Virus record (IMG/VR): IMGVR_UViG_3300032318_002198
Length of the DNA: 64,000 nt
Origin: a virus
Lineage: Duplodnaviria; Heunggongvirae; Uroviricota; Caudoviricetes
Reading direction: 5' to 3' (one strand)
In this document: piece after piece, positions 1 to 64,000 of the stretch
How the letters are laid out: each line of letters begins with the position of its first letter
Position numbering within the stretch: position 1 is the first letter of the stretch
Made by a program: the position numbers and the translations under genes
Notes under the pieces: generated by a model
The model's database searches: none
What the model was told of the DNA's origin: nothing
What the model saw: only the letters and a program-made list of their open reading frames with translations

Positions 1-741
1 CACCCTGACCGTGGCGGTGATACTAAGACTTTCCAAGAAATTCAAGCAGCATATGACACATTGAGTGATCCTAGTAAACGAGCTGCATACGATAATCCTC
101 AACCCCAAGGATTTCCGGGCGGATTCCATTTTCAGGGAGGAATGCCGCCCGAATTCGAAGAAATCTTTTCGCACTTTAATCAAACATTCGGTGGAGGATT
201 TCATAGACCTACTAGGAATAAAAATCTTAACATTCAGGCTGCAATAACTCTCGAAGAAGCTTTTCACGGAAAAGAAATATTTGCACAAGTTCCTTTACCT
301 AGTGGAAAAACTGAATCTTTACAAATAAAAATTCCACCCGGAATACATGCTGGTTCTACATTAAGATTGGCCGGAGTCGGGGATAACTCTATACCAAATG
401 TTCCCAGAGGAGATATTTATCTAAATGTTATAGTGCATGAACATCCAGAATTTATTAGAAATGGTAACGACCTAATTAAAAATATCGACATAAATTGTCT
501 TGACGCTATCATTGGAACAAAGGTAATTATAGATACTATCGACGGTAAAAAATTAGAAACAAGTATCCCTCCCGGTACTCAACATGGCAGAATATTTGCA
601 TTCCATGGCTACGGTATGCCTAATATAAATGACTCAAGAATGCGTGGACGTTTCTTGATAACAGTTAATTTGGTTGTACCTACTAACTTATCTCAAGAAA
701 AGCAAGAACTTATCAAAACCATTTTAAAAGAAAATGTTTAA
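1..741 (+). CDS. dnaJ: DnaJ-like co-chaperone (5' truncated by window)
   Basis: Frame is open from base 1 and reads HPDRGGDTKTFQEIQAAYDTLSDP (J-domain HPD motif). It continues with a G/F-rich linker and a DnaJ C-terminal domain (IPPG...GDIYL...RNGNDL); no Zn finger. Confidence 0.92.
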   Translation, partial: HPDRGGDTKTFQEIQAAYDTLSDPSKRAAYDNPQPQGFPGGFHFQGGMPPEFEEIFSHFNQTFGGGFHRPTRNKNLNIQAAITLEEAFHGKEIFAQVPLPSGKTESLQIKIPPGIHAGSTLRLAGVGDNSIPNVPRGDIYLNVIVHEHPEFIRNGNDLIKNIDINCLDAIIGTKVIIDTIDGKKLETSIPPGTQHGRIFAFHGYGMPNINDSRMRGRFLITVNLVVPTNLSQEKQELIKTILKENV

Positions 742-1249
742 CATAATAAAATTCCCAGATCCTTTTTTAAGTAAAAAATTACCAGAATTTGATTTTGCAA
801 ATCCCATTATGGATCCAGAATTAATTGAAAAAGAAATGCTAAAGACCATGTACGCGGCCAAGGGCATAGGGTTAAGTGCAAATCAAGTAGGATTAAATGC
901 CAGAGTGTTTGTGATGGGACATACAGATAATCCCGATGCCGGAAAAGCATTCTTCAATCCAATGATTATCGAAACTGTTGATACACTAGACACATGGGAA
1001 GAAGGTTGCTTGAGCTTCGATGGAATATTTGTTAGCATTAAACGTCCTAAAAAAATACTTGCAAGATGGCAAAATACCAAAGGTGCGTGGGAACAAAGCG
1101 AATTTGATGGATATCACTGTATTTGTTTCTTGCACGAATTGGATCATCTCGAAGGCATTACATTTAAAGATAGAACTAGCACACTTCGGTGGGCACTTGC
1201 AGTGAAAAAAAGTAACAAAGAAAGAAGGCTACATGGTAGAACCAAATAA
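734..1249 (+). CDS. def: Peptide deformylase
   Basis: All three PDF motifs: GIGLSANQVG, EGCLS, HELDHLEG. Confidence 0.95.
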   Translation: MFNIIKFPDPFLSKKLPEFDFANPIMDPELIEKEMLKTMYAAKGIGLSANQVGLNARVFVMGHTDNPDAGKAFFNPMIIETVDTLDTWEEGCLSFDGIFVSIKRPKKILARWQNTKGAWEQSEFDGYHCICFLHELDHLEGITFKDRTSTLRWALAVKKSNKERRLHGRTK

Positions 1250-3494
1250 AGATCTAGAAGAAATTTTTGAAAATGCTATCATATTGGCTATTCAGAATCA
1301 ACATGAATATATAACACTCGAACATTTTTTATATGCCTTGTTGGATAACGAAAACTTTTCTTCAATATTGACTGAGTTTGGTACAAACGTTTCCGATTTA
1401 AAATCAGACGTTGAATCTTATATCAATCAGTCGTTGACTGAAATTATTAACCCTCTTTCCAAGAAACCTAAGAAAACTAATACTGTTGATAAGGTTTTAA
1501 ATAGAGCATTTACAAAAGTCATTTTTGATGGCAAACATACCATTGAACCTGTTGATTGTTTCATTAGCATGTTTTCTGAGAAAAAATCACATGCATATTT
1601 CTTTATTAAAAAGGCAAATATTGATAAAGAAAAGTTTATGTCATTTATTAAACAAGACTCCGACGACGAAGATAATAATGATAATCAACCTCAATCGGAT
1701 CAACTCGAAAAAGTCATCTTACAATATTGCACAGATTTAACTGCTAAAGCTAAAGATAAAAAAGTCGATCCTGCTATTGGTCGTGATAAGGAAATTAGCG
1801 AAATCCAATTAGTACTAGCTAGACGATCTAAATCAAATGCTATTTTAATTGGTGACCCTGGAGTTGGAAAGACAGCGATTGCCGAAGGTATCGCCAGGAA
1901 AATCATCGACGGTGAAGTTCCAAAATTTATTCAAGAACACACTGTTTACAGTTTAGATATTAGCGCATTATTGGCCGGATCAAAATATCGTGGTGATTTT
2001 GAAGAACGTCTTAAAATGGTCATAGCTGCACTAGAGAAGAAAGAAAAATGCATATTGTTCATTGACGAAGCACATATGATGAACGGTGCAGGTGCTAACT
2101 CTGGCAGTAGCAATGATATGAGCAACATGTTAAAATCTACTCTAAGTAGAGGCTCTATAAAAGTTATTGCTAGCACAACATGGGAAGAATATCGCAAACA
2201 CTTTGAAAAAGATCGTGCGTTGATGCGACGTTTTCAAAGAATCGTCATAGATGAACCTGACCAATATACGGCTATCAAGATTCTCAAAGGTATTAAAAAA
2301 TATTACGAAAAGTTTCACAAGGTTAAAATTACAAATCAAGCCGTTATCGATGCTGTAAAATACAGTTCAAAATATATTGCCGATAAAAAATTACCAGATA
2401 AGGCAATTGACCTATTGGATTGTGCATGTGCTAGATTTAAAGTCAGAGACGAGGAAAACGGTACTGTAGATCACGATGAAATTCTTTTCGAAGTTTCTAA
2501 GATGACTAAAATCCCCGTTAGTCAAATGAACGAAAAAGATTCAAACGTCTTAGAAAAATTAGAAAAGAATATGCGTTCATATGTATTCGGGCAAGACAAT
2601 GCCTTAGATGCATTATTGGATAAAATATTCATTGCAAGGGCAGGTCTAAAATCATTGAATCGCCCTGTCGGAAACTTTCTTTTTGTTGGTCCTACAGGTG
2701 TAGGAAAAACAGAAACAGCAAAACAACTTGCAGCAAATCTCAATATTGAATTGGTCCGCTTTGACATGAGCGAGTATCAAGAAAAACATAGTATCTCAAA
2801 GCTTATCGGAGCTCCTCCGGGGTATGTTGGCTACGAAGACAATGCAGGACAGTTGATAACTGAAATACAGAAAAAACCAACTGGTATTTTTTTGTTAGAC
2901 GAAATCGAAAAGGCTCATCCCGATGTTCTAAATGTATTGCTGCAATTAATGGACAATGGTTTTGTTACAGGAAGCAACGGAAAAACTGCCGATGGTAGAA
3001 ATATTATACTAATAATGACCAGTAACTTAGGTGCTAGCGATTCGGAGAAAAACTCCATTGGATTTAACTCCTTAGAAAAAGAAGGTGAACATACTAGTGC
3101 AGTGAATCGATTCTTTGCACCAGAATTTAGAAATAGACTCGATGCTATTATTAAATTCGGTAATCTAGAAAAGACCACTATGGTGAAAATTGTTAAGAAA
3201 TTTGTTGACGATCTGAATCAATTGGTAAAGGACAAGAACATTCACCTTCAGTTAGATAATGCCGTTATTGATTATCTAATTGAAAAAGGATTTGACCGCA
3301 AAATGGGTGCAAGACCTTTACAGCGAGTAATCGACGATCAAATCAAACGTCCTCTAAGTAAAGAAATCTTATTTGGAAAATTAGTAAATGGTGGATCAGT
3401 GTCTGTTAACTTAGAAAAAAATACATTAAAATTAAATATAGCCGAAATTTTGCCCATTAAAGGAGTTAAAAATGTTGCAGAAACTGAAAACTAA
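1233..3494 (+). CDS. clpA: ClpA-type ATP-dependent Clp protease ATPase subunit
   Basis: Clp N-domain and two AAA+ modules (GDPGVGKT/LFIDEAH; GPTGVGKT/LLDEIEK). ClpP-docking IGF loop (NSIGFNS) is present; no ClpB middle coiled coil. Confidence 0.92.
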   Translation: MVEPNKDLEEIFENAIILAIQNQHEYITLEHFLYALLDNENFSSILTEFGTNVSDLKSDVESYINQSLTEIINPLSKKPKKTNTVDKVLNRAFTKVIFDGKHTIEPVDCFISMFSEKKSHAYFFIKKANIDKEKFMSFIKQDSDDEDNNDNQPQSDQLEKVILQYCTDLTAKAKDKKVDPAIGRDKEISEIQLVLARRSKSNAILIGDPGVGKTAIAEGIARKIIDGEVPKFIQEHTVYSLDISALLAGSKYRGDFEERLKMVIAALEKKEKCILFIDEAHMMNGAGANSGSSNDMSNMLKSTLSRGSIKVIASTTWEEYRKHFEKDRALMRRFQRIVIDEPDQYTAIKILKGIKKYYEKFHKVKITNQAVIDAVKYSSKYIADKKLPDKAIDLLDCACARFKVRDEENGTVDHDEILFEVSKMTKIPVSQMNEKDSNVLEKLEKNMRSYVFGQDNALDALLDKIFIARAGLKSLNRPVGNFLFVGPTGVGKTETAKQLAANLNIELVRFDMSEYQEKHSISKLIGAPPGYVGYEDNAGQLITEIQKKPTGIFLLDEIEKAHPDVLNVLLQLMDNGFVTGSNGKTADGRNIILIMTSNLGASDSEKNSIGFNSLEKEGEHTSAVNRFFAPEFRNRLDAIIKFGNLEKTTMVKIVKKFVDDLNQLVKDKNIHLQLDNAVIDYLIEKGFDRKMGARPLQRVIDDQIKRPLSKEILFGKLVNGGSVSVNLEKNTLKLNIAEILPIKGVKNVAETEN

Positions 3495-4152
3495 TCGCCT
3501 GTTTTACGGAAAATATCCGTATAAGATATCGTGCAATTTTGGTACTAGCCATGCAGTTACATATAATATTAGACGACTCCGACACGAGCCTCAAATATTG
3601 CCTCAAATATTAAAATGTAAGCACTCCTTAGAATTAAAGAACATTCTACAAAAATTTCAACCTATATATCAAGATAAAAATTCGCACATACGAATTGAAC
3701 ATCCTTGTGTTAATGTATTTTTACAAAATAAAGAAGAGTATGATAATGTTTACAATCGGTTAAAAGAACATGTAGTAAGTGTTACAGAACCTGCCTCCGA
3801 TATTGAATTAAATGTAATTTCCGATAAAAAACGAATTCTGTGCGATAAACTTCCGCGAGGCAAATATCAATTTAAAGTGTGTTACAAAGGTAATACTCCT
3901 TTTGATATCAAGAAAAATATATGTACATGGGTTGATAAAAATCAAGATAAGGTTTTTTTAACTCCGGTAAACTTATCATTTTTTAAGACAATAAACTTTT
4001 CTTTTCATAGTCAATATATCTATGTAACTGACTCGAAGACGTTATTAATGCTTTCTCTTATAAGTAATGCATATATTTCAGATGTACACGAATATATCGT
4101 TAGATCTAGCATAAATACGGATAATAACCGAGAAACATTATGTCCGCCTTGA
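3472..4152 (+). CDS. Hypothetical protein
   Basis: 226-aa ORF overlapping the clpA stop; no motif recognised. Confidence 0.75.
   Translation: MLQKLKTNRLFYGKYPYKISCNFGTSHAVTYNIRRLRHEPQILPQILKCKHSLELKNILQKFQPIYQDKNSHIRIEHPCVNVFLQNKEEYDNVYNRLKEHVVSVTEPASDIELNVISDKKRILCDKLPRGKYQFKVCYKGNTPFDIKKNICTWVDKNQDKVFLTPVNLSFFKTINFSFHSQYIYVTDSKTLLMLSLISNAYISDVHEYIVRSSINTDNNRETLCPP
4110..4117 (+). promoter_or_regulatory. T4-type late promoter box (CATAAATA)
   Basis: ATAAATA box 22 nt upstream of ATG 4140; the same motif recurs before other late genes. Confidence 0.6.
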
Positions 4153-4544
4153 GCCAAACACTATCATTTACTCCAACCCATACACCTATTACTACTAGCA
4201 CAACTGCGGTGGTATACCCAAATACTGCAACACAAACTTTATCGTTTGTAAGCGGAAAACTAAAAGGTGACGGTTATTTTAGTGGAAGCGACGGCTTTCA
4301 TTCTGTGCAATATACTGCAAATTCTGATTTCTACGGTACAATAACAATGCAAGCTACATTGGCTAGTAATCCCGTGGAAGCAGACTGGTTTAATGTATCG
4401 AATACCAGTGTAACATATACCCCACTGAATGTAAGAAATACATCAACAGTTGATTTATTTAATTTTGTCGGCAATTTTGTTTGGGTTAGAGGACAAGTAT
4501 ATATTAATGACGGTGCCGTAATGAACATACTTTATAATCACTAA
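4140..4544 (+). CDS. Hypothetical, probable virion protein
   Basis: Thr/Ser-rich, beta-type composition; follows a late box. Confidence 0.7.
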   Translation: MSALSQTLSFTPTHTPITTSTTAVVYPNTATQTLSFVSGKLKGDGYFSGSDGFHSVQYTANSDFYGTITMQATLASNPVEADWFNVSNTSVTYTPLNVRNTSTVDLFNFVGNFVWVRGQVYINDGAVMNILYNH

Positions 4545-4565
4545 TTTTTCAAATAATAAAAAAAG

Positions 4566-4573
4566 CATAAATA
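4566..4573 (+). promoter_or_regulatory. T4-type late promoter box (CATAAATA)
   Basis: Box, then GAGGA RBS, then ATG 4596. Confidence 0.65.
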
Positions 4574-4595
4574 CTCGATAGAGGAAATATTTCAT

Positions 4596-5201
4596 ATGCA
4601 TATTATCGATTTGTTAAGAGAATCAAACGTACTAGATCACGAAATAGTCGAAGGTGATTACTTTGATATAGAACTCGATAATTTAATTATCGAGACTTCT
4701 GTTATTAAAGTTTTATCAGACGGAATTTTAATCGAAGCAGACGATACTGCTATGGCCTATCTAGGAATAAACGAAGATCAACATTCAGAAAAAATCGAGG
4801 CATACGGTTACAAATACGACAGAAATGACCGTCGTATTGTTTGGAGGAAAATATTTCCAAATGAAGATGCATTAAATAAATGGGCCGACAGAAATAATGC
4901 CACAGTATTAGGTACCAGAAGTGCTGATAAACCTAGTGAAAGTGTAGAATTAGCATTAGAGGCAGAATATCAAGGACGTAACGTGCCATTGGGTAAACCA
5001 ATGAAGGGGGATGTAAAAAAATCCAAAGTGTATGTCAAGGGACCGAGCGGTCGTGTAGTAAAAGTAAATTTTGGCGATAAGAAAATGAAGATTAAAAAAT
5101 CAAACCCTGCTCGTAGAAAAAGTTTTAGAGCTCGTCATAATTGTGCTAACCCAGGACCGAGACATAAAGCTCGTTATTGGTCATGTCGCGCCTGGGAATA
5201 A
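4596..5201 (+). CDS. Conserved phage protein, acidic N-half and basic C-half; possible internal head protein
   Basis: N-terminus MHIIDLLRE; C-terminal basic module KVNFG...SFRARHNC...ARYWSC..W familiar from T4-like phages. Confidence 0.75.
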   Translation: MHIIDLLRESNVLDHEIVEGDYFDIELDNLIIETSVIKVLSDGILIEADDTAMAYLGINEDQHSEKIEAYGYKYDRNDRRIVWRKIFPNEDALNKWADRNNATVLGTRSADKPSESVELALEAEYQGRNVPLGKPMKGDVKKSKVYVKGPSGRVVKVNFGDKKMKIKKSNPARRKSFRARHNCANPGPRHKARYWSCRAWE

Positions 5202-5204
5202 CAT

Positions 5205-5570
5205 ATGAAATTACTAGAATTTTTCGGAAGATCACATACACCAAAGACTTCTTCGGAGAAAAGCGAAGAAAAGTTTGCTAAAGATGATCTATTTTGGTCA
5301 ATAGTAGATAACGACGAGCTATATAAGAAACATTTCTTTCCGCTTGCAAGAAAAATGAAAACCGAAGGCAAGTATACCAGAGAAAGTATTATTAAAAAAT
5401 TCTTACCTATGGTTAATCAAGGTTGTATGGATTTTGCTAAAAAAGAAAAAATATTTGGAAAACCTTCAAAACTGTTTTCAATTGAACTACGCGAAGAAAT
5501 GTGTGAACGTTTATATGACCACTTTTGCGACGACGTAAAGAAAAACATATATAATCTCGGTGACGATTGA
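5205..5570 (+). CDS. Hypothetical protein
   Basis: 121-aa ORF beginning MKLLEFF; operonic with the previous gene. Confidence 0.75.
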   Translation: MKLLEFFGRSHTPKTSSEKSEEKFAKDDLFWSIVDNDELYKKHFFPLARKMKTEGKYTRESIIKKFLPMVNQGCMDFAKKEKIFGKPSKLFSIELREEMCERLYDHFCDDVKKNIYNLGDD

Positions 5571-5595
5571 CATTCCTACTATAATTTGCTATAAT
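5567..5595 (+). promoter_or_regulatory. Consensus sigma70-type promoter
   Basis: TTGACA (5567-5572), 17 nt, TATAAT (5590-5595); a perfect consensus upstream of 5623. Confidence 0.85.
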
Positions 5596-5622
5596 ATGTG
5601 ACTAACATATTAAAGTGACTAT

Positions 5623-6567
5623 ATGGGCGGACATGTATTTTCAACTCATACTGCACCTATTAAAATAGAAAACATTGATCCTACTCTTAATAGGTACTTT
5701 GAGGAACTAAAACATCTTTTTCCTAAAAAAATCAATATCTTCAACAGTGATATTTTTATTCCACTAGGATCTGTTGGTAAAAAACCTATATCTGGCGATA
5801 TTGATTTGGGTATAGATATCACCTGTGTATTAGATGCTAACATCAGTGATAAATCTATTGCGGAATGGAACATCGATCCTACAAATGTAACCGCAGAATT
5901 TAATATTCTGAAAAAACGTGCTAGAACTAGTTCCGATAAACAGTTGAGAATAAAAGCATTCTTAAAAATTCTTGCACAATATATCAATAAAAATTCTTCT
6001 CATTTACAAGTTGATGAGAAAAAAGTAACCGATGGAAATATGTTCAGTTTATTTCCACAGATTGATCAAACCGGTAATTACATAGGTGTCGGTGTACAGA
6101 TTGATTGGATGATTGGTAATGTTGATTGGTTGAAATTTTCATATTATTCTTCTGCATATCCTGAGAATTCAAACATCAAAGGTTTACATAGAACTCAATT
6201 ATTATTGAGTACCTTTCAACTTGCAGATTTGTCATTTAGCCATGTAAATGGTGTTAAAGATAAAACCAGCGGCGAACTAATTGCAGAGAATCCATCTACT
6301 GCTATCAATGTTTTGAACGATCGATTAAAACTCGATATAACACTTTCTGATGTCGAAAACTATTACCACTTACATTCACTACTAAAGTCGAAATTATCTC
6401 CAAACAAATATAACGAGCTACTAAACGTGTATTTTAAAATTCTCGATAGTACTAGAGCCGATATACCAGATAATATACAGGATGAGTGGATTACTAAACA
6501 ATCCACTCTGAATCTTACTGGTAAATTTTTACCCAACAATTCAAAACTTAAAAGAGTCCTATCATGA
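5623..6567 (+). CDS. Pol-beta-superfamily nucleotidyltransferase-like protein A
   Basis: LGSVGKKPISGDIDLGID (GS...DxD) plus a distal acidic strand VQIDWMI. Confidence 0.7.
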   Translation: MGGHVFSTHTAPIKIENIDPTLNRYFEELKHLFPKKINIFNSDIFIPLGSVGKKPISGDIDLGIDITCVLDANISDKSIAEWNIDPTNVTAEFNILKKRARTSSDKQLRIKAFLKILAQYINKNSSHLQVDEKKVTDGNMFSLFPQIDQTGNYIGVGVQIDWMIGNVDWLKFSYYSSAYPENSNIKGLHRTQLLLSTFQLADLSFSHVNGVKDKTSGELIAENPSTAINVLNDRLKLDITLSDVENYYHLHSLLKSKLSPNKYNELLNVYFKILDSTRADIPDNIQDEWITKQSTLNLTGKFLPNNSKLKRVLS

Positions 6568-7439
6568 GTGGTGTTACTGGCGCTGAACGAGTTAGAAGTA
6601 GACAAGACTTTAATAAATTTTTAATTGGCTATCAACAGTTAATTAAGAAATTTCCTGGTTTTGTTAATATAACTACTTCTGGAAGTTATAATTCAAATAT
6701 TGATAAACAAAACTTTGGAGATATTGATCTCATATTGCAAATCAATTCAACAAACAACAAAACCGATGTTAAAAAAGAACTAGTAAGTTTTTTTACTAAT
6801 CAACCAACTTCAATTATTGTACCCTTCGACTCTGTAAAACATTGTGGAAAAAGAACATACAATTCTGGAGAAATTGTAACTGTTCGATATTACAACGAAC
6901 AACTCGAATACAGTGTACAAATTGATAACATTGTTGCATTAAGTACGCAAGAAGCAATCTTTAAGAAAAAATTCTTGGATATTCCTGCCGAAAAACAAGG
7001 TCTGTTGTTAGGACTAACAAAAATTGCAACTATTGAGTCTGATCCAATAGCACTATTTCAGAAACTTGGAATACAACTATCTGAAAAATTACAATCAAAT
7101 CAAGAATTTGAATTTAACCTTAGCAGTGTTGAACTACAATTAAGGGTAGTAACATACGAACCAAACTCATATAATCAAATATCAAAAGAAGTAGTGTGGA
7201 ATTCACAACAATTTGAAGATGTAAATTCTTTACTTTATCAATATGACCTTGAGCAAGATTTCGATAATCTATTAATACAAATTAAAACTACAATTAAAAA
7301 TCCAAGAAGTAAACATAGACTTACTGGTATGTTTGAAAAAATGATTACTGTTAAATCTGGGGAAATTGGCACTGCAAAAGGCATATCAAAAGAAATATCT
7401 TTGTCAAAAATTAATCAAACGTTGTTGGAAAATGTATAA
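6564..7439 (+). CDS. Pol-beta-superfamily nucleotidyltransferase-like protein B
   Basis: TSGSYNS...FGDIDLIL plus VQIDNIV; ATGA overlap with the upstream gene. Confidence 0.65.
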   Translation: MSGVTGAERVRSRQDFNKFLIGYQQLIKKFPGFVNITTSGSYNSNIDKQNFGDIDLILQINSTNNKTDVKKELVSFFTNQPTSIIVPFDSVKHCGKRTYNSGEIVTVRYYNEQLEYSVQIDNIVALSTQEAIFKKKFLDIPAEKQGLLLGLTKIATIESDPIALFQKLGIQLSEKLQSNQEFEFNLSSVELQLRVVTYEPNSYNQISKEVVWNSQQFEDVNSLLYQYDLEQDFDNLLIQIKTTIKNPRSKHRLTGMFEKMITVKSGEIGTAKGISKEISLSKINQTLLENV

Positions 7440-7982
7440 ATGAAGACCGCTGTGTTTTGTTTTGGCAGAATGAATCCTCCTACATTGGGTCACCGACGGC
7501 TTTTTGATACAATGAAGAGTCAAAGTGGAGATCTTAAAATCTTTTTAAGTAAAAGTCACAACCAAAAAGAAGATCCATTGCCTTATCAGCAAAAGATTTA
7601 TTTTATCAATAGACTTTTTCCGGAATATGGCGGTTATATCATAGAAGATACCAACATTAAAACTGTACTACATGCTGCTAGTTATCTTTATGAAAAAGAA
7701 TATCGCAATGTTACGTTTGTAGCAGGAAGTGATCGTATCGAAGCATTCCAACATTTACTCTTACAATACAATGGAGTATCAAGAAAAGCTCACGGTTATT
7801 ATGATTTTTCAATTTTGAATGTCGTATCCAGCGGTGATCGAGAAGACAACAGCGATGAAATCTCTGGTATTAGTGCTACTAACGCTAGAAATGCTGCCCG
7901 CACCGGAGATTTTGAATCGTTTGTTAAGTCTATTGGGCCCAGTAAATATAATAAAGAATTATTCTCTGCATTAAGAGATTGA
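7440..7982 (+). CDS. Cytidylyltransferase-like (HIGH-family) nucleotidyltransferase
   Basis: FGRMNPPTLGH ((H/T)xGH), VAGSDR and ISATNAR motifs. Confidence 0.8.
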   Translation: MKTAVFCFGRMNPPTLGHRRLFDTMKSQSGDLKIFLSKSHNQKEDPLPYQQKIYFINRLFPEYGGYIIEDTNIKTVLHAASYLYEKEYRNVTFVAGSDRIEAFQHLLLQYNGVSRKAHGYYDFSILNVVSSGDREDNSDEISGISATNARNAARTGDFESFVKSIGPSKYNKELFSALRD

Positions 7983-7993
7983 TCTAGGTTGCA

Positions 7994-8015
7994 CTATATG
8001 ATAAATATCATATAG
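7994..8015 (+). promoter_or_regulatory. Late promoter (GATAAATA 8000-8007) inside a perfect 10-bp inverted repeat overlapping the RBS
   Basis: CTATATGATA-AA-TATCATATAG; the right arm runs into AGGA before ATG 8026. Confidence 0.7.
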
Positions 8016-8025
8016 GAACTATAAT

Positions 8026-8244
8026 ATGGATTTAGATGAACTTAGAAAATTATCCGGTATTTCTGATAAGAGAACAATAAATACTGATATTGGTAGTAAT
8101 ATCAGTATTACCGGTATGGAAAAAGCAAATCTTATGAAGAAGCATAATATTAAGCCCGGAACACCCGAGTGGTTCCGCCTCTGGTACACACGTCCATATC
8201 TTACAAATACTTCACCATTAGATCCTAAATTCAAAAAAGATTAA
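8026..8244 (+). CDS. Hypothetical protein
   Basis: AGGA RBS; MDLDELRKLSGI N-terminus. Confidence 0.75.
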   Translation: MDLDELRKLSGISDKRTINTDIGSNISITGMEKANLMKKHNIKPGTPEWFRLWYTRPYLTNTSPLDPKFKKD

Positions 8245-8246
8245 TT

Positions 8247-8690
8247 ATGAACGAACAACTTCAACAATTGGCTAAAATAGCATTTGCTAGTGAATTTAGC
8301 TTTTACGTAAAGGCACATGGGGCTCATTGGAATGTAACTGGCCCAGATTTTTTACAATATCATGATCTATTTGGTAAAATATATGAAGAAGTTTATTCTA
8401 GCATCGATGATTTTGCAGAAAAGATACGTAGTTTAGGTACATATGTTCCGGCCAGTTATCTAAGATTTGATATGTTAACAAAAGTAGATGACGAAATAGA
8501 AATATTATCTAAAGATGAAATGGTTAGAACATTATTATTAGATAATGAAAAGATGATTGTAATTTTTAGAAAACTCTTTCAAATAGCCGAATCAAGTGGA
8601 GAACACGGATTCGGCGATTTTATAGCTAGCAGGATGGATGCACATGCCAAACATTCGTGGATGTTACGTGCCAGTACTGGAGCAATGTAA
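8247..8690 (+). CDS. dps: Dps / ferritin-like DNA protection protein
   Basis: KAHGAHWNVTG, YHDLFGKIYEE and DDFAEKIRSLG ferroxidase-centre motifs. Confidence 0.9.
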   Translation: MNEQLQQLAKIAFASEFSFYVKAHGAHWNVTGPDFLQYHDLFGKIYEEVYSSIDDFAEKIRSLGTYVPASYLRFDMLTKVDDEIEILSKDEMVRTLLLDNEKMIVIFRKLFQIAESSGEHGFGDFIASRMDAHAKHSWMLRASTGAM

Positions 8691-8691
8691 T

Positions 8692-9057
8692 ATGAGAGCT
8701 AAAGAATTCATCACAGAAAAAACAATTGGCAAGATAAAAAAACGCCAACAGCAATCCTCGAAAGGAATAAATGTTTATTCTGACGGTGAAAAGGCTAGTA
8801 GTGACTATACAGAATATAGATTAGGCTTGGCCCTGGCATGTGCAAATGGGAAAGATCCGCTGGACGTCGATGCCAAAAGTTGGTTTGGAAAGAAAAAAGT
8901 AGCATTTCCATATACAGACGAAGAACAGAAAATGTTAAAGCAAGCGTATAAAGCTGTAGGAGCTAATTGGAAAGATATAAACAACGGTGATCTAGATAGT
9001 GATGAACTTAATACTATAAACACCACCAGTCCTGTTTCAAATTGGATGAAAAAATGA
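8692..9057 (+). CDS. Hypothetical, CTS-like N-terminus
   Basis: Start placed at ATG 8692 (MRAKEFITE), one base after the dps stop. Confidence 0.75.
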   Translation: MRAKEFITEKTIGKIKKRQQQSSKGINVYSDGEKASSDYTEYRLGLALACANGKDPLDVDAKSWFGKKKVAFPYTDEEQKMLKQAYKAVGANWKDINNGDLDSDELNTINTTSPVSNWMKK

Positions 9058-10979
9058 GTACAGAATTCAAAAAAATAATATCAAACAACGAAACTTATTA
9101 TGTTTTAGAAGATGCATCCGCTGGTGCAACTAGTGCAGGTGCCGTAGCATCAGTTGCTGCACCGTTGGGTTCGATCCGAAGAAGAATTAAAAAATTAAGA
9201 GAAAAAGTAGAAAAAGTATCTGTACCTAAAGCCAAACCTAGAAATCCAGCAGGCATGGGTTCTAATCCTGGGCGTGGAACAAAAGTTCATAAAAATAAAA
9301 GACAAGATCAAAAAGTAGGCAAAGAAAAACATAAAAAGCCATTTTATGAAAATTTATTAGACGAAATAAACACAATAGCAGATATTGATGCGGTAAACGA
9401 ATTGAGCACTAACAAACTTGCACAATATAAAAAAGCTGCGGGTAAAGACGCTAGTGCAGCAGATAAAGCAGGTGATTACGAAAGAGGTAATAAACGATTC
9501 CGCGGTATAGTCAAAGCAACTAAAAAACAATTTAGCAACGATTCAAAGTCCAGCAAAGGTATGACGAAAGGCACTGAAATAAAAGTCCCGACGGGTATGA
9601 AGGAGAATATTTCTTGGTCATCGTTAGACGAAGGACTTAGTATTGAAGATAAGATGTCAATATTTGAAGAATTTTGCATCAAAGGTAATCTAACAGAGTC
9701 TACAAATGACGATAAGAAAAACTATTTTATATCTTTGTTTGATTTGTCTGATGCTCCAAAAAAGGGAGAAAAATATATTGTGGCTCCATTAGCACTAATA
9801 TCTAATAGAATAATGATTCTGAATAAGCCTCAATACATGAAATTTGTAGGTAAAGGTAGAGATGGATTAGTGTTTAGTTCTTCAACTGGAAATAAAACAT
9901 ACCCTTCTAAAGTGTTGAGAGAATTGTCAATATCCAATGCTTTTACTTTCGCAAGCGTAAAAGAATATGATAAGTTCAGAACAGCGTTATACTTAAAGTT
10001 TGATACTAAGTTGCCAGAAATAAATTTGCTAGACAGAGAAGGTGTGGCGGAAGCAACAGGCGACGAAAAGTTTGATTCAATGATGGGAAATATTGTCGGA
10101 GGAGCTAATGATACACCAGTTACAGGGTATGTAGCAGTCAGCTACGGCAACGAATCACGTTCAAAAAAAATTATAATTGCACGCTCTCAAATTGAAGATG
10201 AACTATTTGACATCGGCGAAGAATACGGGTGGGACTCAATTGATGATGGGCATGGCGAAGGCTATGACGAATTGTTTTTTGAGACTAATACAGAATATAC
10301 ATCAGCTACTCAACGCCAACTTGCTTTAAACATAGTCAATACCGTTAACGATATTAACGAATTCTTCGAAGGTCTGAACCGTAGTTTACAAGCCATAGGA
10401 TTACCAGTATACGAAGTAAGTGTATGGCAAGGTATGGGAGATGAGGACGATACAAATAAATACAGCGAGATAGCCGATATTATTAATATTGCCAACGGCA
10501 ATGATGCAAAACCCAATTCAGGGCAAGATATAACGGAAGATGACCGTGAAGATCGTGATGAAATTATGAACAATTTGGTTTTCGATACAGCAGCAAAGAT
10601 GGGTATTGATTTACAATCATCTATTTCATATGCTGTCGCAACAGAAATAGCACAAAGAATAGAAGCAGAGTCCTCTTATGCACCTTATTTGAACCGAAAA
10701 CAACATACCGAAGATGACGTATTATCATGGATGGACGATGCCGGATTAATAATATCAGACGACGATGGTGACGTCTTTTCATGGGGCGATGATGGAACGT
10801 TACCAGAAGAACACGACTTAGCAGAGGCACATCCAAACAGTAAAATTTATGACAAATGTTGGACTGGTTATCGTAAGGTACCAGGTAAAAAACGCGGAGA
10901 GGCCGGTTCTTGTAAAAAAATTAGTGAAGACGAGTATATTGGACAATTAACTAACAAATTAAATAAAATCACCAAATGA
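9054..10979 (+). CDS. Large modular hypothetical protein, probable processed head protein
   Basis: Alternating basic and acidic modules separated by hydrophobic-x-E motifs; C-terminal CWxGY...C module. Confidence 0.75.
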   Translation: MSTEFKKIISNNETYYVLEDASAGATSAGAVASVAAPLGSIRRRIKKLREKVEKVSVPKAKPRNPAGMGSNPGRGTKVHKNKRQDQKVGKEKHKKPFYENLLDEINTIADIDAVNELSTNKLAQYKKAAGKDASAADKAGDYERGNKRFRGIVKATKKQFSNDSKSSKGMTKGTEIKVPTGMKENISWSSLDEGLSIEDKMSIFEEFCIKGNLTESTNDDKKNYFISLFDLSDAPKKGEKYIVAPLALISNRIMILNKPQYMKFVGKGRDGLVFSSSTGNKTYPSKVLRELSISNAFTFASVKEYDKFRTALYLKFDTKLPEINLLDREGVAEATGDEKFDSMMGNIVGGANDTPVTGYVAVSYGNESRSKKIIIARSQIEDELFDIGEEYGWDSIDDGHGEGYDELFFETNTEYTSATQRQLALNIVNTVNDINEFFEGLNRSLQAIGLPVYEVSVWQGMGDEDDTNKYSEIADIINIANGNDAKPNSGQDITEDDREDRDEIMNNLVFDTAAKMGIDLQSSISYAVATEIAQRIEAESSYAPYLNRKQHTEDDVLSWMDDAGLIISDDDGDVFSWGDDGTLPEEHDLAEAHPNSKIYDKCWTGYRKVPGKKRGEAGSCKKISEDEYIGQLTNKLNKITK

Positions 10980-11611
10980 GTTTTTTAATTGCCAACTTAC
11001 CACCTATCCATTGTTGGATAAGGCGAGAATTTTTATATGATTTTCAAAAAGGTCACAATGAATTTGAACCTTGCATTTGGGTTACATTAAAAAGCATTAG
11101 GGGACAAGCATTTAGAATCGAAGCATATCTTCCTAACTATGGTGCTCTATACGATAAATTACCTTTACATGCTTTTGTAAGCAGAACCGATAATCTAGAT
11201 GTAGGAAAATTCTTATCATTAGATGTATTACAGATTTGGGATTGCTTTAGCTACGATATTGCTATAATACAAAAATCATTTTTGAAAAATTTAAGCTGTA
11301 AATTTTACGCTAAAAATAAAGAATTTTATAACGGTGACTATATGTTTACTGTTGATAATGCTAGTCCTGACACAAATATTCTGGATACAACATATAGTGA
11401 ATGGCCTGAAGATCATAAATCATTTAATTTCATACAATTGAATAATGGTCAATATGCTGCTCAACCAAATAATCGATGTGTATTTTTTGATGCAGCAAGC
11501 AATCCAAAAAAATTATTATTTCCAGATTTTAAAGTATGTACTAAAAAATATACTGTAGAAACAAATCCTAAATGGGCATTAGGTGATACCGATACGGTAA
11601 CATATGAGTAA
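10976..11611 (+). CDS. Conserved phage hypothetical protein
   Basis: 211-aa aromatic-rich ORF (ANLPP..C..R.EFLYD), a sequence type seen in T4-like marine/freshwater phages. Confidence 0.8.
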   Translation: MSFLIANLPPIHCWIRREFLYDFQKGHNEFEPCIWVTLKSIRGQAFRIEAYLPNYGALYDKLPLHAFVSRTDNLDVGKFLSLDVLQIWDCFSYDIAIIQKSFLKNLSCKFYAKNKEFYNGDYMFTVDNASPDTNILDTTYSEWPEDHKSFNFIQLNNGQYAAQPNNRCVFFDAASNPKKLLFPDFKVCTKKYTVETNPKWALGDTDTVTYE

Positions 11612-11665
11612 TATTTTCTTGATTTTAGAAATATTTGTGTTAAACTATATATTAAAGGAGATATT

Positions 11666-11935
11666 ATGAGTAAAGCATACGGAGCGCCGGAACAAGCCAA
11701 AATTAAACAAATTGTAGCCGAGGGTGTAACTGTCATGAGCGAAATTTCTGACTTACAAGAAGGTTTAAACGAAACTATAAAGGCAGTAGCCGAAGAACTG
11801 GATGTTAAACCAAGTGTTATAAAAAAAGCAATTCGAATTGCTCTCAAAGATCAATGGGATCAAGTATTTAGAGAATTTGACGACCTCGAGACAATCGTCG
11901 ATATTAGCGGTCATGCTAATATTCGTAAAGATTGA
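11666..11935 (+). CDS. Small coiled-coil protein, possible dsDNA-binding or transcription factor
   Basis: AAGGAG RBS; helical pattern resembles T4 DsbA/GapR-like proteins (weak). Confidence 0.55.
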   Translation: MSKAYGAPEQAKIKQIVAEGVTVMSEISDLQEGLNETIKAVAEELDVKPSVIKKAIRIALKDQWDQVFREFDDLETIVDISGHANIRKD

Positions 11936-12234
11936 TGGATCAAATAACCAATACAATCTCTAATATATACAATTGGGCTAAACAAGATTTTAAAGAATGG
12001 CCTCTTAGGTTTGTATTAGAAATCACTGCATGGATGTTGAGCATTGTTTGTAGCATAACTATGGCTATAACTGTGCCACATCCACCATTCCTTATATTAT
12101 ATCCATTGTTTATATTTCAGTGTGCAATATTTTGTTGGGCTGCATGGACTAGACGTAGTACAGGAATGATGGCAAATTATTTGTTATTAGTCACTATCGA
12201 TAGTGTTGCATTAATTAGGTTACTAAATATTTAA
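11932..12234 (+). CDS. Small membrane protein
   Basis: About three hydrophobic segments in 100 aa. Confidence 0.75.
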   Translation: MMDQITNTISNIYNWAKQDFKEWPLRFVLEITAWMLSIVCSITMAITVPHPPFLILYPLFIFQCAIFCWAAWTRRSTGMMANYLLLVTIDSVALIRLLNI

Positions 12235-12312
12235 TGAGTAAGGTAGATCAGCCATAAATGATCGTAGTCGGTGTTTGTGAGCCTCAAATCACATATAGGA
12301 AAAAATTAAAAT

Positions 12313-12705
12313 ATGAGTTATGTAGATTCAATATGGGATCGCGAAAAAGACGTCATTAAGATTGTCGAACGAGATCCTAAAAAAGGAAGGATATTCCAAG
12401 AATATCCCGCAAGATATACATTTTACTATCCCGATCAACGTGGTAAATATCGATCGATATACGGAGATTCATTAACTCGTGTAACTTGTAAATCTTATAA
12501 AGAATTCCTCAAAGAACAAAAAATTCACAGCGGACATAAATTATTCGAAAGTGACATTAACCCCGTATTTCGAATATTAGAGGAACAATATCTAGGTCAA
12601 GAACCGCCGAAACTTAATGTAGCATTTTTCGATATAGAAACAGATATGCAACCGTTTGCTGTGCCGTCTCAAACTACGGTTAGAATTCGAAAGAAGCAAA
12701 AATAG
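12313..12705 (+). CDS. Family-B DNA polymerase, N-terminal fragment (contains ExoI)
   Basis: gp43-like N-terminal domain (FESDINP) ending NVAFFDIETD, then a 19-aa tail and TAG. Confidence 0.85.
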   Translation: MSYVDSIWDREKDVIKIVERDPKKGRIFQEYPARYTFYYPDQRGKYRSIYGDSLTRVTCKSYKEFLKEQKIHSGHKLFESDINPVFRILEEQYLGQEPPKLNVAFFDIETDMQPFAVPSQTTVRIRKKQK

Positions 12706-12727
12706 TTTTTGATATCGAAGTAGTTAA

Positions 12728-12735
12728 TATAAATA
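12728..12735 (+). promoter_or_regulatory. T4-type late promoter (TATAAATA) for the HNH gene
   Basis: Exact T4 late consensus, then AGGAG, then ATG 12752. Confidence 0.75.
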
Positions 12736-12751
12736 AGCGTAGGAGATCATT

Positions 12752-13483
12752 ATGAACTACGCTAAAATATATTATGCAATTACAACAAGAGCTAAAGGCA
12801 GAAAAAAAGAATTAGGATTAGAAAATCATCACATACTTCCAGCAAGCTGTGGCGGAACTAACAATAAAGATAACTTAGTTTACCTTTCTACTAAAGAGCA
12901 TTTGTTATGTCACTTATTACTTGTTAAAATATATCAAAATAATCTTGTATTCAAAAAAAAAATGATATACGCACTTTGGTGGATGAGCAAAACTGCTCGA
13001 TTAAAAGGTGTTAGAGTAACCGGCAGACTATACGAATATGTCAGAGAACAATACAATAACAATCATCCTAATAAAGATATAGAAAGAAAGAAAAAGTTTG
13101 CCGAAAATCTTAAAGCAGGAGTATACAAATATAATTATGAAAAAGTTAGCACTTCTTTAAAAAATTATATATCTACGCTAACGTCAGAAGAGAAATTAGA
13201 AAGAATGAGAAAATCTGCATTGTCTGGTGATCAAAAAAAACGTGCAGAATCCATAAAGAAAGGAAAAGGATCTCGTCTTCAACTAATAAAATTAGACAAC
13301 AGCAAGATTGAATTTTGGTCGTACGACGACGTGTATCTTATAACAGGCTATACTTACGATCATATAAAGTATAAGATAAAAACATGTAACGGATTGTTAA
13401 GTAACGGTTCGACTGTACAATTTATAGAAAAATATAAAGGAAATGATGGAAACATTGGACGAAAAAGAAATAAGTGTGTTTGA
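12752..13483 (+). mobile_element. Free-standing HNH homing endonuclease gene inside the DNA polymerase locus
   Basis: ENHHILPASCGGTNNKDNLVYLSTKEHLLCH HNH motif with a basic C-terminal DNA-binding region. Confidence 0.88.
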
Positions 13484-15917
13484 GTTAAGTCAACTTGCAT
13501 TAAGTAAAGATCAAAACTTATATGAAGTATACGATGAAAAAAAGAAACAATGGGTTCCAATCGCGGGGTGTACGTATCTGGAACCCGGCCCTGGCTATGC
13601 AAGTCCTGATGATGCATTTATGCCAATTACCGCAATAGCAGTATACCTTCAGTGGCTTGACAGTTTGGTCTGCATTGCTGTTCCGCCAAAAACAGTGACA
13701 ATGGATCAAGCAAGAGAATTAGTCAAAGATTTTCCAAATACCTATTTGGTCGAAACCGAAGCAGAAATGCTTGAAATGTTTTTAGAATTAATCGAAGATG
13801 CAGATGTTTTGAGTGGATGGAACTCGGAAGGTTTTGATATTCCATATACAGTTAATCGTGTTATTAAATCATTAAGCAAAGATGATAGTCGTCGATTTTG
13901 TTTATGGAATCAGTACCCGAAAAAGAGAGAATACGAAAAGTATGGCAAAAAAGCCGTAACATATGACTTAGTCGGAAGAGTACATTTAGATAGTCTTGAA
14001 TTGTACAGAAAATATACATACGAAGAACGTCATAGTTATAGTTTAGATGCTATTGCAGAATACGAATTAGGAGAAACTAAAACTCCTTACGAAGGAACAC
14101 TCGATCAACTATATAACAATGATTTTAAAAAATTCATTGAATATAACAGACAAGACTGCGCACTTCTGAATAAATTAGATCGTAAATTAAAATTCATAGA
14201 TCTTGCTAATACTATTGCTCATGAAAATACAGTATTGTTACAAACAATCCTAGGTGCAGTTGCCGTAACCGAGCAAGCTATAATTAATGAAGCACACCAT
14301 CGTGGATTAATTGTTCCTAATAGAGTAAGCAGAGACGACCGCGGAGATACACAAGCAGCAGGTGCATATGTTGCATATCCTAAAAAAGGATTGCATGACT
14401 GGATCGGATCAATGGACATTAACAGTCTATATCCTAGTGTTATTAGAGCATTAAACATGGGTCCAGAAACTATTGTAGGACAACTTAGACCTGACCGTAC
14501 TGATGCTTATATAAAAGAACAAATGGATGCCCAAGGAAAAACATTTGCTGCGGCGTGGGAAGGTTTGTTTGGATCCTTTGAATATACTGCCGTGATGAAT
14601 CAAGATCGTGCATTTGACATTATCATTGATTGGGAAAATGGTAGTACTAGTGTATTAAGTGCCGCCGAAGTGTATAAGTTAATATTTGAAAGCAATCAAC
14701 CGTGGATGTTAAGTGCTAATGGTACTATTTTTTCACATGCCGACGAAGGAGTTATACCTGGTCTATTAAAACGTTGGTATGCGGAAAGAAAAGAACTTCA
14801 GAAAAAATTAAAACTATCGAAAGAAGCCAATAACGAAGCCGAAGAAGAATATTGGGATAAACGACAATTAGTCAAAAAGATTAACCTTAATTCACTATAT
14901 GGTGCTATTCTTAATGCCGGTTGTAGATTCTTCGATAAGAGAATAGGCCAATCAACTACATTAACAGGAAGAAGTATTGCAAGACATATGGCTGGCAAGG
15001 TTAATGAGATAATCACGGGTGAATACGATCATGTTGGAAAGAGTATTATATATGGTGATACTGATTCTGTATATTTCTCAGCATATACAACACTAAAACT
15101 TGATATTCTAAAAAAATCAATCCCATGGGATAAAGACATTGTTATTCAGTTATATAATAATGTGGCCGAAAATGTAAACAGTACATTCCCTGACTTTATG
15201 TTAGATGCATTCCATTGCCCAAAGAGTAGAGGAGAAGTAATTAAAGCTGGTAGAGAAATTGTTTCTAGCAAAGGATTATTCATTACTAAAAAACGTTATG
15301 CTGTTCTTTATTATGATAAAGATGGTAATCGTTATGATGTCGAAGAGAAATTAGGTAAGATAAAAGCCATGGGACTTGATCTTAAAAGAAGTGATACTCC
15401 TAAATTCATGCAAGAATTTTTAAATGAGGTTTTAACCCGCGTACTTCACGGTGCTGAAGATAAAGAAATTTTAGATAGAATCGTTGAATTTAGAAGTCAA
15501 TTTAAGACTAGGCCAGGTTGGGAAAAAGGAACACCTAAACGTGTTAACAATCTAACCTCTTATGGTATAAAAGAAGAAAAACAAGGTAAGGCCAATTTAC
15601 CCGGTCATGTCAGAGCCAGCATTAATTGGAATATATTAAAAAAAATGCACGGCGACAAATATAGTATGCAAATTGTCGATGGCATGAAAGTTATTGTTTG
15701 TAAACTCAAAGATAATCCCTTGGGATATACATCAGTAGCATACCCCACCGATGAATTAAGATTGCCAAATTGGTTTAAAGAACTACCATTCGATCATGCA
15801 GCAATGGAGAACGTCATTATTGATAACAAATTAGATAACTTAATTGGCGTGCTCGATTTCGATCTTCAGTCAACTATTAGTGATAATACATTTGGAAAAT
15901 TATTTTCATTTGAATGA
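13443..15917 (+). CDS. Family-B DNA polymerase, C-terminal fragment (ExoII/III and polymerase)
   Basis: GWNSEGFD, YNRQD, MDINSLYPS, KINLNSLYG, YGDTDS. Start at 13443 or 13446 inside the HNH 3' end, with an AAGGA RBS. Confidence 0.92.
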   Translation: MMETLDEKEISVFELSQLALSKDQNLYEVYDEKKKQWVPIAGCTYLEPGPGYASPDDAFMPITAIAVYLQWLDSLVCIAVPPKTVTMDQARELVKDFPNTYLVETEAEMLEMFLELIEDADVLSGWNSEGFDIPYTVNRVIKSLSKDDSRRFCLWNQYPKKREYEKYGKKAVTYDLVGRVHLDSLELYRKYTYEERHSYSLDAIAEYELGETKTPYEGTLDQLYNNDFKKFIEYNRQDCALLNKLDRKLKFIDLANTIAHENTVLLQTILGAVAVTEQAIINEAHHRGLIVPNRVSRDDRGDTQAAGAYVAYPKKGLHDWIGSMDINSLYPSVIRALNMGPETIVGQLRPDRTDAYIKEQMDAQGKTFAAAWEGLFGSFEYTAVMNQDRAFDIIIDWENGSTSVLSAAEVYKLIFESNQPWMLSANGTIFSHADEGVIPGLLKRWYAERKELQKKLKLSKEANNEAEEEYWDKRQLVKKINLNSLYGAILNAGCRFFDKRIGQSTTLTGRSIARHMAGKVNEIITGEYDHVGKSIIYGDTDSVYFSAYTTLKLDILKKSIPWDKDIVIQLYNNVAENVNSTFPDFMLDAFHCPKSRGEVIKAGREIVSSKGLFITKKRYAVLYYDKDGNRYDVEEKLGKIKAMGLDLKRSDTPKFMQEFLNEVLTRVLHGAEDKEILDRIVEFRSQFKTRPGWEKGTPKRVNNLTSYGIKEEKQGKANLPGHVRASINWNILKKMHGDKYSMQIVDGMKVIVCKLKDNPLGYTSVAYPTDELRLPNWFKELPFDHAAMENVIIDNKLDNLIGVLDFDLQSTISDNTFGKLFSFE

Positions 15918-15925
15918 AATATTAT

Positions 15926-15954
15926 TTGACTTACCTATCAAATCTTAATAAAAT
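15926..15954 (+). promoter_or_regulatory. sigma70-type promoter
   Basis: TTGACT, 17 nt, TAAAAT upstream of 15975. Confidence 0.65.
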
Positions 15955-15974
15955 AAAACATTAAAGGAATTAAT

Positions 15975-16709
15975 ATGCACGATTTACTTAAAGATATTAT
16001 AGCTCATACACATAATTTAGGATTTCTGAATACCGTAAAGATTACCGGAACCGAAGAAAAAACTCAAATAGATTCTATGTCAGATGATCGCACTGTAATT
16101 ATGTTTGGAGAAACCACTAACCCCTATCCGGATATGATCGGCATTTTCGGAATGCCTCAATTATCTAAATTAAAATATTTGATCGAATGTCCGGAATATA
16201 AAGAAGATGCCGATATTCGAGTTGTAACCGGAAAAAGAAACGAAGAAGTTATCCCTGTGGGTATTCACTTTGAAAATAAAACAAGAGACTTTAAAAACGA
16301 TTATCGTTTTATGAATACCGATGTTATTAACGAAAAACTCAAGACTGTCAAATTCCGTGGTGTTAAGTGGGACGTAGAAATCGAACCCAGTATTAGTTCT
16401 GTACAAAGATTTCAATTTCAAGCTCAAGCAAATAACGAGCATGCTACATTCTTAGTCAAGACCGAAGGTACAAACTTAAAGTTTATTTTTGGTGATGCAG
16501 CAAATCACGGAGGTGAGTTTATATTTGCAACTGATGTAGTTGGAAAAATAAACAAAAACTGGACTTGGCCTGTAACTCCTGTGTTAAGTATCCTCAAGAT
16601 AGCAGATGTTAATAATACTAAGATGAGTATTAGTAACGAAGGTGCATTACAATTAACATTAGATAGTGGTATAGCAGTTTACAAATATATCGTACCTGCA
16701 CAAACATGA
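15975..16709 (+). CDS. Probable sliding clamp / polymerase processivity factor (gp45-like)
   Basis: 244 aa with an alternating beta/alpha pattern, directly downstream of the polymerase; assigned from size and context. Confidence 0.55.
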   Translation: MHDLLKDIIAHTHNLGFLNTVKITGTEEKTQIDSMSDDRTVIMFGETTNPYPDMIGIFGMPQLSKLKYLIECPEYKEDADIRVVTGKRNEEVIPVGIHFENKTRDFKNDYRFMNTDVINEKLKTVKFRGVKWDVEIEPSISSVQRFQFQAQANNEHATFLVKTEGTNLKFIFGDAANHGGEFIFATDVVGKINKNWTWPVTPVLSILKIADVNNTKMSISNEGALQLTLDSGIAVYKYIVPAQT

Positions 16710-17059
16710 TTAAGGGTTTAGCATCTACTAACCCCTACATAAAGTTAGGGCCTGTAACCGATGAATATTTTAGTATGACTCCTCCTAGTGCAGGAATGAT
16801 TCGGTATAATGGAGATTATGCCTCGTTAGAAATATATGACGGTAGCTATTGGCGACGTATGTACAATTCACAATCTATTGATTTGACCACATCGGCAACC
16901 GACGCAATAGAGTGGGCAACTAAAAAAATGCAAGAAGAACGCGACAGGAAACTGTTAGCAGAGAGTCATCCTGCAATTAAAGTAGCAGTAGAACAGCTAG
17001 AACGTGCAGAACAACAATTAATAACAACAATACATTTATCAAAAGAATTCGACGTATAA
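16706..17059 (+). CDS. Hypothetical protein
   Basis: ATGA overlap; GMIRYNGD..LEIYDGSYW motif. Confidence 0.7.
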   Translation: MIKGLASTNPYIKLGPVTDEYFSMTPPSAGMIRYNGDYASLEIYDGSYWRRMYNSQSIDLTTSATDAIEWATKKMQEERDRKLLAESHPAIKVAVEQLERAEQQLITTIHLSKEFDV

Positions 17060-17113
17060 ACCATCAGTCGATTTAACACATTAACAACAAAAACAAGTTA
17101 ATATAGATTTACA

Positions 17114-17142
17114 TAGAAAAAGCCGATTATCGGCTTTTTCTA
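17114..17142. terminator. Bidirectional intrinsic terminator
   Basis: TAGAAAAAGCCGA-TTA-TCGGCTTTTTCTA perfect inverted repeat with T-tracts on both strands, between convergent genes. Confidence 0.88.
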
Positions 17143-17143
17143 A

Positions 17144-19774
17144 TTAAGCCTGTGCTTCAGTCCAACTCAGTCTAGCTAATACAGACTGCGTTGAAGTTCC
17201 TATGTTAGTTACTGTTATTGTCATAACATCAGGACCATCAGGATACAGGTTCATCTGCGATGTTGGTACAGAATTTGTTGTTCCGCCGCCTAAAATACTA
17301 TTTCCAAGATCTCGAACCTCAGTCAAATCTAAAGTAGTCAAAACTTGATTAGCTCCGCTGGAGTCTGCATAAAATGCCGCAGCATTTTCCCCACCGCTAA
17401 TACTTTGCCCCGAACTATGTATTGCTACCTGAGCCAATGATGATCCTCCAGCAGAAACGAATGTACCGCCACTGGCCCTACCATTTAATCTTGCCTGAAT
17501 CAAAAATGGACCATTAGCCAACAACCCCATAGAATCTAGTTTTAATTGCATTCGATTAACAATTTCTCTAGCTCCTAACACCCCAGTAAATCCGCTGTCG
17601 ACACTGGGTGCTAATCTTATACTAATAAGAGGTTGAGTTGCTCCTGTATTTACTGATACTGCTGTAGTCATACCTTGATTAAAGATCAGGCTTTTATCCT
17701 CATCGAATCTTCCGTCCATAATAACTGAACTACCCCAGTGACTGATTGCAGCCGCAGAAGATGGCGCCGCCAATTCTACTGCTATTGGTGCAGATGCACT
17801 ATATGTAAACGTTTGTGCCGATGTCGAACCGCCAGATTGTGCTCTAGCGAATATAGTCAATGTATCACTGGTCTTGCTCGAATAGCTGATATATTCCACA
17901 CTACCATTAGCACCAGGATTAGATATTCTCACAGTTCCACTACTAGGGAACCTACTAGTATTGCTTACTGATATAGTCCCACCTGTAGTATCACTGTTGC
18001 TAAGTGTAGCCAATAGTTTAGATAGAGGTAATTCTGCTGTAGATTCGTAATGTGCAGGTAAGTTGCCCGATCTCATAAAAGATTCATATTGTTGATTGTT
18101 GTGTACGAACGAATGTACGTAGATTACACCACCGTCGAGACCCCTGAATCCGAACCTAACTGTCCCGGCACCATACCAACTATAATCCATATAAATCATT
18201 TGCATTCTTGATAGATTTATATTATATCCGCTAATTCCGGTACCATCACACGGATCATTCCATAATGATTGCGGAACTTTTGTGTCTACAGTTTTAGATA
18301 CAATGACTCCGCCCGACAAGGAGAATCCTTTGTATTCAGGAGATACCAACATTGATGTCTGACTAGTTATAGATAAAACTCTATAACTTAATCCTCGAAT
18401 TACAATATAGTCTCCTATATCAAGTTGATCTGCAAATTGAGTATTAGTTCCGGTTATTATCTGAGATCCATTAGTAACAGATACTGTTCCGGCAATTTGA
18501 TTAACACTAGATCTACGAACTGCATACAGAGTTTGACCATCAAATTCATAGAATAATCCGTTTTGTTTATCAAACATACCAACACGATTGACCGATCCGT
18601 ACCATGAAAATGGTGTCGCTCTGATAGGGAAACCCATTGCTGGGGTTACTCCGGGTGCAGACAGTGCAGTATATGTCAATACATTATCAGCAGGAATTGA
18701 TGTAATTATAAAATTCCCATTGTATTCGGCTGGGATAGCATTCTCTACTAGAATCGTAGTTCCTACTGACATTTGATGTGCAAAAGTGCAGGTTAAAGTA
18801 ACTGAGGTCCCTGTTGATGTTAACTGACTAACAGCAAGAGGAGGTTTCAGTGATGTACCTGTGGAGAATTGAATTCCTTTACCACTTTGATATCTAAAAT
18901 ATCTGCGAGTCTGTCTAATAAAAGATGCTCCTGGGGACAATGATCCGGCGGAAAAACTTACACCTCCGTCAAATCCGCGATGAATTACTGAACCAGCAGG
19001 CCTAGAATAAAGAGTAGATCCGGCACCTGCACTAGCAGTTATTGTCCCGGTTGGTGCATTAGCAACTACAAATGTAAAAGTTCTCGCAGTAGGTGTTCCT
19101 ACTACAGTCCAGGCCCCGTTAGGAGGATTTGTGGTTGCGGTTGTTCCAAAAACATAAAGTAAGTTTCCTGGATATAATCCATGCGCACCAATGGTGGTGC
19201 ACGTCACGGTAGTCGAGCTATTAGTAAAAGCTACGCCTGCTGACGCACTCACTTGAATCGAAGATCCACTGAATAAACTGCCTAAAAATACATAAGTTCT
19301 AGTTGGATCAAATTTTGAACCAGCACTTACTATTGCGTCTGCTGTATAAGTAAACGAAACACCTGCTGATACAGTATCGACATAAAACCAACCATTGGCA
19401 TTATAGTCCAAACTGTCCTGAATTAATACAATAGAACCAACTGCCGGTGGACTGGTTGTTGTAACAGTAACCGTTCTGGTACCGGCACCGGTAATATTAG
19501 TTATAGTTATTGTAGAAGTTGGATCATAAAAAGCGGTAGGTCTATTATTAGCTAATGACAATTGTTCCCATTTAGTTGGCTGTAATCCATACTCGAAGTC
19601 GGTGTCAATTAATGACTGAGGAGCACTAACTCGTAGCTTGTTAACTGGATCATGCGCAGAGGAATTCATTGCCATAGAGACATTGGTTCTAACAGCAGGT
19701 TTACCATTAACATCATACTCCATCGAATGGTGCAGATTTTTTAAATTAGAATCGTTAGGATGTGTATAAGCCAT
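17144..19774 (-). CDS. Ser/Thr/Gly-rich virion structural protein (tail fibre/adhesin-like)
   Basis: 876 aa with three ~50-aa repeats of the type TVTCT..H.L..G..I.V....NG.F.V....FTY; own late promoter. Confidence 0.7.
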   Translation of the reverse strand: MAYTHPNDSNLKNLHHSMEYDVNGKPAVRTNVSMAMNSSAHDPVNKLRVSAPQSLIDTDFEYGLQPTKWEQLSLANNRPTAFYDPTSTITITNITGAGTRTVTVTTTSPPAVGSIVLIQDSLDYNANGWFYVDTVSAGVSFTYTADAIVSAGSKFDPTRTYVFLGSLFSGSSIQVSASAGVAFTNSSTTVTCTTIGAHGLYPGNLLYVFGTTATTNPPNGAWTVVGTPTARTFTFVVANAPTGTITASAGAGSTLYSRPAGSVIHRGFDGGVSFSAGSLSPGASFIRQTRRYFRYQSGKGIQFSTGTSLKPPLAVSQLTSTGTSVTLTCTFAHQMSVGTTILVENAIPAEYNGNFIITSIPADNVLTYTALSAPGVTPAMGFPIRATPFSWYGSVNRVGMFDKQNGLFYEFDGQTLYAVRRSSVNQIAGTVSVTNGSQIITGTNTQFADQLDIGDYIVIRGLSYRVLSITSQTSMLVSPEYKGFSLSGGVIVSKTVDTKVPQSLWNDPCDGTGISGYNINLSRMQMIYMDYSWYGAGTVRFGFRGLDGGVIYVHSFVHNNQQYESFMRSGNLPAHYESTAELPLSKLLATLSNSDTTGGTISVSNTSRFPSSGTVRISNPGANGSVEYISYSSKTSDTLTIFARAQSGGSTSAQTFTYSASAPIAVELAAPSSAAAISHWGSSVIMDGRFDEDKSLIFNQGMTTAVSVNTGATQPLISIRLAPSVDSGFTGVLGAREIVNRMQLKLDSMGLLANGPFLIQARLNGRASGGTFVSAGGSSLAQVAIHSSGQSISGGENAAAFYADSSGANQVLTTLDLTEVRDLGNSILGGGTTNSVPTSQMNLYPDGPDVMTITVTNIGTSTQSVLARLSWTEAQA

Positions 19775-19802
19775 ATTTCTCTCTTATTAAGATTAATATA
19801 AT

Positions 19803-19810
19803 TATTTATG
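19803..19810 (-). promoter_or_regulatory. T4-type late promoter (CATAAATA)
   Basis: 28 nt upstream of ATG 19774, with a GAGAG RBS. Confidence 0.65.
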
Positions 19811-19836
19811 TCAATTTCAATTTAATTCATTAATCC

Positions 19837-19865
19837 TTGACAGAAAGCTAAATTAAGTGTAAAAT
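19837..19865 (+). promoter_or_regulatory. sigma70-type promoter for the dpdA-like operon
   Basis: TTGACA, 17 nt, TAAAAT; a second TTGACT-18-TACGAT lies at 19871-19900. Confidence 0.7.
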
Positions 19866-20028
19866 TACATTTGACTTGTTTTTTCCAAGCTAGTTACGAT
19901 AACATATTGATATTCGTAAATTTCTTGATCGTAAAGTAATACAGGACTTGCAAAAAGAAAAAATAAGTGCTACTCTTAGAGATAAAAAGATACCGGAGTC
20001 AAGAAAAAATTATGGAAACAAAAACAAA

Positions 20029-21579
20029 ATGAAAAATAATCCACCAGTTAATTTAACACCCTTACAGAAAGATTATTCTGTATTTTTACCAGCCATCAGC
20101 GGATTCTATAGCACCTATGTAAGTAAACAACAAGCCGGAGAATATGTTCCTAAAAATCGTATCCCTGCCGATTTCGACAGGGGTATCGAAGGGATGAATT
20201 TCTTAAATCCTGAACAAGGATATTTTACTTACAAATATGGTCTGTTTTCTGCAGGGCATGCTCAATTGGACATACAAAAAAGTATTACTCAAGAATCCAT
20301 GATTCAAGGACGAGATCGTACTAAGACAATGATCTTAGGAGATTCTGGCGGTTATCAAATTGGAAAAGGAATTCTTAAGTTTGATTGGGCAGATTTTGAA
20401 GGTCCTAAAGCCAGCAAGGTTCGTCAACAAATCTTAGAATGGTTAGAATTAACTGCCGATTGGTCAATGATGCTTGACGTTCCTACTTGGGCATGCGATC
20501 GTGTTCATAGTCCTAAAACAGGGCTTAAGACTTTTGAAGATTGTTTGGAAAAAACTAAATTCAATAATAACTATTTTTTAACTAACAGATTAGGACAAAC
20601 AAAATTCCTAAATGTTTTACAAGGCAGCGACTGGGAGACTGCTGAAAAATGGTATCAAGGAGTAAAAGAATTCAGCGATCCTGCCGTATGGGGAGATAAA
20701 GCCGCAGAAGGGTGGGCATTTGGTGGTGCAAATATGTGCCGCATGGATGTTACATTAAAGCGATTAATGACATTGCGTGAAGATGGTTTATTAGCAAATA
20801 AAAACTGGATTCACTTCTTGGGTACTGCTCAATTAGACTGGGCATGTTTTTTAACTTCAATTCAACGTCAAATCAGGAGACATATAAATGAAGAAATTAG
20901 CATATCTTTTGACTGCGCCTCGCCATTTATCGCAACAGCAAATGGGCTCGTCTACACAAACGCACAACACCTTACGAAACGTTGGGCGGTTATTATGGAC
21001 AAAGCACCAGATAACAAATCACTCGCAAAGTCAGACATTCCATTCCCATTCGAATCAGAAGTTGGACGTAGACTTGTAATGGGAGATATATGCCATTACG
21101 CTCCTGGCATGTTGAATAAAATTGGAAAAGAAGGAAAAACCAGTTGGGATAGTTTTAGTTACGCACTAATGATGGGCCATAACGTATATTGTCATATCGT
21201 GGCTGTACAACGTGCTAATCATTTAGCAGACATCGAATATGCTAGATTTAAACCAGACTGGCGTCAATGGATTAAAATGAATTCTAAAACTGTTACTAGC
21301 GATGAATTAAGCGATTGGGTTCCACGTAATGTATTATATTTCAATACATTTATTCAAGAATTGTTTGAAACAAAAACTAAAGCAGAAGCATTTAAATTAA
21401 TTGAGCAAGTAAAACCTTTCTTACAAAACTTAGAAGGTGCAAGATCCAAAGGATGGCCTGCACAAAATCAATTCGGCTCGTTATTCTCCGTCGAGGAAAT
21501 AACTAAATCTGAAGAAATCGATATGGAAAATCCTGAAGATCCTGCTTTGAGAAAACTTGAAGGATCTATGGATGAATAA
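20029..21579 (+). CDS. TGT/DpdA-like guanine transglycosylase
   Basis: TGT catalytic motifs in order: GDSGGYQ, MMLDVP, NVLQG, WAFGG, IHFLG, SFDCASP. Start placed at ATG 20029 (frame is open from 19903). Confidence 0.78.
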   Translation: MKNNPPVNLTPLQKDYSVFLPAISGFYSTYVSKQQAGEYVPKNRIPADFDRGIEGMNFLNPEQGYFTYKYGLFSAGHAQLDIQKSITQESMIQGRDRTKTMILGDSGGYQIGKGILKFDWADFEGPKASKVRQQILEWLELTADWSMMLDVPTWACDRVHSPKTGLKTFEDCLEKTKFNNNYFLTNRLGQTKFLNVLQGSDWETAEKWYQGVKEFSDPAVWGDKAAEGWAFGGANMCRMDVTLKRLMTLREDGLLANKNWIHFLGTAQLDWACFLTSIQRQIRRHINEEISISFDCASPFIATANGLVYTNAQHLTKRWAVIMDKAPDNKSLAKSDIPFPFESEVGRRLVMGDICHYAPGMLNKIGKEGKTSWDSFSYALMMGHNVYCHIVAVQRANHLADIEYARFKPDWRQWIKMNSKTVTSDELSDWVPRNVLYFNTFIQELFETKTKAEAFKLIEQVKPFLQNLEGARSKGWPAQNQFGSLFSVEEITKSEEIDMENPEDPALRKLEGSMDE

Positions 21580-22459
21580 TGCACTAGTAATAGGGCTCGG
21601 AATGGGTCAACAATATCGTATTTGGTTGTCGGAACTAAATTACAATGTTAAAACAGTTGATCCTGATCCTACCAAGAATGCCGATTATTCGTCAGTTGAT
21701 CAAGCATTGGCCGAAGATAATTTTTATAACTTGATCTATATCGGAACTCCTAATTGGACTCACGAACCTATTGCTAGACAAGTAGCAGATAAAACAAAAC
21801 TATTGTTGATCGAAAAACCCGGAGTTCTAAATAGTAAATCATGGCAACAATTGATAAATGATTATCCTTCTACAAGAATCATGATGGTTAAAAATAATCA
21901 ATATCGACCAGAAATTGAAAAATTTAAAACATTGTCTGCTACAAGCGAACGAATCTATGTTAGATGGAACAATCGAAATAGAATCCCTCATCCTGGAAGT
22001 TGGTTTACTACAAAATCAAAATCTTTCGGAGGTGTTAGTAGAGATTTAATTCCTCATATGTTAAGTTATTATTGTGCATTAACAGATTACACACAAGGAA
22101 CTAAAATTAAAAGTCACGCAACTCAAAATTATAATCTCGAAAATATTCTCGATACTGATTATGGCACTGTTAATCTCAACGGTATATATGATGTCGATGA
22201 TTTTTGTCACATTGAATTTCAAAACGGGAATACTACTTGGATTCTGAGTGCCAATTGGAAAACTAATTTAGATCATAACGATAGTAGCATTTCATTTAAT
22301 ACAACAAATTCTCCTATAAGATACGAGCTAGGACTTTGTCCCGGTGAAGCATATAAACATATGATTCAATCTGCAACAGAAAATTTAAACAACGATACAT
22401 TTTGGCAAGAACAACTTGCACAGGATATTTGGATTCACGAACAAATTGAACACTTATGA
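21572..22459 (+). CDS. Gfo/Idh/MocA-family NAD(P) oxidoreductase
   Basis: VIGLGMG Rossmann loop, IGTP..TH, IEKP, GG...DL..H. Confidence 0.85.
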   Translation: MNNALVIGLGMGQQYRIWLSELNYNVKTVDPDPTKNADYSSVDQALAEDNFYNLIYIGTPNWTHEPIARQVADKTKLLLIEKPGVLNSKSWQQLINDYPSTRIMMVKNNQYRPEIEKFKTLSATSERIYVRWNNRNRIPHPGSWFTTKSKSFGGVSRDLIPHMLSYYCALTDYTQGTKIKSHATQNYNLENILDTDYGTVNLNGIYDVDDFCHIEFQNGNTTWILSANWKTNLDHNDSSISFNTTNSPIRYELGLCPGEAYKHMIQSATENLNNDTFWQEQLAQDIWIHEQIEHL

Positions 22460-23349
22460 ATAAAGTATTAGTTACTAAAAGCAATGGCAGTTTTTACGAA
22501 ACTGATTATGATTTACCCGACTGCGATGAAGATGGTATACAAGTCCGTGCTATCATGACTGGCATTTGTCGCAGTGATATAGATATGATGCAAGGTAATT
22601 TTGGCCCATTGCCGTTAAACATGCAAGGCCATGAAGGATTGGCTCAAGTAGAAAAAATAGGAAAATATGTCGAAGATGTCAAAATCGGAGATTTTGTCGC
22701 TACTAGGGGTGAACCAGCATATGCCGACAGATATACTGTAAGAGCTAAGGAATATGTTAAAGTACCGGAAGCACATCCTAGATATATTCTAGAACCTGTG
22801 GCTTGTGGCATTAATGTTATACAACAACCTATTAGAGAAATAGCCGAACGTTCAGGACCTGGACGTAGATTATTAATAATGGGTAGTGGCTTTTTAGCTT
22901 GGGTTGCTTACAACACTAGTTTAATCAATCATTTAGATTTTGAATATACTGTGATTGGTTCAAGTAATCAAGAACTATGGGGTCCACGATTAAGTACTGA
23001 TTATAGCGGCAAATTTGACGTTGTTATTGATCTAAGCAGTAGAACTGATGTTTTTACTAAAGACATTATGAACAACGAGGGGTTGGTTGTGTTCGGCAGT
23101 CAGAAAATGATTACTACAGATTTTAGTCAATTACTTTGGAAAGCATGCACTATGGTATTTCCAAGTCCTAGAACTGATAAATTTTATCAATGTATGAAAG
23201 ATGCCGAATCATGGATCACCCACGGAGATTTGCAAGTTGACAATTTTTGGACTAGAGGGTATAATAGAACCATGGAATGGGAACAAGCGTTCTCGGATGG
23301 CAATAATCGATTAGCAAATTACAGCAGAGGATATCTCAAATGGGATTGA
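22456..23349 (+). CDS. Zinc-dependent (MDR) alcohol/polyol dehydrogenase
   Basis: GICRSD, GHEG, V.IGDFV, LEPVACG, GSGFLA. Confidence 0.85.
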   Translation: MNKVLVTKSNGSFYETDYDLPDCDEDGIQVRAIMTGICRSDIDMMQGNFGPLPLNMQGHEGLAQVEKIGKYVEDVKIGDFVATRGEPAYADRYTVRAKEYVKVPEAHPRYILEPVACGINVIQQPIREIAERSGPGRRLLIMGSGFLAWVAYNTSLINHLDFEYTVIGSSNQELWGPRLSTDYSGKFDVVIDLSSRTDVFTKDIMNNEGLVVFGSQKMITTDFSQLLWKACTMVFPSPRTDKFYQCMKDAESWITHGDLQVDNFWTRGYNRTMEWEQAFSDGNNRLANYSRGYLKWD

Positions 23350-23867
23350 ATACACAAGAGCGAAAAAACGTGGTTTACTTTACTGGATACGAAGTAGAAC
23401 ATACTGTCTGTCACGGGATGCGAACACTTTTTGTAGCAGGAACTCCACCGTTCGAAGAGATTCTGAACCAACTAAAAAAACCCGGACACGAAGATATTCA
23501 ACATGTTTACTTTGGAACTAGTCAAAGTTTCAACCCTAAAAATATATCTCAAGAAGAATATAAATCTTGGGATGAAGTAATTTTCGGTTGTTTGAAGGAA
23601 AATTATTGGGTAACTTTAGATTTTGATGTACATCACGTTGAAGGTGTATTGGAATCTGGATATTGCGAACATAACAGATTTGTGCCTATGATCAGTGTCA
23701 AGTTGCCTTATATTAATCAACTAAATTATAATGCTACACTTAAATTGGATGATTTGACTTGGGGTAAAACCAATCCTGGAGTATGGACGCATCATTTGCA
23801 ATCGTTGATGTCAACTAAAAACTATACTCATTGGGATCAATATACCCAAGATGCCGAAATTAATTAA
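23340..23867 (+). CDS. Hypothetical protein of the modification cluster
   Basis: 175-aa alpha/beta ORF translationally coupled to the dehydrogenase. Confidence 0.8.
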   Translation: MGLNTQERKNVVYFTGYEVEHTVCHGMRTLFVAGTPPFEEILNQLKKPGHEDIQHVYFGTSQSFNPKNISQEEYKSWDEVIFGCLKENYWVTLDFDVHHVEGVLESGYCEHNRFVPMISVKLPYINQLNYNATLKLDDLTWGKTNPGVWTHHLQSLMSTKNYTHWDQYTQDAEIN

Positions 23868-24121
23868 GATCTGCTGCCCGGATAGTATTTGTTCGGGCCT
23901 CCAAATTTTTCGCTTTTAATGAGACGACCTCTTTGGCTCTTACCGCTACCTTTGACACCTTGTTTACCAGTACCATCGGTATGATCACTATCATGTCTGA
24001 GCCAACCGCGAGCAACACATTGAGAATAACGGACATTACTCAATTTAGCACGACCCGGAGAGCATTGACTCTTTTTGGGTGCTGATAACTTCTTTTCGGA
24101 AATTAATTCGGATATTTTCAT
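23864..24121 (-). CDS. Small basic late protein with CTS-like N-terminus
   Basis: Start placed at ATG 24121 (MKISELISE), 5 nt after a GATAAATA box; its stop overlaps the convergent gene. Confidence 0.7.
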   Translation of the reverse strand: MKISELISEKKLSAPKKSQCSPGRAKLSNVRYSQCVARGWLRHDSDHTDGTGKQGVKGSGKSQRGRLIKSEKFGGPNKYYPGSRS

Positions 24122-24126
24122 AAAAT

Positions 24127-24134
24127 TATTTATC
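24127..24134 (-). promoter_or_regulatory. T4-type late promoter (GATAAATA), probably leaderless transcript
   Basis: Box, then ATTTT, then ATG. Confidence 0.6.
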
Positions 24135-24159
24135 ATTTTGAGAAGATAAATTAAAGACA

Positions 24160-24188
24160 TTGACATAAAATCATAAATTATGTATCAT
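24160..24188 (+). promoter_or_regulatory. sigma70-type promoter for the queD-like operon
   Basis: TTGACA, 17 nt, TATCAT. Confidence 0.75.
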
Positions 24189-24195
24189 AGTATGA

Positions 24196-24579
24196 ATGAA
24201 AGAAGCAAATATGACCACAAAAACATATATTAAAATACGTACAGATTTCGAAGGATATCATTATTATCCTAACGCTGGATCCATTGATCCGCGTATCAGT
24301 TTCCTCGAAAATGAACATCGTCATATGTTCAAGGTCGAAGTGAAAATCTCTGTCTCCCATCTTGACAGAGAGTTAGAATTCTTCTTAGTCAAATGGGCTT
24401 TGAATGAATTCATCCAGGACGGTAACATGAATCACAAAAGTTGTGAAATGATATGTACCGATATTCTTAACCTTCACTTGATTCCTCGTTATGGGGCTAA
24501 TCGTTATTACGAAATCGTCGTTTCGGAAGATGGCGAATCTGATGGTATCGTAGAACACTCACCAACTTTAACAGTTTAA
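24196..24579 (+). CDS. QueD/PTPS-like T-fold enzyme
   Basis: FEGYHYYP...EHRHMF (Zn His pair), RELEF, SCEMI; alternative start at 24211. Confidence 0.65.
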   Translation: MKEANMTTKTYIKIRTDFEGYHYYPNAGSIDPRISFLENEHRHMFKVEVKISVSHLDRELEFFLVKWALNEFIQDGNMNHKSCEMICTDILNLHLIPRYGANRYYEIVVSEDGESDGIVEHSPTLTV

Positions 24580-24596
24580 CTCATAGGAAATTTATC

Positions 24597-24812
24597 ATGG
24601 CTAATCATCCTAACTATATTCAAAAAACCCTTGTTATGAAACCCGAAGTTACTAAAATCTTCGATGACTTGGAAGCATGGTTAGATTATTGTAGATTTAA
24701 TCTAATCGAATATAATCCCAAGCATCTTTACAAGAGTAAAGAATATAAAGAATGGCAACGAGAAAAAGCCAAGGCTGCTAGACACAGCAGAAACGATCAA
24801 CCAATTCACTAA
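24597..24812 (+). CDS. Hypothetical protein
   Basis: AGGA RBS; 71 aa. Confidence 0.7.
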   Translation: MANHPNYIQKTLVMKPEVTKIFDDLEAWLDYCRFNLIEYNPKHLYKSKEYKEWQREKAKAARHSRNDQPIH

Positions 24813-24814
24813 AC

Positions 24815-25888
24815 ATGAGTAATGTATTTGTTGTAGATCTCGAAAGCGTGGAAACACGCTATACGAAACAATGGAAAACTCATGTTCCTGAACTTCTTAA
24901 AAAGGTTGGACACAATGTTCAAGTTATTGACGGCCCTACGGATATCCCAGCTGCTACTACCCCAGGGGCCTTTCTTAATTTTGGCGGGACTAATATTTAC
25001 AAGTCTGCTCAAGTTGAAAAGATTGGCAGAATGTTTTGCGATGGACGCATTTCTAATGGCGACCACTTTCTTTTTACTGATGCTTGGCATCCGGGGATTA
25101 TCAACTTAAAGTACATGAGCGAGCTTCTTGGCATGCCTGTTAAGATCCACGCTCTTTTTCACAGTGGCAGCTATGATCCTGCCGATTTCCTTGGTAGGTT
25201 GATTGGACCTGCACCATGGGTTAGACATGCGGAAAAAAGTTTTTACCACGCCATTGATCATAACTATTTTGCTACGGACTTTCATATTCAAATGTTTGGT
25301 AAAAACTTGTTAGGTTGGCCGCAAGAAATGCGATCTGCCAATTATCGAGCGCATAACATTATTCGAACAGGTTGGCCTATGGAATATATGGAGCAAACAC
25401 TGACTCCGTATAAAAATACCGCCAAAAGAGATTTGATCCTGTTCCCTCATCGTATTGCTCCAGAAAAACAAGTTGAGATCTTTAGAGATATTGCTACGCA
25501 TTTGCCTCAATATGAATTTGTTGTTTGTCAGGATCAACAGTTGACCAAACACGAATATCATACCTTACTAGGACAATCGAAGATTGTGTTTAGCTGTAGT
25601 CTACAAGAAACACTAGGAATTGGCTGCTACGAAGGTGCGTTAGTAGATGCTATCCCAATGGTTCCTGACCGACTATCATACAAAGAGATGTATTACGAAG
25701 GATTCAAATATCCTAGCGAATGGACTGAATCTTGGGAAAAGTATGAAACATACCGGCAGCATGTTTGTCATAACATCATTACTACAATGGAACATTATGA
25801 CAAACGAGTATCATATGTACGTAAACAGGCTCAGGATTTGACTAATCGATTCTTTAGCTGCGATAAACTTTTAGAAAATTTAGTGTAA
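24815..25888 (+). CDS. GT-B (GT4-like) glycosyltransferase
   Basis: LFPHRIAPEKQ, then S.SLQETLGIGCYEG (E-x7-E) and PDRLSYKEM. Confidence 0.85.
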   Translation: MSNVFVVDLESVETRYTKQWKTHVPELLKKVGHNVQVIDGPTDIPAATTPGAFLNFGGTNIYKSAQVEKIGRMFCDGRISNGDHFLFTDAWHPGIINLKYMSELLGMPVKIHALFHSGSYDPADFLGRLIGPAPWVRHAEKSFYHAIDHNYFATDFHIQMFGKNLLGWPQEMRSANYRAHNIIRTGWPMEYMEQTLTPYKNTAKRDLILFPHRIAPEKQVEIFRDIATHLPQYEFVVCQDQQLTKHEYHTLLGQSKIVFSCSLQETLGIGCYEGALVDAIPMVPDRLSYKEMYYEGFKYPSEWTESWEKYETYRQHVCHNIITTMEHYDKRVSYVRKQAQDLTNRFFSCDKLLENLV

Positions 25889-25897
25889 AATAGAAGT

Positions 25898-26368
25898 ATG
25901 TTTTTACTAACCTTACTTAAGAAATTAGGTCGCCATAGAATTATTATGGATAGACAGAATAATGAACCTTATTTAGAAAGATATTACGTTTTTCTAAAAG
26001 ATCGAAAACATTTTCCATTCAATATTTTCATCCATAAATTTTTAAAGTCCGATCCGGACGATGTGCATGATCATCCTTGGCCTTATGCCACTCTAATACT
26101 CAAAGGCGGGTATTACGAATGGGTTCCAAATTTCAATAGCAACGGTATCAAAATCGGTGAGACATGTCATTGGCGTGGTCCTGGTCATTTTAGGTTCTGT
26201 AGTGCTACTAGTTATCACCGAATTGAACTTAAACCTGGCGTAGATTGTTGGACAATGTTTATGCCCGGCCCTCAAAAAAGAGAATGGGGCTTTTTGGTTT
26301 CAAACAATGGAAAAGACAACTGGATTCATAATGACATGTATCTAGAAAATAAAGCAAAGAATAATTAA
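25898..26368 (+). CDS. Cupin-fold metalloprotein
   Basis: VHDHPW...ILKGGYYE...YHRIEL cupin metal ligands. Confidence 0.75.
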   Translation: MFLLTLLKKLGRHRIIMDRQNNEPYLERYYVFLKDRKHFPFNIFIHKFLKSDPDDVHDHPWPYATLILKGGYYEWVPNFNSNGIKIGETCHWRGPGHFRFCSATSYHRIELKPGVDCWTMFMPGPQKREWGFLVSNNGKDNWIHNDMYLENKAKNN

Positions 26369-26373
26369 GAATT

Positions 26374-26766
26374 ATGAATTTACACAACCAACTACCTCAG
26401 TTAGATGAACTAGAAGAACTAGATACTATAAATGTTCCATGGACTAATCCGGTTAGCCAAGATATACATGTTGTTGTTTATAGAGACGGATTTCCTGTAA
26501 CACCAGGGCATTTGTTATTTGTACCTAGATATAATACACCCGAGGTATTGCAAGATGCCTTCTATGATGCGTATAATAAAGGTATGGCAATGATGGCTAA
26601 CGGCGAATGCGACGGCTTTAACATCGGGCTGAATATCGGAACAGCAGCAGGTCAAACTGTTATGTATCCTCATATTCACCTCATACCGAGATATAAAGGT
26701 GATGTTGAGGATCCAACTGGCGGCATTCGAAATGTTATACCCGGAAAAGGAAATTATAGGAAATAA
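26374..26766 (+). CDS. HIT-family nucleotide hydrolase
   Basis: FPVTPGHLLFVP, GFNIGLNIG.AAGQTVMYPHIHLIPR (first His of the triad replaced by Tyr). Confidence 0.9.
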   Translation: MNLHNQLPQLDELEELDTINVPWTNPVSQDIHVVVYRDGFPVTPGHLLFVPRYNTPEVLQDAFYDAYNKGMAMMANGECDGFNIGLNIGTAAGQTVMYPHIHLIPRYKGDVEDPTGGIRNVIPGKGNYRK

Positions 26767-26772
26767 TTGTTT

Positions 26773-26810
26773 CCTTCGCCTTGAACTAAATATAGTGTAC
26801 AAGGTGAGGG
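26773..26810 (+). promoter_or_regulatory. RBS-sequestering hairpin with late promoter (ACTAAATA) in its loop
   Basis: CCTTCGCCTTG pairs with CAAGGTGAGGG (11 bp including 2 G-U); the right arm is the SD of the HNH gene. Confidence 0.75.
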
Positions 26811-26815
26811 TCAAA

Positions 26816-28141
26816 ATGAATAAGCACTACAAAAATCGATACGATAAATTTATTCACTATTTAAAAAATAACACAAATAGAACTATTCAAGGTTATACCG
26901 AAATACATCATATTCAGCCTAGATGTCTCAAAGGATCAAATTTACCTAGCAATTTAATTGAATTATCATTAAGAGAACACTTTTTAGCACATTGGTTATT
27001 ATGGAAAGCATATCCAAACTATTTGCCTTTGGCTAGTGCGTTCTTACAAATGAACCACAAAAATCCAAAACTAAAAGAATTTCAGGGAAGAATTTCAAGC
27101 CGTACATACGAAAAATTAAAAACTGAAACCTATAAAATGATCGGTGAACTTAATACCGACAAGGTCAATGTTCGCGACGCCAATGGACAAAAATTAAGAA
27201 TTTCTAAAGAAGATTATAAAAATAGCAATTATAAATTTCATACAACAGGTAAAATTTATGTATTAGACACATTTAGTGATAAATGGGTATATATAGAATC
27301 AAAAGAATATCAAGAAAATAAAGATAGATATAAGAGTAGAATGAGCCTAGAGGGATTTCCAAGACCAGGCAATCCGAGTCCTATAGGAAATAGTAATGCT
27401 GCTATAGACGTTAACTTTTGTAAATATCATTTTTTAGACCAAGAATCTCAAGAAATATTTAAAATTACTAAAACTCAAGCAAGAGAACGTAATAAAGAAT
27501 ATGGATATAAAAGACTAAAACAACTCCAAAAGAAAAAAGTTAAATGTATTGACGATCTAGGTAATATTGTTTATATATCTTTAAATGACTATGATCCAAA
27601 TATTCACAACCATTACTCTAAAAATACCGTTAATGTTTTCGATCTAGAACACCAATGTCAAACAATTATTTCCTGTGAAGAATATTATCTAAATAAGAAT
27701 AGGTATTTGACATCGACTAAAGGAAAGGTATTGGCCAAGGACCTCTTAGGTAATCAATTTTTGATTAAACAAGATGAATTTAAATCCGGTGGATATGTGG
27801 GACAAACAAAAGGATTGAGAACCGTACTAAACAAAGAAACCGGTATATATCAACAGATAGATCAAGACGAATATCAAAAAAATAAAGAAAAATATATCGG
27901 ACCAAATCAAGGTAAAGTTAATGTCATAAACAAATTTACAGGAGAAAGAAAACAAATACCTAAATCTGATTTTGATAAAGACATCTATTGTGGTTTGGGT
28001 AATAAAAAATATTTGTTCTTATGCAGAAATAAGTTGACATTAAAAGAAAAATATATTAATATATACGAATGGAATTTAGTCAAAGACCAATATGAAATCA
28101 TAGATCAAAATAAATTCAAAACCATTTTAGATTTTATCTAA
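26816..28141 (+). mobile_element. Free-standing HNH homing endonuclease with a repeat-rich C-terminus
   Basis: EIHHIQPRCLKGSNLPSNLIELSLREHFLAH; start placed at ATG 26816. Confidence 0.85.
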
Positions 28142-28169
28142 AAACAAATTAACTTAAAAAGGAAAAATT

Positions 28170-29055
28170 ATGCTATCCAAGATCAAGATCTCGGAATTTT
28201 TTTTTTTTTTTTTTTAGTATTCAAGGAGAAGGTAGATACATGGGGGTTCCAAGTATCTTTTTAAGAACCTTTGGTTGTAATTTTCGTTGTAAAAACTTCG
28301 GAAGATATGAAAAAGATATTCTAGGAATCGAACAAACATACAACCCAGAAGTTGTTCAAATTATTAATAATTTAGATCAATATAAGTCGTATAATGATTT
28401 ACCACTAGTTAGTACCGGTTGTGACTCGTACGCCGCGGTTTATTCAGAATTTAAAAATCTTTCTCCAATGTACGATAGTGACACATTAGCTAAATCAATC
28501 ATCGAGCTCCTTCCACACAAAGAATGGAAAGAAGAACATCTTGTAATTACCGGAGGTGAACCATTGCTAGGTTGGCAACGTGCATATCCTGCATTGTTGG
28601 ATCATCCTAAAATGATTTCTCTAAAAGAACTAACGTTTGAAACAAATGGTACACAAAAAATAACTCCGGAATTTAGTGATTATTTGTATCACTGGGGTAT
28701 TGAAACTCGCGGTTGGGGAGCATTAACATTCAGTGTTAGTGCCAAATTAAGTGTCAGCGGAGAAAAGAGAGAAGAAGCAATCCTTCCGGAAGTAATTTGC
28801 CAATATGAACAATTAGGATATACTTATTTAAAATTTGTTGTTGCAACAGACGAAGATGCTAACGAAGCATTGGAAGTTACTCAATTATATCGAAATGCCG
28901 GTTTTAAAGGTCCTGTATACCTAATGCCAGTAGGTGGTGTTGAAAATGTGTATAAGTTAAATAACCGTCGTGTCGCCGAACTTGCAATGAAACATGGTTT
29001 AAGATACAGCGATAGACTTCAAGTTCCGCTTTTCAAGAACGCTTGGGGAACATAA
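28170..29055 (+). CDS. queE: QueE-like radical SAM 7-carboxy-7-deazaguanine synthase, frameshifted at a poly-T tract as assembled
   Basis: ATG 28170 (AAGGA RBS) reads MLSKIKISE, then T19, then SIQGEGRYMGVPSIFLRTFGCNFRC...GCDS, ITGGEP and ETNGT in the +1 frame. Confidence 0.85.
28197..28215 (+). repeat. T19 homopolymer
   Basis: 19 consecutive T; the longest homopolymer noticed in the window. Confidence 0.95.
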
Positions 29056-29056
29056 G

Positions 29057-30007
29057 TTGAGAATCGTTTTTAATTTAATGAATCATTTTAATCCCATGTC
29101 AGGGGGATTAAACGTTGTCATAAATGCTATGCATCACTTGAAGGAAGAAAACTTCGAAGTATGCATATATTACTATGCATACGAACAACAAGAATCTATA
29201 CACCTTGGACTCGAAAAAAATTTTAAGAGATTAACATTAGATGAATTGAATCCGTTTACTGACATTGTAGTTGTTGCTGAAGAATTTATTTGGATAGCTC
29301 ACGATTTCTTAAAACCAAGAGGAATCAAATATATAATCTTTAACCAAGGAATATCTGCTTGCCTATATTCCCATAATCCATACTCTGAACATAAAACAAC
29401 CTATCATGAGGCAACTAGCATTCTTGTAAATTCATTACATACTGCTCGTGGCGTGGAAAAGTTATTTGATGTTCCTGCTAACAAAATCTTTATGCATAGA
29501 ATGGGCATCGATCCATCTATGTATTATCCAGAACCTAAAGAATATATTGCATCGTGTTTAGCATATAAAAACGGAAACTTTGTTAGGTTTATAGAACATT
29601 ATTTCAAAGACAAGTATCCGGATTGGCGTTTTGAAGTCATTAATTTATTGCCTAGACACGAAACTGCTGCAATATTTAGAAAATCAAAATTATTCTTGGC
29701 ATTTGGCGGGCCTGAAGGATTTGGCCTACCTCCACTAGAGGCAGCATTGTGTGGTTGTAAAGTAATAGGATTTACCGGAGGGGGTGGGGAAGAATATTTC
29801 AAATCTCCTATATTTACTGCTGTAAATTTCATGGATCATATTGATTTTGTGGAGAAATTAGATACTGTTATAAAAACAATAAATGTATCTTATTTAGAAG
29901 ATCAAGAATATATAACATATTTGCGAAATCACTATAGTAAAGAACAATCAAAAGACAGTATTGTAAGATTTTTTTCGTACATAAAAGAAAACTTTTTTAA
30001 TATATAA
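29057..30007 (+). CDS. Second GT-B (GT4-like) glycosyltransferase
   Basis: PMSGGLNV N-terminal loop; GPEGFGLPPLEAALCG (E-x7-E); TTG start 1 nt after the queE stop. Confidence 0.85.
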   Translation: MRIVFNLMNHFNPMSGGLNVVINAMHHLKEENFEVCIYYYAYEQQESIHLGLEKNFKRLTLDELNPFTDIVVVAEEFIWIAHDFLKPRGIKYIIFNQGISACLYSHNPYSEHKTTYHEATSILVNSLHTARGVEKLFDVPANKIFMHRMGIDPSMYYPEPKEYIASCLAYKNGNFVRFIEHYFKDKYPDWRFEVINLLPRHETAAIFRKSKLFLAFGGPEGFGLPPLEAALCGCKVIGFTGGGGEEYFKSPIFTAVNFMDHIDFVEKLDTVIKTINVSYLEDQEYITYLRNHYSKEQSKDSIVRFFSYIKENFFNI

Positions 30008-30009
30008 TT

Positions 30010-30459
30010 ATGATATCAAAATACATAAAAAAATGGGCAGGCCTTGATAAAATAGAAGCAGAAGTAGCATCTGCTACTCAAAAAAGAATCGAAGCTGAAA
30101 TGGCTGCATCTGAAGCATTAAAGGCCGCCGAGGCTGCTAAAGAGGAAGAAAGAAAATCAAAGTTAAGCCCAAAAGAATTAGCAACTGAACGAAAAGAACC
30201 TTGGGTAGGAGTATTAACCACTCACGTGAATAAAAACAACATTAGGAATGGGTTTTTTGAGCTTGACTGGAACGAATACTTTGTGCTAGAATTGCGCAAT
30301 GCTGGATATCTCGGCGAAACCGAAGAACAAGTTGTTGATTCTTGGTTTTGTGAACTATGTAAAACACTCGGAACCGAATCTGGGCTAGATATGGATAAAA
30401 GAGGAAGCGGCTTTGTAAACAGAGCACTTCGCGAAGATGGACGTACCGAAATAGGTTAA
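30010..30459 (+). CDS. Hypothetical protein
   Basis: Coiled-coil N-half; GFFELDWNEYF motif. Confidence 0.8.
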   Translation: MISKYIKKWAGLDKIEAEVASATQKRIEAEMAASEALKAAEAAKEEERKSKLSPKELATERKEPWVGVLTTHVNKNNIRNGFFELDWNEYFVLELRNAGYLGETEEQVVDSWFCELCKTLGTESGLDMDKRGSGFVNRALREDGRTEIG

Positions 30460-30471
30460 CTATTAAAAACC

Positions 30472-31464
30472 ATGAATAGAACTTATCTGTTGATTGACAC
30501 TGCAAATACTTTCCACCGTGCTCATCACACTATTAGAGGTAGCACAGAGGATAAAGTAGGCCTTAGTCTACATACAATTCTTTCGAGCATTAGAAAAGCA
30601 TGGCGTGATTTCAAAGGTGATCATGTTGTTTTTGCACTCGAAGGACGCAGTTGGAGAAAAGATTTTTATCCCCCGTATAAGAGAAATCGTTCAGAGACTC
30701 GCGCTGCACTATCACCTAGAGAAGCCGAAGACGAAAAAGTTCTCTGGGAAACATTTGACGAATTTAAAGATTTTATTGTTAATAAAACAAATTCCACAAT
30801 ACTACATCACCCTCAACTCGAAGCAGATGATTTAATCGGTGGATGGATTCAAAATCATCCCAACGATAATCATGTAATCATTAGCACCGATGGCGACTTT
30901 GCACAATTAATTTCTACCAACGTAAAACAATATAACGGTGTTACTGGCGTTACTACAACCCACGAGGGTTATTTTGACGAAAAAGGAAAATCCGTAGTTG
31001 ATAAGAAAACAAATAAAATAAAGGGTGCTCCGGATCCTGAATGGTTATTGTTTCTAAAATGCATGCGAGGTGACAAAAGCGACAATGTTTTTAGTGCTTA
31101 TCCAAACGTAAGAGAAAAAGGTACTAAAAATAAAGTAGGATTGCTAGAAGCATATGCTGATCGAAATACCAAAGGTTATAATTGGAACAACGTAATGTTA
31201 CAACGTTGGGTCGATCATAATGGTGATTCACATCGTGTTATGGACGATTATCATCGTAATGTAACTCTGTGCGATCTTTCTGCTCAGCCATCCGATATTA
31301 GAGAATTGATCAATAGCACTGTTCTCGATGAGAGCCACAAAAACAAAAACACTTCTCAAGTAGGTATTAGATTGTTGAAATTTTGTTCAACCTATAGTTT
31401 GGATAAAATTAGTCAACAAATCGATAGTTATGCACAGCCGCTAAATGCAAGATATACTCCATGA
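30472..31464 (+). CDS. rnh: T4 RNase H-like 5'-3' exonuclease
   Basis: LIDTAN, EGRSWRK..Y..YKRNR, LEADD, STDGDF, RGDKSDN. Confidence 0.9.
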   Translation: MNRTYLLIDTANTFHRAHHTIRGSTEDKVGLSLHTILSSIRKAWRDFKGDHVVFALEGRSWRKDFYPPYKRNRSETRAALSPREAEDEKVLWETFDEFKDFIVNKTNSTILHHPQLEADDLIGGWIQNHPNDNHVIISTDGDFAQLISTNVKQYNGVTGVTTTHEGYFDEKGKSVVDKKTNKIKGAPDPEWLLFLKCMRGDKSDNVFSAYPNVREKGTKNKVGLLEAYADRNTKGYNWNNVMLQRWVDHNGDSHRVMDDYHRNVTLCDLSAQPSDIRELINSTVLDESHKNKNTSQVGIRLLKFCSTYSLDKISQQIDSYAQPLNARYTP

Positions 31465-31937
31465 ATACAGAAGCAAAAATATTAATTCCAAATAAAGAAT
31501 GGATTCTCACATCCGATAATGTAAAACTCGGATCTGTGGCTAAAAACAAGAAAGGTTTTTCCTTTCTTAAACAAGGAAAAAAAGTTAACTTTCGAGGTTT
31601 AGATGACATCGAAAAACAGATCGGAATCAAAATTCCTTCGATTGAACCAACTACTTCCATTGAAATAGCTGATGCAGAATACAAAATATATGATTTTCCA
31701 TGCGGACGAAAACCATATAATCCTGTTTTCAATATAAAAAAGAAACTTCCATTGTTTTATGTTTCACCTAAAAGCAAAAGTCAAATATGTGCAGGGCACT
31801 ATATAATCAAGTTTAACAAACGTTGGGTAAAAAGTTTTTGTCCAAAGTTGATTACTCTTGACCGATATTCGTATCATGGCCCATTTAAAACCGAGGCAGA
31901 AGTAAAACAATTACTGCATGAACTGAACAAAGTATGA
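31461..31937 (+). CDS. Hypothetical protein
   Basis: ATGA-coupled ORF, 158 aa. Confidence 0.75.
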   Translation: MNTEAKILIPNKEWILTSDNVKLGSVAKNKKGFSFLKQGKKVNFRGLDDIEKQIGIKIPSIEPTTSIEIADAEYKIYDFPCGRKPYNPVFNIKKKLPLFYVSPKSKSQICAGHYIIKFNKRWVKSFCPKLITLDRYSYHGPFKTEAEVKQLLHELNKV

Positions 31938-32152
31938 AAACTATAAACACGCTTCCTATATTAGACTTTTTAGAAAAAGCAAGGGTTGCTATAAAAACTA
32001 ATCAAAAAAATCTAACTTTGACAATAAAAGAAGTAACAGATTTACAAAATAGTATCAGTGTAGCAATGACTGCATTAAGCGGGAAACTTTCTGAAGAACC
32101 ATCAAAATCTGAAAATAACATTACTGTTAAAATCAACGGAGGCCAATTTTAA
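31934..32152 (+). CDS. Hypothetical protein
   Basis: ATGA-coupled ORF, 72 aa. Confidence 0.7.
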   Translation: MKTINTLPILDFLEKARVAIKTNQKNLTLTIKEVTDLQNSISVAMTALSGKLSEEPSKSENNITVKINGGQF

Positions 32153-32183
32153 TAAATATATACATAATTGGAGAATGTATATA
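32151..32183 (+). promoter_or_regulatory. Late box (AATAAATA) overlapping a 9-bp hairpin around the RBS
   Basis: TATATACAT-AATTGGAGA-ATGTATATA immediately before ATG 32185. Confidence 0.6.
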
Positions 32184-32184
32184 A

Positions 32185-32484
32185 ATGAGTCGTCCGAAGC
32201 CTAATGTATTGTTAGAGATAACAGATAAAAAAACTTACAATATTGATCAAGTATTAGAATCAGATGCTATATGGGCTGTTTTTTACAAAGGCAAACCCAT
32301 CAATTTAAAAATGTTAAATTATGCATCTCCGATACAAAGTCCAAAATACAAGAAAATTTCATTTTCTAATTCCGGACATGCGTTCAATTTAGCTGAAAAA
32401 TTGAACAAAAAATTCAACAGTAAAGACTTTGCTGTTTTCAAATTAACCTCGGGAGAGTGTTTTCTTGAAGAACCAAAAAATTAA
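32185..32484 (+). CDS. Hypothetical protein
   Basis: GGAG RBS; MSRPKP N-terminus. Confidence 0.8.
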   Translation: MSRPKPNVLLEITDKKTYNIDQVLESDAIWAVFYKGKPINLKMLNYASPIQSPKYKKISFSNSGHAFNLAEKLNKKFNSKDFAVFKLTSGECFLEEPKN

Positions 32485-32851
32485 AATCGCAGAATATGTC
32501 CTATCTCAGATGGGGATCCCTCAAGATGAGAAAAATATCAAAAAAACTATCCATGACTCTTGGCAGAATAAACGTCTCAAAGAGCAAGGAGGGTTGGGAT
32601 TGACTGAGATGGGCTTTGATCTCATGGTCAAAGCCGGGTTTAAGAGTTATCGAATAAAACTAGATGAACCGTTGATTTACGACAATCAACTTATTTTAGG
32701 GTTAGATCATTATATCAATTCGCCTTACTATCTCACAAAAAAAGAAATTTATGTATTCAATGAGACAACTGCAATACAATTGATATTATTTCATGGCAAC
32801 GTAAAAAAATTCATTGACGCAAAGATAAAAAATAAAATGCTGATTGACTAA
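32465..32851 (+). CDS. Hypothetical protein
   Basis: 128-aa ORF overlapping the previous stop; start uncertain. Confidence 0.7.
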   Translation: MKNQKIKIAEYVLSQMGIPQDEKNIKKTIHDSWQNKRLKEQGGLGLTEMGFDLMVKAGFKSYRIKLDEPLIYDNQLILGLDHYINSPYYLTKKEIYVFNETTAIQLILFHGNVKKFIDAKIKNKMLID

Positions 32852-32872
32852 AATAGTAGATTTTTGTACAAT
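32844..32872 (+). promoter_or_regulatory. sigma70-type promoter
   Basis: TTGACT, 17 nt, TACAAT upstream of 32925. Confidence 0.7.
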
Positions 32873-32924
32873 AATAGTATACAATGCAATAGTGCAACGT
32901 AGAACTTAATTAGGAAAGAAAATT

Positions 32925-34007
32925 ATGTCAAACAGTGTTTCTACATCTCGTACCGTTAGCCCGAATGAGGCAAAAACGGCCATTCGTAAATGCATGAAGA
33001 AAAATCGTCCAGTATTCATGTGGGGTCCTCCAGGTATCGGTAAAAGCGATATTGTTAAACAACTTGGCGAAGAACAAGAACGCCGTGTTATTGACGTTCG
33101 TTTGAGTCTGTGGGAACCTACTGACATCAAGGGCATTCCGTTCTATAATGCTAGCAAGGGTTCAATGGAATGGGCTCCTCCTATGGAATTTCCGTCTGAT
33201 CCCGATGACAACAGTATTCTGTTCCTTGACGAACTGAATTCTGCTGCACCTGCTACCCAGGCCGCTGCATATCAATTGATTTTGAATCGCAGAGTTGGTG
33301 CATATCAACTTCCTAAGAACGTTAGCATTGTTGCTGCCGGTAACAGAGAAAGCGACAAAGGCGTAACTTATCGTATGCCTGCTCCGTTGGCAAATCGTTT
33401 CCTACACCTTGAACTTCGTGTCGATTATGACGACTGGCATTCATGGGCTGTTAAAAACAGAGTCCACGAGCAAGTCGTCGGTTATTGCGGATTTGCCAAA
33501 CAAGATCTGTACGACTTTGATCCAAGAAGCGCGAGCAAGAGTTTTGCTACTCCTCGTTCATGGAGCTTCGTTAGCGAATTGCTCGACGACGATGATGTTA
33601 GCGAAAGCACGTTGACCGACTTGGTTTCTGGTGCAGTCGGCGAAGGAGTTGCTGTCAAGTTTATGGCTCACCGCAAAGTTGCAAAACAGATGCCTAAGCC
33701 AGAAGATATTCTTAGCGGCAAAATTACTAAGTGTGAGATTAAAGAAATCTCCGCTATGTATTCTTTGACTATTAGTCTCTGTTACGAACTACAAGAAGCA
33801 GATCGTAAAAAGGTTAAAAACTGGGATAGTATGGCTGATTATTTCTTTGGATTTATGATCGACAATTTCCCTACAGAAATTGTTGTCATGGGTGCAAAGA
33901 CTGCATTAACTAACTACGAACTGCCGTTCGATGCATCTAAGTTGAAGAACTTCGATCGATTCCACGACAAGTACGGCAAGTACATTATCTCTGCTATGGA
34001 GAGATAA
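32925..34007 (+). CDS. MoxR-type AAA+ ATPase
   Basis: WGPPGIGKS, LFLDELN, AAGNR, PAPLANRF, TPRSW. Confidence 0.9.
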   Translation: MSNSVSTSRTVSPNEAKTAIRKCMKKNRPVFMWGPPGIGKSDIVKQLGEEQERRVIDVRLSLWEPTDIKGIPFYNASKGSMEWAPPMEFPSDPDDNSILFLDELNSAAPATQAAAYQLILNRRVGAYQLPKNVSIVAAGNRESDKGVTYRMPAPLANRFLHLELRVDYDDWHSWAVKNRVHEQVVGYCGFAKQDLYDFDPRSASKSFATPRSWSFVSELLDDDDVSESTLTDLVSGAVGEGVAVKFMAHRKVAKQMPKPEDILSGKITKCEIKEISAMYSLTISLCYELQEADRKKVKNWDSMADYFFGFMIDNFPTEIVVMGAKTALTNYELPFDASKLKNFDRFHDKYGKYIISAMER

Positions 34008-34031
34008 AAATGGCCCGAAAGGGCCATTTTT
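34006..34031 (+). terminator. Intrinsic terminator with GAAA tetraloop
   Basis: AAAAATGGCCC-GAAA-GGGCCATTTTT. Confidence 0.85.
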
Positions 34032-34068
34032 GAGTGTATAATTTAATGTGTCACAAAGGAGATTTAAC

Positions 34069-35328
34069 ATGTCTGTTATGAAACAAGAAAAATCCAAAAA
34101 GAATGATTGGATGGATAAGACTTTTACTGCGGCAGAAAAAGAAAAGATTGTCGATAAACTCGTTACTGCAAGAGTAGGACTGTTGCTCCGACACCCTTTC
34201 TTTGGCAATATGGCTACTCGACTAAAGTTGGTCGATGCATCAGAATGGTGCGGCACACTTGCTACAGATGGCCGTAACTTTTATTACAATAACGGTTTTG
34301 TCAACAAACTTACTGCTAAGGAATGTGAGTTTGGTTTTGCTCACGAAGTTCTACATAATGTATTTGATCACATGGGTAGACGCGAAGGCCGCGATCCACA
34401 ATTGAGTAACATTGCTGCTGACTATGCAGTTAATCAAATTCTCAAAGATGAAAAAATCGGTAGTATTCCAACTTTTATCAATATTTTCTTGAGTGACAAA
34501 TATCGTAGCAAAAGTTACGAAGAAATCTATCAAGAACTATATGACAAAGCAGATAAAATTGATGTGAGTGGGTTAGGTGAATTACTCGACGAACACCTTG
34601 ATGACAGCGACGACGGCAATAACGGCAACGGAGATGGTGACACACCAGGAGAAGGTAAACGTCCTACAATTAGTGCAGAAGAGCGAAAGAAAATTCGCGA
34701 CGAAATCAAAGAGGCAATGATTGCTGCTGCGCAAAGTGCAGGTGCAGGTAAAGTACCAGCCGGTGTTAAAAGAATGATTACCGACTTGACTGAGCCTAAA
34801 ATGGATTGGCGCCAATTGCTACGAATGAATATTCAAAGTATTATGAAAAGCAATTTCAGTTTCAGTCGTCCTAATCGTAAAAGTCAACACAGCGGTGCTA
34901 TTTTGCCGGGCATGATGAACGAAGAAACTATTGATGTCAGTGTTGCTATTGATATGAGCGGTAGTATTTCCGATGATATGGCTAAAGATTTCGTCAGCGA
35001 AATCAAAGGTATCATGGACGAATATGTAGACTTTAACTTGGATTTGTGGTGCTTTGATACTGAAGTATACGGATATGCACGATTTACTGGCGACACGGCT
35101 TCTGATATTCTAGAATATCAATGTAAGGGCGGTGGCGGTACTGACTTTGACGCTAACTGGCAATACATGAAGAACGAAGATATTTTGCCTAAAAAGTTCA
35201 TTATGTTTACTGATGGATATCCGGGCGGATCCTGGGGAGACGAAGATTATTGTGATACATTGTTTGTTATTCACGGTAATGATTCTATTGTTCCTCCGTT
35301 TGGACAAGTTGCATATTACAAGAATTAA
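34069..35328 (+). CDS. HExxH metallopeptidase-like plus vWA (MIDAS) domain protein
   Basis: ATDG, AHEVLH, acidic/Gly linker, IDMSGS, GGGTDF, FTDG; AAGGAG RBS before ATG 34069. Confidence 0.85.
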   Translation: MSVMKQEKSKKNDWMDKTFTAAEKEKIVDKLVTARVGLLLRHPFFGNMATRLKLVDASEWCGTLATDGRNFYYNNGFVNKLTAKECEFGFAHEVLHNVFDHMGRREGRDPQLSNIAADYAVNQILKDEKIGSIPTFINIFLSDKYRSKSYEEIYQELYDKADKIDVSGLGELLDEHLDDSDDGNNGNGDGDTPGEGKRPTISAEERKKIRDEIKEAMIAAAQSAGAGKVPAGVKRMITDLTEPKMDWRQLLRMNIQSIMKSNFSFSRPNRKSQHSGAILPGMMNEETIDVSVAIDMSGSISDDMAKDFVSEIKGIMDEYVDFNLDLWCFDTEVYGYARFTGDTASDILEYQCKGGGGTDFDANWQYMKNEDILPKKFIMFTDGYPGGSWGDEDYCDTLFVIHGNDSIVPPFGQVAYYKN

Positions 35329-35329
35329 A

Positions 35330-35608
35330 GTGGCTTTAAAGAACAAAGAAGTTAATCCCCTTGAGGTATTGAATAGTAGGAAACTACTATTCATACCTCA
35401 TCATTTTCATAAAGTCAATTTACCTAGAGGTTGCGATATCAAAATAATAGACCAGTGGATTTCATTTAACTTAAATAACAGGTATTCGATTGATTTTATT
35501 ACTCAATTGCATGATAATAAAATAGTTATCAACATATGTGCAGGATTCGAGGATCCAAAAGAAGCAACAATTTTTATACTATCATGCCCACATTTTACAA
35601 AGGATTAG
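35330..35608 (+). CDS. Hypothetical protein
   Basis: GTG start 1 nt after the vWA stop. Confidence 0.65.
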   Translation: MALKNKEVNPLEVLNSRKLLFIPHHFHKVNLPRGCDIKIIDQWISFNLNNRYSIDFITQLHDNKIVINICAGFEDPKEATIFILSCPHFTKD

Positions 35609-35613
35609 AAAAA

Positions 35614-35823
35614 ATGGAAAATGACGAACAAAAAGAAGAAATGCAGTCCGCTGCTATGGCTGAATTAACTATTTCGGATCTTCAAAACATCCGAGCACTT
35701 ATTGAGTCTGTTGCTCGTAGAAATGTATTTCAAGTCAATGAATTTAGTGCAGTAGGAAGTGTTTATGATAAACTAAACAATTTTTTAGCAGCCGTTGCTA
35801 AATCAGACAGCCAACAAGGATAA
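35614..35823 (+). CDS. Hypothetical protein
   Basis: Helical, 69 aa; start placed at ATG 35614. Confidence 0.7.
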   Translation: MENDEQKEEMQSAAMAELTISDLQNIRALIESVARRNVFQVNEFSAVGSVYDKLNNFLAAVAKSDSQQG

Positions 35824-35826
35824 AAT

Positions 35827-36399
35827 ATGAAACACATAGGCAAAATGAAAAACAATAACGCTAAAGTTATTGTTGTATATAGAACATTACCCGGAGATCC
35901 ATATAGTGCATTAGTTATAGGAAGTGACGAGTTAGGTCCGTCATATCACGATGCATTAATGAACTTGGTACAGGATCCTAGCGGTCAAAGTGCAAATGAA
36001 TTTGCAGATATTTTGTCGGTTAGAAAATTCCCCGACGGTAACGGAATGTTAGTTTGGCTACACACTAACGGTTTCCTAAAAAAAGTGCCTACAGATTTAG
36101 TAATTATGACTCCTGCTCCCCAGACATCACTGAGATTGGACGAACTTAATTTGTTAATTGCTGACCAAAAAGGCATTGATCTCGAAGATTTAGCTATCAA
36201 GAGTGATAATAATTCTACTCCCATCAAAACTACTAAATCTGTCAAAGAAGAACCTAAGGCACCTGTACCCGTTACTGCGGCTGATTTACGAGCAAAGGCA
36301 GATTTACTGCTTAAAGAAGCTCAAGAGTTAAAGAAACAAGCAGATGCTCTCGATCCTCCGAAAAAGAAGACCAAAGCAGTAAAAACTGAAACTGCATGA
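35827..36399 (+). CDS. Hypothetical protein
   Basis: 190 aa; globular N-domain with a coiled-coil tail. Confidence 0.8.
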   Translation: MKHIGKMKNNNAKVIVVYRTLPGDPYSALVIGSDELGPSYHDALMNLVQDPSGQSANEFADILSVRKFPDGNGMLVWLHTNGFLKKVPTDLVIMTPAPQTSLRLDELNLLIADQKGIDLEDLAIKSDNNSTPIKTTKSVKEEPKAPVPVTAADLRAKADLLLKEAQELKKQADALDPPKKKTKAVKTETA

Positions 36400-36890
36400 T
36401 TAGTGCTATAGTTGCAGTTGAACAAAACCAGGGTATAGGATTTAATGGGTCCATACCCTGGCCCCATCTTAAAGCCGATATGCAATGGTTTAAAAAAATT
36501 ACTACTAATAATGTGGTAATTATGGGGTCAAATACATGGAAAAGTTTAAACTATAAACCATTACCAAATCGAGTAAATGTTGTCTTATCGAGAACACACG
36601 ATTACTCAGGTGATAATGCTGCCGATCACACCTTTAGTGATCCGAATAATGCATTAACTTTTTGTCAAGTTAATTATCCTGACAAAGAGATTTTTATTAT
36701 TGGCGGGGGTAAAATTTACGATTTTTACTTGCCATATATAGATAAATTTTACATAACCGAAATACAAGACAATTTTGAGTGTGATACATTTTTTAATTTG
36801 ACAAACGTTCAAACACGTAGTAAAGTTGTTAACACAATTGCAAGTTATACTGACCCAATTAATTTTATAATAAAAGAATATATAATATGA
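36396..36890 (+). CDS. folA: Dihydrofolate reductase
   Basis: GIGFNGSIPWPHLKADM, IMGSNTW, PLPNRVNVV, IIGGGKIY. Confidence 0.93.
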   Translation: MISAIVAVEQNQGIGFNGSIPWPHLKADMQWFKKITTNNVVIMGSNTWKSLNYKPLPNRVNVVLSRTHDYSGDNAADHTFSDPNNALTFCQVNYPDKEIFIIGGGKIYDFYLPYIDKFYITEIQDNFECDTFFNLTNVQTRSKVVNTIASYTDPINFIIKEYII

Positions 36891-37771
36891 ATCATTACGA
36901 AAAAGTTTATTTAGACGCGTTAAAGAATATTTTATCAAACGGAAATGATCGAACTGATCGTACCGGTATCGGTACAAAGAGTATTTTTGGATTACAAATG
37001 AGATTTGATTTGTCTCAAGGATTTCCTGCCATAACTACAAAAAAACTTGCATGGAAAGCCGTAGTTTCGGAGCTATTGTGGTTTATAGAAGGCAGTGGCG
37101 ATGAATATCGTTTAAGAGAAATCCTTCACGGTGAACGCTATAGTGATAAGAAAACTATTTGGACTGATAATGCACAAGCAGATTATTGGACTAAGAAAAA
37201 ATTACAGAGACACCCTGGTGATCTAGGCAGAGTATATGGTGTACAATGGCGCAGATGGCGTAAACCATTGATAAGAATTAATAAGGTTGTATTACAAAAT
37301 CATGATCAATTATTGGAATTGATCAACGGGATTAAAACAGATCCGTATAGCAGACGACATATAATTACTGCGTATAATCCCGGAGAACTCGATCTAATGG
37401 CCTTGCCTCCTTGTCACATGATGAGCCAATTTTATGTAAATGGTAATAAACTTAGTTGTCATATGTATCAAAGATCCGCCGATATGCCGTTAGGAATGCC
37501 ATTTAACATAGCAAGTTATGCGCTATTCACTCATATGATTGCACAGGTTTGTAACTTAGAAGTAGGAGAATTGATTATTAGTGTCGGCGACGCTCATATT
37601 TACAATAATCAAATTGATAAAATAAAAGAACAATTAAAAAGAAATCCAATGCCTGGGCCAACTTTAAAATTAAATCCCGATGTAAAAGTTATTACCAATT
37701 TTACAATGAACGATATTGAATTAATCAATTACCAATGTCATCCAGCAATTGAGATACCAATGGCTGTTTAA
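36887..37771 (+). CDS. thyA: Thymidylate synthase
   Basis: DRTGIGT, ELLWF, SRR, LPPCH, YQRSAD..LG.PFNIASY. Confidence 0.96.
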   Translation: MNHYEKVYLDALKNILSNGNDRTDRTGIGTKSIFGLQMRFDLSQGFPAITTKKLAWKAVVSELLWFIEGSGDEYRLREILHGERYSDKKTIWTDNAQADYWTKKKLQRHPGDLGRVYGVQWRRWRKPLIRINKVVLQNHDQLLELINGIKTDPYSRRHIITAYNPGELDLMALPPCHMMSQFYVNGNKLSCHMYQRSADMPLGMPFNIASYALFTHMIAQVCNLEVGELIISVGDAHIYNNQIDKIKEQLKRNPMPGPTLKLNPDVKVITNFTMNDIELINYQCHPAIEIPMAV

Positions 37772-38964
37772 ACCAATATTTCAATAATTCCTTTAACGCC
37801 GTCAAAATTTTGTAATGATTTCCCCAATACTGCATTAGGATTATCATTTGGTTTCATAACTTCGGCATAACCCGGATATGAGCTGGTTACCAGTAAAGCA
37901 CCTTTTTTAACCGACCCTATTACTTTGCACGGGACTCTTCCGCGCAATGCTACATATGGATGAGTTTCGTCCGGGCCTGCGGCTGTGTTCATTCTATATG
38001 CAGGATGTGCAGAAATTACTCCTATCACTGCTGTGTCGGCATGTGTATGAGTAACAGTAATTTCTTTATCTCCGCCTATTACAACTACAGTACCTACGTC
38101 ATAAGATACATCAGTTGCATATCGTTCTGCTATATCGGCAAATAAAGATTGAGACGCTATAGTATTTAATATACCTGTAGAAGGATTATAAGATATGCCA
38201 TGGTGTGCATAATAAGAAACATTTCCTGTTGTTGTATTTACAAAAGGTAGATAAAAATTTTGATTGGCTGTTGTAAAAGTGACCGCCGATGTCGTCGCTG
38301 TATTTGCTACAAGTGCCTCTGCGGCTGTGCCCCAAAAATAATATCCAGTTGATTTAGAAGATCCTGTTATAGCATTTGCACCATACAACGTGATACCTTT
38401 TTTAACAGTTGGAAAATTACCATCTAATAATGAAGTTTCATTTGGCACAAATGCCGTATCAGAGAATAAAATTCTTTCATTGCCGCCAAACGTTGCTTCA
38501 ATTACTGGTTGAGTAATTGAAGGGTCTAACGGATCTACTATTTCTTCAACTGTTTTAAAATCTGCTTTAGCCGAAACTTGTGGTCCTATTTCACTATATG
38601 AATTACCATTCCATAATTTTAATTTTGAGTTGACATTATCCCACCATAAATCACCTGTAGTAGGAAAAGTCGGTGCTGATGACGAAACCGATAAATTTGC
38701 GACGCTTTTAAATTTTGATCCATCATATACGTTTAATTTTTTAGAATCATTCCCACTATTAAACCAAATTTCTCCAGTAATTGGTTTTGGCGGTTGAGTA
38801 GAATTTGCAAAATTTTCTAATAATCTTAAAAAATTTTCATTAAATACCTCTCCGTATCCGCTATAATTTCTACCAACAAACGAAATATCTGTTGAATTAT
38901 CAATTTCTGCGTTATCTACTAGGGCAATTTGCGCACCATTTGTTTTATTGATTATATATGGCAT
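37768..38964 (-). CDS. Tail/baseplate-associated fibre protein with a C-terminal autocleaving-chaperone-like domain
   Basis: Shared N-terminal anchor module; ADIAE..Y...VALRGRVPCKV...G..LVTS C-terminus. Confidence 0.65.
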   Translation of the reverse strand: MPYIINKTNGAQIALVDNAEIDNSTDISFVGRNYSGYGEVFNENFLRLLENFANSTQPPKPITGEIWFNSGNDSKKLNVYDGSKFKSVANLSVSSSAPTFPTTGDLWWDNVNSKLKLWNGNSYSEIGPQVSAKADFKTVEEIVDPLDPSITQPVIEATFGGNERILFSDTAFVPNETSLLDGNFPTVKKGITLYGANAITGSSKSTGYYFWGTAAEALVANTATTSAVTFTTANQNFYLPFVNTTTGNVSYYAHHGISYNPSTGILNTIASQSLFADIAERYATDVSYDVGTVVVIGGDKEITVTHTHADTAVIGVISAHPAYRMNTAAGPDETHPYVALRGRVPCKVIGSVKKGALLVTSSYPGYAEVMKPNDNPNAVLGKSLQNFDGVKGIIEILV

Positions 38965-38979
38965 AATTTATTTTAATAA

Positions 38980-39966
38980 TTAAGGTAATGCTACTGTCGT
39001 AACGACATTTGATACTGTGCTGAATACCATAGACGTGGTTAAATTAACATAATCCCAAGTGACTTCTGCTTTCGCAACGAATCTTCTTACTTGATATCCT
39101 TTAAAAGGTATTGTATGTGAACATATTACTCTTGCTTCACTACCCACTGGAACTCCTACTTCTTTAGAATTTGAATTTCGAGGATGAGAAATAACTCCGG
39201 TTTGTGTATTAATGGGAAATATAGAATTTAACATTCCAATAATAACATTTGTTTGAGTAGTAAAATGTGTTAAATTGGCGATATTATTTGTTGCGGACGT
39301 AATAAAGTTTAAATCAACCGATAACGTATTGTAATTGTTATTAAGTTTACCGGTATAATTTATATCTCCTAGTATTTTTAATCCTGCTACTATTGACATA
39401 TTATTGGTATTAAAAAATGTAGTTGCATCTGACGTATTAACTCTATATGCTTCGTGAGATAAAACTCCTAACAACTTTCCGTAATTTTTTAAGAATGTTA
39501 CATTTTTTAAATAAAGGTTTTCATCCCTAACACTCGATTCTGGCAATACCCAACCATTTTCTCCAACACTAAACGAAAATGCCGGTCCTATTAATAATGT
39601 AGAGTTATTATTAACTATCTTTAGTTGATTATTTGAAGTATCAAACCATAAATCACCAGTAGTTAAAGTCGAAGGCAACGTAGGTGCTATTGTTGCTCCA
39701 CTTACAGTTCTAAATCCATTATCATATACTTTGATTTTTTTAACAGTTGTATCATACCAAAGCTGCCCTTTAAGAGGATTTCGCGGAGGATTTATTGTAT
39801 CGTTAGCGAAATTTGCTGTCATCTTAACAAGATTGTTATTTAAAAACTCTCCAAAACCATTTACATTCTTGCCAATCAGAGAAATACTGGTTGTAATTTC
39901 ATCAACTGCATTTTCAGCTAATAAGGTTAACGTTGACCCGTCGGTGTTTGATATAGTATATGCCAT
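38980..39966 (-). CDS. Tail/baseplate-associated protein
   Basis: Same N-terminal module (LIGKN..GFGE..NNN...NFA...GQLWYD). Confidence 0.7.
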   Translation of the reverse strand: MAYTISNTDGSTLTLLAENAVDEITTSISLIGKNVNGFGEFLNNNLVKMTANFANDTINPPRNPLKGQLWYDTTVKKIKVYDNGFRTVSGATIAPTLPSTLTTGDLWFDTSNNQLKIVNNNSTLLIGPAFSFSVGENGWVLPESSVRDENLYLKNVTFLKNYGKLLGVLSHEAYRVNTSDATTFFNTNNMSIVAGLKILGDINYTGKLNNNYNTLSVDLNFITSATNNIANLTHFTTQTNVIIGMLNSIFPINTQTGVISHPRNSNSKEVGVPVGSEARVICSHTIPFKGYQVRRFVAKAEVTWDYVNLTTSMVFSTVSNVVTTVALP

Positions 39967-39967
39967 A

Positions 39968-41752
39968 TTAAATCTTTATAATGTAATTAACAAATCCAAC
40001 AGTAGATGTTGTAGATGCCAGCATATTAGGAAGATAGAAATTAACTCCGGCAGCTGGTCCGAAACTATTGCCAATAACGCCAAATAAGTCAGGATAATCA
40101 CCTATTGCTACTAACGAACCGTCACACGACAACCATCCGGAAGGTGCACCTCCACCTCCATACGGTATTATTATTCCCGTAGGTATTAAATTTTTAATAA
40201 AATTATCTCTACTAATTTGTCGTAACCCACCGAACGTCGCCGAAGTAGATGTATCGATTACTAATAATGTTAAAGTATCCGTTGCTGTATTTAAAATATT
40301 TTGTTGAGTAATAGCTGCCGGAGTAAGCATCGTATTAAATGTTGCCTGGGTACCTGTTCCAGCAAAGACAAATGAGGTTGCAGTTACTTGACCTTGTAAC
40401 TTGAATTCAGATGACTTTTCTAATCCATTTGACGGTCCAATTACTCTACCATAAATCGTCGTTCCCGTTCCTGTAGACCCGATAGAAGAAACATATAAAT
40501 TTCTAAAATACTTCGAAGAAGAACCTATATCCAAACTATTATGTATGAACGGGGAAATTGCAACTCCTGAAACAACTCCTGAACCTACAGTAAGTAAATT
40601 TGTAACAGTAACTTGGTTATTAACTATCAAGGATTGCTGAATTGTTAAATTTTTATCAATTATTGCTGATCCGAAAATTGATAAAGAAGAAGTCAATGTT
40701 GATGTTAGTAATAAATTCCCTGAAATTCTTACCTGACCATTAACGTCCAATGAATAAGCCATGTTTGTCGAGGTATTAATTGATACTGAATTATTTTCTA
40801 TAACTAATCCCGATACTAACCCAGATATAGCACTTTGTTTAGTTTTAAAAATTATTTTTCCGCCGGGTGTATTATTGAGAATTACTGCATCATTAGCTAA
40901 TTTGTAAAATTGAACGTATGTATTATTAGATGGTACACCGGAATCAATTACTATTCCATCTCTGCCTTGGCTTGCGAGTTGATTTGCAGGGGTTTGATAA
41001 AATACGCTTCCTGTTATAATTTGTGGAGATACATCATCTTTAATCAACAATCTTCTTGCAGCATATTTTGATCCATTAATATTAATATTTGATGCTGAAT
41101 CGGCAATTCCATTAAGGAATGCACTGTTAATCGAACTTAAATTAATACCAGGTTTTAATGATGAAAATCCATCTATAACTACTTTTGGAGTAAAAATATC
41201 GTTTGCTACTATAGAAACTACATTACCATTTACATAATTCAATATAACGTTAAAGTTAGTACCTGTGCTACTCTGAAGTGTTGCCGGTTCTACTCCGGTT
41301 TTATTTAAACCGGCACTTACGGAAGGACCCACAGTTACCCAATTTCCACTATGATAAAATTTTAATAGAGCATTTTGCGTATCTACCCATATATCACCGA
41401 CTTTTAAACCAGCAGTGGCGGTATTTCTGGGATCGGTTCCTTGTTGATATATACCATTAGCGGATGGCCATCTAGTACTGTCCGCCGTGCCGTCCATTAT
41501 CCTCAATACTTTATTGTTTGGATCACTGGTATCATACCAAAGTTGACCTTCTATGGGATTCTCGGGAGGTAATGGACTTGAAAAATTTTCCAATAATGAA
41601 AGAAAATTCTGTGCAAGTTTTTCGCCGTAGTTTGGGTAATTTTTACCTACAAAACTTAAACTGGTGTCAACAGAATTTATTCCGGGCGGCATATCCGGAA
41701 CTGTAACTGTTTCCGTTTTAGATATATCCGAAAATTTTAATGTAAATGGCAT
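39968..41752 (-). CDS. Short tail fibre-like protein with a tail-collar domain
   Basis: Shared N-module; C-terminal PTGIIIPYGG..APSGWLSCDGS...YPDLFGVIG..FG collar motif. Confidence 0.8.
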   Translation of the reverse strand: MPFTLKFSDISKTETVTVPDMPPGINSVDTSLSFVGKNYPNYGEKLAQNFLSLLENFSSPLPPENPIEGQLWYDTSDPNNKVLRIMDGTADSTRWPSANGIYQQGTDPRNTATAGLKVGDIWVDTQNALLKFYHSGNWVTVGPSVSAGLNKTGVEPATLQSSTGTNFNVILNYVNGNVVSIVANDIFTPKVVIDGFSSLKPGINLSSINSAFLNGIADSASNININGSKYAARRLLIKDDVSPQIITGSVFYQTPANQLASQGRDGIVIDSGVPSNNTYVQFYKLANDAVILNNTPGGKIIFKTKQSAISGLVSGLVIENNSVSINTSTNMAYSLDVNGQVRISGNLLLTSTLTSSLSIFGSAIIDKNLTIQQSLIVNNQVTVTNLLTVGSGVVSGVAISPFIHNSLDIGSSSKYFRNLYVSSIGSTGTGTTIYGRVIGPSNGLEKSSEFKLQGQVTATSFVFAGTGTQATFNTMLTPAAITQQNILNTATDTLTLLVIDTSTSATFGGLRQISRDNFIKNLIPTGIIIPYGGGGAPSGWLSCDGSLVAIGDYPDLFGVIGNSFGPAAGVNFYLPNMLASTTSTVGFVNYIIKI

Positions 41753-41770
41753 CTCTTTATTCCAATTATG

Positions 41771-42397
41771 TTATGTAGTTACAGTTAATGATTGAATTCT
41801 TATTGTATAATCTATTTGAATTAATCTGTTTAAAGATTTTTGCACTGGATGAAATATCACATGCGTCAATAAATCACCTAACCCAGGTCCATCTGTACTA
41901 TATGATTTTAATCCAATTTCGTCGAATACAAACGAACCTTCGGAATTTGCCGATGTATCAAATGCTTCTTGCCCCGCAGGCTCACCAAAATCAAGCAAAC
42001 AACTCACTAAAACATCCGAATAAACTGCCCCTGCTACATGTCTTACTTCCATGAAATTCCTAGGAGGATCAAAGTCTGATGCTATATTGGAATCTACAGT
42101 TTTATAATAAGTTTGATTATATAATGCAGCATTTGATCCTACAGAATTTGGCGTCAAATATGTAATTATACCAGTTTGATCCACCCTAGTACCGCCATTA
42201 CCAAACGCCATTTCTGCAATTGTTCCAAAATTTTGATTACTAATACCCCTGGCCAATGCAATACTGAAGTTTTCGAAATGAATTGCATTTCTCTTATCTA
42301 CATATATTTCTTTTGTCGAAGGATCATATATCTTAATATACCCTTCAACATTTAAGAATTTTTTATCTACTAATTGAAAATTGTGTTCGGTATTCAT
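41771..42397 (-). CDS. Virion structural protein (baseplate/tail)
   Basis: G.IKIYD...VDKRNAIH...F.GNGG...FDEIGL...PVQKSLNR.IQIDYTIRI; late box upstream. Confidence 0.7.
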   Translation of the reverse strand: MNTEHNFQLVDKKFLNVEGYIKIYDPSTKEIYVDKRNAIHFENFSIALARGISNQNFGTIAEMAFGNGGTRVDQTGIITYLTPNSVGSNAALYNQTYYKTVDSNIASDFDPPRNFMEVRHVAGAVYSDVLVSCLLDFGEPAGQEAFDTSANSEGSFVFDEIGLKSYSTDGPGLGDLLTHVIFHPVQKSLNRLIQIDYTIRIQSLTVTT

Positions 42398-42402
42398 GTT
42401 AA

Positions 42403-42410
42403 TATTTATC
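42403..42410 (-). promoter_or_regulatory. T4-type late promoter (GATAAATA), probably leaderless transcript
   Basis: Box, then TTAAC, then ATG 42397. Confidence 0.6.
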
Positions 42411-42434
42411 CATTTAAATTACAAGAATTTTATA

Positions 42435-45400
42435 TTATTCAAGAGTATCTCCATAGAAATATACTGGTAACTCTGCCGGTTCTTTTTGTAAGAACTGTGC
42501 CGGCAATGTAGTACTATCCAATAATGACAGTGTGGTCGAGGTACTAAGTTCATTATTCCACGACGTATTTCTATAAAAATCTTTCTTAACTATCGTTAAT
42601 TTTATTCCTTGCGTAACACCGTTAGGAATATTTAAAATAACTTGTTGTGTCGATGTATTTACATAGAACTCCGGAGGTATATAATTTAATCCATTATATT
42701 CAAACCCATTAATTGCATCCACTTTTTTGGAACCAGTGTATATCCATACTTGATTAGTTGCCGTAACCAAATATGAATCATATTTTAAAGCAACTGCCGG
42801 CAACCCTGACACCGTCGAGGTTGTTCCTATAATATTTGCAGGGTAACTATCAAATGATTTACTAATATCTTGGTGATAATGCCCTTGTTTTTCTAATAAT
42901 TTACTTCCATAATATACAGATATTTGATCTTTTGCATTTATATATGATGCTTGCGATAAAATTATTCCGTCACCAATTATACTATTAGAAATAGTGCTGA
43001 TCGTATACACATTTGTTGAGGTTGTTATTTGAACTTGCTTATATGTGTTTAACTCATACGGTATAGATTGCATACTGCCTTGATCAACTACCTTAGTACC
43101 GACATTATTGATCGGCGACGGTCCTGTTCCTAAAGTATTTCTTCTTAATTGAGTTAATACATTTCCTTCAATTTTATAGAATTCTATTCTCTCGCCATTG
43201 AGCAATACTACTCCGGGTATTTTCTTAGACACAATAGGACTTGTTAATACACTAGAATCTGCTACATGAATTTCTGTATCTGTATATTGTAATTCTTTAG
43301 TAAGATATGTTGTATTATTTTTCGACAATCTCGTGAATTGTGTTCTACCAAAGATATCTTTGAATGCTCTATAACCTAGTACAGTCGATGATAATATATC
43401 ACTTGCAAATGTCATTACCGTAATAACATCATCAGAAGTATGAACGTATTCATCACTTATTTGTATAGTAACTTGATCGTCAAGCATTTCAAAATCCAGA
43501 CCGTTGATTAACGGAACGTCATTGACCGATACCCAAACGTATTTGTCATTTAGAATGGGCCTAGAAATTTTATATCTACGATTTGCATTTCCTTGTAATC
43601 TTTCAGTTTGCAACATTAATGCACCGCGATCATTATAGGCAGTTACTAGTAATGTTGAATTGGAAATTGGTGTCTGCAAAAATATCGTATCATTATAAAT
43701 TGTATAATCAAATTGTAATAATGGTACCAATCCTTGAACTAAACACTCAATCGATATTTTATTCCCCAACTGAATAAAATTAGAATTTATTACTACCGTA
43801 CCTGACGCCGGAGGTACAAAGAAATCAAACCCAGGACGTAATTCATTATTGTTCACGTATACTCTTACGTTTGTAATATTAAACAAATTAATATCGTATT
43901 TTGTCGGATCAGTAACATATGAATTGATATTATATGTATTTTTTGTTATATCCGATACTGTGTGGTAAGAAATAATCGGAGGGAATAATTTTCTTGATCC
44001 TAGATTATTACTTAAAGTTAAAATAGCTCCGGCAGATTTAGGATTACTAATTCCTGAATAATTTGTTAGCACAAATGAATTGGCGGGTGTTGCATTAACG
44101 TTAAAATATTGGTCTGAAATTTCAAAATAATTATCGTAATAATCGCTAAAGAAATATGCTTGAATTGTATTTTCATCGAACGGAGAATTAAAATATATGT
44201 CTAATGCAGCTTTATTGCTACCATCATTGGCTTTGGTTATTATATATCCAACTTGCGTTGAAGTTGTAACTTCAGCTAATGACATTCCGTTAACTGATAC
44301 ATATGCACTACCAACAGAAGTATAAGGAACTTGTCCATAGACTTGTACTCTATTAGTGCCGGTTACAATTTGTTTAACTACATCTAGTAACCCTACTCCA
44401 TATCCATTATTTCCGGATCCTAATCCTATAACAGTATATCGAACTGTACCCGATACTTCCTGAATATTAAGTATCAGTTGATTATTTTTCCAATCAATTG
44501 TATATTCATTTATGGAAGAAAAATCTGTTCCCGGATCTCTCACATTAGGATTGTATCTTAGAATTGTGTTATTGAAGACTACAGTAATATATGGCGCACT
44601 TGCTGGCACTACTGATAATGAAATAACCGGCAATTTTCCTGCTATAACTGGAGCATATCCATTAAAAATTAATGGCGATCCGACTGAACTTTTTGTATAA
44701 ACGTTAATTCCTATAGAATCTGTAACAAAACCCGGTACTAATTCTTCTGTTGAGTATAAATTATTCGTTGTAAAGAATCCATCGCCAGAAACTATTACAT
44801 CTTCAGGATTAGTCCCTAATGCATTTGAAATATTCGAAGTCGTTGTAATCCATGTTCCTCCGTCTAATTCTGTATCAATAGATGACGGTAAAACCGTAGG
44901 AGACCATATTTCTATAATGTCTCCTTCTTTAATATTTCCGGCCAAATCTGAACTAAACGTAACATTATTTCCAACTACAGAAACAACTGTTGTAGATGAA
45001 TTTGAAAATTTATTCTCTGTATAACTTATAATATTTGCATATTGGCCGCTTGTTATACCTATTGCAGATGTCACTGGAATTACGGAATCACTGGCATATG
45101 TTGCTGCTGCTACAATATATTCCCTTGCACTTTCAATGTTATCAGCATATGCAAATTGTCCAAAAGGTTGATATTCCACATCCCAATTTGATGTATAATT
45201 AAAAGATAATCCCGAAATTTTGTTGTAAGGATATTCAACACCAGACATTAGCTGAGATATATCTTTACCTAACACATTGTTTGTTGATGTATAACATGTT
45301 AAAATGCGCTCAACTGCATTTAAAATTTCAATATTTTTAACATAATTAATTTTTAAAATTTTATCTCTAGGAGGAGCTATATTAAATACCAACGTAGAAA

Positions 45401-48400
45401 TTTTCTTGCTGTAATTATTGAATATTTTGGTTCCGTATTTGATTGTAAATTCCGAACTCAATACCAAATTATTATTCAATGTAATAGATGTTTGTAAACT
45501 ATCCGGTTGTGCTGGCCATGACAACTCAAACTCTCTATTATAACCGTCACATACAAACGAGTCTGATACATTATTATTAGGTGGAGTTGATTCCGAAGAA
45601 ATTCTATCAAATTTAATACCTATTTTATTAGTTCTTATACGATTATTTCCTAATCTAGCATAAAACCTGGCAGGTGTTACATCATTTCCGCCTCCAATTA
45701 ATGTAACTACAGGAGGTTGAGTATATCCATTGCCCGGAGTTAATACTTCTATGGCTGATATTTTTCCAGAACTAATGAATGCCCGGGCTGTTGCTCCTGC
45801 CCCAGTATCTCCACTAACTGCTTGAATAGAAACTGTGGGCGACGAAGTATATCCATTTCCTGCATCTGCAATGATAATACTTTCGATATAGCTCTTATAA
45901 TTATCTTTCCAAGATTTCCAAGGATATTCGTCTATTAAACTGTTACTTAAATCAACTTTCTCAAATTGACCCGTTACACTATTGTAATAACTCGGTAAAT
46001 CAAAATCTGTAACATCAGAATTACTTTGATCTAAAGTAGTGTGAACTGTTGTAAAGTTTCTAACTACTGTATGATACGGTTTTACTTCATTTAGATATTT
46101 TTCTTGATATGCACTATTTTGATTTTCAAGTTTATACACAGGTCTTTGATCTAAATTTCCTGCATTATTCACCACGTCAATGAATGATGTCTTAAATGCC
46201 CAATCCAAAAGTTTCTGTTCAGATAATGCATATCTTACTGACTTGAAGAATAGCAAATTCCAATTAATTTTTAATTCATTTATGAAAATATCGTCGCGCA
46301 ATGCCGAGAATATATTATATATTTCATCTTCAGGGGCTTGATCGTACAACGTTTGATCATATGTATTGTTATAATCAAAAGTCAAGTTTCCTGTAGAGAA
46401 ATTCCAAAGGCTTTCGCTTAATTGAATTGTTCCTTTTTCACTATAAACAATGTTATAATCTTTGCTAAATGTACCCAACTCATTAGGTTTTGTTTTTTCA
46501 ACAATTATAAATCTGCCACTACCGCCATTTTTAATCTTAATATATTGACCCGGTAACACATTCACGAGAGTATTCAATTGAAATACATCACTAATTGTAT
46601 TCGTAAAATCTAAGTATGGTTTAAAATCTTCGCTTACCCAATCGACATAATCCCAATATAACTTAGTATTAAATTTTTGAGTCGAGACTTTGTTCCAAGA
46701 ATTTAAGTTTTTATTGAATTGATATTTTGACCATCTGCGAGTAGAGTTTTCATCAACTAATACAATAGCCGTAAATGGTCTTACTACTAGTTGAGGTGCA
46801 GATGCAAAATTTTTACCTGGGTTAACGATTTTTACAGAAGTTATTCTGCCTTGCTCGTCTATAAATGTTTCTAATTCTGCACCTTGATTTGCGTTATTAA
46901 CTATTGTAACTGTAGGCGGATACTTGTAACCAAATCCTGGATCAGTTATAACAACATTATATATCTTGCCATTTTTAACATAAGCTGTTAATTTTCCTGT
47001 CGACAATAATGAAGGTTCTTTGATTTCTAAAGATAAAAATTCTAAATCTTCAACAATGATGTCATATTGATTTAATACTGGTAATTCTTCTTTGTTTAGA
47101 TTTTTAAAACTATAATTGTCTGTAATTAGGTTCTTAATCAAAACGCTGTTGGCAAATTCTACAACATTTCTTAATGCTTCATACCTATTTTTAAACATAG
47201 ATTGTCTAGGACGTATAGATATGCCATATTTTTCTCTAAACGATAACACAGGATCAGGAATTAGATTTCCTAAACTATCACGACCTAACAAACTATCTAT
47301 TAATTTTTTCTCTAATAATGTATTAGGAACACTATCATCTGAATTTTCTTTTAATAATAACCATTCGGTATGTTTAGGAATAGTATTATTAACAATATCA
47401 AACGATGAATTTAATGTTATCTTATTGTCGATTAATGATTGTGATACATTGGCAATCGACAATGCATCTGGAGATAATATCTGTAAAGTTTTTAATCCAT
47501 AAGTTATTGGATCTGCTATTATATTTGCAACTTGCAATGAACTTATTCTTCTATTCTTAATAGTCGGAACAGTGACTTTATTCTTAACCCAAAAGTAATA
47601 AACATCGATGAATGTTCCGGTTACTGGATCTATAATCTGTTTTACCGAAACAACAGAATTATCAGGATATTTAGGTTGTCCACTTATAGATTTTGTCAGT
47701 CCTGTTGGCGTGTCGGCCAATGCTGTCCACTCACTTGGCAAATATTCCGATTTTACCCATTCGTATACATCAATAGTTGAACCCGGGAAAACTTTCCCCC
47801 AATATGTTTTTCTAAAGTTTATATCACCTTGTTCATACCACATGTATTTTACTGAATTCAGGTCCCACCAAAGTTCGCCAACATGCTCATCTAACCAATT
47901 TGTCTTAGGATCATTAATGGTAGATGTTATGCCAATTGAATAAATTGCAGGATCAATCTCGGCTCGATAACTTAATTCTTGTTGAGCTAATCCTGCTATT
48001 TTTCCTTTCAATGGATCAATAACATCAAGATATTCAATGATTTCTTCTTTTTCTGTATCAATTAAAATGTTTCTGTTAAACAAATCGACATCTACTAAAT
48101 CTTCTTCAAATCCTAATACTTTATATCCAGAAACAGATTTGTCATTAGTTGTAAATGTATGCAAATAACTGAAATTTGTTGTAGTATTAAGTGCCGGTGC
48201 TCCGACAAATATGGAATTCTGACCTAATAAAACAGAATAACCATAATTATCACCTTCACTATAATTTCTTGGATATATTTCGTCAGCTAATACAAATTTC
48301 GATTCTTTGTTATCATACAAATATACTGTACCTGTTCTATTAATACCATCGTTGAATATTGTAGAATTGGCGTCAAAAATTGTAAAATTGTTAGTCAATT

Positions 48401-51400
48401 CACTATTTACATCATTAATAAAAGGTACAGATGACGGGGAAGTATAATTGTCAAACGTGGTTCTTACTCTATTATTTGTCCCTAAAGATGAAATTACTAA
48501 TAGATTTTTGTTACTGTCAAAATCAATATCACGACCGAACTGCATTTGTGATGTTGCATCTGGATTCAAAATTATTTGTTTAATTTGGAAAGTGCTAGAA
48601 CTATCCTTTTGATAATGTATTACTTTTCCTGTAGTATTATTTGGATTTACTGCGCCAGGTACTGTTACAAAAATGTCAGTTCCGTCAGGAGATACTAAAA
48701 CTTTTTCACCAAATCGAGAAAATGCCTGAACTGATTGCGGTACTGTTAAAGTTTGAACATAAGTGGTTCCACTAAAAATTTGAACTTGACCGCGTTGACT
48801 ATTAAATCCCGGGGCACTAATTGCGATAGTTTTTGCATCAAATGACCCGCTGATCGAATATCCCCACTGACTTCCGGTTGATATAAATCCATTTTGTGTT
48901 AATTGTATCCCAGATGGGCCCGCTACTATTTGTAAATTAGTCGATGTAGTAGATGTTACCCGGTATGCATATACCTTACCCGATCCCGTAGATAAAGAAC
49001 CCGGTGCTCCAATTAAAGTCAATTTAGTAGAAGTATTTGCTTCAACATAAATCGAACTTCCAAATCTTTCATAGTTAGTTGGGTACGGGCTTAATAGTAT
49101 AGCTTCTGCTACTTCTTTTTCTAACAATGGATTAATGCTGCTTATTTTTATACAGCCTTCTTGTACGAACGATGAAGTAACTCCTGTTCCTGTAGATAGC
49201 CTAATCAATCCCACTGAGTTACTTATTACATTACTTGTAGCAGGAGCTCCTGTGAAAATTAATCCGTAACCTGTATCTTTATAGTTTATTGAATCGTAAA
49301 ACGAAGTATATCCGAACTCGTTTTTAGTACCGCCTGCATAATAACTTAACTCTTCGTTTAATGTAAATCTGCAGATAGATACAATACCTGTATCGTTTTC
49401 TCTATAAACATATAACTTACCATAATTTGACGAATCATAGAAATTTGGCGCCCCAACTAAAACAACATTATTATTTTTTTGTTGGTTAATTGAAAACCCA
49501 AATTGATTTGAATCTGGAGTGACGCTGGTTTTTATTGGATTTTTAGAAGTATAATTTTTTACTTTTTCATATACTTTCCATTTATCATTGACGTCTTTAT
49601 CTACCCAAAATTTTGTCCCATAGTTCAGGTTCAACAACACTGAATCATCATATAAAGAATTAAATGTATCGAATCTATGGCTAGTAAATTTGAAAATCAA
49701 TCCGGAGCTATTGCTAATACTAACAGCCGGTTGTGTAGATCCTATTACAAATTTATTTAAGGAAGTGACTGCAACAACTTTATAAATTCCATCAACATCA
49801 GAATCTAATTGAGCTATTGAAACAATATCGTCTTTTTCAATATTATGAAAGTCTTTTGTAGTTAATGTTATTTGTGTATTTTCATTATTAGATATTGCAG
49901 ATAAAATCGTTGTATCGACTTTAGAATAATGCAAGACATCCCATTCTCCATTATCGGTAAATCCTACCCAGACTGTATCACCGACGGCGATCAATCCATT
50001 ATTAGCGATATCGAACAAACTATCTTTATTAAATGCTGTCGATGTCACATCATCGAGTCGAACATAGCCCGCTACTTTTAACTGAAAGTTATTATCATCG
50101 AACGTAGACGGTGAAGTAACAAATGTATTAGCAGGGTTGTAATCTGTTGGCTTTAATAATAATTTATCGGCTGTTTGATAATAAATCAAATCATTTGGGT
50201 TCGTTGGTTTTGAATTAACAAAGTTGATTACTTGTGGATTATCTACAAACGTTCCTTCAACCAATGGGAATTCTATTTCTTTAAAGGTTTGGTACGATCC
50301 AAATTGTCCTAATCTAAATGCCCACAATTCATTAAAAGACATTTCTCCTTGTAAATTATTAAGAGTAGCTTTGGCTAATTTAGAAATAGCATTTTTTGTA
50401 CCTTTTTCTCGTATGAAACCTTGATAAAATTTATATTGAGTAGTTGGGTTCGTAAAAATATTACTAAAATAAGTACGAGGAGTATAACCTATTAAATGCT
50501 GCGCCATACTTTGTTGAGCAGCATCAAAATTATCAATATCTAAACTATAAAAATCTTCAAATTGCTTAATTTTATAATCAAAATTTGGTAACAATTCTGC
50601 GTTAGGCTTCTCTGATAATATTGTCCAATCTGAGAAGTTGAATGTATCAGATAAAGATGCATTTATGGCAGAATAATATTTTCCAACATACCTAACTACA
50701 TTCCCTGGTATATACTTTTTATTCTTTGTCCAGGTTGAGACTATTGCCGTATCATACACAAAACCTGGGCTAAAATAGTCACCATCCCAATCTTTTGTTC
50801 TGAATCCAACTAGTTTCATTCTAGACTGTTTATATCCTGTCTCGAGATCATATATCGTATCATTAAAAATTGTACGATTGTTGAAAACTAATGCATGTTC
50901 TTTTTGTATCACATTTAGTTTTGCAAAATATATTCCCTGTTGACTATTCGTTACTGTTATAGAACATAATCCGTCTTCTCTGGAAACAGAAATATTATTT
51001 TTCGGCAATGCTGTTCCATTGACTTGCAACAATCTGTAATTATTGAATAGATCATCCACTAATCCATTAGTTGCCTTAAATGTTATTTTTTCAGCAAATG
51101 GGCTTAATGCTATAATATTGTTTGACGACCATCCCTGAGTTGACCAATATAAAAATTCTTTAGCTGAGAATTTCCAATTGACTGCTTCATTAATATCGGA
51201 ATTGAATTGATCAAAAATAAATCCTTGATTTTCTAACCAAGCACCGTAACCTATAATAATATCATAAACTTCTTGAATTGTATTAAATGTTGATCCATAA
51301 GGAATTATTTTTTCTACCTTATCAAATTTACTTTCAATTTGTACCGTCGCTCCACCTTTTGTAGGGATTTTTGGAACTTGTTGAAAATATGCTTCTGTAA

Positions 51401-54400
51401 ATGTAGATTTAGCATAATGACTTGTTTTGACTATATAAAACTTATTTTGATAAAGAACATATTGTCCTTGTTGATAATATCTCGATGTAGCCGATGTATT
51501 TGCTGTGGTTAATTCTGCATTGGTTAGGCCATTGTTTCCACCAACAGGTGCTCCGCTCCATTCTGTATAAGGTGATGTTACTCCTCCTATTGTTATTGTT
51601 GGAGTATTTGCATTCCTAATCGGAGTATATACTGTGAAATAATTGTTACTGGTATCATATCCTTTTATAACAAATTTTCCATTAGATTTTTGTACAATAA
51701 TTCCGGATAAACCTAATGATTTCACCGCATTACTAGTATTCAAAATTAAACGATAATCTTCTTGAGGCAATATTGCACCAGGAGCATTTGATATCGGATC
51801 ATATGCGTCGATTATAATTTGCAGTTTTTCTTTGCTTACAAAACCGCCTATTTTTTGGAATAAATTAATACTATAGTTTTGAACGTCTGTTAATAATTCT
51901 GATATATAATTTGGATTTTTTTGTTTCCCAACTTCAGTAACCAATACACTATATCCAGAAGTTAATGTATTTTTATCTTGTTGAACTATTGCTTTTTTAA
52001 GATTAATAAAAGTGCGATCATTACCGTATACCCATTGATTAGATATATTTTTTGTCAATCGTATCGGATCATACATCAATGCTGCATATATGGCTGGCTT
52101 CGTCAAAGCTAGTAATTTTTGAACTGCAAAAGGCCAATAACTGCTTCTTCTCCATGCGGTTTCCGCTGGTCCTTGATCACCGAATACAAAAGGTTGTTTC
52201 TGGTTAAATGCTGTTACATTTTCTGCTATTCTAACTGTCGGATCAACAAGATTTCCATATTGATCAACCGGCAACAGAGATGATAATATCGCTCGTGCAT
52301 AAGTTTTGTCAATGCCTTGTCGATCGCCGTGTCTTATATAACCTATTTCCAAATCATTCCATAATACATCATTACCCGATGTATACGGAGCTGGTCCATA
52401 TTCGCTTTCCCACCAATCTGGTTTATTTGAAAATCCTAACATTTCCCAAGGACATGTATGTGGTCTGTCGGTGTCATAAAAATATTTGTATAGAGACCTC
52501 CAATATCCAGATATTTGTAAATCTAAAACAGAGTTGTAAGCATTTTTATAATTCCATGTAAACGGGTTTAAAAGATCAAATGCTGTATTTTTTTCATATT
52601 CGATTCCAAATGTTCCTGCCCAACTGATAAAATCTTTTTGTAATATTTGATTTATTTCGGCTATCGAATAATCTACTTTTCTAAATGCACCAGGAATTAC
52701 AGAATTATAATCTAATAACTCATTTCTGTAAGATACTTTTATATTATTATAAACACGCTTTTCGTATTCTAAAATAACATCGTCTCTGTAATCATCAAAT
52801 GCTATTGTGATACTGCCATCATGGCCTTGTATAACCTTAGTTGGGCCACTTATGTAGGTATCATCAAAAAATATCTTTGGTTCAAATCGCGGATATAACC
52901 CTAATTTTGTCGGAGTAGGTGGTACAAAACAACCTTCGGTACTGAAATATTCTACAACAGTAATCACATCTCCTACAGTTAGATCTTTCGATATTTCGAA
53001 AGAAGAATCGTCTACAAATGTATAATCCAAACCAACTATTAATTGAACATTGTTTAAATAAATCAGTGCAGATTTTAAACTTAATTGCGTAAAATCTAAA
53101 GAATTACTTAACGGATATATCACATTGTTGACATTAGTAACATTCCATTTTTTAATTGTTTTATCTGATCCATATCCTATCATATCAGATAAGAAATAAG
53201 GAGATATTTCTGTTTTATTAACATTTAACTCGCGAAGAGCTTGATCTAAAATTACAGTAACCTCATCCTCACCGCTAATTTCGGATATTTTTTTCATCAA
53301 AGACAATTTAAATTGAGCATAAGCATTAGCCGATACTGTAATTGCTTCGATCACGCTATGTTCTTTTTTACCGATAAAGAAATTAGCAAATAATCCAGGA
53401 TTTATATTTGAAATAACTTGATTAGTAAGTTTATCTACATCTGATAAATCTCTAAGATTACTATCTCCGGGATATTTTCCAACAAATTCTGAAGATTTTT
53501 TTATTGCGGAAACATGATTACTAATCTCACTCAATGTCAATTCATTCACAATATCATTATTTGGATTATTTGTGAAGATTATTGGAAGTTCATAATATCC
53601 TTGAGATTCTTTTAAGATTCCATCAGATTCAATTTTTAATAATACGTTTGTATCTTTAACTATGTCGCTCGAAAACTGTAATTTATACAATCCGTTTGTT
53701 ACTGTGGTAGTATAAGAAGTCGGTTCAACATTTACATTGTTTAAGTATACATCAAAATTAACATATGTTGCTTTTGATAAATCTACTGCAACAACATCAA
53801 TATACGATGTTGCAGTTAATATTGTAGTAAATTGTATTACAGGAACGCGATATTGATCTCCTTGTACCCAAACATTTTTAAATTCTACACCCGATTCATT
53901 ATTAACTTTAATAAATGTTTTATTGGTGTTTATTGTTGTGACCGAAGATTCATTTTCAATTAAATCAAACGAGTCAGTCATTAAAAAATTCTTAAATGAA
54001 TAGCTTCCGATACCTACACTATTTTCTTGTTTTACAGTTATACCTAGTACACTGTCGAAAATTGTACCTGGCGTATATCCAAATATTTTATTTCCTGAGA
54101 AAGTTGTGGCTAAGTCAAGACTATAACTATTTTGATTATTATCGTATAAATCAAACAACGGTGGTTCGTTTAATTTATTGTGTTGTTGAGAATATATCCA
54201 TTTAGAACCGTTATACCACCAATTGGTTCCGTTGGCTTCTTTTCCGAAAGTTATACTCGTAGAGGCATTAACTGGAGGAATGTTATCGGATGCAGGTATT
54301 AATTGTAATTTTTTATTACCGTTTATGAGATTGTATTTGACTACATAGATCCGACCACACACGTCAAGATCTAAATCTGCATTGAAAATAACTCTATGTC

Positions 54401-55769
54401 CTTGTTCTAATAACACTTCATCTACATAATATCCAGCAGATCCTTCCACCGTACTAAATGCGTCTGTTGTAGTATTATCGATTAAATCAACATTGTTTAT
54501 TCCTATTGATCCAAAATTATGTAATTGTAAATTAGGTGAGAATTCTACAATAGGACGTTTGGCTCTTTTATCTGCAGGTAATACAGGAACTTGTCCATTT
54601 GCTTCCGCACTAACTTTAATAACATTGCCATGAACCCACCTATTATATCTTGTCCACGAATTTAAGTCTCTACTGGCTCTATTAATTGTTATATATTCTG
54701 GATCCAACGGTAGCTTTTTAAACGAATCGAATGGGAACGAATCGAACGGCGTCATGTCAAAATTGTCGTTATAAATATCTGCCATGTCCGCCGAAGATGC
54801 TAATGTATTATAATCGATCAGTTGGATTGCTTTTCCTACTCCTTCAACAAAATATTCTTTATTTCTATATGAAACCGGTGTTACTGTTCCGCCAAATCGA
54901 ACCTTCATTCCATTTGATAATTTTATGCCAGTTCCTGACATATAGTTTTGTTTTCCAATAATCTCGTTTTCAACATCAATATAAGTATCTTGTTCAATAG
55001 TTCGAACAACAATTTGTCCTTGTGCTGATAAATTATTTCCACCTACATAATATAAATTTTCTGGTGTAGATCCATTGACTACTATTGTAACTAATCCAGT
55101 GCTAGTTCCATTATTTGTAACATTGTTATTAAAAATATCACTAGTTCCGCCCGTCGGCAATGATTTTATATAAAATGGTTGTGAACTTGTAACATCGAAC
55201 ACATAAGTATTTCCTCTATATAAAGTAAGTAAAGGATCCTGTGTCACTCCATCTGGATTAAAAATAAAAGAAGTTTGACTTTCATTTTCAATCACGGTAA
55301 ATGTGCTTGTTGTATTTTGTGGTTTTCCAACAATTTCTATTGTCTGCGGTCCGGTAACTAACCAATAATATTCTTGATAATTAACAAACTTATCCCAGTC
55401 AATAAATGGCTTGTATGTATAGTATTCCGATTTGAATAATCTATCTAAATTATTGACATGGCCTCCTTGATTTCTTATTTCGTTCACCAAATCATCGAAG
55501 CTTATAGCATCAGATACATTATTTTCGTCGTCATTTATGATCAATGCCGGAGACAATTGATAATTTTGTCTTAGGTTAGAGTTATCAGCAATATAATTGT
55601 CTTGAGAATTTTTATAATTAGGCGACACTTTAGAGCCAACAAAGCCGTCTAATCTCTCAAGAGACGGTGGCTGAATTAGTTGATCAATAGTACTGGACAA
55701 AAACTTTTTGTTTTTATCTGTTCTTAAAAATTCTGGTAATAACTCAACTGATTTTATCTTTTTAACCAT
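42435..55769 (-). CDS. Giant (4444 aa) virion structural protein, probable baseplate wedge/scaffold
   Basis: Uninterrupted 13.3-kb ORF directly downstream of the gp6-like gene. Contains FG-GAP-like beta-propeller repeats (FG.S....GAP) and G.GY...P.V.I repeats. Confidence 0.8.
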   Translation of the reverse strand: MVKKIKSVELLPEFLRTDKNKKFLSSTIDQLIQPPSLERLDGFVGSKVSPNYKNSQDNYIADNSNLRQNYQLSPALIINDDENNVSDAISFDDLVNEIRNQGGHVNNLDRLFKSEYYTYKPFIDWDKFVNYQEYYWLVTGPQTIEIVGKPQNTTSTFTVIENESQTSFIFNPDGVTQDPLLTLYRGNTYVFDVTSSQPFYIKSLPTGGTSDIFNNNVTNNGTSTGLVTIVVNGSTPENLYYVGGNNLSAQGQIVVRTIEQDTYIDVENEIIGKQNYMSGTGIKLSNGMKVRFGGTVTPVSYRNKEYFVEGVGKAIQLIDYNTLASSADMADIYNDNFDMTPFDSFPFDSFKKLPLDPEYITINRASRDLNSWTRYNRWVHGNVIKVSAEANGQVPVLPADKRAKRPIVEFSPNLQLHNFGSIGINNVDLIDNTTTDAFSTVEGSAGYYVDEVLLEQGHRVIFNADLDLDVCGRIYVVKYNLINGNKKLQLIPASDNIPPVNASTSITFGKEANGTNWWYNGSKWIYSQQHNKLNEPPLFDLYDNNQNSYSLDLATTFSGNKIFGYTPGTIFDSVLGITVKQENSVGIGSYSFKNFLMTDSFDLIENESSVTTINTNKTFIKVNNESGVEFKNVWVQGDQYRVPVIQFTTILTATSYIDVVAVDLSKATYVNFDVYLNNVNVEPTSYTTTVTNGLYKLQFSSDIVKDTNVLLKIESDGILKESQGYYELPIIFTNNPNNDIVNELTLSEISNHVSAIKKSSEFVGKYPGDSNLRDLSDVDKLTNQVISNINPGLFANFFIGKKEHSVIEAITVSANAYAQFKLSLMKKISEISGEDEVTVILDQALRELNVNKTEISPYFLSDMIGYGSDKTIKKWNVTNVNNVIYPLSNSLDFTQLSLKSALIYLNNVQLIVGLDYTFVDDSSFEISKDLTVGDVITVVEYFSTEGCFVPPTPTKLGLYPRFEPKIFFDDTYISGPTKVIQGHDGSITIAFDDYRDDVILEYEKRVYNNIKVSYRNELLDYNSVIPGAFRKVDYSIAEINQILQKDFISWAGTFGIEYEKNTAFDLLNPFTWNYKNAYNSVLDLQISGYWRSLYKYFYDTDRPHTCPWEMLGFSNKPDWWESEYGPAPYTSGNDVLWNDLEIGYIRHGDRQGIDKTYARAILSSLLPVDQYGNLVDPTVRIAENVTAFNQKQPFVFGDQGPAETAWRRSSYWPFAVQKLLALTKPAIYAALMYDPIRLTKNISNQWVYGNDRTFINLKKAIVQQDKNTLTSGYSVLVTEVGKQKNPNYISELLTDVQNYSINLFQKIGGFVSKEKLQIIIDAYDPISNAPGAILPQEDYRLILNTSNAVKSLGLSGIIVQKSNGKFVIKGYDTSNNYFTVYTPIRNANTPTITIGGVTSPYTEWSGAPVGGNNGLTNAELTTANTSATSRYYQQGQYVLYQNKFYIVKTSHYAKSTFTEAYFQQVPKIPTKGGATVQIESKFDKVEKIIPYGSTFNTIQEVYDIIIGYGAWLENQGFIFDQFNSDINEAVNWKFSAKEFLYWSTQGWSSNNIIALSPFAEKITFKATNGLVDDLFNNYRLLQVNGTALPKNNISVSREDGLCSITVTNSQQGIYFAKLNVIQKEHALVFNNRTIFNDTIYDLETGYKQSRMKLVGFRTKDWDGDYFSPGFVYDTAIVSTWTKNKKYIPGNVVRYVGKYYSAINASLSDTFNFSDWTILSEKPNAELLPNFDYKIKQFEDFYSLDIDNFDAAQQSMAQHLIGYTPRTYFSNIFTNPTTQYKFYQGFIREKGTKNAISKLAKATLNNLQGEMSFNELWAFRLGQFGSYQTFKEIEFPLVEGTFVDNPQVINFVNSKPTNPNDLIYYQTADKLLLKPTDYNPANTFVTSPSTFDDNNFQLKVAGYVRLDDVTSTAFNKDSLFDIANNGLIAVGDTVWVGFTDNGEWDVLHYSKVDTTILSAISNNENTQITLTTKDFHNIEKDDIVSIAQLDSDVDGIYKVVAVTSLNKFVIGSTQPAVSISNSSGLIFKFTSHRFDTFNSLYDDSVLLNLNYGTKFWVDKDVNDKWKVYEKVKNYTSKNPIKTSVTPDSNQFGFSINQQKNNNVVLVGAPNFYDSSNYGKLYVYRENDTGIVSICRFTLNEELSYYAGGTKNEFGYTSFYDSINYKDTGYGLIFTGAPATSNVISNSVGLIRLSTGTGVTSSFVQEGCIKISSINPLLEKEVAEAILLSPYPTNYERFGSSIYVEANTSTKLTLIGAPGSLSTGSGKVYAYRVTSTTSTNLQIVAGPSGIQLTQNGFISTGSQWGYSISGSFDAKTIAISAPGFNSQRGQVQIFSGTTYVQTLTVPQSVQAFSRFGEKVLVSPDGTDIFVTVPGAVNPNNTTGKVIHYQKDSSSTFQIKQIILNPDATSQMQFGRDIDFDSNKNLLVISSLGTNNRVRTTFDNYTSPSSVPFINDVNSELTNNFTIFDANSTIFNDGINRTGTVYLYDNKESKFVLADEIYPRNYSEGDNYGYSVLLGQNSIFVGAPALNTTTNFSYLHTFTTNDKSVSGYKVLGFEEDLVDVDLFNRNILIDTEKEEIIEYLDVIDPLKGKIAGLAQQELSYRAEIDPAIYSIGITSTINDPKTNWLDEHVGELWWDLNSVKYMWYEQGDINFRKTYWGKVFPGSTIDVYEWVKSEYLPSEWTALADTPTGLTKSISGQPKYPDNSVVSVKQIIDPVTGTFIDVYYFWVKNKVTVPTIKNRRISSLQVANIIADPITYGLKTLQILSPDALSIANVSQSLIDNKITLNSSFDIVNNTIPKHTEWLLLKENSDDSVPNTLLEKKLIDSLLGRDSLGNLIPDPVLSFREKYGISIRPRQSMFKNRYEALRNVVEFANSVLIKNLITDNYSFKNLNKEELPVLNQYDIIVEDLEFLSLEIKEPSLLSTGKLTAYVKNGKIYNVVITDPGFGYKYPPTVTIVNNANQGAELETFIDEQGRITSVKIVNPGKNFASAPQLVVRPFTAIVLVDENSTRRWSKYQFNKNLNSWNKVSTQKFNTKLYWDYVDWVSEDFKPYLDFTNTISDVFQLNTLVNVLPGQYIKIKNGGSGRFIIVEKTKPNELGTFSKDYNIVYSEKGTIQLSESLWNFSTGNLTFDYNNTYDQTLYDQAPEDEIYNIFSALRDDIFINELKINWNLLFFKSVRYALSEQKLLDWAFKTSFIDVVNNAGNLDQRPVYKLENQNSAYQEKYLNEVKPYHTVVRNFTTVHTTLDQSNSDVTDFDLPSYYNSVTGQFEKVDLSNSLIDEYPWKSWKDNYKSYIESIIIADAGNGYTSSPTVSIQAVSGDTGAGATARAFISSGKISAIEVLTPGNGYTQPPVVTLIGGGNDVTPARFYARLGNNRIRTNKIGIKFDRISSESTPPNNNVSDSFVCDGYNREFELSWPAQPDSLQTSITLNNNLVLSSEFTIKYGTKIFNNYSKKISTLVFNIAPPRDKILKINYVKNIEILNAVERILTCYTSTNNVLGKDISQLMSGVEYPYNKISGLSFNYTSNWDVEYQPFGQFAYADNIESAREYIVAAATYASDSVIPVTSAIGITSGQYANIISYTENKFSNSSTTVVSVVGNNVTFSSDLAGNIKEGDIIEIWSPTVLPSSIDTELDGGTWITTTSNISNALGTNPEDVIVSGDGFFTTNNLYSTEELVPGFVTDSIGINVYTKSSVGSPLIFNGYAPVIAGKLPVISLSVVPASAPYITVVFNNTILRYNPNVRDPGTDFSSINEYTIDWKNNQLILNIQEVSGTVRYTVIGLGSGNNGYGVGLLDVVKQIVTGTNRVQVYGQVPYTSVGSAYVSVNGMSLAEVTTSTQVGYIITKANDGSNKAALDIYFNSPFDENTIQAYFFSDYYDNYFEISDQYFNVNATPANSFVLTNYSGISNPKSAGAILTLSNNLGSRKLFPPIISYHTVSDITKNTYNINSYVTDPTKYDINLFNITNVRVYVNNNELRPGFDFFVPPASGTVVINSNFIQLGNKISIECLVQGLVPLLQFDYTIYNDTIFLQTPISNSTLLVTAYNDRGALMLQTERLQGNANRRYKISRPILNDKYVWVSVNDVPLINGLDFEMLDDQVTIQISDEYVHTSDDVITVMTFASDILSSTVLGYRAFKDIFGRTQFTRLSKNNTTYLTKELQYTDTEIHVADSSVLTSPIVSKKIPGVVLLNGERIEFYKIEGNVLTQLRRNTLGTGPSPINNVGTKVVDQGSMQSIPYELNTYKQVQITTSTNVYTISTISNSIIGDGIILSQASYINAKDQISVYYGSKLLEKQGHYHQDISKSFDSYPANIIGTTSTVSGLPAVALKYDSYLVTATNQVWIYTGSKKVDAINGFEYNGLNYIPPEFYVNTSTQQVILNIPNGVTQGIKLTIVKKDFYRNTSWNNELSTSTTLSLLDSTTLPAQFLQKEPAELPVYFYGDTLE

Positions 55770-55771
55770 TA

Positions 55772-58700
55772 TTAACTTCCAACGAAGGTTGTTTTAAGTT
55801 GTGATGCAGAAATTGCATCTATTATTTCTATATCGTCAATCCCTGCACCATTTATAAAAATTTCATTTGATAAACATGTAATTTCAAATAAACTTCCAAA
55901 ATTATTTGCCAAAGGTACTATAACAAAATTTGTAATATCAGGTGTTAATTGATTCATGACATATGTTGACAATTCTGAAAAGTAAAATGTCTGTCCGAAA
56001 TCCCAATTTTCTAAACTAAAAAATTCTTGAATAGAATTCAATATACGAGTTTTTAATTCATTATCACTAGTCGTTCTGGTAGAATTTCTCACTGCCTTAA
56101 ATGTAGCTTGTAAACTAGACGGTGCTTTAGATCCAAACAATACTTTATATTTCACTGGTTGAAAAACTATTTCATCGCTAATTGTTTTAATTGATTCCAG
56201 AGATGACGAAAAATTTAGATCTAAACTTTGACTTGTTGGCGGCAACGGTTCGATTTCTCCTCCGGTTGTTAACCATGTTCTATATGTTCTATCATATTCT
56301 GAAGTTAATAGATAAACATCAATCATATTACTTTTTGCAGGATCTATCCTTCTGTCATCATTACTATTATGAATATATTGAAACTTTAGATTATTCCTGC
56401 CTACTTTTGCAATATAATCAGGTTGATATACCCATGGATCGCCTGTATTAACTAATGACTGGTCGTACGATTTTACAACATTAAATTCACTATCGTAAAA
56501 ATAATATAAATCTCCTGTCAATGGCGTTTCGGACGATTGAGACACACTAGTCGGATTACTATGTGCTGTTATCAGATCTGAATCGACTAAACTATATTCT
56601 TCTCTGTCATTAATCTTTTTAAAATAAACAAATTTAATATCTGTATTATTAGGATCAACTATATTATTAAAACTATCTGGATCTTGTATTTTTCCTTCAC
56701 CGGTATCATAAAAACTAACTTTAATTTTTTTAGGATTTACATATCCATCAACTTCCACTACGGCTGAATCTATTTGCCATACATAATCTTTACCTAAACT
56801 ACCGAACGTAGATGTATTTGCTGCTTTGATTGGCTCAACAGATGAATTTACAGATAGAACCTTTATTTGATCTTTAACAACTGTATTTGATACAAAATCA
56901 AAATTTATTGAGTTTTCGTCGACTATGAATCCGGTTTCTTTATCACTTTCAAATATGTAATTTAGTGTTCTAGATTTTACTGTATATCCAATACCGTTCC
57001 AAATAAATGCAATGGTCCAACTTGCATCTTTACTTAAATTATCTGTATTTCCTTGTAAAGATAAACTAAATGGATCAACTAAATTAATATTTGTATCCAA
57101 TACTATATACCAATCTCCCAAATCTTGATCAAACGATAATCCAAAATTTCTACGATTCATACACAGATTTACTATTTCATTCTCAAATGCATACGATATT
57201 GTGGTAACAAATTTTGGAATTACTGTCACTGGTATGGCTGTGCTAGGTACATAGGTACTTAATTTTATCGGCCCAGATCCGGTATCTAACAGTCCTGCTC
57301 CAGAATTAGAACCATCATCGATTACTTGTGAAACTTTTACCCAAATATAATTAGTAGTCGTATCCGATTGTGTGCTTACTAATTTTCCTTTTGAGGTAAA
57401 ATATTTTCCGCTCGGAGGAACAAATTTAATTAACGACCCTTCTGTAATATATTTTTTATTTCCTGTATTAGTTACTCCTACTGCAACTGGCAACGAATCT
57501 TCAACAAAATAACCGCTTGTTTCAGTAATAACATTTTTAGCATTTACCCAAGTCAACGAAGATAATGTAAGTTGGGGATATTGATCGATATAAAACGATC
57601 TTAATTCAGGACTACTTAAAATAGGTTGTACTCGATCCTTTATAATAGCAAATACTTCGTTTCTTGTAATATATTCAAAATTAAACGATTGCTCCGAAAG
57701 TTCTTTATAAAGAATTCCGTCGCTGGCGAATATATTTGTTTTTCCGTATTTTCCGCTTACGTCTGTAAGATCAAAATACTTACTAATACCGCTAGATATT
57801 CTGTTTACACTCTTAACTTTTAATATATCATTACCTAGTGTTAACGGAGCAACATTATAATCCTCGGCAGTTACCATTCTATTTTGAACATAAAATGCTT
57901 GCGGAGCTTTGTTCTGAATACTAGAATTAGATTCTGTACCTGAACTATTTGAAACATTATATTGCAATCCCAATATTAATGATAATTTATGAGATTGTCC
58001 ATTTTTATTTAGATATGGAATTTCAATTGTTATGCCGCTTAATTGCTCTGGCTTAATTATATATGTTAATCCATTACTTTGACGATAAAACAATCTAAAT
58101 TGTCCTTTGGGTAAATTTCCAAATGTTCCGTCGGCAAAATTTAAATCAATTTGATCTTGATCCCTGGTTGTTATACTATAGATATTTCTTTGATTTTTAT
58201 TTAAACTATTATAAATTATATTATTACCCGTTACAGCCGGTACTTTCTCCCACAACGTAGAATAGTCACCGTTTGAATCTATTTGCCATAACCATACATC
58301 TGTATCATTAATATCGGCTGCATTAATACCTATAATTTCATTCGGTACAGGATTATCCAATGTAAAACTAGACAATTCCATCGATCCTTGTTTGAACAGT
58401 ACAAAGAATCCAGTATTTTCGCTACCAGATCCCTGATTATCATTCCTATACAATAAACTAAATTCGTTGCTCGGCAAAGGAGTATCTTCAACTATAGTTG
58501 AAGAATTTTGAATACTGGCCGAAACTACTTCAAACTGCATATTCACACCGTTTATATTCTTCAAAAATTCAAATATAGGAAGGTCACTATTAGTACTATT
58601 AATCTTATACTGTTCTGTTAAAATTCCATCTACTGTTTTACGGGCAAATGGTTTACCGAATACGTAAGAAGAACCCATTGCTCCACTTAAAATGGAAGTA

Positions 58701-59164
58701 AACTGTTGATACCAATTAGTATTTGCAGGATCATTCCACGTAATAAAAGAATTTGCTAGATTATTACCAAATGGATCTATTATAGATTCTGTTGTTAAAA
58801 TTGAGGTTATCTTCAATAATCCAGATGCTGGGATATTTCTTTTAGGAACATAACTGATTAGTTGAGCCAATCTCAATATACTATCTCGTTTTTCAGCTGT
58901 TTCTAAAAAGTTTTCACGTGCATTTAAATCAATTCTAAAACTTAAATTTTGACCTAAATATGCTATTAAATCAACTAATGCAATATATTCACTACTATCA
59001 ATAAAATCATTAAAATCTTCGGGATAATTTTCCTGAAGATACGAAATCATTGTTCGTCTTAATGTTTCAAAATCGTAACTTTTGAAGTCAGCATTTCGAA
59101 AAGATTGGTATATTTTTTTCCAATCTTGAGTAACTAATAGTTTATTGTTGGTTGAAGGTATCAT
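55772..59164 (-). CDS. Baseplate wedge protein (T4 gp6-like)
   Basis: YDF..LR..MI.YL...F.DF..SSE..ALVD..AY..Q.LSF..D....E.FL.TA..R.S; QNRMVTAEDY. Confidence 0.85.
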   Translation of the reverse strand: MIPSTNNKLLVTQDWKKIYQSFRNADFKSYDFETLRRTMISYLQENYPEDFNDFIDSSEYIALVDLIAYLGQNLSFRIDLNARENFLETAEKRDSILRLAQLISYVPKRNIPASGLLKITSILTTESIIDPFGNNLANSFITWNDPANTNWYQQFTSILSGAMGSSYVFGKPFARKTVDGILTEQYKINSTNSDLPIFEFLKNINGVNMQFEVVSASIQNSSTIVEDTPLPSNEFSLLYRNDNQGSGSENTGFFVLFKQGSMELSSFTLDNPVPNEIIGINAADINDTDVWLWQIDSNGDYSTLWEKVPAVTGNNIIYNSLNKNQRNIYSITTRDQDQIDLNFADGTFGNLPKGQFRLFYRQSNGLTYIIKPEQLSGITIEIPYLNKNGQSHKLSLILGLQYNVSNSSGTESNSSIQNKAPQAFYVQNRMVTAEDYNVAPLTLGNDILKVKSVNRISSGISKYFDLTDVSGKYGKTNIFASDGILYKELSEQSFNFEYITRNEVFAIIKDRVQPILSSPELRSFYIDQYPQLTLSSLTWVNAKNVITETSGYFVEDSLPVAVGVTNTGNKKYITEGSLIKFVPPSGKYFTSKGKLVSTQSDTTTNYIWVKVSQVIDDGSNSGAGLLDTGSGPIKLSTYVPSTAIPVTVIPKFVTTISYAFENEIVNLCMNRRNFGLSFDQDLGDWYIVLDTNINLVDPFSLSLQGNTDNLSKDASWTIAFIWNGIGYTVKSRTLNYIFESDKETGFIVDENSINFDFVSNTVVKDQIKVLSVNSSVEPIKAANTSTFGSLGKDYVWQIDSAVVEVDGYVNPKKIKVSFYDTGEGKIQDPDSFNNIVDPNNTDIKFVYFKKINDREEYSLVDSDLITAHSNPTSVSQSSETPLTGDLYYFYDSEFNVVKSYDQSLVNTGDPWVYQPDYIAKVGRNNLKFQYIHNSNDDRRIDPAKSNMIDVYLLTSEYDRTYRTWLTTGGEIEPLPPTSQSLDLNFSSSLESIKTISDEIVFQPVKYKVLFGSKAPSSLQATFKAVRNSTRTTSDNELKTRILNSIQEFFSLENWDFGQTFYFSELSTYVMNQLTPDITNFVIVPLANNFGSLFEITCLSNEIFINGAGIDDIEIIDAISASQLKTTFVGS

Positions 59165-59182
59165 ACTAATTTTTATTTTTAG

Positions 59183-59190
59183 TATTTATG
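59183..59190 (-). promoter_or_regulatory. T4-type late promoter (CATAAATA)
   Basis: 18 nt upstream of ATG 59164. Confidence 0.6.
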
Positions 59191-59210
59191 TAAAAAATAA
59201 TCTAGGTATA

Positions 59211-59642
59211 TTATTGAATAACTAACCCAATATTTTGGTCGAATGCCAATTTTATTGTTTCACTTTGGTCTGTACCGTTCATTAACAATGTAACTTCTAA
59301 CAAATATCCATTAGGATATTCAGTTAAATCCATCTGAATCGGTGTTACTCTAGGATCCGACGTGCATATTCTTTCAATATCTTGCTTTAACAATTCTCTG
59401 GTTCGATCTGTGATGGGATCCATTAATAGATTCCAAATCACACATCCGAACTCAGGATTCATAACTCTTTCACCTTTTTTTGTATTAAAATGATTAATAA
59501 TATCTTGTTTGATTAGATCAAAATCAAACAATTTCGTATTATTTTCGGACAAAGAACTATATCCTTTATAAAACTGACTTGTTTTAGTTTTATTTTGAGG
59601 ACTAATTTTAGTAGTATTGATTTCAATATTTTTAAAAGGCAT
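59211..59642 (-). CDS. Baseplate wedge / sheath initiator (T4 gp25-like)
   Basis: LIKQDIINHFNTKKGERVMNPEFGC.IW.LL.DP...DPRV. Confidence 0.88.
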   Translation of the reverse strand: MPFKNIEINTTKISPQNKTKTSQFYKGYSSLSENNTKLFDFDLIKQDIINHFNTKKGERVMNPEFGCVIWNLLMDPITDRTRELLKQDIERICTSDPRVTPIQMDLTEYPNGYLLEVTLLMNGTDQSETIKLAFDQNIGLVIQ

Positions 59643-59651
59643 GATATTTCC

Positions 59652-61184
59652 TTAAGGATTTACTTTTGAGTCACCCAATATATCAGTATTTTCACTACTG
59701 AATTTCTGAGGATCTAAATTTTCGTGTTGATCCCACGGTTCATGTGTCGGCACTCGTTGCATAATACTTTGTAAATCTGATGTTTTATACAAATTACCAT
59801 TTGCCCATCCCGAATTTGTATTTCTGTTTGGTAAAGAAAATATTGACAAGGAGGTCGGTTGTTCTGCACTAGATGCCGATTCTGCGGGCGCAGCACCGGG
59901 GCCATTCATATGTATATTTGCCGCCGTTTCGCGATGATCGCCTGCACTAGAAATATTAGTAGATGCTCCTGCAGAGAATTTATTACTACCTGCACTATTG
60001 ATATTAAAATCCTTGCCTGTGGATTGTTTAATGCTATCAGTCACATTTAAATTGAATTCTTTACCTATCGAAATATTACCATTATTAACTGCTGATAGAT
60101 TATATTGATCGCCGAATATTAATTTTCCTGTTTTTCCAACAACTAGGTTGTAATCATTGGATACATTAACATTCATACTATCATACGATTTAACATTGAC
60201 ATTTCTACCTGCTTCTAAATTAATATCTCTATCTGCTCTAAAATTGAAATCTTTTTCAGAATGAATGCTGATACTATCTTGTGAATATATGTCTATTTTT
60301 CCGTTGCTAGTTAATTCTATCCAGGCTGTTCCTTTGCTATTTGCAATATATATTAAATCTTGACTGTTGTGTAATAATATTTGATGACCTGTTCTTGTAC
60401 GAATTCTAACTAATTCGTTTTGACCATACCTATCGCCATCATCCATGACAAATGTAGATCCACCCAATCGACTTACTGGCGCATTTGCATTACTTGCTCC
60501 ATCATATCCTATTTTTCCTTTTTTGGCTCCGGGACTGGTATCCAATGGACCAGGAGTACTGATACCAAATACCGAACTAGGGATTTCACGTCGAGCAGAA
60601 GATGATGTAATTCCTCTTACATCGTCGATTAACAAGCCTTGTGCTAATAATCTGTCTGCAAAAGGATGTATTGGTTTTTTAATTTTATGTACATTTGGTT
60701 CTAACGCTTTGTTTGTTTTTTTCAAATATTCAGCTACAGGTAAATTATCTGTGCTGTATCTTCTTAATTGCTCTTGTGTAGCAGCGACTTCTTTACTAGA
60801 TGCTATTCCTGGCATCATGTGATTTTGATACATGTCTGGTACACACCCTACCCAATATCCTTGATTGGGATCTCCGTCAATAAAAATCACCATTACCCGT
60901 GTTCCTACATCCGGAGGTACCATCCAAAATCCATAACTTTTTTGTACGTCATTGAAATCACTACTATTATTACCTTCATATCTTACAGAAGTTGCTCCGC
61001 AAAAAGGACTGAGGTATCTTACTATAAAAGTATCTCCTTTATTAGTGATAGTATTAGAAACTGCTCCTAATAATACTACTTCAAGATTTCCCATATATGT
61101 AGGATCTAATGTATTAGTTACTTCGGCTAGGAAAGGACCTGGCCGGCCTAGTGTTCCTCTTGTACGTGTTTCTATTTTTGACAT
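59652..61184 (-). CDS. Baseplate hub/spike (gp5/VgrG-like, no lysozyme domain recognised)
   Basis: N-terminal OB-fold (DP..MG.L.V; YGFWMVPPDVG..V.V.F), RIRTRTGHQ, beta-helix repeats. Confidence 0.8.
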   Translation of the reverse strand: MSKIETRTRGTLGRPGPFLAEVTNTLDPTYMGNLEVVLLGAVSNTITNKGDTFIVRYLSPFCGATSVRYEGNNSSDFNDVQKSYGFWMVPPDVGTRVMVIFIDGDPNQGYWVGCVPDMYQNHMMPGIASSKEVAATQEQLRRYSTDNLPVAEYLKKTNKALEPNVHKIKKPIHPFADRLLAQGLLIDDVRGITSSSARREIPSSVFGISTPGPLDTSPGAKKGKIGYDGASNANAPVSRLGGSTFVMDDGDRYGQNELVRIRTRTGHQILLHNSQDLIYIANSKGTAWIELTSNGKIDIYSQDSISIHSEKDFNFRADRDINLEAGRNVNVKSYDSMNVNVSNDYNLVVGKTGKLIFGDQYNLSAVNNGNISIGKEFNLNVTDSIKQSTGKDFNINSAGSNKFSAGASTNISSAGDHRETAANIHMNGPGAAPAESASSAEQPTSLSIFSLPNRNTNSGWANGNLYKTSDLQSIMQRVPTHEPWDQHENLDPQKFSSENTDILGDSKVNP

Positions 61185-61187
61185 GAA

Positions 61188-64000
61188 TTATGATCCCGGT
61201 GGAATATTTGTTGACTGTTTTATTCCTGTAACTAATTTATCTAATGGCGAACTTGCTGACTTAGATCCAAATACATTAATTACAGATTTTGTATTTACTG
61301 AACCCAATGATGCTTGCGCACTTTCTAGATTTTGTGACAATTGACCCACTGCTGCTGTTACTTGTTGATTTACAGATCCAAATTTATCTCTTAATGCCGA
61401 TACATCCGTTCCCACTGATGTTTTGAGAGATACTAATTTACCGCCAATATCTTTAACTTCATTAATTGCATAATTAATTTTATCGGGTGTGATTCCACCT
61501 GGTAATTTTGTTAAATCAGTAACTCCAAAAGCATTAGCAATATTAAGACCTTTAACATCTTGTAATGGTATATCAGCAGCAGGTGCAGTAGTAGCCGGAG
61601 CCAATAACGGTATATTTTTTAATTTTTCTAACGGTATTGTATTAAGCTGTAATCCTGCTCCGGATGCTCTAGGTATGTTTATAGATAATTCGTTTGCTTT
61701 AGATTTTAAACCTTCTAATTTTTCTTTACCTAATGCCGTTAAATTATTAACATCAATTCCTAAGGTTTTTGCTAGGCTATCTAATGATTGCTCTTTGGTT
61801 GCTCCTTCAATTTTATTTTGTATTCCATTAACCAGACCATTTGTGTTTGCTAATCCTTTAACTAAATTGCCTACTGTCGAATTATTAGCAAAAGTTGACA
61901 TCGCATTATCTAATGCAGTTTTTTGATTTCCAACTAAACTTCCTAATGTTTCAGCCGAAGATTTTAATTTTGATAATTGTTCTAATGGTGCAGAGATTGT
62001 AGTAGCAGCTAATCTTATTCCTTCAGATAATCTAGAATTAGATAAACTATATACTGAACTTGCTGCTGATAATAAACTCATTCCTTGAGCAACAGGATTT
62101 GTTACTTTTCCACTTAAACTATAAGTAGGATTATTTACAGTCGGTATCGATAGTTGTGTAGGATCTGGTCTGATACCCGGTCCTGAAATAGCAGGAGTAG
62201 TATCTGCTACTGTTTGATCTGATGGATTTGGACTTGTTACCGACACCAATGTAACATCCGAAGACTTAGTACTATCACCTATCGGTAACTGAGCAGGAAC
62301 TCTGATTAATTTAAATTCTTGTTTAAATACACCATTTTTAAATAAACTTTTAACTGTCGTAATCATATATACACCACTAAACGGTGCTCTAATTTTTTGA
62401 AATTGATTTACATCAACTGGATTTCTAAAAATTACAATTATATAAACTTCACCAAATGTTGAATCTATTTCGTTATCAACCGTTACATTTACATATCCAT
62501 CTTCCAATTTGGCTTTATAGTTTCCTGTTCCAGTAGTCGAGATAAAAAATGGATCTCCTAAGATTTCAAGATCTCCTTGTGCCCCCGAAACTCCTGCATT
62601 AATAACTGCTTCGTGCAAATTTCTAGCTAAAATTTGATAAGGATCATCAATTAATTGACCTCCTGTGCCTGCTGTTTTTGGATTAATGTCCGTTGGATCT
62701 GTTTTTATTGGCTGTACCGGAATTGGATGCAATGCTACTTTATCCAAACTTTCGGAATCATATTCAACTTTAGTATTATCAGAAGGCGAAGCACCATTCC
62801 TTACACCAAAAACATCTGTATTGCCTAATGCAAATGGAATACTTTCGTAAAATAGATTGTTAAAATCTAGTCTAAAATTTAATACATCAATATTTTTTCC
62901 TGTATAAGTGTAATTATATTCTTTGTAAATGATGTTTGTGATATCATTTACATTGAATTTATATGACCTATATCCGGGTACTCTTGTATAATGTATTTTA
63001 TACTCCGTGACTATATATGTGTATTTTTTATAATAATCTTTAGCTTGAGGATTTATTATATCTAAATTTGTTACTTTTGGAGTGATTAAGAAATAATTTA
63101 CAAGACCATTGGAGTCTGGTTTAAAATTCTTAAGTAATCCTTGTACATATTCACTATCAACAATTACTGCCTCAATACATTCGTTGAGATTTCTACCGGC
63201 ATTGAATTGAACTTTGATATTCGTCGTCGGAGAATATTTTAATATATTTGGATTTTGTTTAGCTTCCTCGACCGTTGGATTTGCAGTCGATGCTAAATTA
63301 GGCATCGGCGAAAGTACATTTGATTTGTTAAATTCTGATACTTTACTTTTTCCAATAGAATTTCCGTCACCAGAAAAATTATAGATACCATTTTCAAGGG
63401 TAGGGAATTTTATTTCGTATCTGTCATAATTTTTATTTTCTCCTGGGTTACTTTCATTATTTGTTTGCTGTATTTGTTTTTCTAAATTTTTACAAAGATC
63501 TTCTAAAATTTCCTTAACAGTTGCCCCTTCCATAGAAATAGGCTTTGATAATTTATTAGGATTTCCCATCGCCCTATCTGTATACATTACACCAGTGCAT
63601 TGATATTTTGTTCCTTGATGAGTTAATTCGACTTTAACTGATGATAGACCAAATAGTAAAAATTTAGTGGCGCGATCAATTTTTTCCGGTGTTGATACTG
63701 AAACGTCTACATCATCTCTGTATCCCCAAAATTCTATTTTCATTAGATATGCTGCATTTGCATATGTTGTATACCCTGCACCAAGCGAAGCAACATGTAA
63801 TGCTTCAATAAATCCATTAATACTATATGGTTCTATTACCGTGAAAGATATCTTTGAAGCAAGGCTTGCACCATTTGATGTACCTGGTGTCATTATTCCC
63901 TGGATTTCAACATCATCAATGAATAAATCAAAACGCCCAGGACTTTCTTTATTAAACCCACTTATCAATCCTTGAGTATTTTCGAGTTGTTTTTTAGATA
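61188..64000 (-). CDS. Baseplate hub-type (gp27/late-control-D-like) protein, 5' truncated by window
   Basis: Frame is open to the window edge (SKKQLENTQGLISGF...). L.ILGDP.F...SG.Y.IT.V.S.F..G.F.Q.F.L.R pattern; low-complexity C-terminus. Confidence 0.65.
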   Translation of the reverse strand, partial: SKKQLENTQGLISGFNKESPGRFDLFIDDVEIQGIMTPGTSNGASLASKISFTVIEPYSINGFIEALHVASLGAGYTTYANAAYLMKIEFWGYRDDVDVSVSTPEKIDRATKFLLFGLSSVKVELTHQGTKYQCTGVMYTDRAMGNPNKLSKPISMEGATVKEILEDLCKNLEKQIQQTNNESNPGENKNYDRYEIKFPTLENGIYNFSGDGNSIGKSKVSEFNKSNVLSPMPNLASTANPTVEEAKQNPNILKYSPTTNIKVQFNAGRNLNECIEAVIVDSEYVQGLLKNFKPDSNGLVNYFLITPKVTNLDIINPQAKDYYKKYTYIVTEYKIHYTRVPGYRSYKFNVNDITNIIYKEYNYTYTGKNIDVLNFRLDFNNLFYESIPFALGNTDVFGVRNGASPSDNTKVEYDSESLDKVALHPIPVQPIKTDPTDINPKTAGTGGQLIDDPYQILARNLHEAVINAGVSGAQGDLEILGDPFFISTTGTGNYKAKLEDGYVNVTVDNEIDSTFGEVYIIVIFRNPVDVNQFQKIRAPFSGVYMITTVKSLFKNGVFKQEFKLIRVPAQLPIGDSTKSSDVTLVSVTSPNPSDQTVADTTPAISGPGIRPDPTQLSIPTVNNPTYSLSGKVTNPVAQGMSLLSAASSVYSLSNSRLSEGIRLAATTISAPLEQLSKLKSSAETLGSLVGNQKTALDNAMSTFANNSTVGNLVKGLANTNGLVNGIQNKIEGATKEQSLDSLAKTLGIDVNNLTALGKEKLEGLKSKANELSINIPRASGAGLQLNTIPLEKLKNIPLLAPATTAPAADIPLQDVKGLNIANAFGVTDLTKLPGGITPDKINYAINEVKDIGGKLVSLKTSVGTDVSALRDKFGSVNQQVTAAVGQLSQNLESAQASLGSVNTKSVINVFGSKSASSPLDKLVTGIKQSTNIPPGS

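Follow-up and report, generated by a model that had tools for sequence, protein, structure and literature searches.

A jumbo-phage DNA polymerase gene split inside its proofreading site by a Mob-type HNH cassette, and its probable two-chain product

The polymerase gene described here is interrupted by a homing endonuclease gene within the coding sequence of its proofreading active site, which raises the question of how a working enzyme could be obtained from it, whether through RNA splicing, protein splicing or the assembly of two chains, or whether the gene works at all. The window (the whole 64,000-nt stretch of IMG/VR record IMGVR_UViG_3300032318_002198 that was analysed) belongs to a jumbo phage of ~332 kb, and polB encodes a T4/RB69-type family B polymerase. 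The initial annotation had proposed a two-chain polymerase whose exonuclease site is assembled from both chains, with neither intron nor intein, and this proposal is now supported by comparative evidence, namely negative searches with controls, selection on the peptide ends, split genes free of the nuclease and a complex prediction. New with respect to that annotation are the conserved pairing of a basic with an acidic peptide end, the T4 Mob type of the nuclease and the close match of the arrangement to Aeh1 nrdA/mobE. We consider it highly probable that an HNH cassette splits polB and that the two resulting chains rebuild a non-covalent PolB with a composite proofreading site. Most likely neither RNA nor protein splicing takes part, and the split is a further example of a class of fragmented phage genes that is already known.

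The locus consists of three ORFs, each in a different frame (Table 1). The N-fragment contains part 1 of the N-terminal domain, the first exonuclease strand and a tail, and the C-fragment contains the remaining exonuclease domain, part 2 of the N-terminal domain, palm, fingers and thumb, with RB69 gp43 as its best solved relative (E 2e-59). The family B motif set is complete and invariant: ExoI is on the N-fragment, and ExoII, ExoIII and motifs A (DINSLYPS, from aa 325), B (KINLNSLYG, aa 479–487) and C were all located on the C-fragment, as the initial annotation had placed them. No variation was seen among 12 split homologues at D107, I108, E109 and D111, and the FFDIETD of ExoI aligns with FFDIE(V/T)D in unsplit relatives. 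The ORF coordinates likewise bear out the junctions as first described, that is, a stop 19 residues after FFDIETD, 46 nt between this stop and the HNH ATG (12705 to 12752), and a C-fragment start within the HNH gene's final 41 nt (13443 against 13483). Position 13443 and a second ATG at 13446 are both candidate starts of the C-fragment; the latter is probably the conserved one (giving ~823 aa), because several relatives have that ATG alone. In nuclease-bearing loci the C-fragment has a weak ribosome-binding site very near its start (AAAGGAA, 1–4 nt before the ATGs), a point that weighs against the two-chain reading.

Table 1. Features of the split polB locus, in window coordinates.
Feature	Position	Strand	Remarks
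polB N-fragment, 130 aa	12313..12705	+	ORF; PHROG DNA polymerase phrog_262, E 6e-11
ExoI motif FFDIETD, catalytic D107 and E109	12625..12645	+	aa 105-111
N-tail, aa 112-130 (19 aa), net charge +5	12646..12702	+	found in ~60 clusters
Extra copy of ExoI coding sequence (TTTTTGATATCGAAGTAG), non-coding, conserved	12706..12723	+	directly 3' of the N-fragment stop
ATAAATA box, T4-late-promoter-like	12729..12735	+	16 nt before the HNH ATG
AGGAG ribosome-binding site of the HNH gene	12741-12745	+	
Mob-family HNH homing endonuclease gene (by homology), free-standing, 243 aa	12752..13483	+	
polB C-fragment, 824 aa	13443..15917	+	Pfam DNA_pol_B 4.5e-40; exo1 3.4e-13
C-extension, aa 1-43, net charge -4	13443..13571	+	without counterpart in unsplit polymerases
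Second copy of the ExoI-ExoII loop (TYLEPGPGYASP)	13572..13607	+	homology to unsplit polymerases restarts
ExoII GWNSEGFDIPY, C-fragment aa 125-135	13815..13847	+	G125, W126, N127, D132, P134, Y135 invariant
ExoIII YNRQD, C-fragment aa 234-238	14142..14156	+	Y234, D238 invariant
Motif C YGDTDS, C-fragment aa 537-542, intact	15051..15068	+	split intein at the same site in relatives

Alignment to unsplit homologues revealed an insertion into a contiguous gene, which is unsplit in 79 of 80 close IMG/VR relatives. N-fragment residues 1–114 match the start of the unsplit polymerases, C-fragment residues 46–824 align with them at 75–86% identity, and the two segments adjoin there, their matches overlapping by 3 codons (79 loci); the second loop copy aligns with DFDPERGYASP of these relatives. 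The order of N-fragment, HNH gene and C-fragment is also found in at least 15 other independent IMG/VR contigs, with HNH identity down to 40%, and ~60 clusters of N-fragments of 126–131 aa occur in public metagenomes, so that chance or an assembly chimera, the artefact against which the initial annotation had cautioned, is excluded. Similarity to the split relatives is higher adjoining the junction than further off, which, like the patchy distribution of the split on the polymerase tree, is indirect evidence of homing.

Several split relatives carry no nuclease gene. In L101 the ORFs are 32 nt apart and the spacer has a good ribosome-binding site, in L105–L108 the spacer is 25 nt (94 blocks of the collection list their N-fragment), and P0157 has a 44-nt gap. 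The comparison indicates that the split persists after nuclease loss, also in abundant relatives, and that both peptide ends are kept. In addition, contiguous polymerases were found in which a single ORF encodes tail, short linker and extension (P0150, in 8 contigs, and P0165, locus L109 of a T4-like phage). All stages in the life cycle of the element are represented, from unsplit genes through invaded ones to those with a decaying nuclease (L102), those split after its loss (L101, L105) and those re-fused (P0150, L109).

The HNH ORF matches the homing endonuclease family phrog_655 (E 8e-34), Aeh1 MobE (37% identity over the 100 catalytic aa, E 5e-15) and T4 mob genes, with a weak Pfam HNH match, and the pattern HHI-P-S-GG...N-V...EH...H is conserved in 12 homologues. 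Through an N-terminal HNH catalytic module with homology to MobA, MobD and MobE the nuclease is identified as a T4 Mob-family HNH homing endonuclease. In nuclease-bearing loci the extra ExoI copy lies 78–81 nt downstream of the genuine copy; it is degenerate in L088 and L096, its frame relative to the flanking ORFs is variable, and it is absent from the nuclease-free L101 and partly retained in L105. All nuclease-bearing loci share the TAAATA sequence. The window contains 13 copies of ATAAATA, most of which precede an ATG by 15–40 nt, and two of TATAAATA, for which 15 would be expected.

The peptide ends on either side of the nuclease gene have distinctive properties. In the tail, a decayed copy of the ExoI–ExoII loop (MQPFAVPS) precedes the basic terminal V(K/R)IRKK. 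The C-extension, whose first 41 nt are dual-coding with the 3' end of the HNH gene, is kept in 15 split loci and, within a set of 1.84 billion representative proteins, stands N-terminally on ~20 C-fragments of diverse PolBs; its AF2 model has a helix (12–20) and a hairpin (28–31/36–39) at pLDDT 76–84, and a Cys or Ser is conserved at its last position. Tail and extension are oppositely charged in all 20 pairs compared (tails +2 to +6, extensions -1 to -6). The dN/dS ratio is 0.145 for the N-fragment body, 0.13 for the tail, 0.18 for the HNH gene and 0.17 for extension residues 15–43, and indels in the tail and extension flanks keep to lengths divisible by three, with a conserved stop position. 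Judging from these coding patterns, both ends are translated and under purifying selection at the protein level.

These data bear on two explanations that would restore a continuous chain. The HNH gene could lie inside a self-splicing group I (or II) intron, giving a continuous polymerase mRNA: such genes are common in group I introns of phage polymerase genes, relative L101 has a group I intron at motif B of the same gene (Rfam RF00028, 96.7 bits), and the ~110 nt before and ~130 nt after the HNH ORF could hold a split core. However, a Rfam scan detected no intron families at 12000–16200 (E<=10), and at gathering score it returned nothing at the ExoI break in 15 split loci (this one and 14 others), with the motif-B intron of L101 as positive control, which agrees with the absence of a visible group I core reported initially. 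RNAalifold found no covarying RNA structure. A group I intron with a nuclease ORF was rejected on these grounds, and also because the flanks, being tail and extension, evolve as coding sequence in the frames of both fragments, and nuclease-free versions have 25–32 nt from stop to start with both peptide ends kept. We regard an intron as extremely improbable. Split inteins have Cys, Ser or Ala at position 1, a TxxH block and a C-intein ending in His-Asn, and a HINT domain measures ~130 aa or more. Here the ends of 19 and 43 aa add up to ~62 aa, roughly half the smallest HINT domain, position 1 is Met or Phe after ...IETD, a TxxH block is missing, and the last two residues are variable (AG, AD, SG, HG, IG, QD, EH) and never His-Asn. 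Pfam Intein_splicing was absent in 5 C-extensions yet matched true intein halves, including the positive control at the motif-C break of L088 (E 8.7e-6); a profile of the extension found no C-intein ORFs among 14,877 local ORFs, and hhalign against the L105 C-intein gave P 0.44. A canonical split intein finds no Pfam, PDB or local profile support here and was rejected, and the earlier statement that no intein junction is recognisable holds.

Some features nevertheless favour the view that tail and extension make up a split intein that is degenerate or very small, and that either still trans-splices or is a fossil now only docking the chains. The sequence of fragment, free-standing nuclease and fragment is the layout of ‘fractured genes’ (PMC2677866), and a second break of the same polymerase family, at motif C, is a canonical split intein in relatives of this locus as well as in PA5oct and MIJ3 (PMC6892783). 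In length the extension comes close to a C-intein, its conserved terminal Cys/Ser resembles the C-extein +1 nucleophile, which is not diagnostic in the absence of the other intein elements but makes an unconventional ligation at the protein level conceivable, it resembles by eye the motif-C C-intein of L105 (ITxVExL ... DDY-VYD), and it has a weak PDB match to the atypically split intein VidaL (E 0.61). Weighed against the length, the terminal residues and the profile searches, this view appears to us distinctly improbable. That the split polymerase is dead or dispensable, with another polymerase replicating the genome, is more improbable still. The break after ExoI is expected to inactivate a single-chain enzyme, a minimal enzyme of the Pol III alpha-like type is also present in jumbo phages of the same group (PMC7824862), and the search for a second polymerase covered 64 kb of the genome; within that window no second PolB was found, dN/dS is ~0.15–0.2 in both fragments, every catalytic residue is invariant down to 56% identity, and the split is retained in dozens of lineages and in abundant populations.

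The two-chain enzyme, our preferred reading, is further supported by structure prediction with custom-built alignments. The predicted complex of the N- and C-fragments scored ipSAE 0.81 versus 0.00 for the best of 3 controls (58 of 80 solved complexes attain this mark, as do 2 of 110 mismatched pairs), a score that may reflect the predictor's familiarity with solved single-chain PolB structures and hence likeness rather than binding. Three runs share at least 97% of contacts, with a partner pLDDT of at least 89. In the predicted complex, N-fragment residues 101–108 pair with C-fragment residues 65–70 and 119–124, and the interface takes in the tail as far as residue 128 and residues 6–53 of the extension, with tail and extension in contact, so that both peptide ends would share one interface. 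Together with its controls, the prediction supports docking of the two putative chains. As modelled, half of the N-terminal domain and the exonuclease sheet's central strand come from the N-fragment, and the C-chain alone may therefore simply fail to fold, rather than act as the proofreading-deficient mutator that the initial annotation had envisaged under unbalanced expression.

We propose that the Mob-type HNH cassette sits in the hairpin loop between strands 1 and 2 of the 3'–5' exonuclease domain, that transcription would run through the whole gene, and that translation would yield two polypeptides. The ExoI strand of the N-fragment would then insert between two strands of the C-fragment exonuclease sheet, and tail and extension would pack together as a clasp. 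The HNH gene would be expressed via its own late-promoter-like box and strong ribosome-binding site, and its product probably spreads the cassette, both peptide ends included, into unsplit alleles during co-infection. We infer that both chains are made, bind each other and form an active enzyme, and likewise the timing of HNH expression and homing.

Where the peptide ends come from can be answered more tentatively. The ~60 aa of tail and extension could form a portable docking domain, complete in itself, that moves together with the Mob-type HNH cassette among widely differing PolB genes, of jumbo as well as T4-like phages, and serves as the element's own antidote at the protein level, a reading that we hold to be a serious possibility, somewhat short of probable. 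They could instead have begun as an ordinary insertion domain of the ExoI–ExoII loop, into which the nuclease inserted later, the ends being host-derived, and the contiguous polymerases of P0150 and P0165/L109 would fit such a history. However, the module is N-terminal, and hence split, in ~20 representative proteins and internal in 2; it has a scattered occurrence in PolB lineages that differ widely and have relatives without it, it lies between two loop copies in the manner of a target duplication, and the patchy split state requires at least 4 changes on the polymerase tree, with monophyly rejected (AU p 0.0007). We consider a prior insertion domain unlikely. If the portable docking domain is real, the nuclease can invade an essential active-site loop without intron or intein, nuclease loss leaves a permanent two-chain polymerase, and re-fusion leaves an internal insertion.

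Conservation across these loci suggests that a replicative polymerase can survive being cut within the proofreading active site, so that ExoI and ExoII/III are carried by separate chains, and such split genes are widespread among uncultured jumbo and T4-like phages and have persisted there for long. The 130-aa N-fragment ORF is hypothetical or unnamed in public data, and the polymerases of these phages are therefore mis-annotated as truncated. Should binding be confirmed, the short clasp could find use as a small heterodimerisation tag of natural origin.

Several known systems resemble this locus in part. The fractured genes (Dassa 2009, PMC2677866) and the PolB of the Pseudomonas jumbo phages PA5oct and MIJ3 (PMC6892783), a related polymerase, have the same gene order, and relatives of this locus show exactly that arrangement at motif C; the ExoI site, in contrast, is without intein blocks, its peptide ends fall far short of intein length, and two non-covalently bound chains are predicted instead of a ligated protein. 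In the T4 topoisomerase genes 39/mobA/60, a Mob-type HNH gene likewise splits an essential enzyme gene and there are oppositely charged tail-like extensions (PMC2988022, PMC3045599), whereas the enzyme is another one and nothing similar to the 50-nt translational bypass of gene 60 was seen here. A T4-type PolB in two cistrons, the split gp43 (43A/43B), is known from the Aeromonas salmonicida phages 44RR2.8t and 25 (Petrov 2010, reviewed in PMC2988022). A free-standing nuclease gene is present in phage 25 and lacking in 44RR, and according to the review the 43A/43B products co-purify and show DNA polymerase activity. Their break comes after ~498 aa and leaves the exonuclease domain on one chain (43: 498 aa; 43B: 391 aa), whereas here the exonuclease active site itself is interrupted, at aa 111; their nuclease is of the seg type (GIY-YIG) with a group I intron nearby, in contrast to the Mob-type HNH found here.

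The closest precedent is the ‘genes in pieces’ ribonucleotide reductase of Aeromonas phage Aeh1, nrdA-a/mobE/nrdA-b (Friedrich 2007; Crona 2011, PMC3045599). In both cases a Mob-family HNH gene sits between a pair of neighbouring beta-strands of the active-site fold of an essential enzyme, a 46-nt gap follows the upstream fragment, the 3' end of the nuclease gene overlaps the start of the downstream fragment, the upstream fragment ends in a basic C-terminal tail and the downstream one begins with an acidic N-terminal tail, and the active-site residues are distributed over two chains without intron or intein. The Aeh1 NrdA tails were shown to be essential for activity (PMC3045599). Homology of the tails is unsupported, as the NrdA-b N-terminus (IYEVYEDE, versus LYEVYDEK here) ranked 2nd of 1022 ORFs at E 3.1. 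The host gene is NrdA there and PolB here, the Aeh1 spacer has a hairpin over the ribosome-binding site whereas RNAalifold found none here, and biochemical demonstration of function is confined to Aeh1. Aeh1 is also a single case, whereas the tails described here are conserved across dozens of lineages, whether nuclease-bearing, nuclease-free or re-fused, and this large comparative series extends the Aeh1 proposal that a homing endonuclease can bring along tails neutralising its own damage.

The initial annotation had described a DNA polymerase, here identified as family B (PolB), split inside its proofreading domain by an HNH gene, and the ORF coordinates, the Pfam and PHROGs assignments and the gene order in relatives all confirm this arrangement. 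The three ORFs share one orientation and each occupies its own frame; a 46-nt spacer separates the N-fragment stop from the HNH gene, and the C-fragment starts within the final 41 nt of that gene. FFDIETD, with the ExoI catalytic residues D107 and E109, occupies aa 105–111 of the N-fragment, which stops 19 residues further on, whereas ExoII, ExoIII and motifs A, B and C, all invariant among homologues, lie on the C-fragment. The last 19 residues of the N-fragment are basic (the tail) and the first 43 of the C-fragment acidic (the extension). RB69 gp43 is the nearest solved structure to the polymerase (E 2e-59); a PDB search with the N-fragment profile alone found nothing. The window's N-fragment sequence is also recorded on a 332,457-bp contig, and the source is an uncultured jumbo phage. 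Among related phages, PA5oct, RaK2, CBB, Atu_ph07 and Phosso have polymerases that are contiguous at the ExoI site.

Features of the split polymerase locus in the window
Feature	Position	Strand	Description
polB N-fragment	12313–12705	+	ORF, 130 aa; part of family B DNA polymerase (Pfam/PHROGs)
ExoI coding-sequence copy, TTGATATYGARGTA	12706–12723	+ (strand of the genes)	non-coding; spacer before HNH gene
HNH homing endonuclease gene	12752–13483	+	ORF, 243 aa (Pfam/PHROGs)
polB C-fragment	13443–15917	+	ORF, 824 aa; other part of family B DNA polymerase (Pfam/PHROGs)

Alignment with unsplit homologues, which the initial annotation had proposed, shows a single polymerase ORF in 79 of the 80 closest IMG/VR loci, in which the counterparts of N-fragment residues 1–114 and C-fragment residues 46–824 meet with a 3-codon overlap; the consensus of the unsplit polymerases around the junction is FFDIEVDFDPERGYASPDDAFMPITAI. 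A copy of the loop at this point is found on both sides of the split (DMQPFAVPS in the N-fragment, YLEPGPGYASP in the C-fragment), with a clearer N-side copy in some relatives (DFEPGAYPGS or DFDAFAYPRS), and this doubling resembles a target duplication flanking an insertion. Searching with the HNH protein yielded 14 more contigs, all with N-fragment, HNH gene and C-fragment at the same site, at HNH identities down to 40% and polymerase identities down to 56%; the split locus L071 had already been found via the polymerase search. Public metagenomes add about 60 clusters (90% identity) of 126–131-aa N-fragments with the tail, some on contigs >300 kb, and their tail consensus is D(M/F)(Q/D)P(F/Y)A(V/Y)xS(Q/G)xxV(K/R)(I/V)RKK. 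The recurrence of the layout in other contigs and in these clusters excludes an assembly chimera. Among 50,697 cultured phage records, tblastn with the extension gave no match, and all matches to the N-fragment were contiguous polymerases; our literature search found no paper describing a PolB break at ExoI.

Some relatives carry the split without the nuclease. In one of them, L101, only 32 nt, which include an AAGAGG ribosome-binding site, separate the N-fragment from the C-fragment, both peptide ends being retained; in L102, the N-fragment is identical to that of L101, and the HNH gene is 5′-truncated but still present. The spacer is 25 nt in L105–L108, an abundant population whose N-fragment is listed in 94 collection blocks, and comparison with the nuclease-bearing relative L085 indicates that a deletion between short AAATA repeats removed the HNH gene. 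In P0157, a T4-like contig, the fragments are 44 nt apart. The split persists after nuclease loss. Because 25–32 nt between stop and start leave no room for RNA or protein splicing elements, the polymerase of these nuclease-free split phages must, on such gene arrangements, work as two chains. The core reading of the initial annotation, a two-chain polymerase made without splicing, is supported by strong comparative evidence.

A spliced or recoded product would be an alternative. No Rfam intron family, group I or II, matched 12000–16200 at E<=10 with permissive filters, nor did any match the ExoI site of 14 other split loci at the gathering score, in line with the earlier observation that no group I core is visible. 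Rfam works on this gene family: in the same run RF00028 matched L101 at 96.7 bits, revealing an ORF-less group I intron (L101 5582–5796) that interrupts the polymerase gene within motif B, between KINLNS and LYG. RNAalifold of the 5′ junction found no covariation, only weak G-U-rich pairing between two near-palindromic GATATC copies. In the regions coding for tail and extension, changes are commonest at third codon positions, indels are multiples of three and the stop position is kept; the tail has a dN/dS of 0.13 and extension residues 15–43 one of 0.17, next to 0.145 for the N-fragment body and 0.18 for the HNH gene. The would-be intron sequences evolve as protein, which we regard as more decisive than the negative Rfam result. 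Read-through, frameshifting or bypass would have to span 740 nt and three differing frames; moreover, the stop may be TAG, TGA or TAA, and the spacer ExoI copy changes frame against the flanking ORFs from one locus to another. These readings were rejected. Scans for terminators or sigma-70 promoters gave counts at chance level.

A conserved Cys/Ser ending the extension leaves a small doubt in favour of protein splicing. Tail and extension add up to about 62 aa; Met or Phe follows IETD, no TxxH block is present, and the residues at the extension's end are variable and never His-Asn. Pfam found no intein model in five extensions, while its Intein_splicing model matched the two halves of the true split intein at motif C of the same gene in L088. 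A PDB profile search with the extension returned nothing significant (VidaL, E 0.61), a local profile search found no match among 14,877 ORFs, true C-inteins included, and hhalign against the L105 C-intein was non-significant (P 0.44). The absence of a recognisable intein junction, noted from the start, therefore stands, and on these sequence searches no intein is recognisable at the ExoI site. Motif C itself is broken between YGD and TDS by a canonical split intein in L085, L088/L096, L099, L105–L108 and L002, the PA5oct locus (PMC6892783), with a free-standing nuclease gene between the intein halves in L088 (580-aa ORF) and PA5oct (561-aa ORF) and none in L105. In split phages that also carry this intein, the polymerase is therefore encoded in three ORFs.

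How the two chains might fit together was approached by structure prediction. The complex of N- and C-fragment scored an ipSAE of 0.81 against 0.00 for the best of three controls. In the calibration set, 58 of the 80 solved complexes and 2 of the 110 mismatched pairs attain this mark, counts that are only roughly valid here because custom alignments were used. Three runs share >=97% of contacts (partner pLDDT >=89). In the model, the ExoI strand (N residues 101–108) pairs with C residues 65–70 and 119–124, and the confident interface takes in the tail up to residue 128 and extension residues 6–53, so that the two peptide ends are predicted to lie together there. Single-chain PolB structures have been solved, and the high score may for that reason reflect what the predictor learnt from them; the prediction shows likeness to intact PolB and is not proof of binding. 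AF2 on C residues 1–330 gave the extension a helix (12–20) and a beta-hairpin (28–31/36–39) at pLDDT 76–84; the model as a whole was mediocre (pLDDT 60), and only the secondary structure of the extension was used. A basic tail and an acidic extension occur in 20 of 20 pairs examined.

By its sequence, the HNH protein is a T4 Mob-type enzyme, 37% identical over the catalytic 100 aa to MobE of Aeromonas phage Aeh1; its HNH motif is intact and its gene is under purifying selection. A TAAATA box about 16 nt upstream of the gene is conserved in all nuclease-bearing loci. ATAAATA occurs 13 times in the window, mostly 15–40 nt upstream of ATGs (e.g. 4111, 4567, 8001, 12729, 19809(−) and 24133(−)), a large structural-looking gene being among those preceded by it; TATAAATA occurs twice in the whole window against 15 expected. 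ATAAATA probably serves this phage as its late promoter. The HNH gene may therefore reasonably be expected to be expressed late, like the T4 mob, seg and I-TevI genes. At least 4–6 changes of split state are required on the polymerase tree, where the window is nested in a clade of unsplit genes (SH-aLRT 97–100); monophyly of the split genes, a group defined after seeing the data, was rejected (AU p 0.0007, delta lnL 134). Over C residues 46–85, the window is 82–85% identical to four of the five split relatives compared (72% to the fifth, L087) and 75–78% to its overall nearest relatives, which are unsplit; farther along the gene it is closer to unsplit than to split relatives. Co-conversion during homing would leave such a pattern, but the effect is small. 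An HNH N-terminal-domain homologue (41% identity, aa 1–98) directly 3′ of the polymerase gene in two unsplit relatives (L038/L039 6388–6675) is a possible reservoir of the cassette. Elsewhere in the window, another Mob-like HNH homing-endonuclease gene, longer than the first (26699–28141, +; 37.5% identical to the polymerase-splitting gene over aa 24–95), stands free between a HIT-like ORF (26374–26766) and the queE region, and L099 carries at the same site in its polymerase gene a longer HNH variant (5414–6394, 326 aa) with an inserted Cys-rich segment (CxCGC repeats).

The spacer copy of ExoI, 17–19 nt long, directly follows the N-fragment stop, 78–81 nt downstream of the genuine ExoI sequence. 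It is kept in nuclease-bearing loci (degenerate in L088/L096), partly retained in L105 and absent from L101. This copy may mark where the left end of the cassette originally joined the gene; alternatively, the nuclease may bind it as a target-like site, e.g. for autoregulation of the kind known for I-TevI. A longer duplication upstream of the copy was unconvincing (mean z 1.3).

The module of tail and extension reaches beyond this phage group. The extension profile, searched against 1.84 billion representative proteins, gave 30 matches, about 20 of them with the module at the extreme N-terminus of PolB C-fragments, several of them T4-like and bearing the GGFP...I(T/S)AI loop. Two matches are contiguous polymerases in which tail, short linker and extension form an internal insertion of about 55 aa after ExoI: P0150, found on 8 contigs, and P0165 (L109 2202–3875), in a gp45-gp44-polB-uvsX context. 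These are probably re-fused derivatives that followed nuclease loss; a contiguous insertion that was split later is a possible alternative. A MAFFT alignment hinted that the extension copies the polymerase's own N-terminus, an idea dismissed at an hhalign probability of 0.15%.

The window and its relatives form an unusually informative natural series of states of a split polymerase, for which the main comparison is the Aeh1 ribonucleotide reductase locus nrdA-a/mobE/nrdA-b. Both have the same 46-nt gap, in both the nuclease 3′ end overlaps the start of the downstream fragment, and in both the fragments end in basic and acidic tails, which in Aeh1 NrdA have pI 10.4 and 3.8 and are essential for activity (PMC3045599). 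That the extension is homologous to the Aeh1 NrdA-b tail is not supported (rank 2 of 1022 ORFs, E 3.1). A split T4-type PolB is known from Aeromonas phages 44RR and 25, but there the break follows about 498 aa and leaves the exonuclease domain whole (PMC2988022), whereas the window's polymerase is broken at ExoI. Judged by these comparisons, the polymerase gene of the window falls into a known class, that of genes fragmented by a homing endonuclease and provided with assembly tails.

Follow-up and report, generated by a model that had tools for sequence, protein, structure and literature searches.

The window analysed here is a stretch of 64,000 nucleotides from an uncultured giant phage that is related to Pseudomonas phage PA5oct. 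Its positions 19837 to 30007 carry the following features.

19837..19865, plus strand: promoter-like site TTGACA-17-TAAAAT (11/12 matches) in the gap preceding the DpdA-like gene
20029..21579, plus strand: divergent TGT-fold, DpdA-like transglycosylase of 516 aa (ATG at 20029; the ORF opens at TTG 19948)
21572..22459, plus strand: accessory Gfo/Idh/MocA-type oxidoreductase (PF01408, E 2e-6; IGLGMG and EKP motifs)
22456..23349, plus strand: accessory medium-chain Zn-dehydrogenase (ADH_N, E 2e-9; ligand motifs GICRSD and GHEG, C..GHE)
23340..23867, plus strand: conserved 175-aa protein (38/38 related loci)
24160..24188, plus strand: promoter-like site TTGACA-17-TATCAT (11/12 matches) upstream of the DpdL-like gene
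24196..24579, plus strand: DpdL homolog, a T-fold protein and proposed 7-carboxy-7-deazaguanine decarboxylase (LxxxHRHxF signature)
24597..24812, plus strand: conserved 71-aa ORF (38/38 related loci, in every case flanked by DpdL and the glycosyltransferase)
24815..25888, plus strand: core GT-B (GT4-like) glycosyltransferase, GT no. 1 (PF00534 matches in orthologs; EX7E motif)
25898..26368, plus strand: cupin-like metalloprotein (phrog_4786, E 5e-37; HxH..E..H pattern)
26374..26766, plus strand: HIT-family nucleotide hydrolase or transferase (PF01230, E 7e-10)
26699..28141, plus strand: homing endonuclease ORF of 480 aa (phrog_655, E 6e-33; phrog_12434 HNH)
28170..29055, plus strand: queE, 7-carboxy-7-deazaguanine synthase (phrog_2076, E 1e-38), with its reading frame disrupted by a T19 run (28197-28215)
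29057..30007, plus strand: accessory second GT4-type glycosyltransferase, GT no. 2 (PF00534, E 7e-7; phrog_2170; EX7E motif)

An earlier note, made from the sequence alone, had described ten of these ORFs, and all are present on the plus strand where it placed them; the homing endonuclease was missing from its list and has been added as a correction. The tight packing it described was also found, as genes within each block overlap or are separated by at most 17 nt. A small minus-strand ORF (23864-24166) lies between the two blocks. The two proposed sigma70 promoters occupy the only two intergenic gaps, but their frequency is not above chance: region-wide, 45 promoter-like sites were observed and 45.8 were expected from shuffles. 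The two promoters are thus consistent with the reading given below and are no evidence for it.

The evidence supports a 7-deazaguanine module centred on a genuine TGT-fold transglycosylase. The motifs DSGGYQ, MLD, LQG and FDC are all intact in its translation, as had been claimed, and its profile aligns DSGGYQ, LD and QG with the Z. mobilis TGT. Across 56 relatives D105, S106, G108 and D295 never vary, and conservation of D150 is 90% or more. An unrelated fold had been raised as a possibility, and the AF2 model (pLDDT 91) instead matches solved TGTs (Foldseek E 3e-7; VIA Z 17-18 over residues 13-440). The enzyme shares the fold, the catalytic aspartates and the linkage to 7-deazaguanine synthesis genes with bDpdA and DpdA1-4. 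It differs from them in giving no TGT match in a Pfam search, in lacking the CxCxxC zinc motif, in its C-terminal part, which is long and helical, and in its disordered tail. The tail peptide QNQFGSLFSVEE (21466-21486) resembles the C-terminus of the polymerase, which ends in DNTFGKLFSFE. In a tblastn search the protein matched no phage known to carry DpdA1-4; its relation to the DpdA-type proteins of phages ACP17, BUCT-ZZ01 and phiST is a distant one. A canonical TGT was not found in the records of five relatives. The large, divergent family to which the protein belongs (>900 clusters at 50% identity), which occurs in PA5oct-like jumbo phages, looks like a separate subfamily. One member, in Vibrio phage 2.275.O, lies inside a preQ0/preQ1-type cluster with QueF, queuosine genes and FolE.

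The T-fold protein, previously described as QueD-like, was reassigned as a DpdL homolog. Its stretch FLENEHRHMF fits the DpdL signature LxxxHRHxF (PMC10516641) and the QueD cysteine is absent; tblastn matched it to phiST CGPG_00067 (32%), ACP17 (41%) and BUCT-ZZ01 (60%). DpdL is the proposed decarboxylase of phage phiST, for which expression attempts failed (PMC10516641). With a DpdL-type enzyme in place of QueD, the window alone cannot make the base, contrary to the earlier proposal. Neither FolE nor QueD was found in the window. A search extended to the genomes of relatives, the complete PA5oct genome included, recovered FolE and PTPS genes but no QueC; FolE is located within the module in 13 related loci. 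The identity of QueE was borne out by its phrog match and by comparison with solved QueEs (E 3e-4, the SIQGEG stretch aligning best). The listed start at 28240 was rejected, since that ORF lacks the SIQGEG motif and the true ATG lies at 28170; from there the product begins MLSKIKISE and resembles the relatives' MSKIKVSELFYSIQGEG. The frame is not intact.

Conservation was assessed by gene-order counts in the 38 related contigs whose flanks were long enough. The 80 related loci represent one lineage, so their synteny is partly inheritance. The order DpdA-like enzyme, 175-aa protein, DpdL, 71-aa ORF, GT-B is invariant (38/38), and queE is found in 36/38. The 175-aa protein, the "unknown protein" of the note, has hmmsearch homologs in contig L087 (E 2e-61) and phage ACP17 (E 3e-26); its AF2 model (pLDDT 83) gave no convincing match to any structure (best Z 6.9). 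The cupin-like gene, present in 30/38 loci, encodes invariant H57-D58-H59, E74 and H107; its assignment as a cupin stands on this pattern and on its phrog match but found no Pfam or PDB match. The HIT gene, correctly named before, is present in 13/38 loci and in contig L087 follows a GHMP kinase and a sugar-phosphate nucleotidyltransferase. In relatives queE comes directly after the HIT gene, and in the window the homing endonuclease is inserted between them.

GT no. 1 is, judged from motifs and homologs, a GT-B glycosyltransferase, in agreement with the earlier call. The protein itself gave no Pfam match and its profile no match in the PDB; PF00534 is matched by 11/30 orthologs (best 2e-7), the EX7E motif is present with E273 invariant, and the Atlas score to GT1-family clusters is 1.00. 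Its gene adjoins DpdL in PA5oct, Phosso, ACP17, X1/BUDD, BCSR5 and BUCT-ZZ01. Of the 23 isolate-phage records that encode the GT-B, 18 have DpdL within 3 kb, and these 18 come from six lineages. These observations support the view that this glycosyltransferase is conserved and belongs to the module as an integral component. The expected co-occurrence of both glycosyltransferases and the oxidoreductases with the DpdA-like gene holds for GT no. 1 only. The Gfo, Zn-dehydrogenase and GT no. 2 genes were correctly identified by domain and motif, but the first two occur in 1/38 loci (and in the near-identical contigs L088 and L089) and GT no. 2 has no homolog in the 80 related loci. GT no. 2 and GT no. 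1 are not paralogs (hhalign probability 3%). The three genes are exchangeable accessories that carry out no core steps. In relatives their slots hold other sugar-nucleotide genes: UDP-glucose dehydrogenase in 9 loci, an epimerase/dehydratase in 3, extra glycosyltransferases in some, and a GHMP kinase with an NTP-transferase in L087.

The folds, motifs, gene order and co-occurrence are observed; from them we infer the sugar, DNA as the target and each of the chemical steps. FolE and QueD, both encoded in relatives outside the region matching the window, would produce CPH4, which QueE would convert to 7-carboxy-7-deazaguanine. The DpdL homolog would then remove the carboxyl group. The divergent TGT-fold enzyme may swap guanine in phage DNA for the deazapurine; the polymerase-like peptide in its disordered tail makes the replication fork the probable place. 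The conserved GT-B, always beside DpdL, would most likely attach a sugar, either to the base or to DNA that carries the modification; which sugar, which atom and which of the two substrates can likewise be proposed only by inference. In the source phage the Gfo/Zn-dehydrogenase pair and GT no. 2 would tailor or extend this sugar. A DpdL-type 7-deazaguanine DNA module is quite likely; the addition of a sugar on top of it is a more tentative proposal, at slightly below even odds. As a whole, a QueC-less, DpdL-type DNA-modification module of a PA5oct-like jumbo phage, with a GT-B adding a sugar, is the best explanation (probability about 0.5). Since a sugar-transferring enzyme always accompanies the deazaguanine gene set, a purine carrying a sugar may be present in the phage DNA. 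The literature searched describes no 7-deazaguanine in DNA that bears a sugar, in line with the earlier note, which knew of none.

A rather less probable explanation is that only an unglycosylated deazapurine (dDG or dCDG) enters the DNA. The sugar enzymes would then serve other ends (glycans of the virion or host surface, for example, or a nucleotide-sugar decoy) and would be located here because the region tolerates insertions. Phage phiST has DpdL without a glycosyltransferase and makes plain dDG, and hardly any relative shares Gfo, ADH or GT no. 2 with the source phage. The variable slots also carry protease, redoxin, homing endonuclease and MazG genes, which marks them as insertion hot spots. 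GT no. 1, however, lies outside these slots and beside DpdL in all 38 loci, keeps this position in six isolate lineages of differing genome architecture, and has no counterpart in the preQ-type cluster of Vibrio phage 2.275.O.

It is also conceivable, if unlikely, that the pathway is off or phase-variable in the source phage, because the long T tract frameshifts queE. The window has a tract of 19 T and the independent contig L090 one of 20 T, neither in frame; the tract would have to be 18 or 21 long, or slip, for the proposed pathway to run. In each of the 29 relatives checked the sequence at this position resembles TTATTTTAT, with T runs of at most 4. The conserved SIQGEG motif lies within the part cut off. 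On the other hand, such long homopolymers are often miscounted in sequencing or assembly, and neither the remainder of queE nor any neighbouring gene is disrupted. Where a T run is long, transcriptional slippage can moreover bring part of the mRNA back in frame.

Glycosylation or ribosylation of the deazapurine as a free compound (compare toyocamycin, tubercidin and huimycin) appears quite improbable. Its product would act as an inhibitor or be incorporated ahead of replication, with the TGT-like enzyme acting in salvage. HuiG does glycosylate the free 7-deazaguanine base in huimycin synthesis (PMC7439116). Relatives' modules contain a phosphoribosyltransferase (10 loci), an IMPDH/GMP-reductase-family gene (6 loci) and MazG (23/38), and in BUCT-ZZ01 a xanthine-guanine phosphoribosyltransferase adjoins queE. 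The window has none of these genes, though, the TGT-like enzyme is universal with its catalytic residues kept, and the described secondary-metabolite clusters lack transglycosylases.

DNA is the likelier target than tRNA, as had been favoured before. The module lies among replication genes in the window, PA5oct, Phosso and ACP17. PA5oct virion DNA has been shown to resist restriction at G-containing sites, and defence nucleases against modified-G phages also hit PA5oct, whose modified G was reported with its chemical identity not given (preprint, PMC12191111). Phage TGT-superfamily enzymes beside queE and folE have been DNA enzymes in all studied cases (PMC10516641). Modification of host or phage tRNA, suggested by the closest solved folds all being tRNA-guanine transglycosylases, is highly improbable given this setting, the polymerase-like tail peptide, the missing zinc site and a window without tRNA genes.

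Two phage systems are among those closest to the proposed sugar-adding DNA module. PA5oct carries a syntenic module (EST35_0316 to 0322, same order, upstream of the FEN/RNaseH gene), with identities of 42% for the DpdA-like enzyme, 43% for GT-B, 30% for DpdL and 29% for QueE. About 55 kb separate this module from the phage's FolE gene and two PTPS genes. In contrast to the window, the PA5oct module stretch has no detectable homologs of the 175-aa protein, Gfo, ADH or GT no. 2. The dDG system of Cellulophaga phage phiST comprises FolE, QueD, QueE, MazG, DpdL and DpdA3 (Cui, Hutinet et al., NAR 2023, PMC10516641). This pathway and that of the source phage are QueC-less, lie near the polymerase gene and pair queE and a DpdL bearing LxxxHRHxF with a remote TGT-superfamily transglycosylase. 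The two transglycosylases differ twofold in length (516 aa in the source phage, 259 aa in phiST) and are only marginally alignable (hhalign probability 70%). The source phage adds the fixed GT-B, the 175-aa protein, the 71-aa ORF, cupin, HIT and sugar-tailoring genes, all lacking in phiST, whose DNA carries plain dDG.

Glycosylated bases have precedents elsewhere. In T-even phages GT-B DNA glycosyltransferases produce glucosyl- and arabinosyl-hydroxymethylcytosine, and the sugar genes vary among related phages. The logic of modifying a base and then transferring a sugar from a nucleotide sugar is similar. There is no sequence relation, and the T-even base is a pyrimidine with a hydroxymethyl handle, whereas the base here is a purine analogue, 7-deazaguanine, whose C7 to our knowledge offers no obvious hydroxyl or amine handle, which counts against the sugar step. 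In eukaryotic tRNA, mannosyl- and galactosyl-queuosine are made by QTMAN and QTGAL. The QTMAN N-terminal domain model PF12038 matched neither the window's glycosyltransferase nor five related phage records. Like HuiG, these enzymes act on a 7-deazaguanine derivative, their substrates being the free base or tRNA queuosine instead of DNA.

The locus at 19837-30007 is likely to be a deazaguanine DNA-modification module, and whether its product also bears a sugar is a question close to evenly balanced, tipping slightly toward no. The fuller reading developed here, given a probability of about 0.4, is that in these phages C7 is freed by DpdL, the deazaguanine in DNA is decorated with a sugar by a conserved GT-B glycosyltransferase, and the sugar varies by lineage through exchangeable genes. 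All of the ORFs listed in the earlier note lie on the plus strand between 19837 and 30007. The genes of the region are as follows.

17144-19774, minus strand: virion-structural-type gene, 876 aa (phrog_5838, E 8e-230), directly upstream of the DpdA-like gene
20029-21579, plus strand: DpdA-like transglycosylase, 516 aa, starting at the ATG at 20029
21572-22459, plus strand: Gfo/Idh/MocA oxidoreductase (Gfo)
22456-23349, plus strand: Zn-dehydrogenase
23340-23867, plus strand: 175-aa unknown protein
23864-24166, minus strand: small ORF of 100 aa between the two plus-strand blocks, without family match; the gene is also called in the near-identical contigs L088 and L089
24196-24579, plus strand: T-fold gene (DpdL)
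24597-24812, plus strand: 71-aa ORF
24815-25888, plus strand: glycosyltransferase (GT) no. 1
25898-26368, plus strand: cupin
26374-26766, plus strand: HIT protein
26699-28141, plus strand: homing-endonuclease ORF, 480 aa (phrog_655, with HNH family matches too), between the HIT gene and queE and overlapping the HIT end
28170, plus strand: ATG of queE
29057-30007, plus strand: GT no. 2

The window comes from an uncultured jumbo phage. Its G+C content is 31-39%, it holds no tRNA genes, and an identical transglycosylase is also present on contigs of 231 and 332 kb. No phage record matched the locus in a megablast search. Among cultured phages the closest, at 42% identity, are the Pseudomonas jumbo phage PA5oct and its kin; PA5oct has the DpdA-like, GT, T-fold and QueE genes in a syntenic block upstream of the FEN/RNaseH gene. 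A 149-aa ORF after GT no. 2 was rejected as a module member, since its PHROG match is a virion protein and it accompanies the FEN gene. The two gene blocks had been described as driven by sigma70-type promoters. The best two sites (19837-19865 and 24160-24188) do occupy the only two intergenic gaps, but the total of 45 sites in the region equals the shuffle expectation, and the promoter-like sites are therefore compatible with the reading and not evidence for it.

Pfam, NCBIfam and PHROG searches of the 516-aa transglycosylase gave no match. The TGT family model PF01702 matched neither the window protein nor any protein in five related records, and it matched 3 of 56 relatives, weakly (best E 0.0045). 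A single-sequence PDB search returned chance matches only, and a profile of 56 diverse members returned almost only the Z. mobilis TGT, at a weak E of about 0.3 and with an alignment spanning DSGGYQ, LD and QG. The AF2 model of the protein (pLDDT 91) had only TGTs as its top Foldseek matches (E 3e-7), and VIA aligned about 305 positions within residues 13-440 to the bacterial and archaeal TGTs 2ash, 1p0e and 1iq8 (Z 17-18, rmsd 4.6 Å). The TGT-type ORF of the earlier note thus stands: the protein models as a (beta/alpha)8 TGT fold, and its DSGGYQ and LD motifs are aligned to TGT motifs by the profile. D105, S106, G108 and D295 are invariant in the 56 relatives, and D150 is kept in at least 90% of them. 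The motifs of D105, D150 and D295 appear to correspond to the catalytic D102, D156 and D280 of Z. mobilis TGT, FDC being equated with the D280 motif by motif resemblance and invariance rather than by a printed alignment. No CxCxxC of the CxCxxC...H zinc site occurs in the translation, and the family consensus has one semi-conserved Cys in that region.

This family is very large: near relatives sharing 75-80% identity number more than 6,000, and grouping at 50% identity gives 901 clusters. Against DpdA3 of phage phiST (CGPG_00065), hhalign gave the family a probability of 70% (E 4e-5) over 84 columns; against a 416-aa protein of cyanophage BUCT-ZZ01 the probability was 93% over 167 columns, and hmmsearch matched a 424-aa DpdA-type protein of phage ACP17 at E 1e-8. 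Judged from these alignments, kinship to the DpdA-type proteins of phiST, ACP17 and BUCT-ZZ01 is probably distant and does not amount to DpdA3 membership. We read the transglycosylase as a separate, divergent DpdA-like subfamily. A member in Vibrio phage 2.275.O (30% identical) adjoins QueF, a queuosine-precursor transporter, a QueC-like gene, an amidotransferase, FolE and QueE, and this neighbourhood ties the family to deazaguanine synthesis in two branches of the pathway. A "deazaguanine synthesis/incorporation system" has already been counted in PA5oct (Iyer et al., PMC7824862).

The T-fold enzyme had been labeled QueD-like, and this label has to be replaced: both its signature and tblastn identify it as DpdL. 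The DpdL signature LxxxHRHxF has been set against the CxxxHGH of QueD (Cui, Hutinet et al., PMC10516641). The window protein reads FLENEHRHMF, which fits the DpdL signature and can be compared with FLSLNHRHLF in phiST and CKFLHGYG in QueD. In a database-wide tblastn, its match in phiST (32% identity, E 2e-9) falls on CGPG_00067, and the search returns exactly the DpdL-defining phages, namely phiST, phi13:1, phi19:2 and ACP17. A single-sequence PDB search with this protein gave chance matches only. Five related records (PA5oct, BUCT-ZZ01 and three IMG/VR contigs of 143-230 kb) have true PTPS/QueD and FolE genes at other places, and QueC and a canonical TGT are absent from the same five. Within the 64-kb window tblastn finds neither FolE nor QueD, in agreement with the observation that FolE was not visible there. 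Since the T-fold enzyme is DpdL and relatives carry FolE and QueD without QueC, the pathway is of the QueC-less, CDG-to-DG type. In phiST such a pathway yields 2'-deoxy-7-deazaguanosine, and the decarboxylase activity of DpdL (CDG to DG) is a proposal in the literature too (PMC10516641). In Vibrio phage Bakedbeans (L098, 7242-8393) the DpdL-like match lies in the C-terminal third of an annotated 383-aa protein, where DpdL is possibly fused with a further domain.

GT no. 1 is predicted to be a glycosyltransferase of the GT-B fold and GT4 family. Pfam gave no match for the window protein, and 11 of 30 orthologs match PF00534 (Glycos_transf_1, best 2e-7). The EX7E motif reads QETLGISCYEG, with E273 invariant, and the Atlas feature score of GT no. 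1 to GT1-family clusters is 1.00. Against the PDB, the single-sequence search gave chance matches only and the family profile gave none. Membership in QTMAN/GTDC1 was rejected, as a search with PF12038 up to E 1 matched neither the window GT nor its 29 orthologs, and PF12038 had no match in five related phage records. GT no. 2 was likewise rejected as a paralog of GT no. 1.

The strongest argument for a role of GT no. 1 in this pathway comes from its distribution. Among 50,697 phage records, the GT no. 1 family occurs in 23, DpdL in 29, and both in 18, with the genes at most 3 kb apart. The 18 joint records comprise the PA5oct group, Phosso (47% identity), ACP17 (34%), Xanthomonas phages X1 and BUDD, Burkholderia phage BCSR5 and BUCT-ZZ01. 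These phages differ in architecture, and in Phosso the DpdA-like gene lies 170 kb from DpdL and the GT. Neither phiST, which makes plain dDG, nor the preQ-type cluster in phage 2.275.O has the GT no. 1 family. Because the GT travels with DpdL across lineages and is missing from the preQ-type cluster, it is tentatively placed in the DG branch.

Conservation around the transglycosylase was surveyed in 80 IMG/VR loci carrying a transglycosylase at 70-79% identity to that of the window. Core counts are limited to the 38 of these with at least 4.5 kb downstream of the transglycosylase gene.

Genes of the module in related loci
175-aa unknown, DpdL, 71-aa ORF and a GT-B, order kept: 38 of 38 loci
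queE: 36 of 38
Cupin: 30 of 38
HIT: 13 of 38
Gfo and Zn-dehydrogenase: 1 of 38, plus the near-identical contigs L088 and L089
GT no. 2: 0 of 38
Gap gene, MazG: 23 loci
Gap gene, radical-SAM on the minus strand (300 aa, e.g., L004:11719-12618), between cupin or HIT and queE, not in the window: 16 loci
Gap gene, FolE, within the module: 13 loci
Gap gene, phosphoribosyltransferase: 10 loci
Gap gene, UDP-glucose dehydrogenase: 9 loci
Gap gene, IMPDH/GMP-reductase family: 6 loci
Gap gene, NAD-dependent epimerase/dehydratase: 3 loci
Other gap genes: extra glycosyltransferases, and unrelated genes such as subtilase and redoxin

In 35 loci the GT-B is of the GT no. 1 type, and the remaining 3 have a related type of 399 aa. 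The proposal that glycosyltransferases and oxidoreductases co-occur with dpdA therefore survives for the GT-B, found in every locus counted, but not for Gfo and the Zn-dehydrogenase or for GT no. 2. Gaps between core genes differ by up to 5 kb among related loci, and in L087, a 41% identical relative, the order is GT, GHMP sugar kinase, sugar-phosphate nucleotidyltransferase, HIT. Together, the L087 order and the gap-gene survey indicate that the glycosyltransferase is fixed and that nucleotide-sugar genes vary around it. Gfo, the Zn-dehydrogenase and GT no. 2 are the window phage's own form of this variable set; by tblastn, the phosphoribosyltransferase, UDP-glucose dehydrogenase and other accessory genes of relatives are absent from the 64-kb window. 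The phosphoribosyltransferase, IMPDH/GMP-reductase-family gene and MazG occur inside the module (e.g., L074:16443-16985, L016:7269-8291 and L039:9935-10219). By analogy, these three genes recall the toyocamycin/tubercidin type of pathway, in which deazapurines are handled as nucleotides, and hint at a nucleotide-pool route in some phages.

The AF2 model of the conserved 175-aa protein (pLDDT 83) found no convincing match with Foldseek or in a wide structural search, the best Z of 6.9 being shared by STAS domains and half barrels of the QueE kind. An Atlas hint of a half-GT domain (score at most 0.88) serves as a lead only. PDB profile searches returned nothing for this protein or for the cupin. 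A 177-aa "glycosylase" upstream of DpdL in Phosso was rejected as its homolog (hhalign probability 0.4%).

The earlier note allowed tRNA as an alternative target to DNA. The module sits among replication genes in the window, PA5oct, Phosso and ACP17. PA5oct DNA has been reported to behave as G-modified, with the base not named, and the phage is restricted by nucleases that act on modified-G phages (PMC12191111). In the window the DNA polymerase ends in DNTFGKLFSFE (15885-15905), 3 residues before the stop, and a similar peptide, QNQFGSLFSVEE, lies in the disordered tail of the transglycosylase (pLDDT <50; 21466-21486). Among 80 relatives the tail motif fits a strict pattern in 23 and a looser one in 48, and all 12 of the misses printed show a variant form. 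T4-type polymerases bind the clamp via their C-terminus. The likeness of the two peptides suggests that the transglycosylase may dock on the sliding clamp via its tail.

From the observed folds, motifs, gene order and co-occurrence, we infer the following pathway. FolE, QueD and QueE would make CDG, DpdL would take off its carboxyl group, and the DpdA-like enzyme would exchange G in DNA for the product. The GT-B would then attach a sugar, and accessory enzymes would modify the donor sugar or lengthen it. As part of the same tentative reading, tailoring by lineage would be carried out by Gfo, the Zn-dehydrogenase and the second GT here, and elsewhere by a UDP-glucose dehydrogenase, by an epimerase, or by a kinase paired with a nucleotidyltransferase. 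The C7 of 7-deazaguanine offers no handle, and in huimycin, whose glycosyltransferase is HuiG, the sugar sits at N2. Speculatively, the sugar could form a C-glycosidic bond with C7, which is electron-rich, could be attached once the cupin has carried out an oxidation, or could be placed at N2.

Modification of DNA with 7-deazaguanines is a known counter-defence of phages. To our knowledge, all of the DNA 7-deazaguanines described carry small substituents, and glycosylation of DNA is known on pyrimidines only. In line with the earlier note, a full-text literature search found no sugar-bearing 7-deazaguanine in DNA (exact phrases gave zero hits; most subscription journals lay outside its scope, and the absence is not proof). 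If correct, a deazapurine with a sugar would be a DNA base of a new chemical class and, as far as the search reached, the first sugar-bearing purine in natural DNA. It would bear on evasion of restriction and defence nucleases, on new DNA-labelling enzymes, and on sequencing artefacts in the jumbo phages with this module, which are very abundant in freshwater and the sea. The sugar reading is directly testable, since PA5oct, ACP17, Phosso, BUCT-ZZ01, X1/BUDD and BCSR5 are cultured and the presence of a modified G in PA5oct DNA is known.

QueE was confirmed as a family (phrog_2076, E 1e-38), but the ORF start listed for it (28240) is internal and the frame is broken as assembled. Matches to the solved structures 6nhl and 4njg have E 3e-4 to 5e-4, with FSIQGEG...GC as the best-aligned part, and NCBIfam QueE models match below their cut-offs only. 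The ATG at 28170 yields MLSKIKISE, which resembles MSKIKVSELFYSIQGEG of relatives. A T19 run at 28197-28215 then stands in place of the usual TTATTTTAT and shifts the frame relative to this ATG; FSIQGEG...GC lies beyond the tract, cut off from the queE start. The tract is T20 in L090, an independent Logan contig from the same phage, and in 29 of 29 relatives examined T runs at this position are at most 4.

In L088 and L089, whose DpdA-like gene is 99% identical, the slot upstream of that gene holds DNA polymerase B, a 244-aa ORF and a 121-aa ORF on the same strand, as in PA5oct. The different upstream gene in the window points to a local rearrangement. In relatives queE directly follows the HIT gene or the cupin, whereas in the window the endonuclease lies between. 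A queE intron carrying this endonuclease was rejected, because the queE N-terminus is at 28170, just upstream of the T tract, and not before the endonuclease. Comparable endonuclease genes occur at other positions in the related loci L032, L034, L060 and L074.

Follow-up and report, generated by a model that had tools for sequence, protein, structure and literature searches.

A phage-restricted glycosyltransferase clade related to the QTMAN/DUF3524 family and its conserved association with 7-deazaguanine genes

Introduction

QTMAN (formerly GTDC1) is the animal tRNA-queuosine alpha-mannosyltransferase, an enzyme that uses GDP-mannose as the sugar donor and is composed of the Pfam domains QTMAN_N (PF12038, formerly DUF3524) and Glycos_transf_1. 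The phage locus examined here lies in a 64,000-nt stretch of DNA (hereafter, the window) from the Caudoviricetes record IMGVR_UViG_3300032318_002198, and it raises the question of whether a glycosyltransferase (GT) encoded beside genes for a 7-deazaguanine base is related to QTMAN and, if so, what that enzyme glycosylates.

A GT-B glycosyltransferase of a large phage clade

The target gene runs from an ATG start codon to a stop codon, and both strings on which the original prediction had been built (LILFPHRIAPEKQVEIF and YHTLLGQSKIVFSCSLQETLGIGCYEGALVDAIPMVPDRLSYKEM) are read in its translation; the open reading frame is real:

24815..25888, + strand: GT-B/GT4 retaining-type glycosyltransferase of a QTMAN/DUF3524-related clade, 357 aa (open reading frame, family alignment, AlphaFold2 model, GT-B fold, HHalign)

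The AlphaFold2 model (mean pLDDT 94.7, pTM 0.92) has the two Rossmann-like domains and interdomain cleft that define the GT-B fold, and it matches GT4/GT5 enzymes over its full length, including 6kih (Z 26.3), BshA (24.9), glycogen synthase (23.1), and PimA (21.2), with Foldseek E-values as low as 1e-11. Conserved features of the protein include H212-R213...K218, E265-x7-E273, and PxVPDRLSYxE. Across 44 diverse family members, E265 of the GT4 E-x7-E motif is nearly invariant and E273 is invariant, while the phosphate-binding Arg/Lys residues, R213 and K218, are nearly invariant. The family alignment also reveals an insert in the N-terminal domain that is particular to the phage clade (GAFLNF..TN..KS.Q).

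Single-sequence scans of the target against Pfam, PHROGs, and NCBIfam assigned no family, and the protein, with no match to Pfam Glycos_transf_1 (PF00534) at E<=1, falls short of the gathering threshold of that model. Weak matches to it occur in 32 of the 44 family members (best E 4.7e-6); the GT4 assignment therefore rests on fold and motifs. A search of PDB sequences with the family profile recovered no QTMAN chain, only a weak match in the C-terminal domain to the Actinobacillus glucosyltransferase 8xsg (E 2e-4).

The enzyme is widely conserved, with matches in more than 8000 clusters at 90% identity and at least 1150 representatives at 50% identity (E<=1e-3), and the family is essentially viral: no cellular relative was found in a scan of genome contigs with the single target protein, which detects close relatives only, and an Atlas feature search listed viral clusters and generic GT4 enzymes only. 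The target is thus a retaining-type GT-B (GT4) enzyme belonging to a large, phage-restricted clade.

Relationship to the QTMAN/DUF3524 family

The original prediction placed this protein with GTDC1/DUF3524. For comparison, genuine bacterial proteins with the Pfam QTMAN_N/DUF3524 domain were taken from Bacteroidota genomes, which were reached through a 16S probe site; animal GTDC1 was not included. Such proteins are present in 102 of the 401 Bacteroidota genomes sampled, often as two paralogs. The function of the bacterial DUF3524 proteins is itself untested, which counts against the function proposed below. The generic GT4 controls were 30 proteins from 10 ortholog groups in five Bacteroidota genomes, together with a second GT encoded in the window.

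The HHalign comparison of the target family profile with DUF3524/QTMAN_N gave 99.2% (E 6.7e-20) over 284 columns. When alignment depth was equalized, single DUF3524 sequences scored 95-124 (17/17) and the generic GT4 controls 12-34 (30/30), and the affinity was reciprocal, as DUF3524 scored 147 against the target family and generic GT4 at most 53. The second GT of the window reached only 1.0% against the DUF3524 profile. The proposed affinity is accordingly upheld as a specific one, and the result that would have refuted it (best hits to generic GT4 enzymes, with no affinity to DUF3524) did not occur in the profile-profile comparison. The structural side of the prediction fared less well: fold searches (Foldseek, VIA-align, and Atlas) confirm GT-B but do not single out QTMAN, as generic GT4 enzymes rank at the top, and a QTMAN_N cluster appears at TM 0.75 among generic rows of 0.75-0.81.

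The motifs that the original prediction ascribed to GTDC1/DUF3524 do occur in genuine DUF3524 proteins, as WNHRWEYDKNPEEFF and as SNQDFFGGSVIEA...CFPLLPNRLAYPE. Column-by-column alignment identified C-domain motifs held in common by the target family and DUF3524, [PN]HR....K.P..F (four or five residues between HR and K), [ED]x7E, and P..P[ND]RL[SA]Y.E, and further motifs are shared across both domains (LEP....QW, [FW]H...Y[DP], and D.[NV]FF.[TS].[FY]H). The nearly invariant K218 of the target falls in the same column as the lysine of YDK in the bacterial proteins (the alignment contains no human sequence); in human QTMAN, K296 is reported as catalytic, and K296A abolishes manQ.

The similarity is unevenly distributed between the domains. 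With the C-terminal domain alone, HHalign against DUF3524 gave 99.2% (E 3e-19; generic GT4, at most 31.5%), while the N-terminal domain alone gave 30.5% (score 29.7; controls, at most 1.7%), a weak, remote similarity that is co-linear over 140 columns. Pfam QTMAN_N (PF12038) has no match in the target protein, is absent from the families listed for the 44 family members at E<=10, and has no match in the Phosso or PA5oct genomes. On the evidence of these sequence profiles, the closest relative found for the phage clade, among the families tested, is the DUF3524/QTMAN (GTDC1) family; because the N-terminal (QTMAN_N) domain matches only weakly, the phage clade is treated as a sister clade and not as a Pfam-level member. 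As the specific signal lies mainly in the donor-binding C-terminal domain, the homology informs on catalysis and donor more than on a shared acceptor.

Genomic context and conservation of the operon

The genes surrounding the target were compared with 82 related loci, 31 of which have full flanks (at least 9 kb). The features in the window are as follows:

19948..21579, + strand: guanine transglycosylase of the TGT/DpdA fold, 543 aa (by fold; invariant GDSGG.Q and FDCASP)
21557..22459, + strand: Gfo/Idh/MocA oxidoreductase, one of an accessory pair (Pfam)
22456..23349, + strand: Zn-ADH-like dehydrogenase, the other of the accessory pair (Pfam)
23340..23867, + strand: 175-aa open reading frame overlapping the dehydrogenase gene (no family match in Pfam, PHROG, or NCBIfam; 9/31 full-flank loci)
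24196..24579, + strand: DpdL, a QueD paralog and proposed 7-carboxy-7-deazaguanine (CDG) decarboxylase, 127 aa (LxxxHRHxF signature)
24597..24812, + strand: small open reading frame, 71 aa, between DpdL and the target GT (11/31 full-flank loci)
25898..26368, + strand: cupin, accessory, directly downstream of the target GT (PHROG/Pfam; 3/31 full-flank loci, 13/82 loci)
26374..26766, + strand: HIT-family protein, accessory (PHROG/Pfam, NCBIfam HIT; 6/31 full-flank loci, 19/82 loci)
26699..28141, + strand: HNH homing endonuclease between the HIT gene and queE (PHROG homing endonuclease, 6e-33; 1/82 loci)
28170..29055, + strand: QueE-like radical-SAM CDG synthase (PHROG QueE-like, 1e-38; NCBIfam QueE models)
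29057..30007, + strand: second, generic GT4 glycosyltransferase, 316 aa (Pfam PF00534, 7e-7; 1/82 loci)

The original prediction had described neighbors resembling queD, queE, and tgt. TGT is confirmed by fold and QueE by PHROG and NCBIfam models, and the QueD-like gene is refined here to DpdL. For the 543-aa protein, all of the top 50 Foldseek hits are tRNA-guanine transglycosylases (AlphaFold2 pLDDT 80.5), and the sequence shares 42% identity with the gene that lies immediately upstream of the GT in PA5oct. It has no match to Pfam TGT, and because HHalign of its family against bacterial Tgt is weak (17%), the TGT assignment was taken from the fold. Assignment to the DpdA3 subfamily was not adopted (6.7% against the phiST DpdA3), and the DpdA subfamily is not resolved.

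The 127-aa protein carries L-E-N-E-H-R-H-M-F (family consensus L..PHRHIF; family invariants H22, H41, and H43), in agreement with the DpdL signature LxxxHRHxF that replaces the QueD motif CxxxHGH (PMC10516641). HMMER-level searches of this protein against PDB and Pfam were unsuccessful, and HHalign of its family against bacterial QueD was weak (16%; the QueD set included mis-called open reading frames). Its identity as DpdL therefore rests on the published motif and on the phiST DpdL, for which comparison with the family profile gave 99.0% (E 4e-18). The alternative that this gene is the pathway QueD was rejected, as the catalytic Cys is replaced by Leu and related genomes carry canonical QueD at a separate locus. 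FolE and PTPS/QueD are each encoded in all five related genomes, and QueC in none of the five. Among the window ORFs scanned, neither FolE nor QueD was seen, the window being part of a 332-kb genome.

The reading frame of queE is broken by a T19 tract at 28197-28215, such that the open reading frame as called starts at 28240, and it is intact in relatives; the pathway may therefore be off in this assembly, or the tract may reflect a base-calling error. The HNH homing endonuclease is a selfish insert outside the pathway. The Gfo/Idh/MocA oxidoreductase and Zn-ADH-like dehydrogenase occur together in only 5/82 loci, always between the transglycosylase and DpdL, and this lineage-specific pair is probably involved in sugar or cyclitol tailoring. 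The second GT4 is nearly unique to this lineage and has no QTMAN affinity. The 71-aa open reading frame ends 2 nt ahead of the start codon of the target GT.

A target-type GT is accompanied by a TGT-fold protein, DpdL, and QueE in every one of the 31 full-flank loci, and the operon is kept across T4-like phages, cyanophages, and jumbo phages. The GT gene adjoins DpdL in ACP17, Phosso, PA5oct, and the cyanophage BUCT-ZZ01, with the order DpdL, GT in BUCT-ZZ01 and a tight operon in ACP17 (DpdA-position gene, GT, DpdL, QueE). The DNA of PA5oct resists cleavage at G-containing restriction sites, and modified-G sensors act upon it (PMC12191111). In phiST, a DpdA3/DpdL phage, all G is replaced by dDG (PMC10516641); the GT is missing from this dDG phage and from several further DpdL phages. 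The GT is thus not required for insertion of the base, and its acceptor remains undefined. No paper linking a target-type GT to DpdA/DpdL was found in the literature searched.

Proposed function and alternatives

We put at about even the chance that the GT is a constant part of a 7-deazaguanine DNA-modification module without QueC, in which it glycosylates a deazaguanine-derived base, most likely on a polynucleotide. In the proposed pathway, FolE, QueD, and QueE would produce CDG, which DpdL, the QueD paralog, would process to 7-deazaguanine, as the literature proposes. The TGT-fold, DpdA-type enzyme would then replace guanine in phage DNA with the deazaguanine, and the GT may add a sugar from an NDP-sugar to this 7-deazaguanine-derived base, in the manner of QTMAN at Q34 of tRNA. 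The resulting glycosylated 7-deazaguanine would be expected to protect phage DNA against host nucleases. What the data themselves establish is the GT-B fold, a homology specific to DUF3524, an operon that is conserved, and five related genomes that lack QueC. The deazaguanine base as acceptor and DNA as substrate are inferred from gene context; no chemistry was measured, and the atom and the sugar are undetermined. Against this proposal, the sole product shown for a DpdL system, dDG, offers no C7 hydroxyl or amine to glycosylate; conceivable products are dCDG with an esterified sugar, dDG with the sugar joined at C7, or a base whose sugar sits on an unknown C7 side chain.

The GT could instead act before insertion, on a free base or small molecule (CDG, DG, or a pterin), with a DpdA-type enzyme inserting the glycosylated base or the product never entering DNA. 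The tightest genomic link, the adjacency of GT and DpdL, is consistent with this, as DpdL is predicted to work on the free base (PMC10516641), and the family is acidic (median pI 5.7) and not more basic than generic GT4 enzymes, which leaves no obvious nucleic-acid-binding charge. The GT4 pterin glucosyltransferase BGluT (5zer) is also among the structural matches (Z 20.9), but dozens of generic GT4 enzymes match at least as well. Furthermore, QTMAN, from the closest family, acts on a polynucleotide, and the TGT active site would need to take a much bulkier base, so we regard action before insertion as unlikely. Somewhat more improbable still is a role as a genuine counterpart of QTMAN, in which the GT would modify tRNAs of the host or the phage (on Q or another 7-deazaguanosine at position 34) to retune translation, with only an indirect linkage to DNA modification. 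The sole characterized relative, QTMAN, mannosylates Q34 of tRNA-Asp, TGT-fold enzymes can be tRNA enzymes, and bacterial DUF3524 genes are stand-alone, as is frequent for tRNA-modification genes. However, these phages lack QueC and so have no encoded route to preQ0 and Q (QueF, QueA, and QueG were outside the search), and Q would have to be that of the host; the strict companion of the GT is DpdL, a protein that takes no part in making Q; no tRNA genes are present in the window; and the acceptor-binding N-terminal domain has diverged strongly from DUF3524. The modified G in PA5oct is, moreover, in its DNA (PMC12191111).

There remains an ordinary GT4 enzyme with an unrelated acceptor, such as a cell-envelope glycan, a phage protein, or a hydroxymethyl-pyrimidine in DNA, in which case the QTMAN match and the gene neighborhood would both be uninformative. 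Pfam-level searches with only weak Glycos_transf_1 matches, fold searches led by generic GT4 enzymes (the T4 alpha-glucosyltransferase is matched at Z 17.9), and the JGI naming of some members as "involved in cell wall biosynthesis" are all compatible with such a role. It is nonetheless difficult to reconcile with an HHalign affinity that survives depth-matched controls, with an operon retained in all full-flank loci across such different phages, and with a family that is essentially viral. As for a hydroxymethylated pyrimidine, ThyA in the window adjoins DHFR, the arrangement expected for an ordinary thymidylate synthase, and no hydroxymethylase gene was observed. We consider an ordinary GT4 role very unlikely.

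If the glycosylation of a deazaguanine base within the module is extended to its fullest form, guanine would be replaced by a glycosylated 7-deazaguanine throughout a large clade of jumbo, T4-like, and cyanophages, installed by a phage branch of the QTMAN family; we offer this tentatively, as a possibility that falls somewhat short of even. Within that reading, the second GT, the two oxidoreductases, the cupin, and the HIT protein would carry out further sugar extension or tailoring in the lineage of the window.

Significance

Phage DNA is known to contain eight derivatives of 7-deazaguanine, none of them with a sugar, and to our knowledge its known glycosylated bases are pyrimidines only. The target GT predicts the combination of the two, a sugar-bearing 7-deazaguanine, which is a base undescribed in DNA in the literature searched. 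If true, the enzyme would be the first QTMAN-family member to act on DNA, and would connect, in evolutionary terms, the hypermodification of phage DNA with the glyco-queuosine of animal tRNA. The uncharacterized DUF3524/QTMAN family gains a second, independent association with 7-deazaguanine, and the GT is a candidate marker of a very abundant environmental group of jumbo phages (at least 1150 clusters at 50% identity). The prediction can be tested in cultured phages (PA5oct and relatives, ACP17, Phosso, and BUCT-ZZ01), and it may explain what the "modified G" of PA5oct is in chemical terms.

Comparison with known systems

The phiST DpdA3/DpdL system for dDG (Cui, Hutinet et al., NAR 2023, PMC10516641) likewise comprises FolE, QueD, QueE, DpdL, and a TGT-family DpdA, without QueC, and is located beside replication genes. 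It differs in the absence of the GT, and its DpdA3 (259 aa) is barely alignable with the 543-aa transglycosylase of the window. The same study makes no mention of a glycosyltransferase; it lists ACP17 as a DpdL phage, and reports that DpdA and DpdL of phiST or ACP17 yielded no dDG in E. coli (PMC10516641). In ACP17 the GT lies between the DpdA-position gene and DpdL, and omission of this intervening gene may explain the absence of dDG from the ACP17 pair.

The T4 alpha- and beta-glucosyltransferases, which produce glucosyl-5-hydroxymethylcytosine DNA, are similarly phage GT-B enzymes that decorate a pre-modified DNA base as a defense against restriction. They have no specific sequence relationship to the target GT, and they act on the hydroxymethyl group of a pyrimidine, introduced at the nucleotide level by a pathway not seen in the window.

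The bacterial DUF3524/QTMAN_N proteins are the closest family among those tested, with reciprocal best affinity; they are cellular, are encoded by stand-alone genes with unrelated neighbors, and are ∼20% identical to the phage clade. QTMAN itself differs from the phage enzymes, which form a viral clade with its own N-domain insert and no Pfam QTMAN_N match, and the likely phage substrate is DNA with a CDG/DG-type base, whereas that of QTMAN is tRNA with the queuosine cyclopentenediol. The two nevertheless share the GT-B/GT4 architecture, a similar size, and homology that is co-linear through both domains (as compared with bacterial members), and each is linked to a 7-deazaguanine base that a TGT-fold enzyme inserts.

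A Viral Glycosyltransferase Family With Affinity to DUF3524

The glycosyltransferase (GT) is encoded in an AT-rich window (GC ∼31–39%) that is a piece of a jumbo-phage genome; a 332-kb contig carries the protein's own cluster. Both sequence strings cited in the original prediction occur within its reading frame. Other products of the window include PolB, a ClpB-like ATPase, DHFR, ThyA, virion and tail proteins, and a 4444-aa ORF, and the gene content of this phage is judged from 64 kb of its genome.

Features of the window
19948..21579, transglycosylase, 543 aa, TGT fold, with a PA5oct homologue
21557-23349, Gfo/Idh/MocA and Zn-dehydrogenase pair
24196..24579, DpdL (QueD paralog), 127 aa, LxxxHRHxF signature
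24815..25888, + strand, the GT, ATG-to-stop ORF of 357 aa
25898-26766, cupin and HIT protein
26699-28141, HNH homing endonuclease, an insertion separating the HIT gene from queE
28240..29055, QueE ORF, start codon at 28170, frame broken by a T19 tract (28197-28215)
29057-30007, second GT (GT2), a generic GT4

Scans of Pfam, PHROG, and NCBIfam gave no match to the GT, which is matched by more than 8000 clusters at 90% identity (contigs up to 376 kb); 50% clustering gives 1150 family representatives (E ≤ 1e-3). The family's Atlas clusters are 95–100% viral, and no close relative was found in ∼185,000 cellular genomes. Homologues occur in Sinorhizobium phage Phosso (47%), the PA5oct/MIJ3/Callisto group of Pseudomonas jumbo phages (43%), Acidovorax phage ACP17 (34%), and Xanthomonas, Burkholderia, Erwinia, and Synechococcus phages (24–26%). 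In an alignment of 44 members, R213, K218, E265, and E273 are among the invariant or nearly invariant positions, which gives the family an HR...K motif and an E-x7-E pair. Pfam Glycos_transf_1 is matched weakly by 32 of these members, and QTMAN_N is absent among the Pfam families listed for the 44.

The GT had been proposed to resemble the GTDC1/DUF3524 family, in which GTDC1, renamed QTMAN, mannosylates queuosine in animal tRNA. For a DUF3524 set, Bacteroidota genomes were reached via a 16S probe site and 401 were searched with Pfam QTMAN_N (PF12038), which was found in 102 (E 1e-39 to 1e-66, full-length domain). The extracted proteins contain WNHRWEYDKNPEEFF and ...QDFFGGSVIEA...PLLPNRLAYPE, bearing out the motifs named in the original prediction. 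Using HHalign, the phage family matches these proteins at 99.2% (E 6.7e-20, 284 aligned columns), whereas generic GT4 controls (ten ortholog groups of those genomes) reach at most 16%. Because these control profiles were shallow, the test was rerun with single sequences: all 17 DUF3524 sequences scored 95–124 against the phage family (∼98%, E 1e-13 to 1e-17), and all 30 generic GT4 sequences, drawn from one phylum, scored 12–34. The proposed specific affinity is thus supported for the bacterial members of DUF3524. As single sequences against DUF3524, the GT reaches 89%, those of ACP17, PA5oct, and Phosso 93–97%, and that of Synechococcus phage BUCT-ZZ01 only 52% (all four being members of the GT family, at 99.7–100%); GT2 gives 1%.

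The alignment is co-linear across both domains, with common blocks. The C-terminal, donor-binding half matches DUF3524 at 99.2% (E 3e-19; controls ≤31.5%), and the N-terminal half, corresponding to the Pfam QTMAN_N region, at only 30% (controls ≤1.7%). From these profile comparisons, we read the phage clade as truly related to DUF3524/QTMAN inside GT4, though only as a distant sister, with a conserved catalytic/donor half and a strongly diverged acceptor half; animal QTMAN was not directly compared. The Bacteroidota QTMAN_N/DUF3524 proteins are often paired as two ∼370-aa paralogs, and no queuosine-related genes lie beside them, the neighbors being Nramp, LamB/YcsF, carboxyltransferase subunits, and peptidases (loci L123-L147 and L284-L303). 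To our knowledge, no glycosylated queuosine has been described in bacteria.

By its confident AlphaFold2 model (pLDDT 94.7, pTM 0.92), the GT is a canonical GT-B enzyme. Its best Foldseek/VIA-align matches are sucrose-phosphate synthase, BshA, archaeal glycogen synthase, PglA, GlgM, and PimA/PimB (Z 21–26, rmsd 3.3–4.0, ∼290–320 residues), with pterin glucosyltransferase at Z 20.9 and T4 alpha-glucosyltransferase at Z 17.9. One bacterial QTMAN_N cluster of the ESM Atlas has a TM of 0.75 to the GT, versus 0.75–0.81 for generic GT4 entries, which match equally well or better. The model therefore settles the superfamily and does not address the QTMAN relationship.

A Conserved 7-Deazaguanine Module

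The original prediction placed queD-, queE-, and tgt-like genes beside the GT. A QueD-type gene is present, but as DpdL: the 127-aa ORF reads L-E-N-E-H-R-H-M-F, matching LxxxHRHxF, the motif that Cui, Hutinet and colleagues use to define DpdL, a proposed decarboxylase of 7-carboxy-7-deazaguanine (CDG) (PMC10516641). The ORF is not the pathway QueD. DpdL of Cellulophaga phage phiST matches the profile of the ORF's family at 99.0%.

The queE assignment holds, with an interrupted frame. Translation from the ATG at 28170 gives MLSKIKISE and six Phe codons, then TAG; the T19 tract puts the start and first nine codons one base off the conserved SIQGEG... continuation, leaving the conserved SIQGEGRYMGVPS... 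one base out of frame. Relatives read an uninterrupted ...SELFYS[IV]QGEG... without the T tract. In a related locus (L198), this site holds a T14 tract, and the ORF there likewise starts MGVPS. The interruption could be a homopolymer sequencing or assembly error, slippage, or phase variation.

The tgt-like neighbor is recovered by fold: all of the best 50 PDB matches to the 543-aa model (pLDDT 80.5) are tRNA-guanine transglycosylases. This protein is 42% identical to the product of the gene immediately upstream of the PA5oct GT, and GDSGG.Q and FDCASP motifs are invariant in its family. The 543-aa form, shared by the window and PA5oct, may be an undescribed subfamily of DpdA, the TGT-family base-exchange enzyme. 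Pfam TGT matches none of the DpdA-position transglycosylases of the window and three other loci (L281, BUCT-ZZ01; L282; L283), the 543-aa protein included. These range from 259 to 543 aa and are extremely dissimilar (mutual HHalign 0.2–48%; 19948-21579, L282:7715-8989, L281:7346-8596, L283:6819-7598). The Phosso homologue of the 543-aa form lies ∼170 kb from the Phosso GT.

Conservation was assessed in 82 loci (80 from IMG/VR, GT identity 53–83%, plus PA5oct and Phosso), of which 31 have full flanks of at least 9 kb on either side of the GT. The TGT-fold gene, DpdL, QueE, and two replication-module genes accompany the GT in all 31, and PolB and a 5'-3' exonuclease in 30. The GT also abuts DpdL in Phosso and PA5oct, and the operon is tighter still in distant phages: in ACP17 the order is QueD, FolE, a 424-aa DpdA-position gene, GT, DpdL, and QueE, with genes abutting or overlapping, and in cyanophage BUCT-ZZ01 it is QueE, QueD, FolE, a second GT-like gene, a 416-aa DpdA-position gene, DpdL, and GT. 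Phages with DpdL are described as having DpdA, FolE, QueD, and QueE and lacking QueC (PMC10516641); in five related genomes, two from isolates and three from IMG/VR (the latter 67–100% complete), canonical FolE and PTPS/QueD are encoded in all five and QueC in none. No GT accompanies DpdL in phiST or its relatives, nor in several phages of Vibrio, Rhizobium, Aeromonas, and Chryseobacterium.

Additions to the module are lineage-specific. Among full-flank loci, the Gfo/Idh/MocA and Zn-dehydrogenase genes each occur in 3/31 (in 5/82 overall, always paired and always between transglycosylase and DpdL), the cupin in 3/31, the HIT protein in 6/31, and GT2 in none (1/82 overall). Together they suggest extra tailoring or extension of the sugar. 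The second GT-like gene of BUCT-ZZ01 encodes 447 aa. Between QueE and QueD, that phage has a gene annotated as xanthine-guanine phosphoribosyltransferase (L281:4093-4554), a hint that some lineages might take the deazaguanine base to the nucleotide level as well. The HNH endonuclease recurs just once among the 82 related loci; in the PA5oct module, a Hef-like homing endonuclease splits the DNA polymerase. A cytidylyltransferase-like (HIGH-motif) nucleotidyltransferase lies ∼17 kb upstream in the window (7440-7982); no related locus has a counterpart less than 10 kb from its GT. It might help to make a sugar nucleotide donor, but no evidence supports this.

Possible Role of the Glycosyltransferase

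The most likely role, inferred without biochemical data, is in DNA modification: a DpdA-type enzyme would place a CDG/DG-derived base in phage DNA, and the GT would glycosylate it there. The GT could instead act on tRNA-queuosine, as QTMAN does, but the strict linkage of GT to DpdL and the absence of QueC argue against this, just as the depth-matched HHalign controls and the conservation of the operon argue against an unrelated acceptor. Glycosylation of the free base, or of a pterin, prior to insertion is a further alternative.

For glycosylation of the base in DNA, the acceptor is the weak point, because 7-deazaguanine as a DNA nucleoside (dDG) has no hydroxyl, and three options remain. Phages with the GT may retain the carboxyl, giving a sugar ester. 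C7 may instead bear some other substituent made by these phages. Alternatively, attachment of the sugar may be to carbon or another atom.

Comparison With Known Phage Systems

The DNA of phiST has 7-deazaguanine in place of every G (PMC10516641), and that of PA5oct withstands enzymes whose sites contain G and is a target of sensors for modified G, its chemistry being unknown (PMC12191111). We found no precedent for a link between a GT and DpdA/DpdL in the papers searched on DpdA/DpdL and glycosylation, the PA5oct and MIJ3 papers, or a 2026 jumbo-phage review, and the word stem "glycosyl" is absent from the DpdL/DpdA3 paper (PMC10516641). That paper reports that DpdA and DpdL of phiST and ACP17 did not yield dDG in E. 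coli, and raises a possible need for further enzymes. In ACP17, the GT sits between the DpdA-position gene and the DpdL that was tried in E. coli.
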